IMG/VR virus record: IMGVR_UViG_2778261574_000002
DNA from: a virus
Lineage: Duplodnaviria > Heunggongvirae > Uroviricota > Caudoviricetes
Strand: one strand, 5' to 3'
DNA length: 64,000 bases
In this document: positions 1 through 64,000 of the stretch, one piece after another
Layout of the letters: each line of letters begins with the position of its first letter
How positions within the stretch are numbered: the first letter of the stretch is position 1
Notes under the pieces: generated by a model
What the model was told of the DNA's origin: nothing
The model's input: only the letters and a program-made list of their open reading frames with translations
Databases searched by the model: none
Translations under genes and position numbers: made by a program

Positions 1-27
1 GGGGATCTTTTCACCGCTGGTACCGAG

Positions 28-53
28 TTCTCTTAAACCAAGGTTTTTGCGAA
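28..53. other. cix/gix-like serine-invertase crossover site
   Basis: TTCTCTTAAACC-AA-GGTTTTTGCGAA: imperfect inverted half-sites with the AAACC..GGTTT core of Gin/Cin/Hin crossover sites, 65 bp upstream of the invertase gene. Confidence 0.5.
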
Positions 54-117
54 TTGCCTCCGTGTCGTCTGAACGATATTTTTTCCCGCTTTTAGCAACA
101 ATCGCTGGTGATAAAGT

Positions 118-699
118 ATGCAATATGGTTATGCGAGAGTGTCAACTTTTGACCAAAATTTAGAATTACAACTGGAGGCGCTCAGGAGTTCAGGATGTGA
201 CCGGATTTTTGAAGATAAAATATCCGGTGCGAAGTCAAAACGACCAGGGCTTGATAAGCTGATAAAAGTGTTGCGGCCTGGCGATACGGTTGTTGTCTGG
301 AAACTGGACCGAATGGGACGTTCTCTGATTCATCTTGTTGAGTTACTGAACTTTTTTTTATCAAACAACATTGAGTTTATTTCGGTTACAGAAGGGATAA
401 AAATTAGCACATCAATTGGCCGCTTTGCTTACACGATGCTGAGTGCGGCTGCAGAGCTGGAGCGGGAAAATATTATTGAAAGAACGCGTGCAGGATTGGC
501 TGTGGCAAGGGCTAACGGCAGGATAGGAGGACGCCGTTCAAAACTGACACCAGAGCAATGGGAGCAGGCCGGACGTTTATTAGCGCAAGGAGTCCCCCGC
601 AAGCAGGTCGCATTGATCTACGATGTGGCTCTGTCAACTTTGTATAAAAAACACCCCGCCAAACGAACGTGCATAGAAAGTAACGCTCAAACCAATTGA
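118..699 (+). CDS. serine recombinase, DNA invertase family (mosaic)
   Basis: YARVST catalytic-serine motif and VVWKLDRMGRS; C-terminal GRIGGRR..EQAGRLLAQG..ALIYDVALSTLYK resembles the Gin/Cin HTH domain; N-terminal half is more resolvase-like. Confidence 0.85.
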   Translation: MQYGYARVSTFDQNLELQLEALRSSGCDRIFEDKISGAKSKRPGLDKLIKVLRPGDTVVVWKLDRMGRSLIHLVELLNFFLSNNIEFISVTEGIKISTSIGRFAYTMLSAAAELERENIIERTRAGLAVARANGRIGGRRSKLTPEQWEQAGRLLAQGVPRKQVALIYDVALSTLYKKHPAKRTCIESNAQTN

Positions 700-831
700 A
701 TCGGTCGGCAACACAGATTGATTGTGCCCCAATAGCCACACTCAACCCACGATGTTTTTTTCGATAGTGGCGAATTGATGTAAAGGAGGTGAGATGAAAT
801 CAATTCGCTGTAAGACCTCCATTTTCCAACA

Positions 832-1056
832 TCACAACCAAGTAACGCTGCTGCCCGCAAAATGATCTAACGCCCATACGACCAGGGTGTCACCTCTGGA
901 AAGCATACGCAAAACCTTTTTTAGCCCTGGGCGTTCAGCCTTTTTGCCGCTCGCCTTGTCCTCAAAAATCAGCTCACATCTTGCGCTTTCAAGGGCATTT
1001 CGTTGCAAAGCAGTGTTTTGTTCATTTGTTGATACGCGTACATAGCCTATTAGCAT
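832..1056 (-). pseudogene. cin: truncated cin invertase remnant
   Basis: MLIGYVRVSTNEQNTALQRNALESARCELIFEDKASGKKAERPGLKK..TLVVW matches the Cin/Gin N-terminus; frame diverges and stops after 74 codons. Confidence 0.7.
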
Positions 1057-1183
1057 ATTTTCTGCTCACTATCGTTATTTATAGCAAGCTGCGGATTTTA
1101 ATTAACAAAAACCAGTATGTGTGGAAATCACAAAGTACATACCGTTCCCCAATGACGAACAACTCAAAATTGGCAAGGTTTTT

Positions 1184-1465
1184 ATGTCTGACTTTACAAT
1201 TTTATTTTTATCTATCTTTGGCGGAGTGCATTCGTTTCTGAATGGGGTTCGTGAAAAACGTTACGAAGCGTCATGCAGGCAATTGCTGGCCGAGTGTATT
1301 GCTGCCGTACTTGCAGGCTTTATAGGCATGTATTTCGCGGAATATAAGGGTATGGATGAAAGTCTTCAGAATTGCGTGACTATTATTTGCAGCATCAATA
1401 ACAGGCTCATTCTTGAAAAGTTACAAAGGATTATCGATTCGTACCTCAATAGAAATGCCTCTTAA
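1184..1465 (+). CDS. holin-like small membrane protein (LydC-like position)
   Basis: ATG at 1184 after AAGG; hydrophobic segments FTILFLSIFGG and IAAVLAGFIGMYF; architecture resembles the downstream LydA. Confidence 0.4.
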   Translation: MSDFTILFLSIFGGVHSFLNGVREKRYEASCRQLLAECIAAVLAGFIGMYFAEYKGMDESLQNCVTIICSINNRLILEKLQRIIDSYLNRNAS

Positions 1466-1532
1466 GCAACAAATGACCGGTTGAGAAGTTACTTTGCATA
1501 CCATTACCTCCTGACAACGTAGGAGGGAACTT

Positions 1533-1862
1533 GTGCTTGACACACAGGAATTAGCTCCAGTTGCTATTGCGCTCCTGCTTTCAGTAATTGGTGGGATAGG
1601 CACGTTCCTGATGGATGTCCGAGACGGTCGCCAGTCTGGCAATTTGTTGGGATTGGTTACGGAGATCTTTGTTGCAGTGACAGCTGGCGCGGTGGCGTAC
1701 CTATTGGGGCAACACGAGGGCTGGGAGTTATCAATTACGTACTTAATGGTAACGATAGCCAGCAATAACGGTCATGAGGTGATTTCAGGGATGAAACGAG
1801 TGAATATCGATAGCATTCTGAATGTTCTTACAAGTTTGGTGAAAAAGGGAGGCGGGAAATGA
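1533..1862 (+). CDS. lydA: holin LydA
   Basis: GTG start behind a strong AGGAGGG RBS; 109 aa with two hydrophobic helices; first gene of the lydA-lydB-hdf-darA block as in P1. Confidence 0.7.
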   Translation: MLDTQELAPVAIALLLSVIGGIGTFLMDVRDGRQSGNLLGLVTEIFVAVTAGAVAYLLGQHEGWELSITYLMVTIASNNGHEVISGMKRVNIDSILNVLTSLVKKGGGK

Positions 1863-2302
1863 TTGGCTGGGGTGTATGCGTTCTTGCGTTAGCCTTAGCC
1901 GATCGCTATTTGCTAAAACGCAAGGACATCACGCATTTAGAACTTGGTGATGTGGAAATTAAACCGGGTTTCATCCGGGTGCCGTTCAAATACCGGTCTA
2001 AATTCCCGTTTTTGCGCGGCGCAACGGTCAGTTATTGGATCCGCGATGTTCAGAAGCCGACGACAGTGATTGAAGGCGAACAACGTTGTCTGACGTCGGC
2101 TGAACAGGGCGAAAACAGTGAATGGTTGTACATACCCACTGAATATATGGGTAAAGGAGAGCGACTGTGGCATTTCAACGTCATGGTTACGCATGGCGAC
2201 TCGTTCATTAACCCGTTGTATCGGATTTTCCCTGTTTCTCAGCAAATCCGCAGAAGTTACGTAATAAATCTCGCACAGGATGTGTCAGATGACGAAAAAT
2301 AA
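1859..2302 (+). CDS. lydB: antiholin LydB
   Basis: 147 aa, ATGA-type overlap with lydA, RBS AAAAGGGAGG; position and size match P1 LydB. Confidence 0.7.
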   Translation: MIGWGVCVLALALADRYLLKRKDITHLELGDVEIKPGFIRVPFKYRSKFPFLRGATVSYWIRDVQKPTTVIEGEQRCLTSAEQGENSEWLYIPTEYMGKGERLWHFNVMVTHGDSFINPLYRIFPVSQQIRRSYVINLAQDVSDDEK

Positions 2303-2891
2303 GTATGCAACGGTCGATTTTGACCAGGTTAATGAAAAGGGGCTGAAATCCCTTATCGCGGCGATCAATAAAACCGGTGTTACGGTAATTGAGGTTGACT
2401 CCAGCAACCGCGCAACAACGAAAGATGGCGTTAAAGTTAAAACCGCAAAGCTGGTTCTTAACGACGGACAAATTCTTGCCATACAGGTAAACGATACTGG
2501 CGATATATCGTCTGTGAAGCTGAATGGAAAAGCTATTCCTAACGCTCAGTCGCCGGATATCAAGACGCTTGGTACCGTCATGGGGCAAGCGGCCCGCAAA
2601 AACTCCGCAAAATTCCAGAAATCACTGATCGCCAAAGCGAAACGTGTTGCCAATCCGGTAGACAAGAAACCGGCAGTAAAATCCAACTTTCAGCGCCTGC
2701 AAGAGGCAAAACAGCGGAATGCTCAGGTGGTTGCCGCTTATAAATCAGCGCAGAACTCGGTGTCTTTCAATCAACAGCAGATCACTGATTTGCGGGCGAA
2801 GCTGGATAAGGAGACAGGCCGACTCAATAACGAAAAGGCCCGAAATGGCGAACTCAAACGCCGTCTTAAGCAACTGAAAGCAGGAAATTAA
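2280..2891 (+). CDS. hdf: Hdf, homolog of a DarA N-terminal fragment
   Basis: contains NSAKFQ..AKAK segment also present in the following DarA (NSAKFQRAQKKKK); immediately precedes darA; start may be the ATG at 2289. Confidence 0.7.
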   Translation: MCQMTKNKYATVDFDQVNEKGLKSLIAAINKTGVTVIEVDSSNRATTKDGVKVKTAKLVLNDGQILAIQVNDTGDISSVKLNGKAIPNAQSPDIKTLGTVMGQAARKNSAKFQKSLIAKAKRVANPVDKKPAVKSNFQRLQEAKQRNAQVVAAYKSAQNSVSFNQQQITDLRAKLDKETGRLNNEKARNGELKRRLKQLKAGN

Positions 2892-2892
2892 C

Positions 2893-4812
2893 ATGGAACA
2901 GTTCAATATCAATAAAGGGGTGACGATCAAGCCTGGGCTTGACGTGCTTCCCCCGCCAGTGACTGATGATGAATATCGCGCATTAATGGCCGGTGAGGAC
3001 CGCTATCTGATGACGGAATCCAACACCCTGGAGGAAATCGAGGCTACGTTCTTCTATGACACGCCGATCCACTGGTGTGCTACGGATTTACTGGAGGCGA
3101 TTAGTTCTACTCGTTTGCAGTTACACCGGACCATGCAGGCATTTGTCCGGGCATTGAACCAGAAGCTGAATGGTACCGGAATCTCTGCGGGGAGTGATAA
3201 AACGGGGGATGTGGCCCAGAGCGGCGCGCGCGCGATCGGCGGCGCTGAAATTGGCCGGGCACGTAACGTTAACGGGCTGCCGGTCCTGCCAGCCATTATT
3301 CCGCTCAGTGATGGTCAGACTATCAGCATTCTGTTTCATAGCCCGACAGCGGAAAACCGGATCACCAATAGCGATACGCTGGTTGCTTTCCAGTTCTTAC
3401 TGAATAAAAAAGACGTTACTCACACCGTTGCTCCGATGAGTGGACGTGATATGACGCTGGCGCAGGTCACCATGAAACTTGCCAACCTTGCAGAGAAAAA
3501 CTCGGCAAAATTCCAGCGTGCGCAGAAGAAGAAAAAAGCCCTTGTTGATGAAATAACCCAACTACAGGCTGACAGTGACCAGAAAGAGGATGCCATGAGC
3601 GACCTCGCGGATCAGGTGGCAGCGGTAGAAGGGCAGAAGGCAGATCTGGAGCAGAAAATTAACGCTGTTGCATCGGAAGCGGATTCTCTTTATGAAGAGA
3701 ATGAGCGTTTGCAGACGGAGATTGATCAGCTCAATCGCACTGGTGGGCGCGATACCATTGCTCCAGCGGGGATGACTGGTGGGCACTCTCGCGCGCTGAC
3801 GGATCGCCTTGCCAGTATCAAAAATCGTATGCATATGGACGGGGAAGCGACGCTCAGTAATGGTGCATCAATGAAGCAATTCATTGGGGATGGCGAAGGG
3901 TATATCCAGTTAACCGATCCGGATGGCAGCGTATACATGATCAAGGCTAAATCCATACAGGGTGTGGACATGGCAGATGCGATCGGCAAGCTGTTTAAAG
4001 CCTATAAAGCGGGTAATGTATCGGAATATCTGGTCCAACCAGAAGAACATAAACCGGAAAACGTCGAACCTGAACCAGCGGAGGATACCGGTAGCTCTTC
4101 GCCTGAACCAGAAGTCTCTGTAGGTGCATATCGATATGCCCTGCAAATGCGTCCGGCGGCCCCTGGCGCAATACCTGAAGGTAACAAAGCGATTCTGCCG
4201 CGCCCTGATGAAGGTGACCCGTATTATGAATATGCACGCTACGGCATTGCTACTTACGATACCCCGCTTTCTGATCAGCAAATGAGTGAGTACGACCTGA
4301 AGTTATTGCCTCGCGAGGATTCTTTCGACTTCCTGGCGAAGACACTTACTAATGGTCCGTTTGGCAAATATGCACAAAAAGCTCTGGAGCTGGCCACCAG
4401 CTCACCAGACGAGTTCCGCGTAATGCTGAAAACTCAGTTTCAAAAAACTTTCCCCAATATTGCGTTTCCTGGGGGAGCTGGCACCGAGAAAATGGTGCAG
4501 AGCATGATCAATGCATTGCAGGCCGAAGTCGGTGAGATTACTCAGCCAGAACCGGCCCCGGCACAGCCTGATGAAACGGTTAGCGAAGCAGATGCAGAGG
4601 CTAATAAAGCCATTGAATATCTCAATAACGTGATGGATATGAAAAGCACTGACATGGCGGAGATCCGTAACGCCCGGGGCAATGTCCGGGAAGCGATTGC
4701 AGCCCTTCAGGCTGCCGGACGTTTTGAGGAAAACGAAGAGCTGGTTAACGGCGCAGCTCGCCACCTGGCTGATCTGCTGGTAGCAATCCAGAAAGCGGGG
4801 GTAGCGGCATGA
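2893..4812 (+). CDS. darA: DarA, internal head protein of the anti-restriction Dar system
   Basis: 639 aa, same length as P1 DarA; Ala/Glu-rich with coiled-coil core; operon context hdf-darA-ddrA-ddrB. Confidence 0.85.
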   Translation: MEQFNINKGVTIKPGLDVLPPPVTDDEYRALMAGEDRYLMTESNTLEEIEATFFYDTPIHWCATDLLEAISSTRLQLHRTMQAFVRALNQKLNGTGISAGSDKTGDVAQSGARAIGGAEIGRARNVNGLPVLPAIIPLSDGQTISILFHSPTAENRITNSDTLVAFQFLLNKKDVTHTVAPMSGRDMTLAQVTMKLANLAEKNSAKFQRAQKKKKALVDEITQLQADSDQKEDAMSDLADQVAAVEGQKADLEQKINAVASEADSLYEENERLQTEIDQLNRTGGRDTIAPAGMTGGHSRALTDRLASIKNRMHMDGEATLSNGASMKQFIGDGEGYIQLTDPDGSVYMIKAKSIQGVDMADAIGKLFKAYKAGNVSEYLVQPEEHKPENVEPEPAEDTGSSSPEPEVSVGAYRYALQMRPAAPGAIPEGNKAILPRPDEGDPYYEYARYGIATYDTPLSDQQMSEYDLKLLPREDSFDFLAKTLTNGPFGKYAQKALELATSSPDEFRVMLKTQFQKTFPNIAFPGGAGTEKMVQSMINALQAEVGEITQPEPAPAQPDETVSEADAEANKAIEYLNNVMDMKSTDMAEIRNARGNVREAIAALQAAGRFEENEELVNGAARHLADLLVAIQKAGVAA

Positions 4813-5174
4813 CACTATCAGCTATTGAGTTAATGGATCTCAGCGATAAGTTGGATGCTCTGATGTCCAAGGCGGCTACCGCGAGTGGCATGGAGTTGCT
4901 GGATATCAGCGATGAAATTGACCAGATCATGCAACAGATGGGGTACGGCGCGTCCGGCGGCAGTAGTGGCGAGGAAAAACAACCTTCGGTACATGATGGT
5001 GTGCCAAAACTGGTTGCTGATTTCCTGGCTGATAAATTCGTCGATCAGAGCACAGATGCATTTATCGGTACCTTGCAGGACTTGAGTCAATATGTTGGCA
5101 CATACATCGACCTGGACCAGGTTAAACAGCACACGGCGGCATGGATAGCCGCCAACATTAAAGAGGCAGCATAA
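4809..5174 (+). CDS. ddrA: DdrA
   Basis: 121-aa acidic protein, 4-nt overlap with darA stop; position as in the P1 darA operon. Confidence 0.6.
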   Translation: MTLSAIELMDLSDKLDALMSKAATASGMELLDISDEIDQIMQQMGYGASGGSSGEEKQPSVHDGVPKLVADFLADKFVDQSTDAFIGTLQDLSQYVGTYIDLDQVKQHTAAWIAANIKEAA

Positions 5175-5186
5175 GGCGTAACAGGG

Positions 5187-8174
5187 ATGAGCTTAAGCGA
5201 TCAGGTGGTTATGGCCACCAGCATAGAAACGCTGATCGAGCTGCTAAAGAACCTGCCCGATTATGGGCGGGTTTCGTATGTGGTGACAGCGAAGGGAGAC
5301 GAGGTAAAAACAGCGTTTGATATCGTCGATGCCTCGGCTCTTTTGGTATCCAATACTCTGGACGGGAAAATTAATCCGGACTATCCCCAGGAACTTCAGC
5401 CGCGCGACCGGACCCGCGCATCCAGCCTTCTTCAGGTTAACCAGATATCCAAAGATTTGCGACCTGCTCAGCTTACCGATTCCGGTTTATCCAGCCATGG
5501 CGCGCCGATAATTGGTGAGGACAATGCCGTTGAGTCGGGTAATGGACGGACCATGGGGATCATTAAAGCCTATCAGGACGGCAATGCGGATCGGTATCGG
5601 GAGTATCTGATTGAACATGCGACCGAATTCGGCATACGACCTGAAAAGGTTGAATCAATGACGGCCCCGGTACTGGTGCGCCGCCGGTTAACTAAGGTTG
5701 ACCGCGTTCAGTTTGCCAAGGACTCAAATATTTCTGATCTTCAGGAAATGGCAGCCAGTGAAAAGGCTTTTGTTGATGCCGACAACATAACTTCGGCGAT
5801 GATGGCGCTGTTTAACCCGTCAGAAAGCGGAGATCTGCTTAGCCGCAGTAATGACGCGTTTATCCGCGGATTCATGACGCAAGTTGGTGCCACACAGGCT
5901 GCTGGCCTTGTAACGGAAGATGGGCGACCAACACGGCAACTTGTAGACCGTATACAAAACGCGATCTTTGCCAAGGCATATAAGGATGCGCGCCTGGTAA
6001 GGATGGTTGCAGAAGAACCTGATCCAGATATGCGTAATGTTCTGACGGCGCTTAATGCGGCAGCCAATGATTTTGTCCAGATGCAGGCTTTATCAGGTGA
6101 AGCGCACAAGCAGGCTGTGACAACTATTGTTGATGGTATTGAGACAGCGGATAGTCTCGATAAAAAGGCGCTGGCGGCATTGAAAGATGCGGTAGACCTG
6201 GTAAGGCAATCGAAGGAGTCAGGCCAACATATTACCGATGTTATTGCTCAGGGGGATATGTTCAGCGAAACGGCCCCGGAAGTGAAAGCACTCGCGTTGT
6301 TTATCGTCGCGAATAACCGTAGCGCGAAGCGTATGGCCACCGCCTTTAAGTTGATGGCGCAACGTATCAATGATGAGTTACAGCACCAGGGCCAGGCGCT
6401 CGGGGATATGTTTGGCGGCGGCGATGTGTCGTTACAGGATATCCTTCGCCAGGTGTCTCAGGAACTGGAAAACGAAGGTATGCAAGGGATATCCAGCGGT
6501 CTTTTCGAGTCAGCTTCCGGCGGTAGTTACAACGGTGTTGCTCCATATACCAGTTTGCTATTACATCGGGCATCCGGCATCAAAGACATTATTCATCTGA
6601 TCAGGCTGCTTTCCCGTACAGATCCCCAGGATGAACAGCTTGTACAAGTGCTTGCGCATTTTGTTCGAATGCCTGTTGCCGACGTGAAAAAATGGTGCCG
6701 ATTATTCGGTATCAGCAATTCGTTACTTCGCGGCTTGTTAAATCACGCATCCTCCCTTGGGCGCGATGGCTTTGACGAGATAGCGCAGGCGATAAAAAAC
6801 GGAGATATGCCACCAGCTATTGACTGGTTTTCCATTCGCCCAACCAGGGTGAAAGCATTCCTTAGCGCGGCGCATTCGGCATCACCATTGGCAGAAATGG
6901 TTCAGAGGTTGTCGCTCATATTCACAGATCATACCGCGTTGGGTGATCTGACTCTTGACGAGATGAAAGAAGCCTCCATTCAGTGGGCCGATCAACAAAA
7001 TGAGGTTAACTCTGACTTCTTGCCAGCATTCAGGAAGGCCGTTAGTAAAGCGGATGATGCCCGTGGAATTCTGAAGGCATTTAAGGCATTGCAAAGTCGG
7101 GTTAATAAACATGTCGGTGGTATCGATGGAGTAACGGCGGAAGGCAGGGATATCCTTAAAGAGCACGGCATAACGCCAGAGTTTATTGATGAGATCAGGA
7201 CGGATATGCAGCGTGAGGTCGTATCGTCCCTGCAAATTGTAGCCAGGGCGTTGGCGGATGCTAATCCGAAGAGTGCGGCCATTGTTAACCGGGTTATTGG
7301 TGATATTGAAGCATCGGAGGGCATGGGGGCGCTGAAACTCTTCCTTTCGCGAGCGTTTAATCCTAACGGCAATATTCTCCCTGGCATTATTGGTGAGGCT
7401 AAAAAGTATGTCAGTGAAGAAGAACTTGAGCAGCTTGACCAACTACTTAAGCGATTCTCATATAACCCGCAGACACGCTGGCAAATGAATCAGCGAAGTA
7501 TGGGGTCGGTCCACGAGAAAGTGTTATCTGCCATGAACAGTGCGATCGCAAACTCATCCGTATCTGAAGAAAAAGCTCTTGAGTGGGCCGACTCTTTTAT
7601 CACGGAAGAAGTGGAAGAAGCCCGCGCTGGACAGAATGGTGGGATAGACCTGCGCAAGGAACTTGCTGATATTTATCGCCTGACCGGCGGGAAAATATCG
7701 ACCTTATCAAAGGTGATTCACCACCAGGGAAGGGCATATGCAAATCTAAATGGTGTTGTTGCTGTCAATTTGAACGATGAAAATGCAAGTGCACTGTGGC
7801 ACGAGCTGGGTCATCATCTTGAGTACAGTAACCCTGGTTTGTTAGAGAAAGCCCGGTCATTCCTGAAGGCCAATGTTGAAGGGGATAAGCCATCATTCGT
7901 CAATATCGGTGGGCGTGGCAAGCCTGAATGGTGCTTCAGATCTCGATTGAGTAATATTTATATGGCGAAGGTATACCCGCCAGTCTCAGTGAGTAACTCA
8001 GGGAAAATTCGGCAGAAATCACCGACTATTTCCAAAACGTCAGCAACGGAAGTATTCTCTATGGCTCTTCAGTTGTATCATGACAAAGAGGCCGCTGCCG
8101 CATCACTGATGAATGGTGACGGATTGCTGGAACTGTTATTAGGTGTGGCAAAGGAACTAAATAATGCAGATTAA
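5187..8174 (+). CDS. ddrB: DdrB, large head-associated Dar component
   Basis: 995 aa, follows ddrA; size and position match P1 DdrB. Confidence 0.7.
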   Translation: MSLSDQVVMATSIETLIELLKNLPDYGRVSYVVTAKGDEVKTAFDIVDASALLVSNTLDGKINPDYPQELQPRDRTRASSLLQVNQISKDLRPAQLTDSGLSSHGAPIIGEDNAVESGNGRTMGIIKAYQDGNADRYREYLIEHATEFGIRPEKVESMTAPVLVRRRLTKVDRVQFAKDSNISDLQEMAASEKAFVDADNITSAMMALFNPSESGDLLSRSNDAFIRGFMTQVGATQAAGLVTEDGRPTRQLVDRIQNAIFAKAYKDARLVRMVAEEPDPDMRNVLTALNAAANDFVQMQALSGEAHKQAVTTIVDGIETADSLDKKALAALKDAVDLVRQSKESGQHITDVIAQGDMFSETAPEVKALALFIVANNRSAKRMATAFKLMAQRINDELQHQGQALGDMFGGGDVSLQDILRQVSQELENEGMQGISSGLFESASGGSYNGVAPYTSLLLHRASGIKDIIHLIRLLSRTDPQDEQLVQVLAHFVRMPVADVKKWCRLFGISNSLLRGLLNHASSLGRDGFDEIAQAIKNGDMPPAIDWFSIRPTRVKAFLSAAHSASPLAEMVQRLSLIFTDHTALGDLTLDEMKEASIQWADQQNEVNSDFLPAFRKAVSKADDARGILKAFKALQSRVNKHVGGIDGVTAEGRDILKEHGITPEFIDEIRTDMQREVVSSLQIVARALADANPKSAAIVNRVIGDIEASEGMGALKLFLSRAFNPNGNILPGIIGEAKKYVSEEELEQLDQLLKRFSYNPQTRWQMNQRSMGSVHEKVLSAMNSAIANSSVSEEKALEWADSFITEEVEEARAGQNGGIDLRKELADIYRLTGGKISTLSKVIHHQGRAYANLNGVVAVNLNDENASALWHELGHHLEYSNPGLLEKARSFLKANVEGDKPSFVNIGGRGKPEWCFRSRLSNIYMAKVYPPVSVSNSGKIRQKSPTISKTSATEVFSMALQLYHDKEAAAASLMNGDGLLELLLGVAKELNNAD

Positions 8175-8472
8175 AATCGCAGCGCCATTAGGCGGAGATG
8201 CCATTATCGAATTTGATGATAATGAAGAAGTTTCCGGGCGTTTAAGCATTATCTCCGGTGACATTACCGAGGACATGATCGCTGAAGCCATAGCTGGAGC
8301 AAATCCCAATAGCTATATGGGATTCGTTAACACCCTTGATGCTCCCGCAAGTGATGTTCTCCGAACGCTGCATCTTTACGCTGGCTGGTTTGTTGATTGG
8401 CCAGCAGTAGATGGTGGTGATGAGGACGACGACGATGATTTTGGTGATCATATAGACCAGATCATATATTAA
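8164..8472 (+). CDS. hypothetical acidic protein
   Basis: ATG after AAGGA, overlaps ddrB stop; C-terminal DGGDEDDDDDFGD acidic tail. Confidence 0.4.
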   Translation: MQIKIAAPLGGDAIIEFDDNEEVSGRLSIISGDITEDMIAEAIAGANPNSYMGFVNTLDAPASDVLRTLHLYAGWFVDWPAVDGGDEDDDDDFGDHIDQIIY

Positions 8473-8475
8473 AGA

Positions 8476-8500
8476 AATCCCGCCAATCGGCGGGATTTTT
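8476..8500. terminator. rho-independent terminator hairpin, bidirectional position
   Basis: AAATCCCGCC-AATC-GGCGGGATTT followed by T run; sits between convergent + and - operons. Confidence 0.6.
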
Positions 8501-8503
8501 ACC

Positions 8504-9598
8504 TCACGAGAAGCTCTTTTCTGATGTCAGCCAACAGTGCTCGTGCAAATCTCTTGGTGGTTTTTCGACAAATGCCTCTTCAGCCACATCCTGCCAGGGG
8601 ATTTGTTTAGCCCATTCAGCTATAGCGTTATGGTTTGCCGAGAATAACGGTATTGTATAGGCCTTCAGCCAGTCTAATGTGCTGGAGTTGTGTTTTTGAG
8701 CGTGATGTTTCGCATGGTGTTTGGCGATCACGATCGTAGGCACTACCCATTTACTACCGTCAGTCATTGTGAAGTGCATATTACGGGGAACAGATGACTT
8801 TTCCATCAACTCCCGAATCCCGGGAAATTTCCCCAAGATCAATCGGCGATATTCATCGCTATTGCGCCCACCAAACTCTTTGGCTTTGAATTCAAGATAT
8901 GCTTCAGAAACGAGAGGTGAATCCTCTGTGTTTAGAGTTATCGCCGTGAAAAAACCAGCAGGATTGTTTTTACTATGGGCCAACCGGTGATGCGAATCAT
9001 AAAAGTACCCTTTCTCGCGTTCCGATGGTTTCGACAGCAACAGCAGGCGCGAGTCATAATTGGTTAAATTGCCAGTTATCACTGCATGAGCGCGATCGCT
9101 GATTTCCGCCGAGTTAATAACGATGAAAAGATCGTGCGGTCCAGTAAAACCAGCCAGAGACACTTCGTTATTCAGACAATAGGTTATATAGACGCATCCC
9201 CATATTTCACTGATATGCACCAACCCTTTGTCAGGGTGCATTCTGAAATGATTGCCAAGAAAAGGGTGTTTTTGGGTAACTCGCTCCCAATAACGGAACA
9301 TATAGTCAATTATTGTTTTTCGACTATCGTTAATAGCAGGAGAAACAACCACTGTACGGGAACACGAATACAGTATTGTTTGCAGGATGCTAATCACTGC
9401 CACAATAGAGGTTTCCCCAATACCATGTGGTGTGGTGGCAGTGACTTTGGCTCCGGTGTTCTTTATCGCGTTAATAATTTTTGCTTGATGAGGTGTTAAC
9501 TCAATATCAAGCAACTCTTTCGCTGCCAGTTCCCAATTGTCTTTATACTGTTCTATCAGTGCTAACCAGGCAGGTTCATTCTGTATACGATTAGTCAC
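8504..9598 (-). CDS. PacB-like terminase large-subunit paralog, ATPase-like domain only
   Basis: segment LLLLSKPSEREKGYFYDSHHRLA..FTAITLNTEDSPLV aligns with Pac[36 protein letters not shown]; Walker A position reads PHGIGETS (Lys replaced). Confidence 0.6.
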   Translation of the reverse strand: MTNRIQNEPAWLALIEQYKDNWELAAKELLDIELTPHQAKIINAIKNTGAKVTATTPHGIGETSIVAVISILQTILYSCSRTVVVSPAINDSRKTIIDYMFRYWERVTQKHPFLGNHFRMHPDKGLVHISEIWGCVYITYCLNNEVSLAGFTGPHDLFIVINSAEISDRAHAVITGNLTNYDSRLLLLSKPSEREKGYFYDSHHRLAHSKNNPAGFFTAITLNTEDSPLVSEAYLEFKAKEFGGRNSDEYRRLILGKFPGIRELMEKSSVPRNMHFTMTDGSKWVVPTIVIAKHHAKHHAQKHNSSTLDWLKAYTIPLFSANHNAIAEWAKQIPWQDVAEEAFVEKPPRDLHEHCWLTSEKSFS

Positions 9599-10385
9599 TT
9601 TCCACCTCTTCCGTGGTGTTTTCTTGCAGTTCTGTTAATGCAGCACGACACAGGTTCCGGGCCTTGGCTATAGCCACACTTTTGACTTCATCTGTCATCG
9701 TGCAGGTAATGTACTGATCGAGTTCTTCAGCGCGGATGATGCTTTTGCCAATCAGAAACTGTATTTGCCAGAGCAGATCGGCATCCATAATCAGAATTTC
9801 TGCCGGGCCTTCAGGGCCAGCCGGGAAGGAAACATAAGACTGTTTGCCAAGGCCGATAACTCGACAACTTGCTTCAAGAATTGCGCGCTTGAGGTCTGAC
9901 TTTGTAACTGAAACAGGTTGATTTTCACCTGCGATTACGCCGTTGACATGGATGTGGAAGGGCATGTAGCTTGAAATTCGCTCTACTTTCCATACGCCAG
10001 CAAGCGATCCTTCATGCAGCACAATGGGGGTAACAGCGAGTTTCATCTCACCATATAACTGCTGGCAGATAGCTGGATTGCTGAATACATCCAAAGGTTC
10101 ACACTCAAACAGCGGTGCAATCTGCATGAGGTCCATCATGGTCATACCTGGGGTACGAGCGGTAATGAATCTGCGCATGCCAGTATCCATTGTTCGCCAG
10201 ATAGCTACACCATGCTTTTTGCTCACTTCTTCAGTAAAGCCAAGGTGGCACATGATGGTTTTTTCGATAGCCAGATCAGAGATAGAAACCTTTTCGCCTG
10301 GCACTCCATCATTATTGATGGTCACTTCGACACTCTGGCCATTACGTAGGCGGTATTGAATGGTTTTAGTATTTTGTGCTGTCAT
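9591..10385 (-). CDS. hypothetical protein, co-transcribed with ssb
   Basis: 264-aa ORF with 8-nt overlap onto the PacB-like gene; no recognisable motif. Confidence 0.5.
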   Translation of the reverse strand: MTAQNTKTIQYRLRNGQSVEVTINNDGVPGEKVSISDLAIEKTIMCHLGFTEEVSKKHGVAIWRTMDTGMRRFITARTPGMTMMDLMQIAPLFECEPLDVFSNPAICQQLYGEMKLAVTPIVLHEGSLAGVWKVERISSYMPFHIHVNGVIAGENQPVSVTKSDLKRAILEASCRVIGLGKQSYVSFPAGPEGPAEILIMDADLLWQIQFLIGKSIIRAEELDQYITCTMTDEVKSVAIAKARNLCRAALTELQENTTEEVESD

Positions 10386-10582
10386 AGTCTTTTCTCTGCT
10401 TAAAAACTGATGTATTGCGCCTTCAGGTTGGTTAGGAATGTTTTCCCACCAGCGAAAGCAATATCTCGGGGTGTTCTATTCGTTAAAAGCGCGTGCCATT
10501 GCCAACTTTGGCGTTTTTGAGCGAGTTCGTGCTTTTGTCGGCGTCTGGACCACCGCTTTTCTTTCAGTCGTTTTTTACACAT

Positions 10583-11071
10583 TCAAAACGGAATATCGTC
10601 GTCAAAGTCCATTGGAGGTTCGTTATTGGCGTTGCTCTGAGGTTTACCGCCACCACTGTATTGCTGGTGGTTTTGAGGTTGGTTTGATTGCCCCCAGCCA
10701 TTTGAGGACTGTGAATCGTCACGGCGAGCGCCGATCATTTGCATGGTGCCGCCCTGGCTGACGATAATTTCCGTCGTGTAACGTTCTACACCGGCGTCAT
10801 CTGTCCACTTACGGGTTTTAAGTTTCCCTTCGATGTAGACCTGAGAACCTTTTCGTAAATATTCACTCGCAATTTCAGCAAGTTTCCCGAACAAAACGAC
10901 TTTATGCCATTCTGTTTGCTCTTTCTGTTGGCCCGTTTGCTTGTCGCGCCATGATTCATTCGTTGCGATGCTGAGTCTTCCGACCGCGCCGCCATTTGGT
11001 ATATGCCTGATCTCCGGGTCTTGCCCCAGGGTACCAATCAGGATGACTTTGTTTACACCGCGTTGTGCCAC
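10583..11071 (-). CDS. ssb: single-stranded DNA-binding protein
   Basis: OB-fold N-terminus [20 protein letters not shown], Gly/Gln-rich linker, acidic tail DFDDDIPF. Confidence 0.9.
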
Positions 11072-11090
11072 TTATCTTACCTAATAAAAT

Positions 11091-11107
11091 AAATTAATTA
11101 GAGCAAT
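11091..11107 (-). promoter_or_regulatory. C1 repressor operator-like site
   Basis: AAATTAATTAGAGCAAT, 1 mismatch to the reverse complement of ATTGCTCTAATAAATTT; just upstream of ssb. Confidence 0.6.
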
Positions 11108-11240
11108 AATGTATATCTTTGAAACGTAGCTAACAAGTGATTTGCATTATCCTGTGTCTTCTAAAGGGATCGAGTCAGTCGGTATTGGCTGTGAATGGGT
11201 GTTTGTCCTGGAGCGTAAAAAATTCGCTTATGAGGTCTTT

Positions 11241-11798
11241 ATGAAGGGAAAAACAGCCGCAGGAGGCGGTGCAATTTGCGCTATCGCGGTGATGATTACC
11301 ATCGTGATGGGTAATGGCAATGTGCGAACCAACCAGGCGGGGCTTGAGCTGATTGGTAACGCTGAAGGTTGCCGACGTGATCCATACATGTGCCCGGCAG
11401 GGGTATGGACTGACGGGATCGGTAATACACACGGGGTAACGCCGGGTGTGCGAAAAACAGACCAGCAAATCGCCGCTGATTGGGAAAAGAATATCCTGAT
11501 CGCTGAACGCTGTATTAATCAGCACTTCCGGGGCAAAGACATGCCCGATAATGCCTTCAGCGCAATGACAAGCGCGGCATTCAATATGGGATGCAATAGT
11601 TTACGGACCTACTACAGCAAAGCGCGAGGCATGCGAGTCGAAACGTCCATCCACAAGTGGGCGCAGAAAGGGGAATGGGTGAATATGTGTAACCATCTCC
11701 CTGATTTTGTGAACAGTAACGGCGTCCCCCTGCCCGGGTTAAAGATTCGCCGTGAAAAAGAACGCCAGCTTTGCCTGACGGGGCCGGTCAATGAATAA
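11241..11798 (+). CDS. lyz: SAR endolysin Lyz (T4-lysozyme fold)
   Basis: 185 aa; N-terminal SAR segment with Cys13, Cys44, Cys51 exactly as described for P1 Lyz; EGCRRDPYMCPAGVWTDGIGNT lysozyme core. Confidence 0.9.
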   Translation: MKGKTAAGGGAICAIAVMITIVMGNGNVRTNQAGLELIGNAEGCRRDPYMCPAGVWTDGIGNTHGVTPGVRKTDQQIAADWEKNILIAERCINQHFRGKDMPDNAFSAMTSAAFNMGCNSLRTYYSKARGMRVETSIHKWAQKGEWVNMCNHLPDFVNSNGVPLPGLKIRREKERQLCLTGPVNE

Positions 11799-12045
11799 AC
11801 TCCGGCAGCTACGCCGACTTTCGACAATGAAGTTATCGCTGGCGGCGATAGTTTTCGACTCGATTTTCATGGCGGTATATGTGCTCAATGAGACGTGGCC
11901 ACTGGAACCGCTATTATATGCCGGGCTTCGGCTGTGCCTGACATTTTTGAGCATGGCTGCAAGATTGATGCAGCAGAAAGAAACCGCTTCAGATTGCCCA
12001 CGTCGCGCGGTGCGCAAATATATGGCACGCAGACGAAGGCGATAA
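11791..12045 (+). CDS. small membrane protein downstream of lyz, possible lysis accessory
   Basis: 84-aa ORF with TM segment LSLAAIVFDSIFMAVYVL and Arg-rich tail; overlaps lyz stop. Confidence 0.4.
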   Translation: MNKLRQLRRLSTMKLSLAAIVFDSIFMAVYVLNETWPLEPLLYAGLRLCLTFLSMAARLMQQKETASDCPRRAVRKYMARRRRR

Positions 12046-12056
12046 TAGTTAACGAG

Positions 12057-12085
12057 AACCCCGGCAGCCGCCGGGGTTATTTTTG
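12057..12085 (+). terminator. rho-independent terminator
   Basis: CCCCGGC-AGC-GCCGGGG stem followed by TTATTTTT. Confidence 0.6.
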
Positions 12086-12089
12086 GTGG

Positions 12090-14820
<2,731 letters not shown>

Positions 14821-14886
14821 TTAATTAGAATAATTCGCATCGTGTTTTAACGGAATTTAACACTAGTCACTTGTTAAGGATTACCA

Positions 14887-17800
14887 ATGAACAAGCTATC
14901 TATGGGGGTGTTTCGCTGTTCAAGTGTCAGCGAAATATTGAAATACATTAGGGCAATAACATCTCACCGAGCGCCGATTAAATACGGCGTGGAAAAGGTG
15001 GAAGGCAAAAGCTATGACCGACTGCGCCGGGAGGCGAATCAGAAGGCGATAGATTTGCTTAATTCGCTGGTGGACGGCGCGACACTGACAGATGAACAGC
15101 GCCAGATCCTGGCCGGGTACACTGGTGAAGGCGGCATTGGCGGGTCCGTCTCCGAATATTACACACCAAAGCCTATCGCTGAAGGTGTCTGGGAGATCAT
15201 GAAGCTCTACGGCGCGGACGTAGGTAACACTCTGGAACCATCGGCGGGAACCGGCGTTTTTAATGAGACAAAACCGGTTGGTACGGTGATGACCGCGACT
15301 GAGATCAGCAGTGTTTCCGGTCGTATAAACCAGTTGTTACACCCGGAAGACAGCGTACAGATTTCCCCGTTCGAACAGCTGGCTATAAACACGCCTAACG
15401 ATTCATTCGACCATGTTGTGGGTAACGTTCCGTTCGGCGGTCGTGATAACACACGCAACATCGATAAGCCTTACGCAGAAGAAACGGACATGGGGTCTTA
15501 CTTCATGCTCCGCATGCTGGACAAGATAAAACCTGGCGGATTCATGTGTGTGATTGTGCCGCCGTCCATTGTTTCAGGTTCAAACATGAAGCGGTTACGC
15601 CTGCGCTTATCCCGTAAAGCTGAATTTCTTGGTGCCCACCGCCTGCCTACCGGTACTTTTGACGCAAACGGGACCAGTACGGTCGTAGATGTGGTGCTGA
15701 TGCGCAAACATCCGGCAGAGATGGCTGAGAAAATCCCCCTGGTGGATGAAAGCACTCTTGAATCGGCAAATGTGCTTTGGCCAACGTTTATTTCTGGCAA
15801 GTGGTTTGAAAAGGATGGCCGCCGGTTTGTTCATGGCACCCAGGAAAAGGGCTTCCAGGGGCGTATTGAGGTTCGTGCCGACGGTCAGATTGATAACCAG
15901 GCTCTTAAAGCGAAGCTGATTCATCGTTTCGAAAGCCGTATCGACTGGTCTTTGCTCGATATGGCTGAACCGTCACCGACCGCAGACGTTGTTGGTGAAG
16001 GGGAAATGCGCCTGATTAATGGCGTATGGCAAAAATATGCTGGTGGTCGCTGGATTGAAGCTGATGCCGGGAAGGAACTTAAGATCGATGCTGCCAGTTA
16101 TGGCGCGGATAGCTGGGAGGCTCTTCAGCGTAACCTGACTACAACAGAAGGCCGTCTCGGCATGACATTTACCCAGATGGCAAATGTCCGCGATAAGTAC
16201 ACCACATCAATCAGCGACGATATGGTGCAGCTGGTGGACTGGATTAACAGCCAGCCTGAAAAATACCGTGAACGCTTGTATCGCGGGGCGATGATTGGCC
16301 GGATGTTAATTGAATATCAGGACATGAAGGCCGCCGGGCATAGTGCTGAACAAATCGAACAACAGCGCCTTTCTCTGGTGTCCCGTTTGCAGGCAGAGAT
16401 TGACCGTTTTGGTAACCCCGGTCGCGGTCCGATAGCTAAATTATCGGGAAGCGGTGCGCGCTCCTGGTTTGCTTTCCGTGGTGCAATTAAGCTGGATGGC
16501 ACTATTTCTGACGAGCTGGCAGGAAAGCTGGTTACGCATGATTCCAGCGCCAGTTATGACTCCACCAGCTATCAGGACACCCTGCGTTATCTCTATAGCG
16601 ATCTTACCCGCGATCCAATCCAGCTCGATGATTTCCGCCTTGCGTTTACCGGCGAACTGCCAGCCAGTGATGAAGAGTTGCTTAATTTATTGGCCAGCAC
16701 CCCTGGTATTGCGGTTTCACCGTATGGCGGGATTGTTCCGTTCGCCCGCGCCACCAGCGGCGACATTAACGAGATAGTGGCTCCAAAACAGGAATTCCTT
16801 GCCACACTCCCCGACGGTCCAGTAAAGAACAACGTCCTTAATCAGCTGGCAGCGATCGAAGAGAAGCGCATCAAGACGCCAGCAGAGAATATCCGCTTTA
16901 AGCTCAATAGCCGTTGGTTCGACCGCTCCGTCATTCTGGAGTTTTTGCAGGAAAACGGCTATCCGGATCTGCGCTATGTGCAGTCAGTGCAGCTGGAAGG
17001 CGACGAAATGGTTTCTGACACCTATCACGGTGGTGATGGTCTGTTCGTCGGGCACCGATACGGTGTCGTCCAGCGCAAGGATAAAGAAACAGGCGAGATC
17101 CGCTACGAGTGGGACCGTAAATCAGGTGAAAACGCGACCGGGTTCCCGGCACAGCTGGAAAAGTATCTCAATGGTGCGCGTATCGGTGGCAAAGATAGCG
17201 CGACGGCGAACGGCTACCGCGAGCAGATGGCACTGCTTGAGGACCAGTTCAATAAGTGGATCAAGACGCACGATCGCTACGATGAGCTGGTTGCCAAATA
17301 CAACGATGTTTTCAATAGCAATATCCCGTATGAACACTCTGGCGATCCGCTTGGGTTGAAGGGATTAAGCGGTAAGCGACAGCCATTTGATTACCAGAAT
17401 AGCGAGGTGCGCCGACTGTCCGAAGATGGGCGCGGCATCCTGGGCTTCGGTACCGGGCTGGGTAAAACCACGACCGCGCTGGCGCTTGAGGCGTTCAACT
17501 ATGAGAACGGTCGTTCCACCCGTACTGCGTATGTAGTGCCTAAATCAGTGCTGGAAAACTGGTATTACGAAGCAAAAGAGTTTCTGAGTGAAGAGGCATT
17601 CAGTAACTACCTGTTCGTCGGTCTTGATGTGCTGATGGATGGCGATCAGATTCGCCAGGTGCCGGTGCTCGATGAGAACGGTAAACCTGTCGTTGGTGCA
17701 GATGGCACTCCCGTTATGCGCGATGCCCTTAAGCTGGCAGATGAAGCCACTATCACGGCGCGGATGAACGCGATCCCGCACTCAAACTACCGTGCAGTCG

Positions 17801-20800
17801 TGTTTACCAAAGAACAATACGCCCGCATTCCGCTACGTGATGACACCGTAGATGAGCATGCACAAGACATGCTTTATGACTTCGTTGCCGCCGGGCGCGT
17901 AGCCAGCGCAATGGATTCCGACTCCCATCGTAAAGAGGCGGCGCGTCGCCGGGTATTGTCGGAGTATTCAGATACCGGTACCGAAAAAGCAGAGAAATAT
18001 CCGTACTTTGAGGATATGGGCTTCGATAGTGTGATCGCCGACGAAGGCCACAACTACCGCAATAGCTATAAAAATGGTCGCGAAGCGTCACAACTGGCCT
18101 ATCTGCCCACCAGCGCGGTGGCGCAATCGGCGCGGGATATGGCAATCAAAAACGCGTACCTGATGAAAAAGAATGGCGGGCGCGGGCCGGTTCTCCTGAC
18201 TGCAACGCCAGTCGTTAACACCCCGATCGATGCATACAACATGCTTTCTCATGTTCTGCCGAAGGAATACTGGCAGAAGATGGGGATCTACGGTCCTGAT
18301 GACTTCGTTAAATTCTTCGGCAAGACCAGGCTGGAAACGGTACAGAAAATCAGCGGTGAAGTTGAAGAAAAAATGGCGCTGGTGGGCTTTGAAAACCTTG
18401 ATGCGCTGCGCGGCATATTCCATCGCTGGACAACGCTTAAAACGGCGGAAGACGTTAAGGATACCGTGGAGATCCCGGAGCTGGACGAACACCAGCAGGA
18501 TGCACCACTTACTGAAGAACAACTGGCGGCGTATGAAGAATTGCGTCAGCAGGCGGAAGCGGCGGCCAAAGCCAACAATGGCGTAACGACCTCGGTCGAT
18601 GAAGACGGAGTGATTGAGCACGAGAAAGCCCGTCCGATCTTCTCAATAATCAGGGATATGGACCGCGTATGTACTGACATGGACCTGTACTATCGCCGGA
18701 TCACCTATCGTTTCCTGCCGGAGTACGCCGATGCGGTGCAGCAGCTGGCGGACAGTTTGCCCAAACAAGCCACCAGCGAAGACGACGACAGTGATGATTC
18801 AATCACGCAGCAATCGCAATACTCCCTGATAGATAAGGGCGAGTTTATTCAGTTGCAGGTTCCGGAAGCGTTCGAGCAGGAAGTGAATAAGCGCTTGGCC
18901 AAGTTTGGCATTGACGAACAGACTGTAACTCACCCCGTTACGCCCAAATACGTGAAGCTGATCGCCACGCTGAAGGAGTTTTTCCCGGAAGGTAAGCAAA
19001 TCATCTTCACGGACGAAAAAACGCAGCACCAGAAGCTCAAGCGCATTATCTGCAATGCTCTTAACCTTGAACCTTCAAAGGTGGGGATCCTGAATGCTCA
19101 GACGGTTGCCGAGGCAGGTAAAACCGGTAAGAAACTGAAAGCGGTTAAACCGCCGAAAGAGTTACCGGATGAACCAACAGATGCACAGATAGCGAAATAC
19201 AACGAGCAAATGGCTCTGTATGACGCCTATATCGCGCAGCAGAATGAAATGTCGTTGGGCGGTCTGGAAAAGATTGCAGCCGACTTCCAGGAGGGCCGGA
19301 CTCCGATCATCATCTGCAACAAAAAGGCAGAGGTGGGTATCAACCTGCATCGAGGAACGACTGACATCCATCATCTGACGTTGCCATGGACACCAGCCAG
19401 TATCGCACAGCGTAACGGTCGCGGTGCTCGAGTTGGCTCCAACCGTGCAAGCGTTCGCGTTCACTACTACTGCGGCAAGGGGTCTTTCGATGAATACCGA
19501 TTGAAGACGCTGAAGCGTAAAGCAGGCTGGATCTCCGATATCCTCCGTTCAGATAAGTCGGAAATGGAGAACGCCGACGCCAATGACATGATCGAAATGC
19601 AGATGTATACCGCGAAGGATGACGGCGAACGTCTGGCAATGATGCAGGTTCAAATGGATAAGGCGAAAGCTGCGAAACGCGCTCGCCAGAAAGAACAGGC
19701 TACTATCGACCTTCAGAATTACATCAAGGCGCAGCACGCAGCTGGCGAGGATGTGGAGGTACTTACCGCTGAATTAAAGCGAAGCAAAGCGGAACTTGAA
19801 AAGACCACCGCCGAGGTAGCTAAATTCAAACAGGCGGTAATGGCCAAAGCAGCTGATAACGCAGACTGGAAAGCCCGCTGGGGTAGCGTCCATCACACAG
19901 ACCGTACGTTGTTAGCACAGTATCGCGCGTCGTTGAAAAGCGCCATTCAGCGCAAGGCTAATATCTCTCAGGCCATCTCCCGCTATGAGAAATTATTGAA
20001 CCGTACTCAGAAGGCCGCGACGGATATCAAACGCCTGCGCCCGCTGGTGGAGGATGCAATAAATAAAGGCATTCTGGATGTTGATCCTGATCTGGTTAAC
20101 CATGCGAATGAGTTCCTTGTTATCGGCGATCGCTCATGGCGTGTAGGCCAATACTACGATTGTGCCGGTGATATCGTTCGCATTAAGTCGTTGGACTTCG
20201 ACAGCCAGCGCGCAGACGTGGAGATCATCTTTACCTTAAGAGGCACCAAATCGGGTAACTGGGATGTGAAGACGCTGGATAAACAGGTGGATGTAACTCC
20301 CGATGAAGATGCTGTTATGCAGAAAATCAGTGGTGGCGTCTCCATCGCCGGGATTAACGACATCATTTCCTGTGACGATTTCTACCGTTTCCAGCAGCGC
20401 GGCATGATCAAAATCACTGACTCATACGGCGTTCAGACTACAGAGTCAGGCTATAGCATCGATTTTGTTGGTACCTATACGGACCCACTGAAGCATGCGG
20501 TTTACCCGGATCGCCGTGACGGCGCGCTGAAGTCGTCAATTGCAAAATGGGTGCTTGGTATGATGTCGGAAGGGAATAACCGCCAGATCCGTTCGGCAGA
20601 AACATTCCTGGTTGAACTGTTTGGCTCCAATTATGGCGATGTAATCGCGTCATACGGAGATACGCTATCCCCTGAAGCAATTCAGGAGAAAATAGCGGAT
20701 GCGATCGCCAGAATGCCGGAAAAAACAAGCCAGGGGGCTACTCGTAACGGGGATTCTGAACTTGAAGTCACCAATGCCATTTTCGGTACCAATGAGTTCC

Positions 20801-21654
20801 GGGCGTCAGATTATGAGATCACCACAGCACAGTTTGGCACCATTGGCATTTACAGCAATAAAGACGAGATCAAACAGGCAATGGACGCAGCAAGCGCGCG
20901 CATTGCAGCAGAACGGAAAGTCAATCTGAATCATGCAGTCGCCGCGCTGACTCAATCGTGGGTAACAGCAATCAGGGAGGCCGCCACCACAGGAAAAATC
21001 ACACCGGCAATTGCGGATGTCGTAAACGACGGCTCTAAATTTATGGATGCCTATAAAATGGATGCGGTGCAGTTGCCATCAGCCTATGGGCAACTCAGCT
21101 ATCGCATGACCTACAACCTGGTATCAATGTTTACCGACCTTGCCATCCTTGGGCTGGTGGACCTTAACGAGGTTACGCCGGAATTGCTCAGCATGCGCAA
21201 GAATCATGTGGAGATATTGCACAGAATTAACACGGTACTTGCCGGGCGCACCGATGAAGAGAAACAGGCAGACGCTGATCGGATAAACCTGGCCCTTGGC
21301 AACATCACGGAGGAAGAAATTGCTGCCAGAAACGAGAAACAAGAAGAGTTATCATCAATACAGGGTGATGCCACCAGCATAGCTCAGTCTCTTGGTCTGA
21401 ATTATCGCGTATCCACCGCCGACCTGAAGATGATGTACGCACCAAAATTCGCCGCTGGCGAGGTATTTGGGCTTCAGGAAGCCTCCGGCATGAAAGGGGT
21501 TCTTTTCCGTGCGAAAGACGCAATCAAGGCGAAATTCGGCGCTCGCTGGTTGCCAGCGAAGGCGAAGAACAGCGACTTCCCAGGTAACTGGTGGATTATC
21601 GAGACAAAACACAACGTGGCGGACGTTCTGGCCGTCATCCAACAATACGCATAA
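14887..21654 (+). CDS. darB: DarB, giant anti-restriction methyltransferase/helicase
   Basis: 2255 aa as in P1 DarB; N-terminal MTase-like NVPFGG motif, central helicase motifs (GTGLGKTT-like, ADEGHNYRN, LLTATPV). Confidence 0.9.
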   Translation: MNKLSMGVFRCSSVSEILKYIRAITSHRAPIKYGVEKVEGKSYDRLRREANQKAIDLLNSLVDGATLTDEQRQILAGYTGEGGIGGSVSEYYTPKPIAEGVWEIMKLYGADVGNTLEPSAGTGVFNETKPVGTVMTATEISSVSGRINQLLHPEDSVQISPFEQLAINTPNDSFDHVVGNVPFGGRDNTRNIDKPYAEETDMGSYFMLRMLDKIKPGGFMCVIVPPSIVSGSNMKRLRLRLSRKAEFLGAHRLPTGTFDANGTSTVVDVVLMRKHPAEMAEKIPLVDESTLESANVLWPTFISGKWFEKDGRRFVHGTQEKGFQGRIEVRADGQIDNQALKAKLIHRFESRIDWSLLDMAEPSPTADVVGEGEMRLINGVWQKYAGGRWIEADAGKELKIDAASYGADSWEALQRNLTTTEGRLGMTFTQMANVRDKYTTSISDDMVQLVDWINSQPEKYRERLYRGAMIGRMLIEYQDMKAAGHSAEQIEQQRLSLVSRLQAEIDRFGNPGRGPIAKLSGSGARSWFAFRGAIKLDGTISDELAGKLVTHDSSASYDSTSYQDTLRYLYSDLTRDPIQLDDFRLAFTGELPASDEELLNLLASTPGIAVSPYGGIVPFARATSGDINEIVAPKQEFLATLPDGPVKNNVLNQLAAIEEKRIKTPAENIRFKLNSRWFDRSVILEFLQENGYPDLRYVQSVQLEGDEMVSDTYHGGDGLFVGHRYGVVQRKDKETGEIRYEWDRKSGENATGFPAQLEKYLNGARIGGKDSATANGYREQMALLEDQFNKWIKTHDRYDELVAKYNDVFNSNIPYEHSGDPLGLKGLSGKRQPFDYQNSEVRRLSEDGRGILGFGTGLGKTTTALALEAFNYENGRSTRTAYVVPKSVLENWYYEAKEFLSEEAFSNYLFVGLDVLMDGDQIRQVPVLDENGKPVVGADGTPVMRDALKLADEATITARMNAIPHSNYRAVVFTKEQYARIPLRDDTVDEHAQDMLYDFVAAGRVASAMDSDSHRKEAARRRVLSEYSDTGTEKAEKYPYFEDMGFDSVIADEGHNYRNSYKNGREASQLAYLPTSAVAQSARDMAIKNAYLMKKNGGRGPVLLTATPVVNTPIDAYNMLSHVLPKEYWQKMGIYGPDDFVKFFGKTRLETVQKISGEVEEKMALVGFENLDALRGIFHRWTTLKTAEDVKDTVEIPELDEHQQDAPLTEEQLAAYEELRQQAEAAAKANNGVTTSVDEDGVIEHEKARPIFSIIRDMDRVCTDMDLYYRRITYRFLPEYADAVQQLADSLPKQATSEDDDSDDSITQQSQYSLIDKGEFIQLQVPEAFEQEVNKRLAKFGIDEQTVTHPVTPKYVKLIATLKEFFPEGKQIIFTDEKTQHQKLKRIICNALNLEPSKVGILNAQTVAEAGKTGKKLKAVKPPKELPDEPTDAQIAKYNEQMALYDAYIAQQNEMSLGGLEKIAADFQEGRTPIIICNKKAEVGINLHRGTTDIHHLTLPWTPASIAQRNGRGARVGSNRASVRVHYYCGKGSFDEYRLKTLKRKAGWISDILRSDKSEMENADANDMIEMQMYTAKDDGERLAMMQVQMDKAKAAKRARQKEQATIDLQNYIKAQHAAGEDVEVLTAELKRSKAELEKTTAEVAKFKQAVMAKAADNADWKARWGSVHHTDRTLLAQYRASLKSAIQRKANISQAISRYEKLLNRTQKAATDIKRLRPLVEDAINKGILDVDPDLVNHANEFLVIGDRSWRVGQYYDCAGDIVRIKSLDFDSQRADVEIIFTLRGTKSGNWDVKTLDKQVDVTPDEDAVMQKISGGVSIAGINDIISCDDFYRFQQRGMIKITDSYGVQTTESGYSIDFVGTYTDPLKHAVYPDRRDGALKSSIAKWVLGMMSEGNNRQIRSAETFLVELFGSNYGDVIASYGDTLSPEAIQEKIADAIARMPEKTSQGATRNGDSELEVTNAIFGTNEFRASDYEITTAQFGTIGIYSNKDEIKQAMDAASARIAAERKVNLNHAVAALTQSWVTAIREAATTGKITPAIADVVNDGSKFMDAYKMDAVQLPSAYGQLSYRMTYNLVSMFTDLAILGLVDLNEVTPELLSMRKNHVEILHRINTVLAGRTDEEKQADADRINLALGNITEEEIAARNEKQEELSSIQGDATSIAQSLGLNYRVSTADLKMMYAPKFAAGEVFGLQEASGMKGVLFRAKDAIKAKFGARWLPAKAKNSDFPGNWWIIETKHNVADVLAVIQQYA

Positions 21655-21687
21655 CAGGAGCGCCCGGTTCGCCGGGCGTCGCATAAT

Positions 21688-22128
21688 ATGGCCACACTAT
21701 CTGATACAATAAAACCGAATAAAACATATCTTGAGGCGGTACTCCGTACAGCGTTGTTAGGAAAGACAGAAGACGAATACGTTGATTTCTTCCTGTCAGG
21801 GCTACGCGGGCGATTACTGAAAAATCCCCGCCTGTACCGCAGCTATGGTCCATACTGGCCGGAAATTAAAAAATTATTACTGGAGCGCGGTTATGGTAAT
21901 TTCGGTCGTCTCGTTGACCGTGACGTTCGCAAAATTTACCGTTATGACCGCCCGGCGCTAACACTCATAGCCGCGACGCTCTACAGCCAGGAGCGTTTTG
22001 ATAATGGTCAGATATACTCAGCCTGGCATTTACTGCCAGTGCCTGAAGAAGTTGACGACCAGGACTATGAGTTTGAGTCTTACGATTTGGAAGTTGAAGC
22101 CTTGGCACAGGCTGGAGAGAAAACTTGA
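21688..22128 (+). CDS. ulx: Ulx-position protein
   Basis: 146-aa ORF directly downstream of darB and 4-nt overlapped with the next gene, as ulx-lxc in P1. Confidence 0.55.
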   Translation: MATLSDTIKPNKTYLEAVLRTALLGKTEDEYVDFFLSGLRGRLLKNPRLYRSYGPYWPEIKKLLLERGYGNFGRLVDRDVRKIYRYDRPALTLIAATLYSQERFDNGQIYSAWHLLPVPEEVDDQDYEFESYDLEVEALAQAGEKT

Positions 22129-22373
22129 AAAAGCGATACTACACAGTAAAGCATGGGACGCTACGAGCATTACAAGAGTTTGCTGACAAGCATAACGTTG
22201 AGGTGCGCAGGGAAGGGGGAAGTAAAGCTCTGCGCATGTACCGTCCGGACGGGAAATGGCGTACAGTCGTCGATTTCAAAACAAACAGTGTTCCCCAGGG
22301 CGTCCGCGACCGGGCATTCGAAGAATGGGAGCAGATCATCATAGATAATGCATTGCTTCTCAATGCTGATTGA
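22125..22373 (+). CDS. lxc: Lxc/Bof, C1 co-repressor modulator
   Basis: 82-aa basic protein; size and position match P1 Bof/Lxc. Confidence 0.6.
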   Translation: MKKRYYTVKHGTLRALQEFADKHNVEVRREGGSKALRMYRPDGKWRTVVDFKTNSVPQGVRDRAFEEWEQIIIDNALLLNAD

Positions 22374-22382
22374 GTTTTGTTG

Positions 22383-22406
22383 GCCCGGTTTGCACCGGGC
22401 GTTTCA
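22383..22406 (+). terminator. terminator-like hairpin after lxc
   Basis: GCCCGGT-TTGC-ACCGGGC then GTTTCAC; weak T tract. Confidence 0.4.
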
Positions 22407-22455
22407 CAAACAATCAACTGGTTTGTAGTTCCTGCGGCGAGATGAATTATTAATA

Positions 22456-23064
22456 TTATCGTGGTGCCGATGATGCGATAGCCTGTATGATGTTATCAAT
22501 ATCGTTATCGTTCAGCATGAATATAGGTACACCATTAGAGTTTGCATTTTTTTCAGTGCTCATCAAACAAAGCCCCTCATACATGCCGCGAGTTTTTTTG
22601 AAATTGGCGACTGATGGAGTGGTGTAATTTCCTTTAAAGTGCATTCCGGCTGATTCATAAAAAGGAACCAAATCAGACTGGCAAATCAAAGCGACCTCAT
22701 TTGGAAATGCAAGTATTTCTGCCAGTATATTACTTCCAAGTCCATTACCACGATATTGCTCATATACATATATTTTATGACAGTACAACGGAAAATTTCC
22801 CGATGGATGTCCGAAGATTAAGGCGTATCCGAACAAGTTTTCTTCATTAGTAAAGCCCATAATGCGCAAATGACCGGCTCGGTAACACTCTTCAAAAACG
22901 TTAATTATGTAGCTTCTCGCTGCTTTCAGCTCCTCTTCTGTCGGGAACATCATCAACCCCATAAGCGATGGAGTATAGGCCAGATCCTGAAGAATCCCAT
23001 TAGCTTCATTTTCGAAAATTAGCGGTAAGTGCGGTACAATTTCATTTGCCGAGGTATTAGACAT
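22456..23064 (-). CDS. GNAT-family N-acetyltransferase (cargo gene)
   Basis: YVYEQYRGNGLGSNILAEIL contains the GNAT R-x-x-G-x-G acetyl-CoA motif; gene and flanks visibly AT-rich. Confidence 0.8.
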   Translation of the reverse strand: MSNTSANEIVPHLPLIFENEANGILQDLAYTPSLMGLMMFPTEEELKAARSYIINVFEECYRAGHLRIMGFTNEENLFGYALIFGHPSGNFPLYCHKIYVYEQYRGNGLGSNILAEILAFPNEVALICQSDLVPFYESAGMHFKGNYTTPSVANFKKTRGMYEGLCLMSTEKNANSNGVPIFMLNDNDIDNIIQAIASSAPR

Positions 23065-23262
23065 AGTATGGTGAGTCCTTTGTTTTCAAAGGACTCATGT
23101 TATCAGTGATAATCGTTTGTTGTAATAGTGTTGATAAAATAATTTTCTATTATGTAAGCAAGCTCATTTTTATGACGGGTAATGCAAAAAAAATAGAATC
23201 AAAAAACTAAAAAATAATAATTCATGGGGTTTTACACCATCAAAAGTCCCCACTATAAATTA

Positions 23263-23904
23263 TTAGAAATAATTATGCTTGCCTGTTAATACCCCTTTCG
23301 GCACTTTTTTTTGTTCCAGTGTCTGGGTACCCAGAATTATGTTAATAAGTGGACTTAGTAACGATGGTTCCTGGCGGGCTTCAACTTCTCCAGCCATTGC
23401 CCTGATGTAGTCGGCGCTGGCAACGTTGTTGTATTCCGTCGCAAAGCAACATAGTAACGTCAGAACATGCTCTGTCGTTATTTCGCTCCAGTTGATGTTG
23501 AAAAATTCATCGCCTTTTTTATCGTGTTCGGAATCGAAGATGCTTTGGTGGAGGATGTATTTGCCGGATTCCTTGCGCGGTAACTTGATCGCTTTCTGGC
23601 GTTCCAGCTCCTTGTAAATCTGCATTGCTTCAATCAGTACCGGCCTGCCGTTCATGAAGGGATCGCGCAACCTTACACGCTGGCCAACTCGACCAGTAAT
23701 AAAGCTGTTTTCCTCTTCCACCAGCACGATAAAACCTTTTTCCTCTTTCTCACGCAATTCGCGCAGCAACTGGAGTTCCATATCGCGGCGGCGTTCAGGG
23801 TAGCTGGTCCGCTCAGCCATTATCAGCTCGTTGTTGATCCATGCAGCAGTCATTGACGCCGGTTTGCCGACGCTCATCGAAACAACGCATATTTTCTTAT
23901 CCAT
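23263..23904 (-). CDS. hypothetical protein at the mat position
   Basis: 213 aa from ATG 23904 with AGGGG RBS; between ref and the GNAT island; no motif recognised. Confidence 0.5.
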   Translation of the reverse strand: MDKKICVVSMSVGKPASMTAAWINNELIMAERTSYPERRRDMELQLLRELREKEEKGFIVLVEEENSFITGRVGQRVRLRDPFMNGRPVLIEAMQIYKELERQKAIKLPRKESGKYILHQSIFDSEHDKKGDEFFNINWSEITTEHVLTLLCCFATEYNNVASADYIRAMAGEVEARQEPSLLSPLINIILGTQTLEQKKVPKGVLTGKHNYF

Positions 23905-24092
23905 AGCGCCCCTACAAAAAAGAAAAGCCACCAGCGGCGGCTTAGCAATACAACAAAAGGTAGCGCCCGGTACTCAGACTGTGCCGTCCATGGAATATTT
24001 GAAAAGGGATCCATCCGTACCGGGCATGTGATGATTCTGACTGAAGTCACTTGTCAGTTGTCAATTATTTCAGATTAAAAATAATATATTTA

Positions 24093-24653
24093 TTAGTGCA
24101 TAATGTTTGCCATCTCATAGGCGTCAGCCAGCAACTCCATCTCTGACTTGTTCAGCAAGGTGAATTCTTTCTTGCCTCCAACCACACCATCGGCATGAAC
24201 AGGGACCAGCCAGGGATATTTTTCTCTTACTTCAGCCGGTGCTGCATGCTGGTGGTGCCATCTACAAAGGGGCAATTGCTTTTTGTGACAACCCGGCGCG
24301 GTACGACCGGAGATATGGTGCAAAGATACCTCTTCAGATATTACTCCATGCATGTAGCAGGCAATGCAGGGGAGAGCGCCAAGAGCACTGGCGATGCTCC
24401 GTTCCTCCGCTGTCGGTGTTCGCCCCTTCAAGCCACGAGATTTTATCTTTACCGCACTTTTCCGCGTTTTGCTGGCTGGTGGGCGCTCTTTCTGTTTAGC
24501 GATACGGCGGTCGATAGAATCCCGCATTTTCTGATATTGCGATTCTCGCCAGGCGGGGTCAGCCAACTTTTCCCGTTGCCGAGCGATCGCTCGTTCTCTG
24601 GCTGCCTTCTGCCACTCGCGGCGCTGTTCAAGTTTTTGTTCGATTGTTTTCAT
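24093..24653 (-). CDS. ref: Ref, HNH-type RecA-dependent nuclease
   Basis: starts MKTIEQKLEQRREW, 186 aa; Cys/His cluster CIACYMHG..HHISGR..CHKKQLPLCRWHH typical of HNH. Confidence 0.85.
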   Translation of the reverse strand: MKTIEQKLEQRREWQKAARERAIARQREKLADPAWRESQYQKMRDSIDRRIAKQKERPPASKTRKSAVKIKSRGLKGRTPTAEERSIASALGALPCIACYMHGVISEEVSLHHISGRTAPGCHKKQLPLCRWHHQHAAPAEVREKYPWLVPVHADGVVGGKKEFTLLNKSEMELLADAYEMANIMH

Positions 24654-24654
24654 A

Positions 24655-24684
24655 TGGCAAAAAAAAGGCGGCCTAATGGCCGCC
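24655..24684 (-). terminator. intrinsic terminator-like hairpin immediately upstream of ref
   Basis: on minus strand GGCGGCC-ATTA-GGCCGCC followed by T8, ending 5 nt before the ref ATG. Confidence 0.5.
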
Positions 24685-24751
24685 AATGATGTCAAGGAGT
24701 GAAGTAATGGCAACGTCTTCGTAGTTGACAAAAACTGCGGCTCAATTATAG

Positions 24752-24768
24752 CAATCAATTAGAGCAAT
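24752..24768 (-). promoter_or_regulatory. C1 operator-like site upstream of ref
   Basis: CAATCAATTAGAGCAAT shares the TTAGAGCAAT core. Confidence 0.45.
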
Positions 24769-24898
24769 GGTAGATATTTTGTTTATCGCGAATCACATTT
24801 TTTCACTTCAGTACCTGTGTGCTATACTCCTTCTTGATTGATTGGATGCGGAATACAAACCCGCTCTTTTGTGCAGCCTGGCTCCTTGCCAGGCTTTT

Positions 24899-25210
24899 TT
24901 ATTTCATCATGGAAGCTGTTAACGCTTTGGATCTTGCTGAACTGATTGAAAGGGCATTGTTTACCTTACCCAGGAGTTCGCCAAATTCCGCCATCACTCT
25001 AGTAAGCCCGCGCCGCGCTTCCTCCTCCGTTGCATTCATCACAAAATGTTCAGCGCTCCGCATGCTTTTAACGGGGAACGCAACAGATATCGAGTCGATA
25101 TCAGGCATCCTATCGCTCAATTTTACGGTGACAATGACAGATGGTGACTGAATTTGAGAGCTTACAGACAGCACCACATATTTTCCGTCTATTTTGAAAT
25201 CCTTCCGCAT
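24899..25210 (-). CDS. hypothetical protein between cre and ref, possibly cra
   Basis: 103-aa ORF starting about 17 bp downstream of an operator-like site; protein-like composition. Confidence 0.35.
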   Translation of the reverse strand: MRKDFKIDGKYVVLSVSSQIQSPSVIVTVKLSDRMPDIDSISVAFPVKSMRSAEHFVMNATEEEARRGLTRVMAEFGELLGKVNNALSISSARSKALTASMMK

Positions 25211-25226
25211 GCGTCACCATAAATAT

Positions 25227-25243
25227 CAAATAATTAGAGCAAT
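25227..25243 (-). promoter_or_regulatory. C1 operator-like site
   Basis: CAAATAATTAGAGCAAT, 3 mismatches to operator consensus. Confidence 0.4.
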
Positions 25244-25260
25244 CAAGCGCAAATGAACGG

Positions 25261-26292
25261 CTAATCGCCATCTTCCAGCAGGCGTACCATTGCCCCCGTT
25301 TCACTATCCAGGTTACGGATATAGTTCATGACAATATTCACGTTGGTCCAGCCACCAGCTTGCATGATCTCCGGTATTGAAACTCCGGCGCGGGCCATAT
25401 CTCGCGCGGCTCCGACACGGGCACTGTGTCCAGACCAGGCCAGGTATCTCTGACCAGAGTCATCCTTAGCGCCGTAAATCAATCGATGAGTTGCTTCAAA
25501 AATCCCTTCCAGGGCGCGAGTTGATAGCTGGCTGGTGGCAGATGGCGCGGCAACACCATTTTTTCTGACACGGCAAAACAAGTAGTTATTCGGATCATCA
25601 GCCACACCAGAGACAGAAATCCATCGCTCGACCAGTTTAGTTACCCCCAGGCTAAGTGCCTTCTCTACACCTGCGGTGCTAACCAGCGTTTTCGTTCTGC
25701 CAATATGGATTAACATTCTCCCACCGTCAGTACGTGAGATATCTTTAACCCTGATCCTGGCAATTTCGGCTATACGTAACAGGGTGTTATAAGCAATCCC
25801 CAGAAATGCCAGATTACGTATATCCTGGCAGCGATCGCTATTTTCCATGAGTGAACGAACCTGGTCGAAATCAGTGCGTTCGAACGCCAGTGCCTGTTTT
25901 GCACGTTCACCGGCATCAACGTTTTCTTTTCGGATCCGTCGCATGACCAGTGAAACAGCATTACTGTCACTTGGTCGTGGCAGCCCGGACCGACGATGAA
26001 GCATGTTTAGCTGGCCCAAATGTTGCTGGATAGTTTTTACTGCCAGACCGCGCGCCTGAAGATATAGAAGATAATCGCGAACATCTTCAGGTTCTGCGGG
26101 AAACCATTTCCGGTTATTCAACTTGCACCATGCCGCCCACGACCGGCAAACGGACAGAAGCATTTTCCAGGTATGCTCAGAAAACGCCTGGCGATCCCTG
26201 AACATGTCCATCAGATTCTTGCGAACCTCATCACTCGTTGCATCGACCGGTAATGCAGGCAAATTTTGGTGTACGGTCAGTAAATTGGACAT
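25261..26292 (-). CDS. cre: Cre site-specific tyrosine recombinase
   Basis: 343 aa, sequence MSNLLTVHQNLPALPVDATSDEVRKNLMDMFRDRQAF... ending RLLEDGD matches P1 Cre as I recall it; loxP about 420 bp upstream. Confidence 0.98.
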   Translation of the reverse strand: MSNLLTVHQNLPALPVDATSDEVRKNLMDMFRDRQAFSEHTWKMLLSVCRSWAAWCKLNNRKWFPAEPEDVRDYLLYLQARGLAVKTIQQHLGQLNMLHRRSGLPRPSDSNAVSLVMRRIRKENVDAGERAKQALAFERTDFDQVRSLMENSDRCQDIRNLAFLGIAYNTLLRIAEIARIRVKDISRTDGGRMLIHIGRTKTLVSTAGVEKALSLGVTKLVERWISVSGVADDPNNYLFCRVRKNGVAAPSATSQLSTRALEGIFEATHRLIYGAKDDSGQRYLAWSGHSARVGAARDMARAGVSIPEIMQAGGWTNVNIVMNYIRNLDSETGAMVRLLEDGD

Positions 26293-26299
26293 TTAACAC

Positions 26300-26521
26300 T
26301 CAGATAATGGTTTTAAGTAAAGTGTACAGGATCGGCTCTGCCTTTACCTGTTTATGGTTCTCGTCATAGAAACGCCAGCGACCGCGCGTGCGTTCTATTT
26401 TCTCTTCACCGCGAGATAATGACAGTTGGTAACTATCACGCTCAAACCCTTTTGCCCGCCAGTAACCACGGTTTTTCTCAAGCTCAAGATGAGTGGACAC
26501 TTTAGCAGCTGAATATCCCAT
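26300..26521 (-). CDS. candidate small basic protein between loxP and cre
   Basis: 73-codon ORF with ATG and GAGGTG RBS; stop sits 8 nt before the cre ATG; lies in the known cre promoter region, so uncertain. Confidence 0.3.
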   Translation of the reverse strand: MGYSAAKVSTHLELEKNRGYWRAKGFERDSYQLSLSRGEEKIERTRGRWRFYDENHKQVKAEPILYTLLKTII

Positions 26522-26710
26522 TTTTCACCTCTGATTGATTGGTGGTGCTAAGTGCGCTACGCGAAATCTGTAGGACTAACACCGCCAACATTTCGCAGAT
26601 TTTACGTAGCGCAACCTTGATCAAATGATCAAGTGATCACTATTTGACCTGATAAGGTATTGAACTGTATGGATTTACAGGTAAATTGATCATGTTCAAT
26701 AACCCCTAAG

Positions 26711-26744
26711 ATAACTTCGTATAATGTATGCTATACGAAGTTAT
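26711..26744. other. loxP recombination site
   Basis: exact 34 bp ATAACTTCGTATA-ATGTATGC-TATACGAAGTTAT (reverse complement of the usual written form). Confidence 0.97.
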
Positions 26745-26787
26745 TAGGTCCGAAGAGGAGTTTACGTCCAGCTGCGCATAAAAATCA

Positions 26788-26804
26788 AGAATTATTAGAG
26801 CAAT
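26788..26804 (-). promoter_or_regulatory. C1 operator (Op99 cluster)
   Basis: AGAATTATTAGAGCAAT, 2 mismatches; between loxP and coi. Confidence 0.55.
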
Positions 26805-26870
26805 AAATTTTGAGAGAAAAATCCCACTCCACCAGCCAAAAACTGGATTGTTTTTCATAGTTGTTTGACA

Positions 26871-26887
26871 ATTGCTCTAATAAATTA
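26871..26887 (+). promoter_or_regulatory. C1 operator (Op99 cluster)
   Basis: ATTGCTCTAATAAATTA, 1 mismatch to consensus. Confidence 0.65.
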
Positions 26888-27125
26888 TAGTTTTGCCGCC
26901 GTTTCGTAATACGACTTTGGATTCACTATTTAATGTGTCTTCAGCGTTGTAGAGCGGCTCAGAAGGAAATGAGCAAACAGGGAAACCTTATACAACGGCA
27001 TTACAGCTATGCATTGCTCATCTTACACACAGCGCAATGTTGTTAGATTACCCCAGCATGGATCATGGGTGAAACAGTAGGTCAGAGCTTCAGGCTCTGT
27101 GTTGTCAATACAGTGAGGCATAATT

Positions 27126-27335
27126 ATGGCTTTCATTCCACCAACCATCGACGACGTTAGACATTGCTCTAACGCTTTATCTGTAGACCCCGCCGAAACC
27201 GACGCTGCCCGCGCCATTGCTGAACACTACTCAAAGATATCCAATCAGGAGTACCGCATCACCCAAGACGACCTGGATGATCTCACTGACACAATCGAAT
27301 ATCTCATGGCCACTAACCAGCCAGACTCACAATAA
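27126..27335 (+). CDS. coi: Coi, C1 inactivator
   Basis: 69-aa ORF immediately upstream of c1 on the same strand. Confidence 0.8.
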   Translation: MAFIPPTIDDVRHCSNALSVDPAETDAARAIAEHYSKISNQEYRITQDDLDDLTDTIEYLMATNQPDSQ

Positions 27336-27380
27336 ATGCACTAATAAATCTATTATTTTCGTTGGATCCTTCTATAATGG

Positions 27381-27423
27381 TGGCCAACAACTCCCAGTGT
27401 AATCCGCTGTGAGTTGTTGGCCA
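27381..27423 (+). promoter_or_regulatory. perfect 13-bp inverted repeat between coi and c1
   Basis: TGGCCAACAACTC-17 nt-GAGTTGTTGGCCA, about 20 bp upstream of the c1 RBS GGAGGAGG. Confidence 0.4.
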
Positions 27424-27445
27424 TGTCAATTCTGGAGGAGGATCA

Positions 27446-28297
27446 ATGATAAATTATGTCTACGGCGAACAACTGTACCAGGAGTTCGTCAGCTTCAGGG
27501 ATCTCTTTCTAAAAAAAGCTGTTGCACGCGCCCAACACGTTGATGCCGCCAGCGACGGTCGTCCTGTTCGCCCGGTTGTCGTTCTGCCGTTCAAAGAAAC
27601 GGACAGCATTCAGGCTGAAATTGATAAATGGACTTTAATGGCGCGGGAACTGGAACAGTACCCAGACCTCAATATCCCAAAGACTATTTTATATCCAGTG
27701 CCTAACATCCTTCGCGGTGTGCGTAAGGTTACAACTTATCAGACAGAAGCTGTGAACAGCGTCAACATGACCGCTGGCCGCATTATTCATCTGATTGATA
27801 AGGACATTCGCATCCAGAAAAGCTCGGGGATCAATGAGCACAGTGCGAAATACATAGAGAACCTGGAAGCAACAAAAGAGCTAATGAAGCAGTACCCGGA
27901 GGATGAAAAATTCCGTATGCGTGTACACGGCTTTAGCGAAACAATGCTGCGCGTCCATTACATTTCCAGTAGCCCTAACTACAATGATGGTAAATCAGTT
28001 AGTTACCATGTGCCGCTGTGTGGTGTGTTTATCTGCGATGAAACTCTCCGTGATGGAATCATCATCAACGGTGAATTCGAGAAAGCAAAATTTAGCCTTT
28101 ATGACTCTATAGAACCGATCATCTGCGACCGCTGGCCGCAGGCAAAAATATATCGCCTGGCAGATATTGAAAATGTAAAAAAACAAATTGCCATCACTCG
28201 CGAAGAGAAAAAGGTCAAATCAGCCGCATCAGTTACGCGCAGCCGTAAAACTAAGAAGGGGCAGCCAGTAAACGACAACCCCGAAAGCGCGCAATAG
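27446..28297 (+). CDS. c1: C1 immunity repressor
   Basis: 283 aa starting MINYVYGEQLYQEFVSFRDLFLKK, as P1 C1; strong RBS. Confidence 0.95.
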   Translation: MINYVYGEQLYQEFVSFRDLFLKKAVARAQHVDAASDGRPVRPVVVLPFKETDSIQAEIDKWTLMARELEQYPDLNIPKTILYPVPNILRGVRKVTTYQTEAVNSVNMTAGRIIHLIDKDIRIQKSSGINEHSAKYIENLEATKELMKQYPEDEKFRMRVHGFSETMLRVHYISSSPNYNDGKSVSYHVPLCGVFICDETLRDGIIINGEFEKAKFSLYDSIEPIICDRWPQAKIYRLADIENVKKQIAITREEKKVKSAASVTRSRKTKKGQPVNDNPESAQ

Positions 28298-28321
28298 TTT
28301 CTATCCGGCATGGTCAATGAG

Positions 28322-29806
28322 TTATTCATTAAGCCATGCCAGAGCTTCATCAACCTGCGCTTCGTCTTCGACGCTAAGCACTTCATCCTGGGGAACATAA
28401 TCCGCCAGCATAGCGAAACAATATGTATCCCAATGGTCTGGTGAGTGCAGGTTGAGTTTTTTCTTCATATCCTCCTTACTCATCACCTTCCATTGACCTG
28501 CGGAGTTAATCCCTACAGGGATTTTCGACGCTTCCTCAATAGTTTCATTACCCTTATCCAGTCTCATACGACCAGATTTTACGGCCTCTGCGGCTTGAAC
28601 GTTGGCATAAGCACGTTTATCAAAGTACAGGCTCTTATCTTCACGGCTATGCATCTTTTTACCCCAGCGTATACGCTGTACGGTAATACCATAATACTCG
28701 TACATCAGATCCGCCGTTGCTTTACCCAAGCCATCGCCGTCTATCGCTATGGTGATATTTGGGAATCGCTCAGGATTGCATTCTGCGAAAATTTTGGCGG
28801 CAAGCTGCGTTTCTGTAACGTCTGTGTATTCCAGCATTCGATAGTTGATTACACGGCGTTTATTTCGCTGGCCGGACACCATCATGATATTGATAACGGA
28901 CTTATCCCGTCCCGTACCACCAGCAACGTCCACACATGCAAGCCAGCCCCATCCTTTGGCAATCTTGACTTTCCGCCGCGTTGCACGTTCAACCTCATCA
29001 CGTCCAAGAAGGAAGCCATCCTGTGATTTAGGGAATAGGCCGCGTACCTTAATCATGTACATAGGGTTATCACGCCCGCCGTACTCCGCCAGCTTCATTT
29101 TGATAAATGCTGGCGTTACCAGCGGTGATTCCTCACTGTTAAGCGTGATCGCCGTATAAACGCCATCAGGGTTACCAGGACGCTTGGCCAGTTTATGGTG
29201 TGTATCGTAGAAATAGCCGCTTGGGCGTGTAGGCTGTGACAGTAATAAGATGCGGTTATCCTGTCCGGTAAGAGCACCGGTGATGATACCGAAAGCTCTA
29301 TCACTGACACCGGAGGCTTCATCGATAATATACAGAAGATGATCTGCGTGTTCACCGGCGAGAGCTTCTTCACTTCCCAGACGAAAGCCCTTCGGTACTA
29401 CAGTCCATACACCTTTACCAGTAACCTCATAGAAAGCGGTTTCTGTCAGAACAAAATAATCAGCAAGCCATGGGAAACGGCTGGTGGCAGTAGCCCAGTT
29501 TATCTTGATGTACTTGAATATACCGGTCATTACCTGCTGAATTTTGTTCGCAACGATAATGGCGCGGGCACCGGGATACATGATTATGAACAACATGATC
29601 ATGATAGAAGTCATGTCTGATTTCCCGGTACCGTGACCAGACGAAACAGATGTCTTGCTACCCTGTTCCTGCACAGACTCAATAATCAGATCCTGCTGCC
29701 AGGTAGGTGTTTTGCCGAACAAAACATCAGCGGCAGCAATCCAGTCATAACGATATAGCGCCACCAGCTCGCGCCAACGTGGATCCGTTACGCAACTTCT
29801 GGCCAT
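28322..29806 (-). CDS. pacB: PacB terminase large subunit
   Basis: 494 aa; Walker A GHGTGKS; downstream of pacA with 1-nt overlap. Confidence 0.9.
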
Positions 29807-30999
29807 TAATCATCATCCCCGTATAGCTTGCGGGTAACTTCTTCGTCTTCCTCCTCGTCTTCGTCCAGGTCTTGTTCCAGCCATGGGTCGTTTGATACAC
29901 CTTCAGTATCAACATCTCCATAACCGCCTGTATCAACGATATCGGCGATTTCTTCCCTACGCTGCTCAATCCACAATGCGGCATCGGCGCGGCGGTTGGC
30001 GGCCCGTTCTCGCGCAACTTTGTCCAGATCTTCAAGAGAAGGGCCACCGACGGCTGTTTGCCTTTCCTCATCATCGGTATTGGTCTTCGGAGCACGCAGA
30101 TCGGCTTTGATTTGCTCCAGCATCAGGGGCGGCACTTTCCCGCCATGCGCCTCGATGAATTCAGCTGCTTCCAGCACTGACCAGTTATTTTCACGCTTTC
30201 GTTCGTATGCCAGCTTAACAATGCCAGCTTGCCCCATAGACAAAGCGTGCTTTTCCGCCTCCCGGCTTTCTTTTCGATAGTTATTCCGGATGCTGTAAAT
30301 GGTGTTGATCAGGCTGCTTATCTGCGCGGAACAGCTGTTTAGCATGCTCGCGATACGGTATTCAGGCGGAGTACCTTCATCATCGTCCTTTTGCTGATCG
30401 CGCATTTCCTGCACCAGGCGAATACACGTATCCCTGGCGTTCTCCAGCATAAGGAGATGAGAAAGAGACTTTTCAAGAAGAGTGGTTTCCAGAACATCGG
30501 CCCCGGACCGACGCAACATAGCGCGCGCGGCCTTCCGCGCTTCAACGTTATCTATCAGGTAATCGCCAGCTTCGAATTCAAAGCGTTCACCATCATCATC
30601 CAGGGTGTCGCGTTCCAGGCGATCACGTAAGGTCCGGTGGGCGCGGGTGATCACGTCATGATCATCTGAACGATCATTTATGCGCTTATTTTGGCGCTTC
30701 GCATTCTCGACTGCGGCACTGACAACGGCATTAACTCTCTGTTTTTCCGCTATTTCAGCCGCAATATGATCACCTGCATGTTGATCATTAGAGTGATCAA
30801 TGATCATGCTTTTTAGTGGCTTCCTGACTGGCTTATTTGGCTTGCGGCTGTCCGCAGTCCTGGTGTCTTCTTTGAAGGCACGGAGATAACGACGTGCGGT
30901 ATTAGGGTTAAGATTAAACTCGGCGGCATACTGTGCGATGGTGTAACCACCATCTCGCGCCAGGCGAGCAAAATTCTTTTTGTGATCGTCCCAGGTCAC
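29806..30999 (-). CDS. pacA: PacA terminase small subunit (contains pac site)
   Basis: 397 aa; N-terminal HTH-like region; the pac hexamer clusters lie inside this ORF. Confidence 0.9.
30620..30806. other. pac packaging site
   Basis: two clusters of TGATCA/G hexamers (30621-30676 and 30767-30806) separated by about 90 bp, the P1 pac architecture with Dam GATC sites. Confidence 0.75.
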
Positions 31000-31084
31000 T
31001 TATGCTTCCTTTCGTAAAAACTCTTTTTGACGCGAGGGTAACGAAAGTCACATGTCAAAAGGCCCGGAACGGGCAAGCAATCAA

Positions 31085-31537
31085 TCAGATACGTGCGGAT
31101 GTGGCATTACCGTAATGACGGTGCTGACGGGCCACCTTATTGAAAAGTTGACGCGCCATTACCCAAGGCTGGTGCTCCCGGCGTTCCTTTTCGTCCTGCG
31201 TCATATAGAGTTCGTTCTGGAGTTTTTCATCAAACCGGCGCGGAGCGCGGCTACGGCGAAAGAATTCAGGATTCAGAGAGTGGATCTGAAATCTACGTGG
31301 GCGTGTACTGTCATCAATCAAAACAGACGAATACTTAGACACAGCGATAGCCTTTAAGCGCAGATAAACATCGCGCTTATCGACATCCAGATGCGGGTAT
31401 TCCTTTTCAAGAATTGCTGCGAGTTCTTTCGCTGATAGAAGAGATTTAGTGCGGATCATGTAATCCGCAATCTCGTACGATGTTATTCGTGAGTGTTTTA
31501 TTTCCATGAAGTGGCGTCCCTGCCAGTTAAGTAACAT
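31085..31537 (-). CDS. lpa: Lpa late promoter activator
   Basis: 150-aa ORF directly upstream of pacA, as gene 10/lpa in P1; operator-like site in its leader. Confidence 0.65.
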   Translation of the reverse strand: MLLNWQGRHFMEIKHSRITSYEIADYMIRTKSLLSAKELAAILEKEYPHLDVDKRDVYLRLKAIAVSKYSSVLIDDSTRPRRFQIHSLNPEFFRRSRAPRRFDEKLQNELYMTQDEKERREHQPWVMARQLFNKVARQHRHYGNATSARI

Positions 31538-31607
31538 CCTGTCACCTACTGATTAGCCCATGTCAACTAATCAACGTGGAATATAATACCCTCGATTAAA
31601 GAAATAG

Positions 31608-31624
31608 CAATACATTAGAGCAAT
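31608..31624 (-). promoter_or_regulatory. C1 operator-like site upstream of lpa
   Basis: CAATACATTAGAGCAAT, 3 mismatches. Confidence 0.4.
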
Positions 31625-31625
31625 T

Positions 31626-32669
31626 TTATCTAACGCTCGACGAGTGACTTGTGATAGCGCCGACTCCAAGCGCGTAATCAAAGAACAATCGTTGATGCAT
31701 CGCCAGCCTACCGTGCGTCTTCTCCCAATTATCGCGGTCACGCTCAATATCACGCTGGCATGACTGGCACAGAGGAATTGCGTAAATGTCATGCGCGCAT
31801 AATCGACTATGACGAACGATATAAGGCGTAATGTGAGCGCCAGCTCCCGCCGCTCCACACCCACAGCATGGACGGGAAGCAACAAAGTCCATGTACTCAG
31901 GTAATTTTAGCGATTGCAGTTTTGGTATTTTGAAATGCGCCATGCCAGGGTCGGAGTCAACATCCACAGAGCATACTTTTGCACGCATCGGCGCGGCGCG
32001 TTCTTCCATCATCTGAACATATGCTGTAGCGCGATCGTCATACGGGCGAATATCTGCCTCTTTCAGAGGTCCGCTATCCTGCGTTGCGGCTTTCATCTTA
32101 TTTATTGATATACGGCAAACTTCTTCCGGCATCAGGTGCATCATGTTGCGCATGAAAGCCCACCAGCACAGTTCCTGAATACTTAAATCATGGCCATCTG
32201 AAAGCCCCATTTCCTGACGGGCGACATCCAGTATCCAGTTAACGCGATTATTATGCAGCGTTTCTTTCAGCTCATTAAAACCACGCATCCGGTAATGGTT
32301 ATCGTGATGCCAGCACAACAACACCGCGCTATTGTCTCGTTCAGCGTGGACAATATGGTTGTCACACCAACTACGATCTGCGGCCTGGCATTGACCCTCT
32401 TTCCTACGCAACCACGCCACCAGCGCGTCAATTCCACCAATACGGCGAAACAGTTCATCGCTGTTAAAAAACGGCTGCAACGCCTCATTTGTTGCCATAG
32501 TTTGCTCGGAAACAACGAGGCCGTCGTCCATGTGCTCGATTAACTCACGCGGCACCGGCTCCATAATAAATTTACGGCCAGCCTCCACCAGCTTTCTGAC
32601 TTCCTGATCCACTTTGAATGTGGCGACGCCAAGCTCTTTTTGTACAAAGGGAGTAATTACGGCTTTCAC
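31626..32669 (-). CDS. hypothetical protein (pdcB position, downstream of doc)
   Basis: 347-aa ORF; Cys-rich segment [19 protein letters not shown]; no confident family call. Confidence 0.5.
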
Positions 32670-32696
32670 ATCACACCTTTCATCACTGATTGGGCT

Positions 32697-32897
32697 TTAT
32701 CTGCTGCCCGGCATTCTCTGTTTAAGCACAACCATTTCCTGACGGCATAACACAGCAATAGCGGTCCTGGCACCAATTTGCTTACCAACCAGGTATTGCT
32801 TTACCTCGCGGCGACTCACGCCATCAAGAAGCATCTTTAACGCTCTACGGGACAATTTGTTGTATTTACGTGCCATTGATCTACTCCGCAGAACCAT
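32697..32897 (-). CDS. small basic protein (pdcA position)
   Basis: 66-aa ORF overlapping doc stop region. Confidence 0.35.
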
Positions 32898-33261
32898 ACA
32901 ATCTACGTAACGTGGCGGCGACAGTAGATACAGATATCTCTCCGGTCGCAGCCCCTACGGTAAGGTCTACCAGTTCAGGGGAGTCAAATACCTGCACCCC
33001 GTTACGGCGTAGAAATAACAGCGCACTGTTTAGCGCGGTACGCTTATTGGCATCATTGAATATATGCCCTCTCGCTGTAGCCACCAGGTAGGTGGCGGAG
33101 ACTTCGAAAAGGTCGGTGATCTCTTCGTAGGCAACTCTGGCCTGAACTCTCCCGATAATGGCCTCTGCCCTACCCGGATCAGACATTCCCGGCAGGCCGC
33201 CGTAGCGGCTTATATTCGCATCATGAAGCGCAACAAGTTCTTCCGGTGATATATGTCTCAT
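32881..33261 (-). CDS. doc: Doc toxin (Fic-fold kinase)
   Basis: 126 aa [32 protein letters not shown] with the Fic motif region; 1-nt overlap with phd. Confidence 0.95.
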
Positions 33262-33482
33262 TATCGGTTAACCAGTTCCTTGTTGGTGGAGTCCAGGGTG
33301 TCAAACAGGGATGCAAATTCAGCATCCAGCGCCGCTTTTTTGTAGGCTTCGAAAGTAGCCTTGCTGACAATTACTGCTGGCTCACGGCCTCTGCGGGTGA
33401 TTTCAACCTCTTCCCCGGCTTCAACATTGTTGAGCACTTCAGAAAGGTTGCCACGCGCGGTACGGAAGTTAATGGATTGCAT
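33261..33482 (-). CDS. phd: Phd antitoxin
   Basis: 73 aa [39 protein letters not shown] from the ATG at 33482. Confidence 0.95.
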
Positions 33483-33554
33483 AAACACCTCGTGTACTCG
33501 TTATGTGTACACAATTATAAACTTCACAGGCATAAAGCACCAGCACTTTGCAGC

Positions 33555-33944
33555 TTAAATAACCGGACAATCATCAAATTCCCCACTTCGGGCATCATTG
33601 ATGACATGAGTGATCACACCAAAAACAGCATTACTGCCCGTGTATCCATCGTCATCTACTGGTAACGCCTCTTTCTTCCCGGTGCTTAAGTCCTCCAGGT
33701 GCTGGCGCGGATACTTCCTGTATCTCTTTATGCGATATTCACCCTCCATAGCGCACACAAGCAGAGAACCATCAACCGGAGTAAGCGAGGAATCAACCAC
33801 CAGCAAAGCTCCCTGCAATATTCCCTCACGGTGATGGCTATCAGCTGCCCGCATGAAGTAGGTCGCTGAAGGATGTCTAATTATCTGCTGATCAAGAGAA
33901 ATTCGGCTTTCAACATAATCCGCCGCAGGAGAAGGGAAGCCCAT
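33555..33944 (-). CDS. humD: HumD, UmuD homolog (S24 peptidase)
   Basis: 129 aa with LexA/UmuD-like C-terminal domain; LexA box in promoter. Confidence 0.8.
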   Translation of the reverse strand: MGFPSPAADYVESRISLDQQIIRHPSATYFMRAADSHHREGILQGALLVVDSSLTPVDGSLLVCAMEGEYRIKRYRKYPRQHLEDLSTGKKEALPVDDDGYTGSNAVFGVITHVINDARSGEFDDCPVI

Positions 33945-33962
33945 AGCGTTTTACCTCAATGA

Positions 33963-33982
33963 TACTGTTTATTCATACAGTA
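33963..33982. promoter_or_regulatory. LexA (SOS) box upstream of humD
   Basis: TACTGTTTATTCATACAGTA matches CTGT-N8-ACAG, 19 bp upstream of humD start. Confidence 0.7.
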
Positions 33983-34067
33983 TACATTGAAAAGGCATAG
34001 TTTGTGAAAGCGGGGTTTGTAGGCGCGCCACGCTGGGGGCTAATCACATTTCTCCCCCATCTTGCCG

Positions 34068-34319
34068 TTATTTTTTTGGTGCATCCTCGTTCTGATACAC
34101 CGGATCGCTCCCTTTTGGCAACTGGAGGCTTAACTGCCGGTAGTGCCGTAGCCGTTCCATGAAATAGGCGCGCAGGTTTTCCGGTTGCTCACGGGCCACC
34201 TGCTCTGCAATCACAGGTATATTCAGCCGTTCTTTGTAAGCAACGCCGCTGGCGGCAAGGTCTACGTTCACCTTGTCTCGCTCTTCCTGGCTTTTAGCTG
34301 CTATATTTCGATCTGACAC
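34068..34319 (-). CDS. hot: Hot, homolog of DNA pol III theta subunit
   Basis: 83 aa [43 protein letters not shown] closely parallels E. coli HolE. Confidence 0.8.
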
Positions 34320-34351
34320 AAGAAACCTCCAGGAGTTAGTGGATCAGGCAC

Positions 34352-34702
34352 ATGCACAATAACGTTCTCAATGTTAGCCGTTCAATTCAGACAATCAGAG
34401 ACTGCACCAGTGTGGTGGCATCAATCCCATTGCGAAACAGCATAGACGAACTGCAAATTCGTGTATTGAATCCGAATCAGGCTAATAAGCAATTGCGCTT
34501 TATTTTGACGCTGAAAAGTGAAACAGAGGGGATAAAGCACAGCGTAAAAGTGTTTTCTGAGGCCATTCTGCTTAATGGGAAGCTCCGGCATCTGGTAAGG
34601 CCAGAACGTCAATATCCTGACGTCCTGGCGCGTGAAAAAGACCTTCTTTCTGAAGTTCAGGATAGGGTGATCGATTTCGTCAAATGCTATCCCCTGCATT
34701 GA
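34352..34702 (+). CDS. hypothetical protein, lone plus-strand gene
   Basis: 116-aa ORF, weak RBS, convergent with surrounding minus-strand genes. Confidence 0.35.
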   Translation: MHNNVLNVSRSIQTIRDCTSVVASIPLRNSIDELQIRVLNPNQANKQLRFILTLKSETEGIKHSVKVFSEAILLNGKLRHLVRPERQYPDVLAREKDLLSEVQDRVIDFVKCYPLH

Positions 34703-34971
34703 GGGCAGGTGTTCCCTTCCGCAAAGTAGGGAAAATTGCTATCAAGTTCATCACACCATCTGCGATGGTCGTAGCACCAAAACGCCTCCCACGGTGCACG
34801 GAAATACTTCATCCACCAGGACACTCGATCAGGTATATCTGCTGGTGGCAGTTCTTCTGGCAATAATTTGCCTGATAATTCCCTTTCCGCCCGCGACAGC
34901 ATTTTTTTGAGGCTCGCGTTCTCTTTTTCAAGCTCATCTACGCGCACCTGTAATTCAGCTTTCGTTGGCAT
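34687..34971 (-). CDS. hypothetical coiled-coil protein with C-terminal Cys cluster
   Basis: ATG 34971 after GAGGTGG; MPTKAELQVRVDELEKENASLKK coiled coil; C-terminal C..C..CPQC. Confidence 0.45.
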   Translation of the reverse strand: MPTKAELQVRVDELEKENASLKKMLSRAERELSGKLLPEELPPADIPDRVSWWMKYFRAPWEAFWCYDHRRWCDELDSNFPYFAEGNTCPQCRG

Positions 34972-35605
34972 GGTCCACCTCATGCTTTTCAGCCACCAGC
35001 GGCAATAAAGCCCTGGCCATCTTATGAACCAATAGTGCATCAATAATGCCAAGCGTATGCCCCGGCTTAATGTTTAATGCCGCCTCAAGGCGACACCTTT
35101 CCAGGCCACTTTTCTCGGCTTGTTTATGATGATCTGGTGTAATAACGTCGCCCAAAACACGGCTTATTCTTTCTCGTAATTGCTGGGTGCCAGCACACTT
35201 GATCGCTGTATCGTGGAGACGGTTAACCAGTTCGCGATAAACATGCGGCTTAATTCGGATACGTTCACCGGTGACGCCCTTTCCTGGTGCTGGCACCGAA
35301 CTATCCGGAATATCCGGATAGTTGCCAGCCTCGTAAGCTACCCGCAGCCAGTGCATGAATGTTTCAGTGGACACACAACCACAGTCCACATCGATTTTCC
35401 CGCGTTGCTGTTCCAGCCAATGCTCAAAATTCAATCTACACGTATTACTTTCATGTTGCTCTTTTTGTCTCAAGGCCAGCATCTGCTGGGCTATTTCCAA
35501 TACTTCATCTGCCGTATATCCAGCACCGTGACCATACATTTCGATACGGGAAATAATCTCTGATATGCGCTCTTCAGTGATTCTGGTCATTTCTTTTTGC
35601 GCCAT
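34955..35605 (-). CDS. hypothetical protein
   Basis: 216-aa ORF in operon with flanking genes. Confidence 0.5.
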   Translation of the reverse strand: MAQKEMTRITEERISEIISRIEMYGHGAGYTADEVLEIAQQMLALRQKEQHESNTCRLNFEHWLEQQRGKIDVDCGCVSTETFMHWLRVAYEAGNYPDIPDSSVPAPGKGVTGERIRIKPHVYRELVNRLHDTAIKCAGTQQLRERISRVLGDVITPDHHKQAEKSGLERCRLEAALNIKPGHTLGIIDALLVHKMARALLPLVAEKHEVDHANES

Positions 35606-35961
35606 TTCTTTTCACATTCCTTAGTCCATTTTTCAATGTTCATTTTGGCAATATCAGTCATTCCATCACCTAAGAAATACTTTTTCCGGTACGTCTTGCA
35701 CTTAAACCACACTACAACAGCCACCAACCAGAAAATAAAAGGCCATACAGCAATACCAACTCCAGCCGCGATAAAGCCCAATAGCCATAAATGAAGCTCT
35801 CCAACTTCTGTTTGCGGCAATATTCTTAAAGAATTAAACAGCAGACTGAAGGAATGGTCGTATGCATTGGCGGTATAAGACATGCAATCCATATAATTAA
35901 AGTCATAGCCTGCGGCTGCCGCCCATAATGGGCGGTCAAGAAAATGTTTTAGTGTCATCAT
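35587..35961 (-). CDS. small membrane protein in AT-rich cassette
   Basis: two predicted TM helices (LWLLGFIAAGVGIAVWPFIFWLVAVVVWF) and Lys-rich tail. Confidence 0.5.
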   Translation of the reverse strand: MMTLKHFLDRPLWAAAAGYDFNYMDCMSYTANAYDHSFSLLFNSLRILPQTEVGELHLWLLGFIAAGVGIAVWPFIFWLVAVVVWFKCKTYRKKYFLGDGMTDIAKMNIEKWTKECEKKWRKKK

Positions 35962-35967
35962 ATAAAT

Positions 35968-36357
35968 TTAAGGTTCAGACCAGTTATCTTCAATAGCAAT
36001 GCTTAATCTTTGTAGCCATTCTGCTAATTTCAGCATTGCTTCTCTTTCGCTTAAACCACGAGGAAAATCATCAAGCGAAATTGTTGGCTTGAAGCCCCCG
36101 TAATTATCCATTTCAACAGTCAGATTTTGCTCCAGCACGGTATTCCTTACGCGGCTATTGTGCCGAAGCAAATATACTGAACGTGATTTATTGGTTTTAT
36201 GGTCAAACTGATATTCGGTAAGTATCATCTGGCTTTTGCCATGACTATTACCTCTCCACATACCTACCTCACTTAATAAAACAACTCCATGCGTAGTTGA
36301 TGATTTTTTCCTACGTAATATAAATCTGCACTCCGGCAGTAAAACCAAAGCCAACAA
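35968..36357 (-). CDS. hypothetical protein in AT-rich cassette
   Basis: ORF directly upstream of the membrane protein; start uncertain. Confidence 0.4.
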   Translation of the reverse strand: MLALVLLPECRFILRRKKSSTTHGVVLLSEVGMWRGNSHGKSQMILTEYQFDHKTNKSRSVYLLRHNSRVRNTVLEQNLTVEMDNYGGFKPTISLDDFPRGLSEREAMLKLAEWLQRLSIAIEDNWSEP

Positions 36358-36439
36358 TTGCTGAAAAAATCAAAACATTTACTTTTGACATTATAAATTT
36401 TCTCTCGGTGTCGTAGGTGATAGCACCATAATTGATAAT

Positions 36440-36691
36440 TTAGTGAGTTAGCAGTTCCATTTTTTGGATGATTTCCGCATGAGCATCATCGTTATCAACA
36501 CTTAACTCGTTTAATGCCTCTCGCACCACATCAACTTCTTCTGGTTGGAAGAAATCATCTCGGTAGTCACCAAATAGAACCGAAACAAGCCTGCCACCAG
36601 CAACATCAAGATTGGCGCTAACAGGTGGCTCTTTGCCATCCTCAAATTCGACTACAAAAGTTATTTTTCCCATCGTTACCACCAGCGACAA
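36440..36691 (-). CDS. small acidic hypothetical protein
   Basis: 83-aa ORF. Confidence 0.45.
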   Translation of the reverse strand: MSLVVTMGKITFVVEFEDGKEPPVSANLDVAGGRLVSVLFGDYRDDFFQPEEVDVVREALNELSVDNDDAHAEIIQKMELLTH

Positions 36692-36758
36692 ATTGAATAC
36701 AAACCCAGTGCTGCCGCCATCACAATTCCTACCGTTGCGAATGCTTCAGGCCAGCTCG

Positions 36759-37019
36759 TTATCTCACCTCCAGTCTCCATACCGCCTGACCAATCCGGCT
36801 GGCATGGGTATCTTTGGATACTGTTCCGTCTTTAGCCATCTCCATAAGAATTTTGCGCAAATCTGCCGAACGCCATTCTTCATCAGGAAATTCCTTCTCC
36901 ATTGCCAACCGCAGATTCCAGGTTGCCATCCTGAATGGATATTCCCCGCCGAGAGCTTTATCTTGCAGGGCAGCCCGGGAACGCATCACCTGCAAAACCT
37001 TCTCTTTTACATTCATCAT
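36759..37019 (-). CDS. hypothetical protein
   Basis: start moved to the internal ATG pair that overlaps upstream stop. Confidence 0.4.
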   Translation of the reverse strand: MMNVKEKVLQVMRSRAALQDKALGGEYPFRMATWNLRLAMEKEFPDEEWRSADLRKILMEMAKDGTVSKDTHASRIGQAVWRLEVR

Positions 37020-38131
37020 TTCGCCTCCTGCGGCGGTTCTGGTAGCGGCATCCAGTGTGACGGTTTCCACGACGCACCAGGAATTATCCAACCATCATTA
37101 GCGTCAGGATACCCCGGTATGTAAGTCGCCCATTTCATTCGCCAGTCACCTTTCCTATCAAACTCCCTGGCAACAAGAACGGCTGTTTTGCTATCCGGCA
37201 TTCGCTCACTACAGCTTATCCAACCATCCGGAGTTACCGGAACTTGCGGAATGGCTGTCTGCTCTCGAACGTCATTAGGCGCTATAGGTTCTGCTGCCAA
37301 CTGACTGGCATATTTGTTAATGGTAACGATAAGCTCTTGCTCGGCCTCATCCAGACAATCACCGATACCTCGCCTGTCACCGTCAAAATCATCGAAATCG
37401 GCACGAATCTTGGCAACCTCCTGGATTGCGGACAACACTTCACCAGGAATAAGCCGAGAGTTGCCCGATAGTGCATTCTGCTCCAGTGATGCTTTTACAA
37501 ACCACGCTGCCTGAACTATAACGCCATGAATCCAGCGCAAATCAGCATCGCGATCTTTCTTTTTCATCTTTTCGCCACTTAAGGCCTTGCTTATGTGGCT
37601 GCGTACCAGGTCTTCATGTAATTCCTTCGCCTCCTCAATGGTGAAACCACCAGGCAGAAGAGCCGGAGTTACCGGAGAGCTGGTTGACGCTTCCGGGATT
37701 TCCCGAAAATTATTGGTTGACGAATTCTTGCTTTCCCGAAAGTTTCCGGACTGAAGCATGGCGGTGCGGCAGGCGTTCCATATTTCGGCAGCAATATCGC
37801 GCTCGCTATCGGTTAATTTGTACGTGGAAACATAGCCAGAGAGCATTTCTACGTTTTCCGGAGTTGCTTCTTCCGGCACTACCGGCGCTGGCGGGGCGAT
37901 GCGTCCAAGCAACTTATTTACCTCTTTCGCCATCGCGTCATATTTATCTAAATGGCGATTAGCTTCTAAGCAGACTCGGCGCATCTGATCTGAGTTAACT
38001 CGTTTAACTGGATCTGCTTCCAGCGATGCCAGCGCAATCCGTGCCAGTTCCATTTGTTCACCACGGGTAAGCCCGTTTTCAAGCGGATTTTTAATGAACA
38101 ATTCAATACGTTCTTTGGTAATAGTGGTCAT
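37016..38131 (-). CDS. hypothetical protein with DUF551-like C-terminus
   Basis: C-terminal W..SERMPDSKTAVLV..SHWMPLPEPP pattern; N-terminal domain paralogous to 38844-39239 (shared PVVPEE..WNACR.AMLQ). Confidence 0.5.
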   Translation of the reverse strand: MTTITKERIELFIKNPLENGLTRGEQMELARIALASLEADPVKRVNSDQMRRVCLEANRHLDKYDAMAKEVNKLLGRIAPPAPVVPEEATPENVEMLSGYVSTYKLTDSERDIAAEIWNACRTAMLQSGNFRESKNSSTNNFREIPEASTSSPVTPALLPGGFTIEEAKELHEDLVRSHISKALSGEKMKKKDRDADLRWIHGVIVQAAWFVKASLEQNALSGNSRLIPGEVLSAIQEVAKIRADFDDFDGDRRGIGDCLDEAEQELIVTINKYASQLAAEPIAPNDVREQTAIPQVPVTPDGWISCSERMPDSKTAVLVAREFDRKGDWRMKWATYIPGYPDANDGWIIPGASWKPSHWMPLPEPPQEAK

Positions 38132-38141
38132 GTGTTACTCC

Positions 38142-38405
38142 TTAACCCGCAGTGCTTTCAACTGATGAGGGGAACAAAATCTTTTCATCAAACCCTGCAT
38201 TCATATCATGAACAGCAACACACCAATCCATCGACGAACGATTATCAAGAGCCTCCATGATTTCATCCATGCGGCGTAGGTCATACAGGTAAATGCTTTT
38301 ATCGCCAATGGTGTAAAAGCCAATTTTTTTCGGTGATGGACAGCGATCAAGAACTTCCTGTAATTCGTTCAACCATGCCCGTTCTTTTTTTGTCAAAGTT
38401 GCCAT
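38142..38405 (-). CDS. hypothetical protein
   Basis: start set at MATLTKKERAW, adjacent to upstream stop. Confidence 0.4.
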   Translation of the reverse strand: MATLTKKERAWLNELQEVLDRCPSPKKIGFYTIGDKSIYLYDLRRMDEIMEALDNRSSMDWCVAVHDMNAGFDEKILFPSSVESTAG

Positions 38406-38406
38406 A

Positions 38407-38625
38407 TCAGTTTTCCTTATACGGATTAATTTTATTGTGCAGTGTGTTGAACGACGCCCATACCACGTCGTTATACAATTCAATAACTGGTTCAATTATT
38501 TTCCCGATTGCCCAGACAAAAATTAGCGGGGATATCGGTATCATCAACACGATAAACAGAATGAGAAACAAAAGTTCTGTCGCTCTACTTTTTCGCGGAT
38601 ATTCTTTTCTGAATAATGTAGGCAC
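38407..38625 (-). CDS. small membrane protein
   Basis: 72 aa with hydrophobic core LLFLILFIVLMIPISPLIFVWAIG. Confidence 0.35.
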   Translation of the reverse strand: MPTLFRKEYPRKSRATELLFLILFIVLMIPISPLIFVWAIGKIIEPVIELYNDVVWASFNTLHNKINPYKEN

Positions 38626-38626
38626 A

Positions 38627-38842
38627 TCACTCTCCTTTGTTGCTTCTCAAAATTTTATGCCCTGGCGCAAAAGCACGCGTTTTGTCGACGCTTATTCGCC
38701 ACCCATCTTTACGTGCCTCTTTTGCACAGCCAGCCCATGACGTACCGATATACTCACCGAAGTCTGGCACTGGATATACACCTTCCGTACACTGGCGGCA
38801 GTCACAATAGAGATGCATGGTGTAACTTGCGGCAATAGCCAT
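38627..38842 (-). CDS. hypothetical Cys-rich small protein
   Basis: start MAIAASYTMHLYCDCRQC adjacent to upstream stop; ends with KGE junction motif. Confidence 0.4.
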   Translation of the reverse strand: MAIAASYTMHLYCDCRQCTEGVYPVPDFGEYIGTSWAGCAKEARKDGWRISVDKTRAFAPGHKILRSNKGE

Positions 38843-38843
38843 A

Positions 38844-39239
38844 TCACTCTCCTTTACCCTGAAGCATGGCGGCGCGGCAGGCATTCCAGCCTCTCACCTC
38901 TGCAATAGCGGCAACAGCATCGACCGCGTACATTTTAAGAGGGTTAGGCATTGGTTTTTCTTCAGGTACTACTGGCACTGGAGGGGCGGCATAAACAGGA
39001 ATAACGTCCGCTTGCTCTTTATTACTTTCATCCGTTAAAGCCCAGAATAATTTCCCGGCCGGATGTTTGAAAATATAAGCAACTGGTTCTGCGCTATCAG
39101 CTTCGCGCCGCTTCTGTAGCTCTGCTGCCATTGCTCTCACGACTTCAACTGGTGCCCTTGCAGCAAACTCTATGTTGGTGATCAGCTCATTAAGATATTG
39201 CTCGCTGGGATACTGTTTCTTATTGGTAATAGTGATCAT
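38844..39239 (-). CDS. hypothetical protein, paralog of the N-domain of 37016-38131
   Basis: ATGA overlap with upstream gene; shares PVPVVPEE and WNACRAAMLQ with the larger neighbour. Confidence 0.45.
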   Translation of the reverse strand: MITITNKKQYPSEQYLNELITNIEFAARAPVEVVRAMAAELQKRREADSAEPVAYIFKHPAGKLFWALTDESNKEQADVIPVYAAPPVPVVPEEKPMPNPLKMYAVDAVAAIAEVRGWNACRAAMLQGKGE

Positions 39240-39751
39240 GCCGCGTTTCCTTCTTTCTTATTAACAATTACACCGTCATATATTTCATTAAGGTGCCCTC
39301 TCAACTCCATGCGCCTTAATGCAGATAACATGTAATCGCATTCAACCTGCTTATTCCCGGTAAATGGCTTATCGTCAGGATTACCCCAACAGCAATTACC
39401 CGTGGGCCATCCATGTACTTTCCGTACTCTTCCGTTAACAACGTGAAGTAATCCCCAGCCGGGAGGTAAATCCTCAATTGAAATAATTCCCGGCTCACTA
39501 ATAAAGAATCGCCAGTCGCCCATGCCAAGTGAGGGATTTTTACGGAAACGCTTTTTTCTATCTGCCAACAAGTCAGCACGAGAACACTTCGCCTCTATCA
39601 GGCATGATGCTGAATTTCTGAATCCCATAGCATCTGGCTGTTCTCCGGTACTGGTTACAGCAACAAAGCGGTCATGAAAGCAAACCTTGAACCCGTTGCG
39701 CTTAAGGAACTTGTACGCAATCTGACAGAGTTCGTGGTGTGTTAACGCCAT
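39236..39751 (-). CDS. putative PD-(D/E)xK-fold nuclease
   Basis: QPDAMGF ... CLIEAKCSRADLL resembles the PD..ExK catalytic core; ATG preceded by AAAGGAG. Confidence 0.45.
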   Translation of the reverse strand: MALTHHELCQIAYKFLKRNGFKVCFHDRFVAVTSTGEQPDAMGFRNSASCLIEAKCSRADLLADRKKRFRKNPSLGMGDWRFFISEPGIISIEDLPPGWGLLHVVNGRVRKVHGWPTGNCCWGNPDDKPFTGNKQVECDYMLSALRRMELRGHLNEIYDGVIVNKKEGNAA

Positions 39752-39752
39752 A

Positions 39753-40313
39753 TCACTCTCCTTTGATGCGAATGCCAGCGGCGCGGGAATCATTCCATCG
39801 CTTTACTTCTTCACGAATTACGTCAATGCATTCTTTCGAATCCATTAGGTAATCTTCATCAAAAAGACGTTCCTGTTCGTTTTCTATCGCAACAATGATT
39901 GCTTCAACTAACTTTTGTTCCTGAGAATCACTTTCTAACTCTGCTATGCGCTTACTCCCATCCGAGATAACACCTTCGTAATATTCACGCTGTTCGTTGA
40001 GTTTTGATTTTGTCTCCTCAAGCTCAACGCGCAGCTTCCCTACCGTTAGCGCAATATCCTCGTTCTCCTGGTCGCGGCGTTTTATGTATTGCTGGTTTCT
40101 TTCCCGTTCATCCAGAAGCGCCAAGACGGTAGCCGGATTGGCTGCGGCGATGAATTCAGCATCACGAGATTCGTTTTCACTGAACACCATAGCTATTTGC
40201 TCATGGTTTATGCCGTCAGTGGAGTAAATCTCATCGTCGAATTCAACAGCCCACTTACCTTTCGTAGCCTTCTCTGCCGCCTCACGCAGTGCCTGATAGT
40301 CAATCTTGCTCAC
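39753..40313 (-). CDS. Ea22/Ead-like early protein (paralog 1)
   Basis: likely GTG start behind AAGGAGG, overlapping upstream stop as GTGA; N-terminus SKIDYQALREAAEKATKGKW. Confidence 0.5.
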   Translation of the reverse strand: MSKIDYQALREAAEKATKGKWAVEFDDEIYSTDGINHEQIAMVFSENESRDAEFIAAANPATVLALLDERERNQQYIKRRDQENEDIALTVGKLRVELEETKSKLNEQREYYEGVISDGSKRIAELESDSQEQKLVEAIIVAIENEQERLFDEDYLMDSKECIDVIREEVKRWNDSRAAGIRIKGE

Positions 40314-41011
40314 TGGTTGCCTCCTTTGCGAATCTGTTCCGCCCATTCTTCAAGGGATTTCTCCGCATATTCACCGGACAGGCCATCAATCGGGTACGGT
40401 TCATTAGCCAACTCTTCTTTCGCTGACAGAATCATGCGCGTAACGTCGAAAACTTCACGCAAAGACTTATTGATAAATCCGTGATTGAACGCAGCAGCAA
40501 GACGGCTGGCGGTATAGTTAATCCCCTCGTTGCGTGCTTCCGCACGAATTTCAGCCAGAAAAGCATCGGTAGCTGGAGTTTCGCTGTGGTGTAGGGCATC
40601 GTTGATAATCATTGCAGCAACTCCGGCCTGCCCTGCATCCGTGACCGACACATGATCAAGAGTTACAGCCATTGCGTGTTTCAGCCCAGCGTTCTCTGCC
40701 ACCAGAGCCGCGAGCTTAGTCTCAAGCGGTGCTATTCGGCACATAGCATCAATATTTGTGTCCTCCAGGCGCTTAATTTCACCAAGTAGCTCCAGTGCAA
40801 CCTTTGGGTTGAATGCGGCAATATAACGAGCGTTGTTCTCTGCGTTTTTCAGTCCATCAAAGCCGGTCCATTTGATAACGTCTTCACATCGTTTATCACC
40901 GGGCGTATGCACCGCATACGTACCAGTACCCGGCGAAATAAATGCGACCCATTCGCCCTGTGTTGCCTGTTTTGCTATCTCACGCAGTGCCCGGTAATTA
41001 ATTTCGCTCAC
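40310..41011 (-). CDS. Ea22/Ead-like early protein (paralog 2)
   Basis: same junction and N-terminus SEINYRALREIAKQATQGEW; GTG start overlapping upstream stop. Confidence 0.5.
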   Translation of the reverse strand: MSEINYRALREIAKQATQGEWVAFISPGTGTYAVHTPGDKRCEDVIKWTGFDGLKNAENNARYIAAFNPKVALELLGEIKRLEDTNIDAMCRIAPLETKLAALVAENAGLKHAMAVTLDHVSVTDAGQAGVAAMIINDALHHSETPATDAFLAEIRAEARNEGINYTASRLAAAFNHGFINKSLREVFDVTRMILSAKEELANEPYPIDGLSGEYAEKSLEEWAEQIRKGGNQ

Positions 41012-41247
41012 TGGCTGCCTCCTTTGCGGAGTTGCGCTTCGATGCACGAAAAAAAAGACTCCCGAGTATGACTGTTAAGAGCTGGTGCGAACGCCGCGTT
41101 AAGAACGGCAGCATCACAGCCGTCATCAATATAGAGCGCAATTTTTTTCTCCAGGCGCGCTTTGGCTTGCTGCAACTGCATACCCCGGCACGCACGCGGG
41201 ATATAATCAGCAATTTGAGCGATAGCTTTTTCGTTCTGTTTAAACAT
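41008..41247 (-). CDS. hypothetical small protein
   Basis: 79-aa ORF ending in the shared RKGGSQ junction. Confidence 0.35.
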   Translation of the reverse strand: MFKQNEKAIAQIADYIPRACRGMQLQQAKARLEKKIALYIDDGCDAAVLNAAFAPALNSHTRESFFSCIEAQLRKGGSQ

Positions 41248-41443
41248 GCTTCACCTCGATAGGCTTGATGGTGTCTAACAGCAGTCGACGGCGCGTATTT
41301 TCTGCAAAGTGGCGGCGTCCGGTATCTTTGTGGTAAAACTCATTTTTGCCGACGACCCACATCCGCTCTGTTTGGTGCAGTTTTTTTACCTGCGGCCCGT
41401 CTTTGGTGATCACGGTGCCGGTATGGGTTTTTACGATTGTCAT
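41240..41443 (-). CDS. hypothetical small protein
   Basis: 67-aa ORF. Confidence 0.35.
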   Translation of the reverse strand: MTIVKTHTGTVITKDGPQVKKLHQTERMWVVGKNEFYHKDTGRRHFAENTRRRLLLDTIKPIEVKHV

Positions 41444-41526
41444 GCCACTACCTCTTCGAACAGATGAACGAGACAGGCCGATGTTCGTCCACCTGAAAAA
41501 CTGACGATTTGATGCATACTCACGGT

Positions 41527-42255
41527 TTATTCCTGAATGCGCTTAAACTCGATTACCCACACCCAGGGATTAGCGTTCCAGCTTTCTTCACCATAGATGG
41601 ATTCCCACAGGCGCTGGAACGCAACCTTGGCCATTGCGAAATCCCCCTTGGGAGTAAGGAATGTTCCCGGGTGATCAGGAAGCAAACTTCCAGCAGGCGG
41701 AACGCCCTCAGCCCTTGCATCGCATTCGCTGATATCGTTCAACCGTTCAACGCGCACGTTGGTAATTTCCAACAGAATGCGTGATGCCCATCGCGGCATG
41801 TGAATTGATGGACGCCACCCACCATCAAACTTTTCATTCACAGTGTGAGGTTTCCAGTCGGCATCATCGGGTATCGACCATAAGCCGTAATCACCAGGTT
41901 TTTGCTCGCAACTGGCCCGATAAATCCTTGCTGCGTTCTTCTCATCGCCACGACAAAGGTTGTCGTTCCAGTCCACACTGCAACCATCCTCATTGCCTAA
42001 TATCGCCCATGTTTCACGAACCCAAATTCGATCGCCGACGATACCAAATGGGCAATTGAAAACACTGCTTACACCATCAGCCCCGTACCACTGAAAACCT
42101 GCACCAATTTTTCTAACCATCACTGGTGCTTCTGGACCAACTTCCGCAGGCTGATTTTTCATTATCCGCCGCGTCTGCGTTTTCCTTCCTTCGAGGATGG
42201 CCCGGACCATCTCATCGTTAAAAATCATGCCGCGCTCTTTCACTTCGCCTTTCAT
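41527..42255 (-). CDS. conserved phage protein of unknown function
   Basis: N-terminal MIFNDEMVRAILEGRKTQTRR motif common in phage accessory proteins; no confident family call. Confidence 0.45.
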   Translation of the reverse strand: MKGEVKERGMIFNDEMVRAILEGRKTQTRRIMKNQPAEVGPEAPVMVRKIGAGFQWYGADGVSSVFNCPFGIVGDRIWVRETWAILGNEDGCSVDWNDNLCRGDEKNAARIYRASCEQKPGDYGLWSIPDDADWKPHTVNEKFDGGWRPSIHMPRWASRILLEITNVRVERLNDISECDARAEGVPPAGSLLPDHPGTFLTPKGDFAMAKVAFQRLWESIYGEESWNANPWVWVIEFKRIQE

Positions 42256-42433
42256 GCATCCCCCTTACCCATGTGCGACGATGCCGCCAAAAGTGATAGA
42301 GAACAGCCAGAAATAGATCGCGGCCATAATGATTTTGAATGCCGTGTTCATATTTTCAGCTCCTGTGATTGATTGGATACATGCCGCGCCTTGCGGCATG
42401 TTTTTATTTTCACTTTCTCTGTTTTAAAAATCA

Positions 42434-42450
42434 AGATTTATTAGAGCAAT
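42434..42450 (-). promoter_or_regulatory. C1 operator
   Basis: AGATTTATTAGAGCAAT, 1 mismatch. Confidence 0.6.

Positions 42451-64000: not shown

Follow-up and report, generated by a model that had tools for sequence, protein, structure and literature searches.

Din-type DNA inversion systems are recognized by a small serine recombinase, a pair of inverted 26-bp crossover sites, inversion that is exact at the site cores, and alternative tail-fibre C-termini with their chaperones. Among the closest described examples, P1, JL22 and D6 carry the site cixL (TTCTCTTAAACC AA GGTTTAGGATTG in P1) followed by a full-length cin gene that reads toward the invertible segment; in the Mu, hin and ~48-kb phage-plasmid systems, the invertase reads away from it. 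The Mu site gixR has the sequence TTCCTGTAAACC GA GGTTTTGGATAA, and the site of the invertase of the ~48-kb phage-plasmids, hereafter Y-type, has the sequence TTCCTGTAAACC GA GGTTTTTGCGAA. We find all of the above Din features at a locus at the left end of a 64-kb stretch of viral DNA (64,000 nucleotides; the window). We consider it very likely that the window opens with the invertase end of a functional Din-type tail-fibre inversion switch in a P1-like phage-plasmid, in which a foreign cassette replaced most of cin. Both the layout and the homologies support the proposal of a first-pass annotation that a heterologous invertase displaced most of cin through recombination inside that gene and now serves the tail-fibre switch.

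The crossover site at positions 28-53 (no strand) is, as that annotation had it, a 26-bp imperfect dyad of the hix/gix/cix type, TTCTCTTAAACC-AA-GGTTTTTGCGAA, with its core dinucleotide at 40-41. This site is a hybrid, with an inner half and AA core as in P1 cixL and an outer half as in the 48-kb phage-plasmid site. Positions 1-39 (no strand) form the right end of the invertible segment, comprising the inner inverted-repeat arm, the start of the Sv/Sv' variable part and the inner half-site at 28-39, and positions 1-46 match the P1 C-segment end and cixL with 100% identity (blastn). No second hix/gix/cix-type site lies within the 64-kb window; the sole other match to AWACCNNGGTWT, at 37109, was rejected as a partner, having a CC core and no half-site similarity. 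The partner, which had been predicted to lie left of the window, was found there in window-identical plasmids. In one of these (L003) it occupies 5744-5769, has the sequence TTATCCAATACC-TT-GGTTTAAGAGAA, is identical to P1 cixR, and lies 4,284 bp left of the 28-53 site, within the tail-fibre gene S. The two sites are single 26-bp units in inverted orientation with identical cores (AA/TT), and the inverted repeat around them spans 205 nt at 93% in the same plasmid. The segment carries Sv-U and U'-Sv', with the fibre and assembly genes oppositely oriented. Because window positions 1-45 are the same in both arms, the window does not reveal which way round the segment lies in the source.

Orientation differences among deposited sister plasmids bear on whether the segment inverts. 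When L003 is flipped in silico between the two cores, it becomes plasmid L007 with 0 mismatches in 10.5 kb. Likewise, Salmonella phage SJ46, whose invertible segment is different, shorter (3.2 kb) and filled with other fibre cassettes, matches p14076B after such a flip except at 3 positions in 14.2 kb, none of them inside the segment. The inner half-sites of SJ46 read GGTTTAGG[C/A]GAA, and the C/A single-nucleotide polymorphism changes sides between SJ46 and p14076B, which confines the exchange to ~10 bp that include the core. The fibre and chaperone genes annotated in the sister plasmids trade positions accordingly. The two inverted pairs are independent: the L003/L007-type orientations come from two E. 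fergusonii strains and the second pair from Salmonella. As an exact inversion between the cores is all that separates the sister plasmids, comparison of the deposited records demonstrates that the segment inverts precisely in vivo at the site cores and that the switch works.

The reading frame at 118-699 (plus strand) was correctly called a complete 193-aa serine recombinase. It encodes an intact Gin-family (Din) DNA invertase with Pfam Resolvase (PF00239, E 7.8e-44) and HTH_7 (PF02796, E 4.4e-15) domains and all catalytic motifs, among them YARVST (Ser9) and KLDRMGRS; NCBIfam returned only sub-threshold matches to other serine recombinase models, and Rfam nothing but tRNAs. The protein is colinear with Gin (PDB 3uj3) over residues 2-191 (E 1.3e-71, 61% identity), compared with E 7.6e-31 for gamma-delta resolvase and E 3.3e-27 for Tn3 resolvase, values that contradict the suggestion of a resolvase-like catalytic half. 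The broader suggestion of a chimera holds, but with two parts instead of three. Codons 1-147, encoding the catalytic domain and E-helix, are Y-type (94% amino acid identity, versus 54% to Mu Gin and 56% to P1 Cin), and codons 149-193, encoding the HTH DNA-binding domain and tail, are of the Mu Gin type (83% to Gin over 148-193, versus 59% to Y-type over 148-184 and 69% to Cin over 148-183). As had been noticed, the HTH is nearly identical to that of Gin, with one difference in residues 149-183. The internal recombination breakpoint falls at 556-564 (plus strand; codons 147-149), at the boundary between the catalytic domain with its E-helix and the HTH: informative sites are nearly all Y-type through 556 and nearly all Mu-type from 564, and 354 of 425 sites are explained. 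GC content drops to 0.35 at 301-400, where the gene encodes LLNFFLSNNIEFISV, but the donor invertase family has this AT-rich patch of its own (counterparts LLNHFLSNNIEFISI and LLNYFLSNNIEFISV), and it is not a separate piece.

Codon differences between carrier lineages number 9 synonymous to 2 non-synonymous and 12 to 1, and by this measure the invertase gene is under purifying selection. It is preceded by the leader of the incoming Y-type gene (54-117, plus strand), which shares 92% identity with Yersinia phage vB_YpM_39 and 42% with Mu. No promoter was recognized for 118-699, and a promoter and terminator scan of 1-1300 gave results no better than shuffled sequences. Din systems have a Fis-dependent recombinational enhancer that in most cases lies within the 5' part of the invertase gene. 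A putative recombinational enhancer may occupy the 5' coding region at 136-207 (no strand; gene nt 19-90), the position matching the annotated P1 cin enhancer, with candidate Fis sites at ~139-153 and ~187-202, ~48 bp apart. Across 20 homologues, synonymous-site variation is 0.19 at the two candidate sites and averages 0.42 over the gene, which puts this pair of sites at rank 3 among 125 placements. As the test was made post hoc, and as other constraints can act on 5' coding regions, the dip is no more than suggestive of an enhancer. The degenerate Fis consensus is itself unspecific, with ~3 matches per kb.

Downstream of the invertase, positions 700-793 (plus strand) are left over from the Mu DNA between gin and com, the mom promoter and regulatory region, with 89% identity to Mu; the two GATC motifs that Mu has there read GGTC and GATT in the window. 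At 794-821 (plus strand) a Mu-type com then begins (ATG AAA TCA ATT CGC TGT AA.), again 89% identical to the Mu com start, and is cut at the junction after 28 nt; by blastn, Mu homology stops at 821. The com/Pmom relic, the clearest donor footprint, and the left junction at the crossover core had both been missed in the first-pass annotation.

On the other side of the junction, positions 822-1056 (minus strand) align with codons 1-78 of the cin genes of P1, JL22 and D6. The residual open reading frame at 832-1056 (minus strand, 74 codons) is invertase-derived, with a Pfam Resolvase match of E 5.7e-20 and 60 of its first 61 residues matching P1 Cin. A convergent cin remnant had thus been rightly recognized, but its extent reaches codon ~78 (window 822) and not 62; the apparent divergence past codon 61 arises because of clustered substitutions, which destroy the conserved KLDRLGR motif (now ALDHFAG), together with a 1-nt deletion between 848 and 849. 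The gene is also not "decapitated", since it is the 3' end that was lost, and the start codon, RBS and P1cin promoter were kept. The cin upstream region at 1057-1155 (minus strand) contains the RBS and the predicted P1cin promoter (-10 at 1095-1100 and -35 at 1122-1127, positions taken from the P1 record annotation) and equals P1 except for one base (T/C at window 1147). Within the stump, positions 967-1038 (no strand) are a relic of the P1 "enhancer of Cin-mediated C-segment inversion" (L002 6516-6587, offset 5549), differing from P1 at 5 of 72 positions. In D6-like carriers, cin has further frameshifts, and one copy is labelled "incomplete" by PGAP. By these marks, the cin stump is a decaying pseudogene.

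The IncY plasmids pRHB23-C02_3, pRHB23-C01_3 and pB16EC0268-4 are 100% identical to the window, and SJ46 is 99.6% identical from position 28 onward; positions 1-27 have no match in SJ46 on either strand because its segment is different. The com/cin junction is carried by 8 PLSDB plasmids, out of 516 matching ones, by one RefSeq E. coli plasmid and by SJ46. An assembly artefact was ruled out, as the structure occurs in at least 10 independent complete records. The exact 193-aa protein, found on 282 public contigs, is the SJ46 "pin" product (WP_001749380.1 in plasmid records, with an SJ46 UniRef entry); SJ46 has an identical invertase, cin stump and junction, and the structure is therefore already deposited and annotated. 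All four carrier lineages have the junction, the 1-nt deletion and the substitutions in common, and the right junction shared by all carriers points to a single ancestral event. Blastn segments, a four-way alignment, informative sites and per-segment identities together define the mosaic: 1-46 from P1, 47-556 from the ~48-kb phage-plasmid family (92% nucleotide identity), 564-821 of Mu type, and cin from 822 onward. The anatomy of the locus, this map, the single origin and the partner site are all established by sequence comparison.

These observations suggest a history that would begin with a P1/D6-type ancestor in which cixL was followed by a cin pointing at the segment. The outer half of cixL, together with cin codons 79-186, would then have been displaced by a foreign site-invertase cassette arranged as in Mu, its gene pointing away from the segment. 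This invertase gene is a recombinant too, joining a 48-kb phage-plasmid catalytic part to a Gin HTH and the downstream Mu beta-region DNA. From the position and nature of the junctions, we infer two recombination mechanisms. The left join, within 41-46 and thus at the crossover core, is as expected if an invertase recombined a cix site with one of gix type and the core was converted to AA; the right join, at 821/822, fuses com nt 28 illegitimately to cin nt ~236. Alternatively, the left junction may owe its position at the core to a later exchange of invertible segments among P1 relatives and not to the original capture. Searches of IMG/VR, GTDB representatives and PLSDB found no donor of 47-821 outside P1-like elements above ~92% identity: IMG/VR returned SJ46/P1-like contigs at 100%, Y-type genes at no more than 88% and nothing else, and GTDB representatives reached a maximum of 81%. 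A PLSDB search with the junction region recovered nothing beyond those 8 plasmids other than a 52-kb one with a Mu-type gin-com-mom (97.5% to Mu), and no intermediate with a full Mu gin followed by com' and cin'. The order of events and the recombinant lineage at 556-564 therefore rest on parsimony.

Regarding how the switch would work, we infer that the resident invertase catalyses the inversions and that it uses Fis and an enhancer. The 193-aa protein would bind the 28-53 site and its cixR-identical partner in gene S and, assisted by a Fis-bound enhancer in its own 5' coding region, would cut at the central AA/TT (40-41), rotate and religate the DNA. The Sv-U / U'-Sv' segment would thereby flip, and the C-terminus of the fibre would be exchanged.

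One could instead imagine that the 193-aa gene is a passenger, inactive or poorly expressed, and that the inversions are performed in trans by other Din invertases, such as those of the 48-kb plasmids, Hin or Pin. Din invertases cross-complement, and catalysis in trans is therefore possible; both E. fergusonii strains with opposite orientations also carry the invertase of a 48.7-kb phage-plasmid, with a 94%-similar catalytic domain, the other inverted pair comes from Salmonella, hosts that normally have Hin, and the promoter scan recognized nothing ahead of the gene. Against this, the invertase gene is intact in every carrier with all its catalytic motifs, the protein is identical in SJ46-type and window-type plasmids and across 282 contigs, and synonymous changes far exceed non-synonymous ones while the adjoining cin stump gains frameshifts, which makes a passenger improbable. 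We think it unlikely that the stump is itself active. On this reading its intact P1cin promoter and old enhancer would supply a second Fis enhancer and convergent antisense transcription of the new invertase gene, and the rate of flipping would be set by a gene that is itself dead. A related reading, in which the domain swap changed the dependence on Fis and the enhancer, is similarly doubtful; T106 and L114 of the chimera lie at positions to which Fis-independent Gin and Hin mutants map. It is also doubtful that the stump has been kept for such a function, be it the second Fis enhancer (967-1038) or P1cin-driven antisense transcription that damps switching. The P1cin promoter, RBS, ATG and the entire annotated enhancer interval are free of indels in all carriers, and the scan found no terminator-like site on that strand from 1056 down to 118, the minus strand. 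However, all carriers descend from one event, and retention of the stump is thus not independent evidence of selection; the stump has frameshifts and motif-destroying substitutions, more of them in D6-like carriers, whose upstream region is D6-type and not P1cin, and its enhancer interval is no better kept than the rest (5/72 differences from P1, ~6/72 between E. marmotae and D6).

Two further readings are scarcely credible. The drop in GC content and the 54% identity of the N-terminal half to Gin might suggest a chimera of three parts, namely a catalytic half of Tn3/resolvase type, an AT-rich insert of foreign origin in the middle and a Gin/Cin HTH, but residues 1-147 have 94% identity to a Din-type invertase whose gene neighbours a Mu-G-like invertible segment in the 48-kb phage-plasmids, Gin matches at E 1e-71 versus 8e-31 for gamma-delta resolvase, all donor-family members have the AT-rich patch, and there is a single breakpoint. 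An equally slight chance attaches to the idea that P1-like phages started from the window arrangement and that the P1 layout is the derived one. The outward-reading invertases of the Mu, hin and 48-kb plasmid systems would fit such polarity, but the minus-strand element is a truncated, frameshifted version of a cin that is full-length in P1, JL22 and D6, it adjoins a 28-nt fragment of Mu com, and the arrangement is restricted to a small minority of the matching plasmids.

The biology of Din inversion is known and the protein was already deposited, and our understanding of Din systems is unchanged; what appears not to have been described is the mosaic history. Papers on SJ46 and P1-like phage-plasmids give lydC-cin-Sv'-U'-U-S as a variable region and do not describe the replacement. 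The locus is a natural record of a phage host-range switch being rebuilt from parts through ordinary phage module shuffling, in which modules of unrelated mobile elements, namely a P1-like plasmid, a Mu-like phage and a 48-kb phage-plasmid, meet at a crossover site that acted as their boundary. It also offers an invertase that recombined at the boundary between its catalytic and DNA-binding domains and yet is under purifying selection, the very modularity on which engineered recombinases draw, and in the displaced cin a datable pseudogene. On a practical level, the "second recombinase" annotated in SJ46-type and related plasmids is the cin pseudogene, and assemblies of these plasmids may legitimately differ by a 3-4 kb inversion.

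Compared with known systems, the invertase has the small serine recombinase fold and domain order of the Tn3/gamma-delta resolvases, but the match to these is weaker than that to Gin by ~40 orders of magnitude in E-value. Such resolvases work on directly repeated res sites of three subsites each; no directly repeated, multi-subsite res site was seen, the sites being inverted single 26-bp units in a two-site arrangement, and assignment to the Tn3-family resolvases was rejected. With Mu Gin and the G-segment, the locus shares an invertible tail-fibre segment, a 26-bp site, and a 193-aa invertase reading away from the segment, and 122 nt downstream of the invertase match the gin-com spacer and com start at 89%. 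Unlike Mu, its core is AA instead of GA, its inner half-site is different, com is cut after 28 nt, mom is absent, and the host element is a P1-like plasmid prophage and not a transposable phage; with only 54% identity over residues 1-147 as well, the protein was not accepted as a Mu Gin orthologue. To the ~48-kb phage-plasmids (vB_YpM_39 "hin", the 48.5-kb plasmid of E. coli ATCC 25922, pRHB23-C02_4) the locus is linked by the outer half-site GGTTTTTGCGAA, the 64-nt leader and codons 1-147 (92% nt, 94% aa), including the AT-rich LLN.FLSNNIEFIS. The protein of that family differs in its length of 184 aa, its HTH and tail (59%) and its ending in ...PAGNH, and its gene is followed by repA or parAB and not by Mu DNA, with a GA site core. 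SJ46 has the same protein ("pin", YP_009293493.1), stump ("DNA invertase" fragment, YP_009293494.1) and junction, and neither its annotation nor its papers comment on the mosaic. Finally, like P1 Cin and the C-segment (also P7, D6 and JL22), the locus sits between S-U-U'-Sv' and lydC/lydA, its partner site is identical to cixR, its inner half-site, AA core and inverted-repeat arm are those of cixL, and the cin promoter and 78 codons were kept. Unlike in P1, the invertase is not Cin (58% identity overall), it lies on the opposite strand with its start, not its stop, adjoining a site whose outer half is foreign, and the true cin orthologue is the pseudogene at 822-1056.

Three IncY P1-like plasmids match the first 1.3 kb of the window at 100% identity (E. 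fergusonii pRHB23-C02_3 and pRHB23-C01_3, and E. coli pB16EC0268-4), Salmonella phage SJ46 matches the window at 99.6% identity from position 28 on, and the downstream genes form the P1 block lydC-like/lydA/lydB/hdf/darA/ddrA/ddrB, which together place the invertase locus at the right end of the P1 C segment, the position of cixL and cin. P1 similarity ends at about 1156, directly upstream of the lydC-like holin gene, and the interval predicted in P1 to hold the P2cin promoter maps within the diverged stretch (1156-1465); the longest ORF in this holin region has 114 aa from a GTG at 1121, and the PGAP product has 93 aa from 1184. An IS605-family insQ/TnpB insertion of SJ46 (14186-15394), between ddrA and the ddrB-like gene, is missing from the window, where these genes lie 12 nt apart (about 5174-5187). 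The window also carries five minus-strand tRNA genes (56009-58208; Met-CAT, Ser-TGA, Thr-TGT, Tyr-GTA and Arg-TCT), more than the three described in P1.

We found that the 193-aa serine recombinase which the first-pass annotation had correctly located at 118-699 (plus strand) has Pfam Resolvase and HTH_7 domains, the catalytic Ser9 and a KLDRMGRS motif. Its catalytic half had been called resolvase-like, a description that we abandon: residues 2-191 are colinear with Gin of phage Mu (PDB 3uj3; E 1.3e-71, 61% identity), versus E 7.6e-31 for gamma-delta and 3.3e-27 for Tn3 resolvase, and the enzyme belongs to the Gin/Cin/Hin/Pin (Din) invertase family along its whole length. The proposal that it is chimeric stands, in the form of two parts rather than three. 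Residues 1-147 share 94% identity with the Y-type invertase, the kind encoded by a ~48-kb phage-plasmid family (Yersinia phage vB_YpM_39 'hin', the 48.5-kb plasmid of E. coli ATCC 25922, and pRHB23-C02_4) and 54% with Gin, whereas residues 148-193 share 83% with Gin and 59% with the Y-type protein; as had been noticed, the HTH is nearly that of Gin, with one difference over residues 149-183. An informative-site scan of the window/Y-type/Mu alignment gave a single Y-type to Mu-type switch at nt 556-564 (codons 147-149), the boundary of the catalytic/E-helix part with the HTH domain. The AT-rich stretch taken for a third piece (GC 0.35 at 301-400) was rejected as such, every Y-type gene having it as well. 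Alignment with Gin also places Thr106 and Leu114 within residues 104-114; Fis-independent Gin/Hin mutants map at these positions (His106, Met114), and the crystallised Gin has V114. A promoter scan of window 1-1300 recognised none for the invertase gene.

The surrounding DNA is equally mosaic. Positions 1-46 match P1 exactly, covering the C-segment arm, the inner half of cixL, the AA core and GGTTT, and are followed on the plus strand by a Y-type segment (47-556; 92% nucleotide identity) with the outer half-site, a 64-nt leader and codons 1-147, and by a Mu-type segment (564-821) with the gin 3' end (87%), the gin-com spacer and the first 28 nt of com (794-821, ATG at 794). Cin codons 1-78 (822-1056) and the P1 cin upstream region (1057-1155; one base different from P1, with RBS and annotated P1cin promoter) then lie on the minus strand. 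The com fragment joined to antisense cin is the plainest trace left by a Mu-like donor. In the Mu beta-region relic (700-821; spacer 89% identical to Mu), GGTC and GATT stand in place of Mu's two GATC motifs, as expected for a regulatory region out of use; in Mu this spacer holds the mom regulatory region. The com ATG now starts a 23-codon ORF running antisense into the cin stump (794-865).

The predicted crossover site was confirmed at 28-53 as a 26-bp imperfect dyad of hix/gix/cix type (TTCTCTTAAACC-AA-GGTTTTTGCGAA), with no further such site in the 64-kb window. Its partner, anticipated to the left of the window, was found in pRHB23-C02_3, one of the identical plasmids, 4,284 bp leftward within tail-fibre gene S (TTATCCAATACC-TT-GGTTTAAGAGAA); it is identical to P1 cixR, and 205-nt inverted repeats adjoin both sites on their inner sides. 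Two isolates from a single farm sample yielded pRHB23-C02_3 and pRHB23-C01_3; between these plasmids fibre and chaperone genes trade places, and an in-silico flip between the core dinucleotides interconverts them with 0 mismatches in 10.5 kb. Independently, flipped SJ46 equals Salmonella plasmid p14076B with 3 mismatches in 14.2 kb, all outside the segment; here an inner half-site C/A polymorphism switches sides, and exchange therefore occurred within about 10 bp that include the core. In two carrier lineages (carriers being elements with the com/cin junction) the switch thus operates in nature, precisely inverting a segment with alternative fibre ends and chaperones. In pRHB23-C02_3, PGAP calls the silent Sv' cassette a 'tail fiber protein' (8480-10123, minus strand, window equivalent up to 123) that starts within the invertase gene and reads through the crossover site, with a product varying with segment orientation; this call is an artefact of treating a promoterless, headless cassette as a gene.

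An invertase acting in trans could have catalysed these inversions, given that both E. fergusonii strains harbour a Y-type phage-plasmid and Salmonella hosts have Hin. We attribute inversion to the resident Gin-family invertase on the grounds that it is intact and, unlike the decaying cin stump, conserved (9 synonymous versus 2 non-synonymous and 12 versus 1 codon differences between lineages). The enzyme is identical in both flipping lineages, and the two sites have matching cores. By analogy with Gin, Hin and Cin, dimers of the resident invertase on both sites would join with a Fis-bound enhancer, cleave the DNA at the core dinucleotide, rotate by 180 degrees and rejoin it. From the position of the P1-annotated cin enhancer, a candidate enhancer is expected at gene nt 19-90 (window 136-207). 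Synonymous-site variation at its candidate Fis sites (139-153 and 187-202) is 0.19 against a gene mean of 0.42 among 20 distinct homologues, ranking 3/125 placements in a post hoc test, a dip suggestive of such an enhancer.

The convergent ORF at 832-1056 (minus strand, 74 aa) is indeed a cin remnant: its N-terminal part matches Resolvase (E 5.7e-20), and 60/61 residues are identical to P1 Cin over residues 1-61; the divergence placed at about codon 62 did not hold, cin DNA homology extending to 822. Clustered substitutions (conserved KLDRLGR to ALDHFAG) and a 1-nt deletion between 848 and 849 mark it as a pseudogene. That the retained stump tunes the new invertase, through the old enhancer and P1cin-driven antisense transcription, lacks positive support and strikes us as unlikely. 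Junction, deletion and substitutions are common to all four carrier lineages compared (window type, SJ46 type, an E. marmotae plasmid and E. coli 10034292-3 plasmid unnamed2), and the arrangement therefore arose once. The latter two are D6-like plasmids whose stump 5' end and upstream region are D6-like, not P1-like, indicating that homologous recombination has spread the cassette between the P1 and D6 lineages while the stump decays; their stumps have additional frameshifts and the PGAP label 'incomplete'.

The left P1-to-foreign switch falls within 41-46, directly beside the core, which is AA as in P1, the Mu and Y-type sites having GA. This join fits invertase-mediated recombination of cix with a gix-like site and core conversion, a known behaviour of Cin: an invertase would have recombined the two, converting the core to AA. 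The internal join (556-564) lies within a short conserved patch, AATGGGA.CAG; the right com/cin join has at most ACAG microhomology and probably formed by illegitimate recombination. P1-like plasmids and the two types of donor do come together, since each of the two E. fergusonii strains has a P1-like plasmid alongside a Y-type phage-plasmid of 48.7 kb. The latter (pRHB23-C02_4/pRHB23-C01_4; region 5007-5651) has the Y-type invertase, P2-like baseplate/tail genes, repA and its own Mu-G-like invertible fibre segment, giving two Din switches per cell; its segment has the same annotated gene order and orientation in the two strains, unlike the P1-like segment. No donor closer than about 92% was found in IMG/VR, GTDB representatives or PLSDB.

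The junction occurs in 8/516 matching PLSDB plasmids, in one plasmid from a search of 5,426 complete RefSeq E. coli genomes, and in phage SJ46, where intact invertase and stump are annotated 'pin' and 'DNA invertase'; the exact 193-aa protein is on 282 public contigs, named 'DNA-invertase' or 'recombinase family protein'. Papers on SJ46 and P1-like phage-plasmids name lydC-cin-Sv'-U'-U-S as a variable region and contain no description of the replacement, chimera or pseudogene. In P1, JL22 and D6, full-length cin reads toward the segment and stops four bases from the crossover of cixL, whereas the active invertase here reads away from it, as in Mu and the Y-type plasmids. The system is of a textbook kind, so the locus is a new member, chimeric and with a history that is unusually easy to read, not a new kind.

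Follow-up and report, generated by a model that had tools for sequence, protein, structure and literature searches.

The locus considered here raises the question of why a phage with a complete packaging terminase should carry a second copy of the ATPase domain of that enzyme, stripped of the residues that would make it work, in what may be an operon with ssb. The window (the whole stretch of 64,000 nucleotides that was analyzed) is a P1-like phage-plasmid in the orientation opposite to that of the P1 map, and its first 25 kb are 98% identical to the Punavirus MH422554. It contains pacA (29806–30999) and an intact pacB beside c1 and cre. A further gene, encoding a protein of 364 residues related to PacB, lies downstream of ssb (Table 1).

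A PacB paralog that has kept the ATPase fold and lost the catalytic motifs

A first-pass annotation, made from the sequence of the window, had placed the reading frames for the 364-residue protein and for a 264-residue protein upstream of it on the minus strand, and both lie where it had put them. It had also reported that the 364-residue protein aligns with the ATPase half of PacB over more than 100 residues. A pairwise BLASTP comparison with the PacB of the window extended this considerably, to 34% identity over 276 residues (E = 1e-54), an alignment that takes in the whole N-terminal ATPase domain. The identity is unevenly spread, being 45–54% in residues 161–262 and 23–28% in the P-loop half. 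Structure prediction agreed with this relationship: an AlphaFold2 model based on 72 homologs (pLDDT > 90 for residues 1–260) has the large-terminase ATPase fold, and Foldseek matched it best, in the PDB and BFVD, to the TerL ATPase domains of Sf6 gp2, HK97, P74-26, D6E, and T4 gp17. Among the PHROGs, the protein matched phrog_5902 (E = 1e-183), which has no assigned function, and the terminase large subunit family phrog_2 (E = 9e-8). Neither Pfam nor NCBIfam held a match to it or to the 264-residue protein, although both libraries also miss PacB itself.

The catalytic motifs of PacB are not retained in this fold. The first-pass annotation had read PHGIGETS at the position of the PacB Walker A motif, GHGTGKS; this is the exact translation of residues 57–64, and re-inspection revealed no lysine. 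The Walker B motif, which it had passed over, is gone too (FIVINSA vs. YIIDEAS in PacB), and the coupling C-motif, SQPT in the PacB clade, reads SKPS. The absence of the nuclease half, also noted at that stage, was confirmed in that residues 265–364 are a different domain, without profile similarity to the PacB nuclease. Of the five features that define a TerL, the protein therefore has one, an N-terminal ASCE/RecA-like ATPase fold homologous to TerL, and misses four (Walker A lysine, Walker B Asp-Glu pair, C-motif, and nuclease), so that the label "terminase large subunit" that it bears in MH422554 is misleading. With the Walker A lysine, both Walker B acids, the QPT motif, and the nuclease lost, the protein cannot drive packaging or cut pac. 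It is an accessory paralog of the PacB ATPase domain in which the fold has been kept and the catalytic motifs have been lost, and the original description of it as an inactivated terminase ATPase paralog is well supported.

The C-terminal domain of about 100 residues has a separate history. A MAFFT alignment hinted that it might be a shrunken nuclease domain, an idea that was ruled out by hhalign (probability 0.1% for the C-domain profile against the PacB nuclease domain) and by homologs of 80–123 residues that stand alone. The domain has no sequence relative in the PDB, and a relationship to Dbn was checked and rejected; it also matches the C-terminus of phrog_17928, and in the relative P0140 it is placed N-terminally. 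In an unrelated GC-rich phage, the gene for an intact PacB-like TerL is followed after 360 nt by one for a standalone homolog. In three P1-like loci, a standalone homolog follows the homolog of a 456-residue window ORF (54359–55729) that is presumably the P1 Ban helicase.

Table 1. Positions of the 364-residue protein gene, its neighbors, and its intact paralog in the window
Feature	Position	Strand	Basis or remark
364-residue PacB-ATPase paralog (X364; phrog_5902)	8504–9598	-	GTG start; 8-nt overlap with isaA stop
Residues 1–262 of the 364-residue protein: TerL ATPase fold, catalytically degenerate	8813–9598	-	BLASTP, AlphaFold2, Foldseek
Walker A remnant PHGIGETS (residues 57–64; Gly to Pro, Lys to Glu)	9407–9430	-	
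Walker B remnant FIVINSAE (Asp to Ile, catalytic Glu to Asn)	9104–9127	-	
Residues 265–364 of the 364-residue protein: His-rich domain of ~100 residues, no assigned function	8507–8806	-	
IsaA, 264 residues (phrog_2326)	9591–10385	-	97% identity to P1 IsaA residues 57–320
Very basic 60-residue ORF (pI 11.6), between ssb and isaA	10400–10582	-	
ssb	10583–11071	-	PF00436, E = 4e-39
C1 operator (Op21/Ossb of P1)	11091–11107	-	1 mismatch to consensus
10-bp GC-rich hairpin, T-runs on both strands	8475–8498		Likely bidirectional terminator for the 364-residue protein gene and the convergent hxr
PacB, intact large terminase (GHGTGKS, IIDEAS, nuclease domain)	28322–29806	-	Functional paralog

A clade of motif-degenerate relatives

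An exhaustive HMMER search of 1.84 billion representative sequences identified 624 relatives of the 364-residue protein. The closest of these are all motif-degenerate (P0121, P0123, P0125, P0126, P0127, P0130, P0131, P0159, P0176, and the orthologs derived from the loci described below), and intact PacB-like terminases of about 500 residues appear among the relatives from 37% identity downward. In a neighbor-joining distance tree of 76 ATPase domains, calculated without bootstrap, 12 degenerate sequences are monophyletic and sister to the P1-type PacB clade. The degenerate clade spans at least 11 clusters below 50% identity. The loss of the motifs holds for the whole of it: the position of the Walker A lysine is occupied by E, R, T, C, I, M, or H, the Asp-Glu pair of Walker B and the QPT motif are missing from every member, and the glutamine and threonine of SQPT, invariant in the PacB clade, are lost. 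Residues of the fold core have been kept (G59, G61, A149-G150, G197, F199, S227-P228, G243-G244, G256, and F258), as has the glutamine of the Q-motif, Q38. Many members have 250–266 residues, corresponding to the ATPase domain alone, and P0127 (444 residues) has a different C-terminal extension. By these comparisons, the dead terminases are a conserved, monophyletic family and not a one-off. We found no loci for P0125, P0126, P0131, and P0159 in viral, genome, and metagenome collections, and a tblastn search of plasmids with P0125 returned more distant relatives only.

The pattern of conservation bears on whether members of the clade might still be active NTPases that use non-canonical residues. 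That Q38 and the P-loop glycines G59 and G61 are invariant in the clade would be in keeping with such an activity. Against this, the first glycine of the P-loop is replaced by proline and no conserved residue of any kind occupies the lysine, aspartate, or glutamate positions across the clade; because the lysine position varies so freely, retained nucleotide chemistry is argued against, and we give an active NTPase a next to negligible probability.

The ssb operon, the RD-2 locus, and other genomic contexts

The interval between ssb and hxr is the known variable region RD-2, or region 2, of P1-like phage-plasmids (PMC6906374, PMC9603915). Neither this identity nor the fact that canonical P1 is without the 364-residue protein gene had been recorded in the first-pass annotation. 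By blastn, the window and P1 cease to be homologous 24 nt into the reading frame of the 364-residue protein, and P1 has at the same locus an unrelated AT-rich isaB and a simple IS1 insertion with a 9-bp target duplication. The "IS1-associated" isaA/isaB region of P1 is hence the same locus with the same IsaA, while its IsaB is the product of an unrelated gene and not a fragment of the gene studied here. The possibility that IS1 had split the latter into the isaA and isaB of P1 was refuted by the point at which homology ends, the lack of relationship to IsaB (E = 0.08), and the intact 9-bp duplication. In a CRISPRi screen of P1, isaA, isaB, and ssb were all dispensable (PMC10695390).

In the window, a C1 operator, ATTGCTCTAATTAATTT, is located 20 nt upstream of ssb (one mismatch, with a chance expectation of 0) and is followed on one strand by the tightly packed genes for Ssb, the 60-residue ORF, IsaA, and the 364-residue protein. 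The 60-residue ORF begins right at the ssb stop, is separated from isaA by 14 nt, and is intact in five variants, one of which has a 5-nt indel upstream. The Shine-Dalgarno sequence of the 364-residue protein gene, GAGGTG, sits inside the 3' end of isaA, with which the gene overlaps by 8 nt, and a strong hairpin follows its stop codon. Between ssb and the 364-residue protein gene we found no promoter-like or terminator-like site, and an Rfam search over positions 8000–11400 returned nothing credible. The shared strand, the tight packing, the lack of an internal promoter or terminator, the terminal hairpin, and the C1 operator make it plausible that the gene is co-transcribed with ssb from the C1-operated promoter, and that it is hence expressed early.

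The 264-residue protein is IsaA of P1, as its 97% identity makes clear, a correspondence that the first-pass annotation had missed; the 320-residue annotation of IsaA in P1 is probably over-extended. IsaA has no match in Pfam or the PDB and no detectable family, and its AlphaFold2 model was unusable (pLDDT 46). A search of PADLOC-DB at E ≤ 1 yielded no match for IsaA, the 364-residue protein, or Hxr. We considered IsaA as a diverged PacA (TerS) and rejected this, as BLASTP gave E = 8.2 and hhalign a probability of 0.2% for the IsaA profile against PacA. IsaA, whose gene is translationally coupled upstream, is a frequent but not obligate partner of the 364-residue protein.

To what extent the gene is maintained can be judged from its distribution. 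It is full-length in 119 of 120 PLSDB records (from Escherichia, Salmonella, Klebsiella, and Shigella) and, among 5,426 complete E. coli genomes, in each of the 100 (about 2%) in which it occurs; the annotation there is simply "hypothetical protein." By comparison, isaA is found in 336 PLSDB records and PacB at ≥90% identity in about 408, so that the gene is missing from about two thirds of the isaA-carrying plasmids. Among close alleles, dN/dS was 0.28–0.64 for the 364-residue protein gene and about 0.1 for IsaA and Ssb; purifying selection on the gene is weaker than on its neighbors. In the allele of E. albertii, 16 of 21 substitutions fall within residues 94–146, a cluster for which diversifying selection or a recombination tract could be responsible.

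These data allow us to weigh the possibility that the gene is a decaying relic of a duplicated pacB without present function. In favor of a relic, every catalytic motif has been lost, dN/dS is above that of the neighbors, the gene is missing from P1 and from about two thirds of the isaA-carrying plasmids, and in one variant (L025) the C-terminus of the protein is frameshifted. However, such decay is difficult to reconcile with frames that are intact in nearly every plasmid match and every genome match, with orthologs at 47–53% identity that retain length, domain order, and the overlapping, translationally coupled start, or with an old, monophyletic clade of so many divergent clusters in which the fold-core residues are conserved. 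We therefore regard a functionless relic as very improbable.

Outside of RD-2, members of the degenerate clade bring the number of accessory or variable loci of P1-like elements in which we found them to four, often near IsaA. A second E. coli P1-like lineage, whose PacB and C1 are about 50% and about 21% identical to those of the window, has an IsaA homolog (46–48% identity) directly upstream of an ortholog of the 364-residue protein (47–53%); these two genes, downstream of pacB-c1-cre, follow dut and a DUF2829 gene and are themselves followed by doc/phd. We take DUF2829 to be the family of the anti-Thoeris protein Tad2. In P1-like elements of Citrobacter and Klebsiella, the gene for a 263-residue clade member has an ATGA overlap with the stop codon of ref and is followed by mat; here an IsaA-like gene of 25% identity follows a dut-like gene 2.7 kb upstream. 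The 444-residue member, P0127, is found among homologs of the window ORF at 34068–34319 (77% identical), presumably hot of P1, and of neighboring ORFs. The theme common to these contexts is a location in cargo hot spots and early-type operons. Because homologs in three other P1-like lineages adjoin dut/DUF2829, ref/mat, or hot homologs, the linkage of the 364-residue protein gene to ssb is not a conserved one and is incidental.

The same neighborhoods could be taken to suggest that the dead fold and its C-domain were recruited, independently of packaging, as a replication or recombination adaptor that acts with SSB, Ref, dUTPase, or Ban. The neighbors in C1-type early operons are compatible with this: the gene of the window comes after ssb, the Citrobacter/Klebsiella member overlaps ref, IsaA homologs follow dut in two lineages, and the standalone C-domain follows ban in three P1-like loci. 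Conversely, the neighbors change with every lineage, such that no single partner is conserved, and adjacency carries little meaning in loci that are known cargo hot spots. We also found no DNA-binding motif or charge bias in the protein (pI about 7), and PacB specifically is the protein with which it shares its most conserved segment. An adaptor role is consequently one that we consider rather doubtful.

Possible roles and comparison with known systems

The roles suggested in the first-pass annotation, in DNA binding, recombination, or packaging control, are conjectural. The reading that we favor, although tentatively, is that the 364-residue protein is a mimic of PacB that competes for a partner of PacB and so modulates or blocks the initiation of packaging, either by its own phage early in the cycle or by a rival P1-like element. 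Under this proposal the protein would act without catalysis, by binding. Residues 161–262, the segment best conserved with PacB, may still offer PacA, pac DNA, the portal, or other PacB subunits a surface to bind. If made from the C1-controlled ssb promoter, the protein would be present ahead of the late synthesis of PacA and PacB, and its competition with a PacB-type terminase could then damp or block packaging initiation, the target being premature pac cleavage of the phage's own DNA or the terminase of a rival.

Several lines of evidence led us to this reading of the protein. The most PacB-like part of it is the C-terminal half of the ATPase domain, and its operon anatomy and C1 operator point to an early-type placement ahead of the late PacAB. 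The gene occupies RD-2, and other members of the clade further variable loci, of the type associated with conflict; purifying selection on the gene is weaker than on its neighbors. It is maintained, as judged from the intact frames, orthologs at about 50% identity of the same architecture, and a dN/dS below 1. The C-domain homolog downstream of an intact TerL in an unrelated phage is also consistent with a link to packaging. P1 packages normally without the gene and the locus is not required, so that a contribution of the protein to packaging by its own phage would be non-essential. There are points against a PacB mimic as well: a poison of PacB-type motors should also threaten the PacB of the phage that makes it, IsaA shows no similarity to PacA, and in several of the contexts clade members or the C-domain adjoin genes of DNA metabolism (ssb, dut, ref, and ban) rather than of packaging.

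The early placement in a hot spot, the weaker purifying selection, and the substitution cluster at residues 94–146 would suit a decoy in counter-defense, that is, an early TerL look-alike that blocks or titrates host sensors (Avs1-3 and Upx) before the real PacB appears. These sensors recognize the TerL ATPase domain, Upx independently of its catalytic residues (PMC13601566). A gene of the DUF2829 family beside the module in another lineage could be read in the same direction. However, binding of the TerL fold normally activates Avs/Upx sensors rather than switching them off, Avs2 and Avs3 read an ATP-loaded active site, which the 364-residue protein does not have, and the standalone TerL-like protein vs.8 of T4 is toxic with EcAvs2 (PMC13601566). 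The protein also had no PADLOC match, and the literature that we searched, the coverage of which was incomplete, contained no precedent for a terminase decoy and no description of a degenerate PacB paralog. We judge a decoy to be unlikely.

Returning to the PacB mimic, a broader form of the proposal is that the whole degenerate clade, often together with IsaA, is an early conflict weapon that poisons rival PacB-type packaging or blinds TerL-detecting sensors. This is speculative and, on balance, somewhat improbable; if true, it would be the first "pseudo-terminase" inhibitor known from nature. Few phage enzymes are as conserved or as thoroughly studied as large terminases, which are now known as targets of bacterial immune sensors, and a conserved, widely distributed family that has the fold of the motor minus all of its chemistry suggests a second, binding-only use of that fold. 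Should packaging be regulated or sabotaged in this way, there would be consequences for generalized transduction by P1, for terminase-sensing immunity, and for the competition among phage-plasmids that spread resistance genes. In the meantime, the analysis corrects the database entry for MH422554 and probably also that for IsaA of P1.

Among known systems, the closest in sequence is PacB of P1 and its TerL clade, the sister clade of the degenerate proteins, with which the 364-residue protein shares its N-terminal helices, lid region, and predicted fold. It differs from PacB in having no catalytic motifs, no RNase-H-like nuclease, and an extra, unrelated C-terminal domain, and the two genes differ in that one belongs to an early-type operon in a cargo hot spot, is dispensable, and has a patchy distribution, whereas the other belongs to the late pacAB. 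T4 vs.8 resembles the 364-residue protein, by description, in being a second, nuclease-less copy of a TerL ATPase domain outside of the packaging module (PMC13601566). It is reported to keep Walker A and Walker B and to activate EcAvs2, whereas the 364-residue protein has lost both motifs. Compared by description, vs.8 is the nearest analog in the literature that we searched. Pseudoenzymes are known to act as dominant-negative or scaffold copies of ring ATPases, and the 364-residue protein resembles them in that the fold is kept, the catalytic residues are lost throughout the clade, the gene is intact, and dN/dS is below 1, an analogy that we offer as a lead.

Allelic variation and annotation of the 364-aa gene

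The allele of the 364-aa gene carried by E. albertii pEA50_2 (comparison locus L024, 2601-3695) differs from that of the window (8504-9598) at 21 amino acids, 16 of which cluster within residues 94-146; this stretch is a recombination tract or, alternatively, a diversifying patch. In phage vB_EcoM-813R1 (L025, 428-1498) the C-terminus is frameshifted, giving a shorter protein of 356 aa that ends in ...NHQEICTSTVG. The gene is labeled "terminase large subunit" in GenBank MH422554 (L001, 2705-3799) and "hypothetical protein" by RefSeq/PGAP. The former label is misleading, because the protein has neither any catalytic motif nor a nuclease domain.

Standalone C-terminal domains, and dead PacB paralogs in other loci

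Separate genes encode the ~100-aa C-terminal domain alone (see table). In three P1-like loci (L026, L027, and L028) such a gene follows a homolog of window ORF 54359-55729, which we take to be, probably, the Ban helicase, and in L030, from a GC-rich phage, the gene of an intact PacB-like large terminase lies 360 nt upstream of it. The standalone domain had no similarity to the 101-aa product of window ORF 54057-54362, which is probably P1 Dbn.

The start of the 263-aa dead PacB paralog of L022 and L023 shares four nucleotides (ATGA) with the ref stop, and mat comes next; the equivalent place in the window (23932-24092) is a gap of just 160 nt. Besides the DUF2829 gene upstream of the isaA/dead-PacB pair in the second E. 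coli P1-like lineage, there is one in the ssb-hxr locus of phage vB_EcoM-Ro157c2YLVW.

Coordinates of features in the window and in the comparison loci (L-numbers)
Feature	Location	Strand	Context
Standalone C-domain gene	L026 6004-6300		directly after ORF 54359-55729 homolog
Standalone C-domain gene	L027 2444-2740		directly after ORF 54359-55729 homolog
Standalone C-domain gene	L028 5971-6291		directly after ORF 54359-55729 homolog
Standalone C-domain gene	L030 5992-6534		GC-rich phage
Locus of dead PacB paralog (263 aa, no C-domain)	L022 5330-6792; L023 5330-6792		Citrobacter/Klebsiella P1-like elements
dut + DUF2829 gene	L007 4288-5237		directly upstream of isaA/dead-PacB pair, second E. coli P1-like lineage
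60-aa ORF	window 10400-10582	-	occupies ssb-isaA gap
Hairpin, perfect 10-bp, GC-rich, T-runs both sides	window 8475-8498		between convergent hxr and 364-aa gene
C1-operator-like sites	window 26788-26804; 26871-26887; 42434-42450; 48200-48216; 62400-62416		≤2 mismatches
C1-operator-like overlapping pair	window 58867-58894		≤2 mismatches
isaB and IS1	L002 (P1 AF234172) 2785-4400		P1 isaB/IS1 region

Putative terminator, C1-operator-like sites and comparison with P1

The hairpin looks like a bidirectional terminator common to hxr and the 364-aa gene. Seven further C1-operator-like sites (each with at most two mismatches) were found in the window, none of them in the vicinity of pacA/pacB.

The ssb stop is directly adjoined by the ATG of the 60-aa ORF, whose product is strongly basic (pI 11.6) and which is uninterrupted in all five variants compared, one having a 5-nt insertion upstream. 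IsaA is annotated in P1 as a protein of 320 aa, i.e., with an N-terminal extension; because a stop codon interrupts this extension both in the window and in two further variants, the ATG at 10385 is the probable start of IsaA. P1 isaB, which is AT-rich and encodes 201 aa, was rejected as a relative of the 364-aa gene, the two being unrelated. In P1, IS1 separates isaA from isaB; it is a simple insertion with the 9-bp direct repeat TGCCCTCTG on both sides.

Follow-up and report, generated by a model that had tools for sequence, protein, structure and literature searches.

The window, the whole stretch of 64,000 nucleotides analyzed here, is a P1-like phage-plasmid. It carries a cargo gene for a GNAT-family N-acetyltransferase whose only Shine-Dalgarno (SD) sequence lies in a perfect hairpin, and this hairpin most likely silences only RNA that reads in from the upstream late gene mat. 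We put a probability of about 40% on this reading, in which the mask depends on transcript origin: mRNA from the gene's own promoter would be translatable, while mat read-through RNA would be silenced. RNA started upstream, mainly the Lpa-dependent mat RNA of lytic growth or else RNA from AT-rich sites in the leader, would carry both arms and fold into a stem of -16 kcal/mol, burying the sole SD and leaving the GNAT gene untranslated. RNA from a putative extended -10 element, TGaTAACAT, would start near position 23090 within the 5' arm, where no stem could form, and would be open to translation. The cargo gene would then owe its expression, in a lysogen for instance, to its own promoter and be insulated from outside transcription. 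We infer that the masking arrangement has been selected rather than being incidental, although a neutral palindrome-perfecting mutation is a serious rival.

A cargo gene with a buried Shine-Dalgarno sequence

The GNAT gene occupies 22456..23064 on the minus strand and encodes 202 amino acids (Pfam Acetyltransf_10/_1). Its ATG (23064..23062) is the most upstream in-frame start and is kept in homologues. The protein falls in phrog_10454, of unknown function, and is identical to PDB 9s30 chain A; a literature search found no publication on either PDB 9s30 or the protein. The structure is a generic GNAT fold, and with no PADLOC match and no NCBIfam match above cutoff, a toxin-type GNAT as the reason for tight control is unsupported.

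The gene forms a cassette with approximate ends at 22410..23255, located in the res-mod variable slot between lxc and mat. The junctions were set by comparison with the near-empty site in RCS47, and the GC content of the cassette is 37.7%, versus 48.6% for the window. The res-mod slot is hypervariable in P1-like elements (PMC9603915). It is also a known landing site for resistance genes in these elements, and in pHYEC7-mcr1, ISApl1-mcr-1 is inserted within the same GNAT gene. A separate, GC-rich hairpin on the plus strand (GCCCGGTTTGCACCGGGC, 22383..22400) lies in RCS47 directly between the lxc and mat stops, such that mat runs directly into it; here, the cassette separates this hairpin from mat.

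The hairpin of interest is a perfect 11-bp stem with a 4-nt loop on the minus strand at 23097..23072, consisting of a 5' arm TGAGTCCTTTG (23097..23087), a loop AAAA (23086..23083), and a 3' arm CAAAGGACTCA (23082..23072). On the plus strand, it reads GAGTCCTTTG (23073-23082), TTTT (23083-23086), and CAAAGGACTC (23087-23096), with the flanking pair T23072/A23097 extending the perfect stem from 10 to 11 bp. The sequence-only reading had described a perfect 10-bp hairpin at 23066-23097, placed 8 nt upstream of the GNAT start codon. The hairpin is indeed present, one pair longer than described; the span given for it takes in the spacer, the hairpin proper being 23072-23097, and the gap to the start codon is 8 nt for the 10-bp stem and 7 nt for the 11-bp stem.

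The SD sequence, AAGGA at 23080..23076 on the minus strand, lies wholly within the 3' arm, 11 nt ahead of the ATG and separated from it by the spacer CTCACCATACT. We find no second SD-like element, bearing out the earlier claim that this is the only one. Among GNAT homologues with 56-100% protein identity, the SD is conserved as AAGGA, AAGGG, or CAGGA. Its spacing from the ATG is 11 nt here versus 8 nt in relatives, which is already suboptimal.

Folding of the leader RNA, proposed as a check by the sequence-only reading, gives the hairpin an energy of -16.1 kcal/mol (z = -4.9), with none of 200 shuffles equally stable, and the stem dominates the centroid structure of the complete 228-nt leader. 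Perfect hairpins of at least 10 bp are expected 0.4 times per shuffled window, and the pattern of this one occurs once in the 64-kb window against an expectation of zero. Because no shuffle is as stable, so few stems of this length are expected, and the pattern is unique, the hairpin is more than chance. In temperature-dependent folding, pairing within the stem stays above 99% as far as 50 C, and the stem is computed to melt only at 60-80 C or above.

The cost of exposing the SD depends sharply on where the RNA begins. For RNAs with both arms, starting at 23262, 23207, 23120, or 23097, unpairing costs 13.7-14.6 kcal/mol, falling to 5.8 kcal/mol for a start at 23092, 3.6 at 23091, 2.6 at 23090, and about 2.3 for later starts. 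The probability that the SD is free is about 1e-10 in RNAs with the complete stem. When 59 annotated gene starts were compared in a plasmid with an identical GNAT module (median, 4.8 kcal/mol; 90th percentile, 8.4 kcal/mol), the GNAT SD zone, at 14.8 kcal/mol, ranked at the top. By de Smit and van Duin's account of 1990, translation reportedly drops about tenfold for each 1.4 kcal/mol of ribosome-binding site hairpin stability. Judging from these computed energies, any RNA with both arms should be essentially untranslatable.

Predicted transcription into and from within the cassette

The mat (maturation control) gene, named from annotated relatives, lies directly upstream of the GNAT gene and co-oriented with it, at 23263..23904 on the minus strand. 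A terminator scan found no minus-strand terminator-like sites between 23262 and 23065, and the fold of the mat-GNAT leader is unremarkable (z = -0.14). Ahead of mat, at 24034..24052 on the minus strand, is a site resembling a P1 late promoter, with a 9-bp inverted repeat AAGTGACTT (24052..24044), 4 nt, and CAGAAT (24039..24034). The 9-bp inverted-repeat Lpa site is found in P1 late promoters (PMC10695390). The box upstream of mat was spotted by eye, and the regions upstream of lyz (11135) and prt (14872) share its ACAAGTGACTT-N4-TAnnnT architecture. As enrichment of the bare Lpa-like 9-mer is not significant (18 occurrences against 12.5 expected), assignment as a late promoter rests on this shared extended architecture; deriving the box from perfect 4-1-4 repeats beside near-consensus -10s found nothing. 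On these features, mat transcripts may read through into the GNAT gene, but Rho termination could occur in the 198-nt untranslated leader.

For transcription from within the cassette, the best candidate is the putative extended -10 element TGaTAACAT at 23105..23097 on the minus strand (TG, 23105-23104; hexamer, 23102..23097), whose final T is also the base with which the stem begins. The motif of this putative promoter of the cassette is TGATAACAT. We aligned nine non-redundant leaders from unrelated genomic contexts, drawn from P1-like plasmids, IncFII plasmids, and Serratia and Enterobacter chromosomes, and the only invariant run is TCnnTGnTAAnAT, the TGnTAAnAT block. The distance from this block to the ATG is 27-34 nt in all nine. 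T-12, A-11, and T-7 are retained even in the hexamer variants TAATAT and TACCAT, the latter being that of the L034 leader (TGcTACCAT). The GNAT leader thus has the TG, the TAnnnT hexamer, and the sensible distance from the gene that mark an extended -10 promoter. That the gene travels as a self-contained cassette, with a long gap ahead of it in unrelated contexts, likewise implies a promoter of its own.

Further upstream, the signals are weaker. The -35 candidate ATTACA (23121..23126, minus strand) matches at 4 of 6 positions with an 18-nt spacer and is not conserved; extended -10 promoters function without a good -35. At about -56..-46, the A/T tract AAAATTATTTT (23136..23146, minus strand) is UP-element-like, resembling what we take to be the UP consensus, AAAWWTWTTTT, which is weak evidence in a leader of only 28% GC. 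Over the two hexamers, the putative promoter scores 8/12, and a simple promoter scan missed it.

The conservation of the block suggests that TGaTAACAT may be the active GNAT promoter, with a predicted transcription start at about 23090 (range, 23092-23086), within the 5' arm. From such a start, the gene's own mRNA would never form the hairpin. The sequence-only reading had named a start mapped downstream of the hairpin as evidence against silencing, and the predicted start comes near to that situation.

Distribution of the hairpin and competing explanations

The hairpin is restricted to one young lineage of the cassette, type A, comprising about 20 plasmids that are at least 96% identical, in E. 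coli, E. fergusonii, and Salmonella from several continents. The GNAT open reading frame is intact in these approximately 20 plasmids, and we found no origin for the type-A leader outside them. All other lineages of the GNAT gene lack the hairpin, although AAGGA and the ATG are conserved family-wide. Since it is absent from every other lineage compared, the hairpin is not part of the conserved regulation of the gene. Type-B cassettes occupy the same slot downstream of mat with no strong hairpin, their SD cost being 4.9 kcal/mol, a background value; as they manage without it, insulation is not required. Apparent pairings of the SD in type B (CTCCTTC with GAAGGAG) and L024 were considered as convergent design and rejected, their costs of 4.9 and 8.9 kcal/mol being within or near background.

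The most serious alternative to masking by transcript origin, although we consider it rather unlikely, is that the palindrome is unselected: a recent templated (strand-switch) mutation would have perfected an ancestral quasi-palindrome, and any effects on RNA would be incidental. Quasi-palindromes are hotspots for templated mutations, and the leaders are suggestive of such a history. Most lineages have a core of four to five pairs (G..CUUU with AAGG..C), with the outer pairs confined to type A. The stem-perfecting changes cluster in a single patch of the 5' arm, CAGGC to GAGTCC, which is the exact complement of GGACTC in the 3' arm, and the Providencia homologue already has GGACTC. In a 97% sublineage, the sole nearby substitution, C to T at 23070, extends the palindrome to 12 bp. 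The stem has a single young origin, and no other lineage has formed one independently.

Tests for constraint on the stem give no signal. The approximately 10 variable leader sites avoid the stem, as expected by chance with a P of about 0.3, so purifying selection is not evident. Across homologous leaders, covariation in the stem is absent, falling below shuffles. The share of leader-alignment cells that pair, 54.6%, is equal to the mean of 500 shuffles, 304 of which score as high, and lies near the 49.5-51.5% seen in controls slid by +1 to +3; with pair counts matching controls, a conserved RNA structure in the leader is ruled out. Against a wholly neutral account, both arms differ from outgroups, such that a single one-arm conversion is not a full explanation, and the stem persists across the host species and continents listed above. 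Moreover, a neutral origin accounts for origin only, as the stem must still block translation of RNA with both arms. If the neutral account is true, the case becomes one of palindrome perfection by templated mutation.

A stronger, adaptive version of masking by transcript origin would restrict GNAT translation to lysogeny. The gene would be silent on the abundant Lpa-driven late RNA and, while the element is a plasmid-prophage, be translated from RNA of its own sigma70 promoter. We regard this life-cycle gate as unlikely; if true, it implies an acetyltransferase that is useful to the lysogen and harmful or wasteful in lytic development.

The sequence-only reading had proposed that the gene may be translationally silenced until the hairpin is opened. 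Its first half stands, in that a strong stem buries a conserved SD and opening would cost about 14 kcal/mol. No opening mechanism is visible, and the own mRNA is predicted, from the conserved TGnTAAnAT, to start inside the 5' arm. For the GNAT mRNA to contain the full hairpin, transcription would have to begin upstream of 23097, and the gene would be nearly untranslated, either constitutively or until a trans factor or event opens the stem. Two promoter-like sites on the minus strand of type A could supply such a start. The first (TTATCA, 23137..23132; 17 nt; GATTAT, 23114..23109; overall, 23109..23137) matches at 8 of 12 positions and would start RNA at about 23102 with the whole hairpin; this type-A-only candidate is the main uncertainty for the own-promoter model. 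The second, TTGATG-18-TATTAT (23214..23243; 9/12), lies just past the mat stop, and its RNA would also include the full hairpin, but the region is AT-rich, giving low specificity. On RNA from either site, the vanishingly small chance of a free SD would add to the suboptimal 11-nt spacing. However, neither site is conserved in other lineages, whereas TGnTAAnAT is.

Nor do we find anything that would open the stem. An RNA thermometer is ruled out, as the mean probability that AAGGA is unpaired is 0.0005 at 30 C, 0.0012 at 42 C, and 0.0022 at 50 C. A search of 22300-24200 gave no Rfam match at E values up to 1, and with no covarying structure or alternative conserved pairing, a known cis-regulatory RNA family (riboswitch, leader, or attenuator) is likewise rejected. 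A 13-codon leader open reading frame (minus strand, 23098..23057), encoding MSPLKTKDSPYYV before its stop, crosses the hairpin and ends 5 nt into the GNAT frame. We judge unmasking by its translation incidental: it has no SD, its AUG is within the stem at the base, and the ATG is replaced by ATC in all other lineages. A cost of about 14 kcal/mol on every transcript would leave an effectively dead gene, yet the frame is intact throughout type A. We therefore hold a full-hairpin mRNA to be improbable.

The other suggestion of the sequence-only reading, a site for a dimeric regulator, fares poorly. A dimeric repressor bound to the 26-bp palindrome would occlude the GNAT promoter, as the perfect dyad, at about -7 to +19, overlaps both the predicted start and the predicted core promoter. 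Besides it, a smaller dyad, TTATCACTGATAA (23112..23100), overlaps both the TG and the -10. The proposed search for the same palindrome elsewhere found no second copy in the 64-kb window or in the remaining 45 kb of an identical plasmid, and none in the chromosomes of 5,426 E. coli genomes, while its half-sites recur only at chance level. The cassette contains no regulator gene. The dyad is unlike C1 operators, which occur before ref and cra only, and unlike the Lpa box, of which a likeness stands before mat and not before GNAT, and other cassette lineages lack it. An operator here is thus very unlikely.

Least credible of all is a transcript-end element, serving as a terminator or 3'-end stabilizer for mat RNA (minus strand) or convergent transcripts (plus strand): although the stem is stable and downstream of mat, the window's other perfect hairpins are terminator-like, and the plus-strand stem sits inside a larger fold (z = -3.2), the terminator scan did not call it on either strand, the tails (ACCAUACU / ACCATACT on the minus strand, UGUUAUCA / TGTTATCA on the plus strand) contain no U-tract, the stem lies 165 nt beyond the mat stop and right on the GNAT ribosome-binding site, and lxc plus-strand transcripts reach the GC-rich hairpin at 22383-22400 first.

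Masking by transcript origin in known systems

If masking by transcript origin is true, phage-plasmid cargo ("moron") genes can be insulated from the carrier's strong late transcription without a terminator, and the position of the transcription start relative to the stem would alone determine in which phase, lysogeny or lytic growth, a gene is decoded. There is also a practical consequence, in that native-leader constructs of this GNAT (PDB 9s30) driven by an upstream promoter would probably yield no protein. The class of mechanism is already known, and the value of the case is as an example, not a new concept. One thing that such masking calls for, a stable stem over the SD, is found here, with 11 bp, -16.1 kcal/mol, and the highest cost of the 59 starts.

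Close parallels are the insertion sequences IS10 (Tn10) and IS50, in which fold-back inhibition of read-through transcripts was reportedly described by Davis, Simons and Kleckner in 1985 and by Schulz and Reznikoff in 1991. As proposed here, a mobile unit has its own weak promoter, outside transcripts have an additional 5' segment that masks the ribosome-binding site by pairing with it, and own-promoter transcripts begin within or beyond the masking segment and are translatable. For IS10 and IS50, the mechanism has been demonstrated, with the 5' arm located in the insertion sequence end, whereas the GNAT case is predicted only. The GNAT hairpin further differs in belonging to a cargo cassette and not to a transposase gene, in being perfect and short range, and in occurring in one cassette lineage only.

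A second parallel comes from phage T4, where the genes e (lysozyme), soc, 49, and I-TevI are said, by McPheeters et al. in 1986 and related work, to have ribosome-binding site hairpins in early read-through RNA. Here too, a phage genome has one open reading frame on two transcript classes, an SD stem on the longer RNA only, and a proximal promoter that initiates within the 5' arm, as we predict for GNAT. The timing runs the other way: in T4, it is the late transcript that can be translated, whereas for GNAT, the late mat RNA would stay silent and translation would come from the sigma70-type transcript.

Other systems share the local structure. The MS2 coat-gene hairpin series (de Smit and van Duin 1990) likewise has an SD-containing local hairpin, for which an exponential loss of expression is expected. 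That series, however, embodies a general physical rule and not a regulatory system, and -16 kcal/mol is far beyond its range of partial expression. RNA thermometers and riboswitch platforms also pair the SD in a leader hairpin, but the GNAT stem is perfect, with no bulges or mismatches and no melting below 60-80 C, and its leader has no aptamer, Rfam match, conservation, or covariation.

A stable hairpin over the GNAT Shine-Dalgarno sequence

On the coding (minus) strand, positions 23097..23072 read 5'-TGAGTCCTTTG-AAAA-CAAAGGACTCA-3', a perfect 11-bp stem. The sequence-only reading had reported 10 bp, one pair fewer, and had placed the sole Shine-Dalgarno (SD)-like AAGGA within the 3' arm, where it indeed lies in its entirety (23080..23076); the first in-frame GNAT start is the ATG at 23064..23062 (-). 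Folding gives the hairpin -16.1 kcal/mol (z, -4.9), with 0 of 200 shuffles equally stable, and the centroid fold of the whole leader still contains it. Related leaders keep both the start codon and AAGGA (in some, AAGGG or CAGGA), which confirms the SD assignment; the SD-ATG spacing is 8 nt in relatives versus 11 nt in the window.

Masking was computed as the free-energy cost of forcing AAGGA single-stranded. In RNAs with both arms, modeled from the mat stop, from a distal promoter-like site, from a point 56 nt upstream, and from the stem base, opening costs 13.7 to 14.6 kcal/mol (P(free), ~1e-10). The background set was pATCC10729_02, a plasmid whose GNAT module is 100% identical to that of the window; opening the -16..-6 zone costs a median of 4.8 kcal/mol across its 59 annotated gene starts, with the 90th percentile at 8.4, and GNAT tops the set at 14.8 kcal/mol. 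The SD is computed to stay >99% paired up to 50 C, and the stem does not melt. Given this cost and the established relation between ribosome-binding site (RBS) hairpin stability and expression, reportedly described by de Smit and van Duin in 1990, RNA carrying both arms is predicted to be effectively untranslatable.

The second-highest score in the background set belongs to the ulx-like gene 3' of darB (+), in whose leader (21656-21690) AGGAG at 21656-21660 sits 27 nt 5' of the AUG at 21688, and the interval holds a GC-rich hairpin, GCGCCCGG-UUCG-CCGGGCGU (21660-21679). The structured part there is the spacer, not the SD, and the predicted fold would restore normal SD spacing, a candidate "split RBS" resembling that of T4 gene 38. 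Among the 59 starts, the c1 repressor gene (pATCC10729_02 26211-27062, -; window ~27448-28299) ranks third for SD-zone occlusion (11.2 kcal/mol), which could be a sign of translational control of C1, whether already known or not.

The 64-kb window holds eight distinct perfect hairpins of 10 bp or more, versus ~0.4 in shuffled windows. One is loxP, and others, of 10 to 12 bp, lie at 8475-8498, 35299-35323, 42981-43009, 44539-44566 (between two C1-operator-like sites), 53039-53067, and 60988-61011. Several have GC-rich stems between A- and T-runs (e.g., AAGAAAAGCCCGGCGATCGGGCTTTTCTT) and by eye resemble bidirectional terminators. A 13-codon ORF (23098..23057, -) crosses the GNAT stem and terminates just within GNAT; it lacks an SD, has a base-paired AUG, and owes that ATG to type A alone, the cassette lineage with the strong hairpin, and it is regarded as incidental.

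The GNAT cassette and its slot

The window is a P1-like phage-plasmid, with Cre at 25261..26292 (-), loxP at 26711-26744, and 15 C1-operator-like sites versus 0.3 expected. The minus-strand order is cre, cra, ref (Pfam RecA_dep_nuc), mat (23263..23904), and GNAT (22456..23064), while DarB (2255 aa; 14887..21654, +) is followed by ulx- and lxc-like genes. In P1, type III res-mod genes occupy the mat-lxc interval. In a phage collection, the flanks match at 97 to 98% identity, and 890 bp around GNAT match nothing. Comparison of window 21600-24900 places a RelA/SpoT-family gene in the slot of other relatives, including phages SJ46 and vB_EcoM-673R5, and shows it nearly empty in RCS47, where just a GC-rich hairpin separates lxc and mat. 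That hairpin is retained here (22383-22400), and the GNAT cassette (~22410-23255; GC, 37.7% versus 48.6% for the window) lies between it and the mat stop, the match to ordinary P1-like plasmids restarting 5 to 9 nt past that codon. The slot, a hypervariable region known in P1-like phage-plasmids (PMC9603915), is a cargo hotspot for functionally diverse single-gene inserts.

In the P1-like plasmid pHYEC7-mcr1 (NZ_KX518745.1, 1-4300), an ISApl1-mcr-1-pap2-ISApl1 composite transposon sits within the GNAT gene (window ~22779); the leader and hairpin are intact, and because the ORF is truncated, the gene is dispensable for plasmid maintenance. The 202-aa product (Pfam Acetyltransf_10/_1) is identical to PDB 9s30 chain A, a tagged construct for which a literature search found no associated paper. 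It belongs to phrog_10454, a family with no assigned function, and has no match in PADLOC and none above cutoff in NCBIfam. The AlphaFold model (pLDDT, 88) predicts an N-terminal three-helix extension of ~60 residues on a generic GNAT core, and the structure matches generic GNATs (spermidine/spermine and arylalkylamine acetyltransferases, ElaA) at a TM of 0.4 to 0.5. A toxin-type GNAT needing tight control was rejected, as nothing in the searches or predicted fold suggests it. The family is small (23 protein clusters) and spread across Enterobacterales plasmids and chromosomes.

A lineage-specific stem and a conserved putative extended -10 element

Leaders were taken from type B, a second type of P1-like plasmid (~85% DNA identity), from Serratia, Providencia, Klebsiella (on an IncFII plasmid), Enterobacter, and further contigs with 50 to 76% protein identity, and from metagenomes. 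Among the leaders compared, the 11-bp stem is confined to type A, which turned up in ~20 PLSDB plasmids, in 12 of the 5,426 complete E. coli genomes, and in a small number of contigs from IMG/VR and metagenomes; all these leaders are at least 96% identical. Elsewhere, opening the SD costs an ordinary 0.7 to 5 kcal/mol, with one lineage at 8.9. In the nine-leader alignment, 54.6% of cells are paired, no different from the mean of the shuffles (304 of 500 scored as high) and near the 49.5 to 51.5% of controls slid by +1 to +3; covariation is lower than in shuffles, and an Rfam search matched no family. The hairpin is not a conserved regulatory element. Its widespread part is only a 4-5-pair core (CUUU with AAGG), an ancestral quasi-palindrome.

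The sole invariant run in the nine non-redundant leaders is T-C-n-n-T-G-n-T-A-A-n-A-T, in which TGnTAAnAT has the sequence of an extended -10 sigma70 element and is a putative promoter. TG is fixed, as are T-12, A-11, and T-7, the positions of most weight for sigma70, and the hexamer variants (TAACAT, TAATAT, TACCAT) differ at positions that matter less. All enterobacterial lineages, with protein identities as low as 56%, have the element 27 to 34 nt 5' of the ATG. All leaders have a weak -35, a usual trait of extended -10 promoters. The loci around the gene are unrelated in other respects, and it always sits alone behind a long gap, as expected if the cassette brings its own promoter. In the window, the putative element is TGATAACAT (23105..23097, -), and the stem begins on its final T. 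The predicted start is 23090 (canonical, 7 nt past the hexamer), and positions 23092-23086 are all within the 5' arm or loop; the SD cost would be 5.8 kcal/mol from 23092, 3.6 from 23091, 2.6 from 23090, and ~2.3 beyond, which is background level.

A second, smaller perfect dyad, TTATCA-C-TGATAA (23100-23112, -), overlaps the TG and -10; its type B equivalent is GCTGAT-AAC-ATCAGC, part is conserved as CTGnT-AAC-AnCAG, and the invariant block, besides being a -10, could thus also be dyad-like. On the plus strand, the promoter-like TTCAAA-17-GATAAT (9/12; 23085-23113), with its -35 in the hairpin loop and 3' arm, would if active yield RNA antisense to the leader and mat; the region is AT rich, and the site may be noise. 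Type B leaders (L001/L002/L017; ~-45..-10 from ATG) carry 5' of the -10 a perfect 7-nt anti-SD, CTCCTTC, that could pair with GAAGGAG, and in a further non-type-A leader (L024) CTCCCTG is able to pair with CAGGGAG. These partners would be missing from own-promoter RNA, and the pairings cost 4.9 and 8.9 kcal/mol, within or near background, and may have no meaning.

Predicted transcription from mat and a proposed role for the stem

The mat gene adjoins the cassette directly upstream in the same orientation, and beyond it ref has a C1 operator. A late-promoter-like site lies 5' of mat (24052..24034, -; ACAAGTGACTT, 4 nt, CAGAAT), and the same architecture is found 5' of lyz (11135) and prt (14872). 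Because this matches the definition of P1 late promoters, in which a 9-bp inverted-repeat Lpa site replaces the -35 (PMC10695390), mat is probably a late gene. The pattern (A/G)AC-AAGTGACTT-N4-TAnnnT recurs at 11135 (+), 14872 (-), 24052 (-), 31053 (-), 31642 (+), and 49946 (+), presumably P1 late (Lpa-dependent) promoters, including those of lyz, prt, and mat. The bare 9-mer shows no significant enrichment (18 found, 12.5 expected), so that the assignment depends on position and on the longer pattern. The mat-GNAT leader fold is unremarkable (z, -0.14). A minus-strand scan from the mat stop to the GNAT ATG found no terminator-like site, and the cassette has displaced the GC-rich hairpin found after mat in RCS47. 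Late transcription should therefore run into GNAT with both stem arms.

We propose, with a probability of about 40%, that the stem is a translational mask set by where the transcript starts. Read-through RNA from mat would form the stem and be silent for GNAT, own-promoter RNA would be translatable, and expression would be on in lysogeny and off late; promoter activity, start position, read-through, and selection are what we infer here. Such insulation is not required, because type B cassettes sit in the same slot behind mat without the strong stem.

The stem may instead owe its existence to templated perfection of a quasi-palindrome, a neutral origin that we hold to be somewhat unlikely and still a serious rival, because the pattern of changes fits. 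The stem is young and of single origin; its 5'-arm patch changed from CAGGC to GAGTCC, the exact complement of a 3'-arm GGACTC already present in the Providencia homologue, and the lone nearby substitution, in a 97% sublineage, lengthened it to 12 bp. Seven type A leader variants have ~10 variable sites, 0 of them in the stem, -10, or SD, but chance alone would give this with a P of ~0.3. A neutral origin would, however, leave unchanged the stem's necessary effect on RNAs containing it.

The sequence-only reading suggested that the gene may be silenced until the hairpin is opened. That interpretation is partly supported: the strong stem over the SD stands, but no opening mechanism is visible and the stem is not conserved. 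Were an upstream promoter real, GNAT would be nearly silent on its RNA; type A has two promoter-like sites upstream, TTATCA-17-GATTAT (start ~23102) and TTGATG-18-TATTAT, whose RNAs would include the stem, but neither is conserved, and an ORF silenced on every transcript would hardly be expected intact across ~20 plasmids. The same reading's alternative, a dimeric regulator site, fared worse: the palindrome is single copy in the window and the other 45 kb of the identical plasmid, 0 further copies were found in any E. coli chromosome searched, half-sites are at chance level, and an operator seems improbable. Least probable is a terminator or stabilizer, an intrinsic terminator being rejected as neither strand has a U-tract and the terminator scan made no call.

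Our analysis suggests that the hairpin is most likely a new putative example of known translational insulation, or else a young palindrome of neutral origin that happens to have this effect; either way, it amounts to modest, ordinary phage-plasmid cargo architecture. IS10 and IS50 have been shown experimentally to be protected from outside promoters by the same logic, the long RNA being silent and the own-promoter RNA translatable, as is predicted here. In T4 e, soc, 49, and I-TevI, an RBS hairpin forms on the long early RNA and the proximal promoter starts inside the hairpin, whereas the time order for GNAT would be reversed relative to T4.

Follow-up and report, generated by a model that had tools for sequence, protein, structure and literature searches.

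How do neighbouring genes that are unrelated to one another come to share the very nucleotides at which they meet? The question is raised by a row of small genes in a 64,000-nt stretch of DNA (hereafter the window; IMG/VR record IMGVR_UViG_2778261574_000002, Caudoviricetes). A preliminary description, which singled out positions 38627-41247, took these genes for a recombination-prone modular array with a single conserved joint. We conclude, with a probability of about 80%, that they form a lambdoid accessory array whose joints probably couple translation and serve as recombination tracts. The modular character of the array is borne out by the reassortment of joints among relatives, by precise insertions and deletions, and by a crossover in the window itself.

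The array and its joints

The backbone of the window is 98% identical to phage P1 over 5.3 kb. Both flanks of the array match P1 at 97%, E. coli plasmids of ~96 kb are 99% identical to the window where they match, and synteny and identity with P1 (pmgO-pmgS-pap and humD-phd-doc) identify a P1-like phage-plasmid (Punavirus). The alignment with P1 (AF234172; 97%) covers window positions 43243-41561 and picks up again at 35336-34990. The Stx2 phage PA2 has parts of the block lying between, at 87-93.5% identity. Upstream of it is an exact copy of a C1 operator, which is likely to be the control point of the operon containing the array; the P7 record names the equivalent site Op(hea), for its 'hea operon'. 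We found no terminator on the minus strand between 42255 and 36759, hence none inside the array. With a 98% P1 backbone and an array downstream of the operator, the labels 'P1-like' and 'early' given to the locus at the outset were correct. The features are as follows.

35337..41560, minus strand: lambdoid early-left-type accessory gene block, 6.2 kb, an insertion in pmgT when compared with phage P1
42434..42450, minus strand: C1 repressor operator Op88/OpmgT, identical over all 17 nt to the operator that the P1 record annotates
Directly downstream of Op88/OpmgT: PpmgT promoters
41527..42255, minus strand: truncated PmgT of 242 aa, of which 232 correspond to P1 PmgT and 10 are foreign (blastp 99.1% identity, residues 1-232)
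41440..41523, minus strand: remnant of a PAPS-reductase-like gene, 27 codons, with an SFSGGRTS PP-loop motif read from the sequence
41240..41443, minus strand: 67-aa gene (phrog_1226), next start overlapped by ATGTTTAA
41008..41247, minus strand: 79-aa gene (phrog_1344), tail QLRKGGSQ-stop encoded by joint B
40310..41011, minus strand: Ead/Ea22-like gene, 233 aa, GTG start (Pfam PF13935, E = 3.2e-26, residues 2-155)
39753..40313, minus strand: Ead/Ea22-like gene, 186 aa, GTG start, internally mosaic (Pfam PF13935, E = 1.3e-39)
39236..39751, minus strand: 171-aa gene 'D0' (phrog_9263; equals P7 Upf89.0), ends EGNAA-stop
38844..39239, minus strand: 131-aa gene, internally mosaic (MITITN... to ...WNACRAAMLQGKGE-stop), ends GKGE-stop
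38627..38842, minus strand: 71-aa gene 'D2' (phrog_926), A joint at each side, ends NKGE-stop
38407..38625, minus strand: DUF4014 gene, 72 aa, GTG start (Pfam PF13198, E = 1.2e-25)
38142..38405, minus strand: 87-aa gene 'D1' (phrog_1714)
37016..38131, minus strand: 371-aa mosaic gene with DUF551 at the C terminus (Pfam PF04448, E = 9e-21)

The PAPS-reductase-like remnant, whose ATGA overlaps the start of the 67-aa gene, is represented in PA2 by a full-length gene at the same position. The two Ead/Ea22-like genes had been described as tandem paralogs, and both proteins do match PF13935 from residue 2, scoring 93 and 136 bits against a gathering cut-off of 27. The claim that their first ~20 codons are near-identical was overstated, as 13 of 21 residues are identical and the DNA agrees at 75% over 81 nt. 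The tail of the 233-aa protein (QIRKGGNQ-stop) is encoded by joint B and that of the 186-aa protein (AAGIRIKGE-stop) by joint A, and the GTG start of the former is the same in most relatives examined. NCBIfam and a relaxed-threshold Pfam search assigned the unnamed cassette genes nothing beyond Ead_Ea22, DUF4014 and DUF551, and PHROGs returned only families of 'unknown function'.

Instead of the single joint first proposed, the array contains three types, and the exact 18-nt A repeat and joint C had been missed. Joint A, AAAGGAGAGTGAT(A/G)TG, has three copies in the window (0.06 expected in the shuffle control); joint B, CGCAAAGGAGGCA(A/G)CCAGTGAGC, has two copies 698 nt apart (none expected in shuffles); and joint C, CATGA(C/T)CACTATTACCAA, has two copies, at 39223-39240 and 38115-38132.

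41006..41028, minus strand: joint B copy 1, CGCAAAGGAGGCAGCCAGTGAGC; Shine-Dalgarno sequence (SD) AAGGAGG 6 nt before GTG, GTGA overlapping stop and start
40308..40336, minus strand: joint B copy 2, core CGCAAAGGAGGCAACCAGTGAGC at 40308-40330
39747..39782, minus strand: joint A copy 1, long form GCCGCTGGCATTCGCATC + AAAGGAGAGTGATATGGC; SD AAGGAG 6 nt before ATG
39223..39250, minus strand: joint C copy 1, GGAAACGCGG + CATGATCACTATTACCAA; ATGA overlap
38838..38855, minus strand: joint A copy 2, AAAGGAGAGTGATATGGC; identical to copy 1 (39747-39764), 909 nt away
38621..38638, minus strand: joint A copy 3, AAAGGAGAGTGATGTGCC; GTG start, 16/18 match to joint A
38401..38418, minus strand: A-like joint, AAGGAAAACTGATATGGC; 14/18 identity (78%) to joint A
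38115..38132, minus strand: joint C copy 2, CATGACCACTATTACCAA; head MTTITK, SD TAAGGAG overlapping the upstream stop

The repeated junction of ~25 bp noted earlier corresponds to the two B copies (23 nt, 22/23 identical). The similarity is not confined to the SD: joint A has a core of 18-20 nt common to unrelated flanking genes, often within a form of 33-36 nt (GCCGCTGGCATTCGCATC + AAAGGAGAGTGATATGGC), and joint B, of ~27-30 nt (CAGCTTCGCAAAGGAGGCAACCAGTGAGC), likewise recurs between unrelated flanking genes. Joint length differs between sub-classes. In joint C copy 1, the conserved part specifies M(T/I)TIT, the first residues of the gene that follows.

All eight consecutive junctions from the 79-aa/233-aa Ead pair to the D1/371-aa pair have a stop-start arrangement of GTGA, ATGA or TGA-N-ATG, and at the joints AAGGAG or AAGGAGG lies 6 nt before ATG or GTG, within the 5-9 nt of coupled junctions. 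In the preliminary description, all six genes ended in Lys-Gly-Glu/Gly codons forming the SD of the next gene. Five do, as AAAGGAG(A/G), two of them having two more codons after KGG (RKGGSQ-stop and RKGGNQ-stop); the exception is D0, with a weaker GAAGGAA. The stop/start overlap, reported for every joint, is present at three (GTGA at 41011 and 40313, ATGA at 39239). The other three (TGA-T-ATG or TGA-T-GTG, the former at joint A copy 1) are adjacent rather than overlapping because of a 1-nt spacer. On the coding strand no promoter-like or terminator-like site was found at any joint, nor were inverted repeats or stem-loops found at the joints.

Reassortment of joints among relatives

Among 50,697 phage records and 5,426 E. 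coli genomes, none has a single locus that matches 80% of the 3.3-kb region. Every relative differs in gene content, and modules are gained or lost exactly at joints. We collected the contexts of joints A and B in viral contigs and grouped their neighbours by classes of DNA flanks. These replaced a protein-level clustering in which most upstream genes fell into one family because Ead N-terminal domains are shared. Joint A occurs in 148 unique contexts, with 35 upstream and 23 downstream sequence classes forming 72 distinct pairs and 76 complete 2x2 combinations. Joint B occurs in 98 contexts (20 x 27 classes, 61 pairs, 32 complete 2x2 combinations); it precedes at least 10 non-Ead genes and also follows unrelated genes. 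These context data are biased because much of them was gathered by searching with the joint itself.

A sample independent of the joints gave the same picture. D0 has 398 relatives in viral contigs, the best 80 of which share 97-99% amino-acid identity, and it behaves as a portable cassette, with an A joint on its 5' side, a C joint on its 3' side and variable neighbours on either side. In 80 loci picked solely for carrying D0, ~72 have AAAGGAGAGTGA(T/G)ATGGCG immediately upstream, after at least 12 different gene ends, and at least seven different genes come after D0, all beginning M(T/I)TIT. Similarly, D1 is preceded in other genomes by the full A joint and many different genes. A scan of species-representative genomes with the 18-mer gave 58 matches, mostly in unrelated taxa and few in Enterobacter or Escherichia, against an estimated ~17 by chance in 596 Gb, and was uninformative.

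We identified 13 cassette insertions or deletions lying precisely between two A joints; the flanks align on either side, and no bases are added or lost. For example, the 909-nt unit between A joint copies 1 and 2 (D0 plus the 131-aa gene) is present in one locus (L035) and absent in another (L007). In the unbiased set of breakpoints, in which events related by descent were collapsed in part only, 24 of 148 lie no more than 25 nt from a gene junction, where 15 would be expected (p = 0.014). The overall enrichment at gene junctions is modest. Many breakpoints are intragenic, in the multi-domain Ead/Ea22, 131-aa and DUF551 genes. They occur at 39925-40150 in the 186-aa Ead/Ea22-like gene, at 38950-39075 in the 131-aa gene, which several PHROG families match in part, and at 37050-38025 in the 371-aa gene. 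Swapping at joints, as first proposed, is thus seen, but it is not restricted to them.

The window carries an exchange of its own. One P1-like plasmid (L001) matches positions 40310-47601 at 99.4% and another (L002) matches 37665-40336 at 99.2%. In a three-way alignment the two matches overlap only at 40310-40336, 27 nt inside joint B copy 2. The 233-aa Ead gene belongs to the former and the 186-aa Ead gene to the latter, in separate arrays and each at 99% identity. On this alignment, the array of the window is chimeric, with one L001-like and one L002-like parent and the crossover within joint B, and the two Ead genes came together when arrays recombined rather than through local duplication.

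Proposed recombination at the joints and its alternatives

In the reading that we prefer, the array is operon-like, drawn from a shared lambdoid 'ea / exo-xis' gene pool and lodged in pmgT of a P1-like plasmid prophage. Each joint of 18-36 nt combines the last codons of the upstream gene, doubling as a strong SD, with the stop and an adjoining or overlapping ATG or GTG. Such joints probably couple translation, and any gene placed behind one would therefore be expressed. As they are common to otherwise unrelated genes, short tracts of identity are available, at which homologous recombination probably exchanges, inserts, deletes and re-orders cassettes in register. The sequence comparisons support recombination at the joints; translational coupling we infer. 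The same exchange probably operates among lambdoid prophages and P1/P7-like plasmids, and recombination takes place at conserved intragenic segments of the multi-domain genes as well. As a side effect, protein tails (..GIRIKGE, ..QLRKGGNQ) and heads (MTTITK.., MSKIDYQALRE..) are set by the joint and not by the protein body.

The enzyme would presumably be the host RecA or a phage annealing protein (RecT, Red-beta or Sak4-like). In PA2 and HK620 a homologous array lies directly downstream of single-strand-annealing recombinase genes (recT-exo-ssb in PA2). For Red-beta a minimal pairing length of 23-27 bp is reported, and for RecA one of 31-34 bp (PMC3945230). The long joint forms attain this range, whereas the A core common to all contexts (~18-20 nt) is shorter than the lengths reported for efficient pairing. 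Many exchanges would therefore be rare or proceed via the longer tails of the sub-classes.

It is doubtful, although conceivable, that the joints constitute a self-propagating system of cassette exchange, in which recombination between two like joints would cut out a gene as a small circle with one joint, and the circle could re-enter any array with a like joint, along the lines suggested for PeSL mini-circles. Similarly doubtful is the accompanying proposal that P1-like myovirus plasmids and lambdoid prophages draw on one pool, with the protein termini hitch-hiking with the joint. Such a system, if it exists, would provide a tractable experimental test case for linker-targeted versus illegitimate recombination.

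Improbable as an explanation is the Hendrix model, a standard alternative in the literature (PMC3233612). According to it, the joints are kept merely as signals for initiation and coupling and have no role in recombination, while random illegitimate recombination is followed by selection at gene boundaries. The many breakpoints away from gene joints, and the shortness of the core common to all joint A contexts (~18-20 nt), speak for this model. However, an SD needs only ~6 nt, and 18-36 nt are identical or nearly so across unrelated pairs, including synonymous and spacer positions. In addition, the 13 indels and the crossover of the window keep precise register inside the joint, without a base gained or lost, and the 76 and 32 2x2 combinations would require many independent illegitimate events at the same nucleotides.

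It is very improbable that the repeated joints arose when an Ead/Ea22 gene was duplicated in tandem along with the ribosome site in front of it. The paralogs are indeed arranged in tandem, with an 81-nt repeat (75%) that covers both the joint and the N-terminal codons. The three-way alignment of the window with the two plasmids nevertheless rejects this origin, as the 233-aa and 186-aa genes sit at 99% identity in separate arrays and are joined at the joint; moreover, joint B is also found after unrelated genes and before non-Ead genes, and joints A and C link unrelated genes. We consider it just as improbable that the joints are targets of a dedicated, integron-like site-specific recombinase or nuclease. 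Like integron cassettes, the array shows exact insertions and deletions between short sites that are repeated, but the joints have no inverted-repeat structure, they comprise three unrelated sequences whose length varies by sub-class, breakpoints also occur within genes, and no integrase or recombinase is annotated beside the array in the P1-like plasmids examined (L001 and L002). A site-specific mechanism was rejected on the lack of inverted repeats and of an adjoining recombinase. Chance likeness between SDs is the least credible explanation: AAGGAG, present in all joints, is common before genes, but the shuffle controls (3 versus 0.06 expected for joint A, 2 versus 0 for joint B) and the presence of the 36-nt A form in 165 phage records refute it.

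Comparison with known systems

Whether phage mosaicism originates from boundary-targeted recombination or from random illegitimate joining plus selection is disputed. For the boundary-targeted view the array is an unusually clean natural example, with the same joints in dozens of unrelated pairs, indels in register and a crossover within a 27-nt joint between 99%-identical parents. Accessory-gene cassettes with 92-99% nucleotide identity are found both in P1-like phage-plasmids, which carry resistance genes, and in Stx and other lambdoid prophages. No recent exchange between the P1-like and lambdoid groups had emerged from a previous survey (PMC3945230). In annotation, the joints pin the Ead/Ea22 genes to their GTG starts, and they warn against reading too much into the terminal residues of these proteins.

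In translationally coupled pairs, the final part of the upstream gene contains the SD, and its stop codon overlaps or directly adjoins the next start (ATGA, GTGA, TGAnATG). The array joints show the same layout, but an ordinary junction is specific to its gene pair, whereas the 18-36-nt junctions of the array are reused between many unrelated pairs. Ea22 proteins of lambda and Stx phages have a shared N-terminal and coiled-coil part and interchangeable C-terminal domains, including DUF551 (PMC10834534). The array displays the same intragenic mosaicism, although that work treats the architecture of protein domains and not intergenic joints or P1-like elements. The locus itself corresponds to variable region 8 of P1-like phage-plasmids, where the interval from pmgT to humD is highly variable and pmgT is reported to be replaced by a cluster with an ea22-like gene (PMC9603915, in the passages on this region). 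The descriptions given there list gene content without joints.

PeSL cassettes of T4-type phages consist of repeated signals flanking small non-essential genes in hyperplastic regions, and recombination between them leads to gene insertion, deletion and replacement, according to Arbiol et al. 2010 (PMC2839356). In both systems short repeated expression signals flank small genes, and the array too shows indels and replacements. They differ in the signals: a PeSL combines a sigma-70 early promoter with a stem-loop terminator and so makes each gene its own transcription unit, whereas the array joints, at which promoter, terminator and stem-loop are all lacking, are SD/stop/start sequences, partly coding and within one transcript.

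The array exemplifies the known boundary-sequence model and represents neither a new type of element nor a new principle, because HK620, lambda, HK97, P22-like phages and P7 have the same joints. Susskind and Botstein reportedly set out in 1978 a modular-evolution model with conserved boundary (linker) sequences in lambdoid phages, and Clark et al. are said to have analyzed the conserved boundary sequences of lambdoid genomes in their 2001 study of HK620. Exchange at such sequences is accordingly an old idea for these phages, as cited second-hand in PMC3233612. Our likening of the array to the HK620 linkers of Clark et al. draws on that secondary citation. A search of the open-access literature for the literal joint sequence had as its sole match an unrelated lentiviral cloning paper. 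Like the lambdoid linkers, the joints are short conserved sequences at gene boundaries of the early-left accessory region, shared by unrelated flanks and used as exchange points; breakpoints fall inside them, and they lie in lambdoid accessory or early regions. The difference is that the replicon here is a P1-like plasmid prophage, with the operon under a C1 operator. The joints of the array are also found in lambda, HK97, P22-like and Stx phages, and 165 phage records contain the joint A 36-mer, those of P7, HK620 and lambda among them. In the 'hea operon' of P7, Upf88.3 (Ead-like) is joined to Upf89.0 (= D0) by the identical 36-nt A joint, and HK620 has all three types: B at hkaH/hkaG, A at hkaG/hkaF and the C head at hkaE.

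The array and its P1 setting

The backbone is that of phage P1: window positions 42300-47600 (pmgO to pap) share 98% identity with P1 and 99% with other P1-like phages, and ~96 kb E. coli plasmids with phd/doc and humD match both flanks at 97-99%. Homology to P1 ends at 41561 within pmgT and restarts at 35336 (flanks compared: 41561-43243 and 34990-35336), which makes the array (35337-41560) an insertion of 6.2 kb in pmgT. The PmgT stump has 242 aa, composed of 232 aa at 99% identity and 10 foreign residues, and homology to the pmgT 3' end and to pmgU is shifted to 35336-34990 relative to reference P1. [quoted passage not shown] Since the C1 operator Op88/OpmgT (42434-42450) is intact and we found no terminator within the array, it can fairly be called an 'early, repressor-controlled operon'. 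On the minus strand at 42981-43009, directly after the 420-aa pmgS-like gene and ahead of pap, there is a strong terminator-like hairpin (11 pairs and a T run).

The genes form a packed, unbroken run on the minus strand from 42255 to about 36760. Six of them had been singled out in a preliminary description:

41247-41008, minus: 79-aa gene; C-terminal end RKGGSQ*
41011-40310, minus, GTG start: Ead/Ea22-like gene, 233 aa; C-terminal end RKGGNQ*
40313-39753, minus, GTG start: Ead/Ea22-like gene, 186 aa; C-terminal end IKGE*
39751-39236, minus: 171-aa gene (D0); C-terminal end EGNAA*
39239-38844, minus: 131-aa gene; C-terminal end GKGE*
38842-38627, minus: 71-aa gene (D2); C-terminal end NKGE*

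That description was partly confirmed. It stated that all six genes end in Lys-Gly-Glu/Gly codons that spell the Shine-Dalgarno (SD) sequence of the next gene, which holds for five of them (AAAGGAG(A/G)) and fails for D0, where the weaker GAAGGAA is found. Overlap of stop and start, claimed for every junction, occurs at three (GTGA twice, ATGA once); the other three have a one-base gap (TGA-T-ATG or TGA-T-GTG). The distance from the end of the SD core to the next start is 6 nt at all six junctions, and the same architecture extends beyond this interval in both directions. The two tandem Ead/Ea22 paralogs are genuine, as both match the Pfam profile, but their first ~20 codons are not near-identical as had been proposed: just 13 of the first 21 residues agree.

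Another short ORF of 27 codons (41440-41523, minus; VSMHQIVSFSGGRTSACLVHLFEEVVA*) fuses the N-terminus of a PAPS-reductase-like PP-loop protein to the last codons of the gene and overlaps the start of a 67-aa gene through ATGA. Stx2 phage PA2 and some P1-like plasmids have the full 816-nt PAPS-reductase-like gene at the same position, and the ORF looks like an internal-deletion remnant of it.

Short sequences shared by the junctions fall into three types.

Joints of the array
Joint A, AAAGGAGAGTGAT(A/G)TG: 39749, 38840 and 38623; three copies versus 0.06 expected from shuffles
Joint B, CGCAAAGGAGGCA(A/G)CCAGTGAGC: two copies spaced 698 nt, 22/23 identical; 0 expected
Joint C, CATGA(C/T)CACTATTACCAA: 39223-39240 and 38115-38132; absent from the preliminary description
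Longer sub-class form of joint A, GCCGCTGGCATTCGCATC: encodes tail AGIRIKGE
Longer sub-class form of joint A, CGCCGCAGCCGGT: encodes tail AAAGKGE
Longer sub-class form of joint A, CTTGCGCACT: encodes tail LRTKGE

The joint B pair is the ~25 bp of junction DNA that had been noticed ~700 bp apart, and the repeat continues at 75% identity into the initial codons of both Ead/Ea22 genes (81 nt). Two copies of joint A are an exact 18-mer spaced 909 nt, and the part shared across all contexts is just about 18-20 nt. Joint C codes for the head of the downstream protein, M(T/I)TIT.

Reassortment of genes at the joints

We scanned viral contigs for the exact joint A 18-mer (at least 120 stretches) and retained one context per unique sequence. 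Among the matches listed, the flanks of joint A are highly diverse, with 148 unique contexts that combine 35 upstream with 23 downstream classes into 72 distinct pairs and 76 complete 2x2 sets, in which two upstream and two downstream partners are seen in every one of their four possible pairings. Joint B behaves similarly (98 unique contexts, 20 upstream and 27 downstream classes, 61 distinct pairs and 32 complete 2x2 sets) and stands ahead of at least 10 genes other than Ead/Ea22. Since both sets were gathered through the joint itself, we built a joint-blind set by taking the best 80 of the 398 loci in viral contigs that encode D0. In these best 80, D0 is directly preceded by AAAGGAGAGTGA(T/G)ATGGCG in ~72 loci, this sequence comes after at least 12 different gene ends, and D0 is followed by at least seven different genes, every one starting with M(T/I)TIT.

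Gain and loss of modules at the junctions, as had been proposed, is borne out by 13 distinct indels, in which one genome reads upstream gene, joint A, cassette, joint A, downstream gene and another lacks the cassette and one joint, with flanks aligned base for base. For instance, the 909-nt unit of the window (D0 and the 131-aa gene) is present in one compared locus (L035) and missing from another (L007), and an 843-nt gene lies between the 186-aa Ead tail and D0 in a third (L084), where the window has none. The order of D0 and D2 is reversed in the P1-like plasmid pCFSAN004176P_03 (6001-6548 and 7251-7473) as compared to the window (39223-39770 and 38633-38855), so that arrays vary in the order of their cassettes and not only in which cassettes they contain. 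Across 50,697 phage records and 5,426 E. coli genomes, none covers 80% of the 3.3-kb region at a single place.

In the joint-blind set (best 80 of 398 loci, D0 itself excluded), 24 of the 148 distinct breakpoints are no more than 25 nt away from a gene junction versus 15 expected (p = 0.014), a modest excess. Many others are intragenic, in the 186-aa Ead gene (39925-40150), the 131-aa gene (38950-39075) and the 371-aa DUF551 gene (37050-38025), in agreement with the domain mosaicism already described for Ea22 (PMC10834534). Shuffling thus takes place at gene joints and at conserved intragenic segments alike. The 131-aa gene (38950-39075) and the 371-aa gene (37760-37900) both bear the Pro-rich segment PP(V/A)PVVPEE, near which homology breakpoints gather, and a WNACR(A/T)AML motif; WNACRAAMLQGKGE is the C-terminus of the former, and the motif is internal in the latter. 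The gathering of breakpoints suggests intragenic linkers at domain boundaries in these two genes.

A crossover inside joint B and its likely mechanism

Two plasmids account for the window in this region. pCFSAN004176P_03 matches positions 40310-47601 at 99.4% and pMB5646_3 matches 37665-40336 at 99.2%, and the two matches overlap solely in 27 nt of joint B. In the three-way alignment, parent identity changes over inside TTCGCAAAGGAGGCAACCAGTGA. Joint B is followed in the former plasmid by a DUF4752 gene; in the latter, the gene ahead of joint B is an unrelated one that ends in AAQLRKGGKQ*. Judged from this alignment, the window is a recombinant of arrays like these two; the switch lies inside joint B, and therefore the two Ead genes were united by inter-array recombination. 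The same alignment rules out local duplication as the origin of the pair. Together with the reassorted partners and the 13 precise indels, this crossover supports the proposal that genes of the array can be swapped at a conserved joint.

The alignments show the joints to be inherited sequences common to unrelated genes, within which exchanges, insertions and deletions terminate. A site-specific recombination system acting on the joints is unlikely, because we found no inverted repeats, promoters or terminators at the joints of the array and no recombinase gene annotated near it in the P1-like plasmids examined. Exchange would instead proceed through homologous recombination between short identical stretches. 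The shortest lengths reported to allow pairing are 23-27 bp with Red-beta and 31-34 bp with RecA (PMC3945230); the 27-36-nt joint forms are within this range and the 18-nt core of joint A is below it. In lambdoid phages, the arrays adjoin annealing-protein genes. The canonical SD spacing and the stop-start geometry suggest that the joints also couple translation. Unrelated proteins would consequently receive the same tails, for example GIRIKGE or QLRKGGNQ, and the same heads, for example MTTITK.

Lambdoid kinship and known systems

The genes of the array are part of the lambdoid 'ea / exo-xis' pool. Stx2 phage PA2 carries a homologous array after recT-exo-ssb in its early-left operon, to which pieces of the window are 87-93.5% identical, and positions 38394-41460 align to it in segments of 190-500 nt at 91.7-93.5%. 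Among 79 viral-contig loci, most of them without P1 backbone in their 3-kb flanks, D0 shows 96.5-99.2% identity. The part of an earlier survey that deals with lambda-like and P1-P2-Mu groups reports no mosaics above 90% identity between them (PMC3945230). The array records that P1-like and lambdoid elements share cassettes.

The joints themselves are similarly spread. Phage HK620 has all three, with B at hkaH/hkaG, A at hkaG/hkaF and the head of C at hkaE. The 36-nt form of joint A occurs in 165 phage records, including P7, lambda (end of ea22), Stx phages and P22-like phages, and the 35-nt form of joint B in 51, including HK97 and P22-like phages. In lambda (e.g. OM418626.1, 29844-29874), the match covers positions 3-33 of the 36-nt query with one mismatch, and the feature annotated beneath it in related records is ea22. 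The exact joint A 18-mer of enterobacterial phages is also present in two short contigs (L206 and L215) of a metagenome-assembled genome labelled Segatella copri; these contigs may be E. coli phage DNA binned in error.

Functionally, the nearest counterpart elsewhere is the PeSL cassette of T4-type phages, which is described as acting at the transcriptional level and whose defining promoter and stem-loop are missing from the joints here (PMC2839356). The idea that conserved sequences at gene boundaries target homologous recombination between phages is credited to Susskind and Botstein (1978), with support in lambdoid phages from Clark et al. (2001, phage HK620) (PMC3233612). The array is thus not a new principle but a clear example of an already known kind, found in a P1-like phage-plasmid; of modest importance, it provides a natural system well suited to testing an old dispute.
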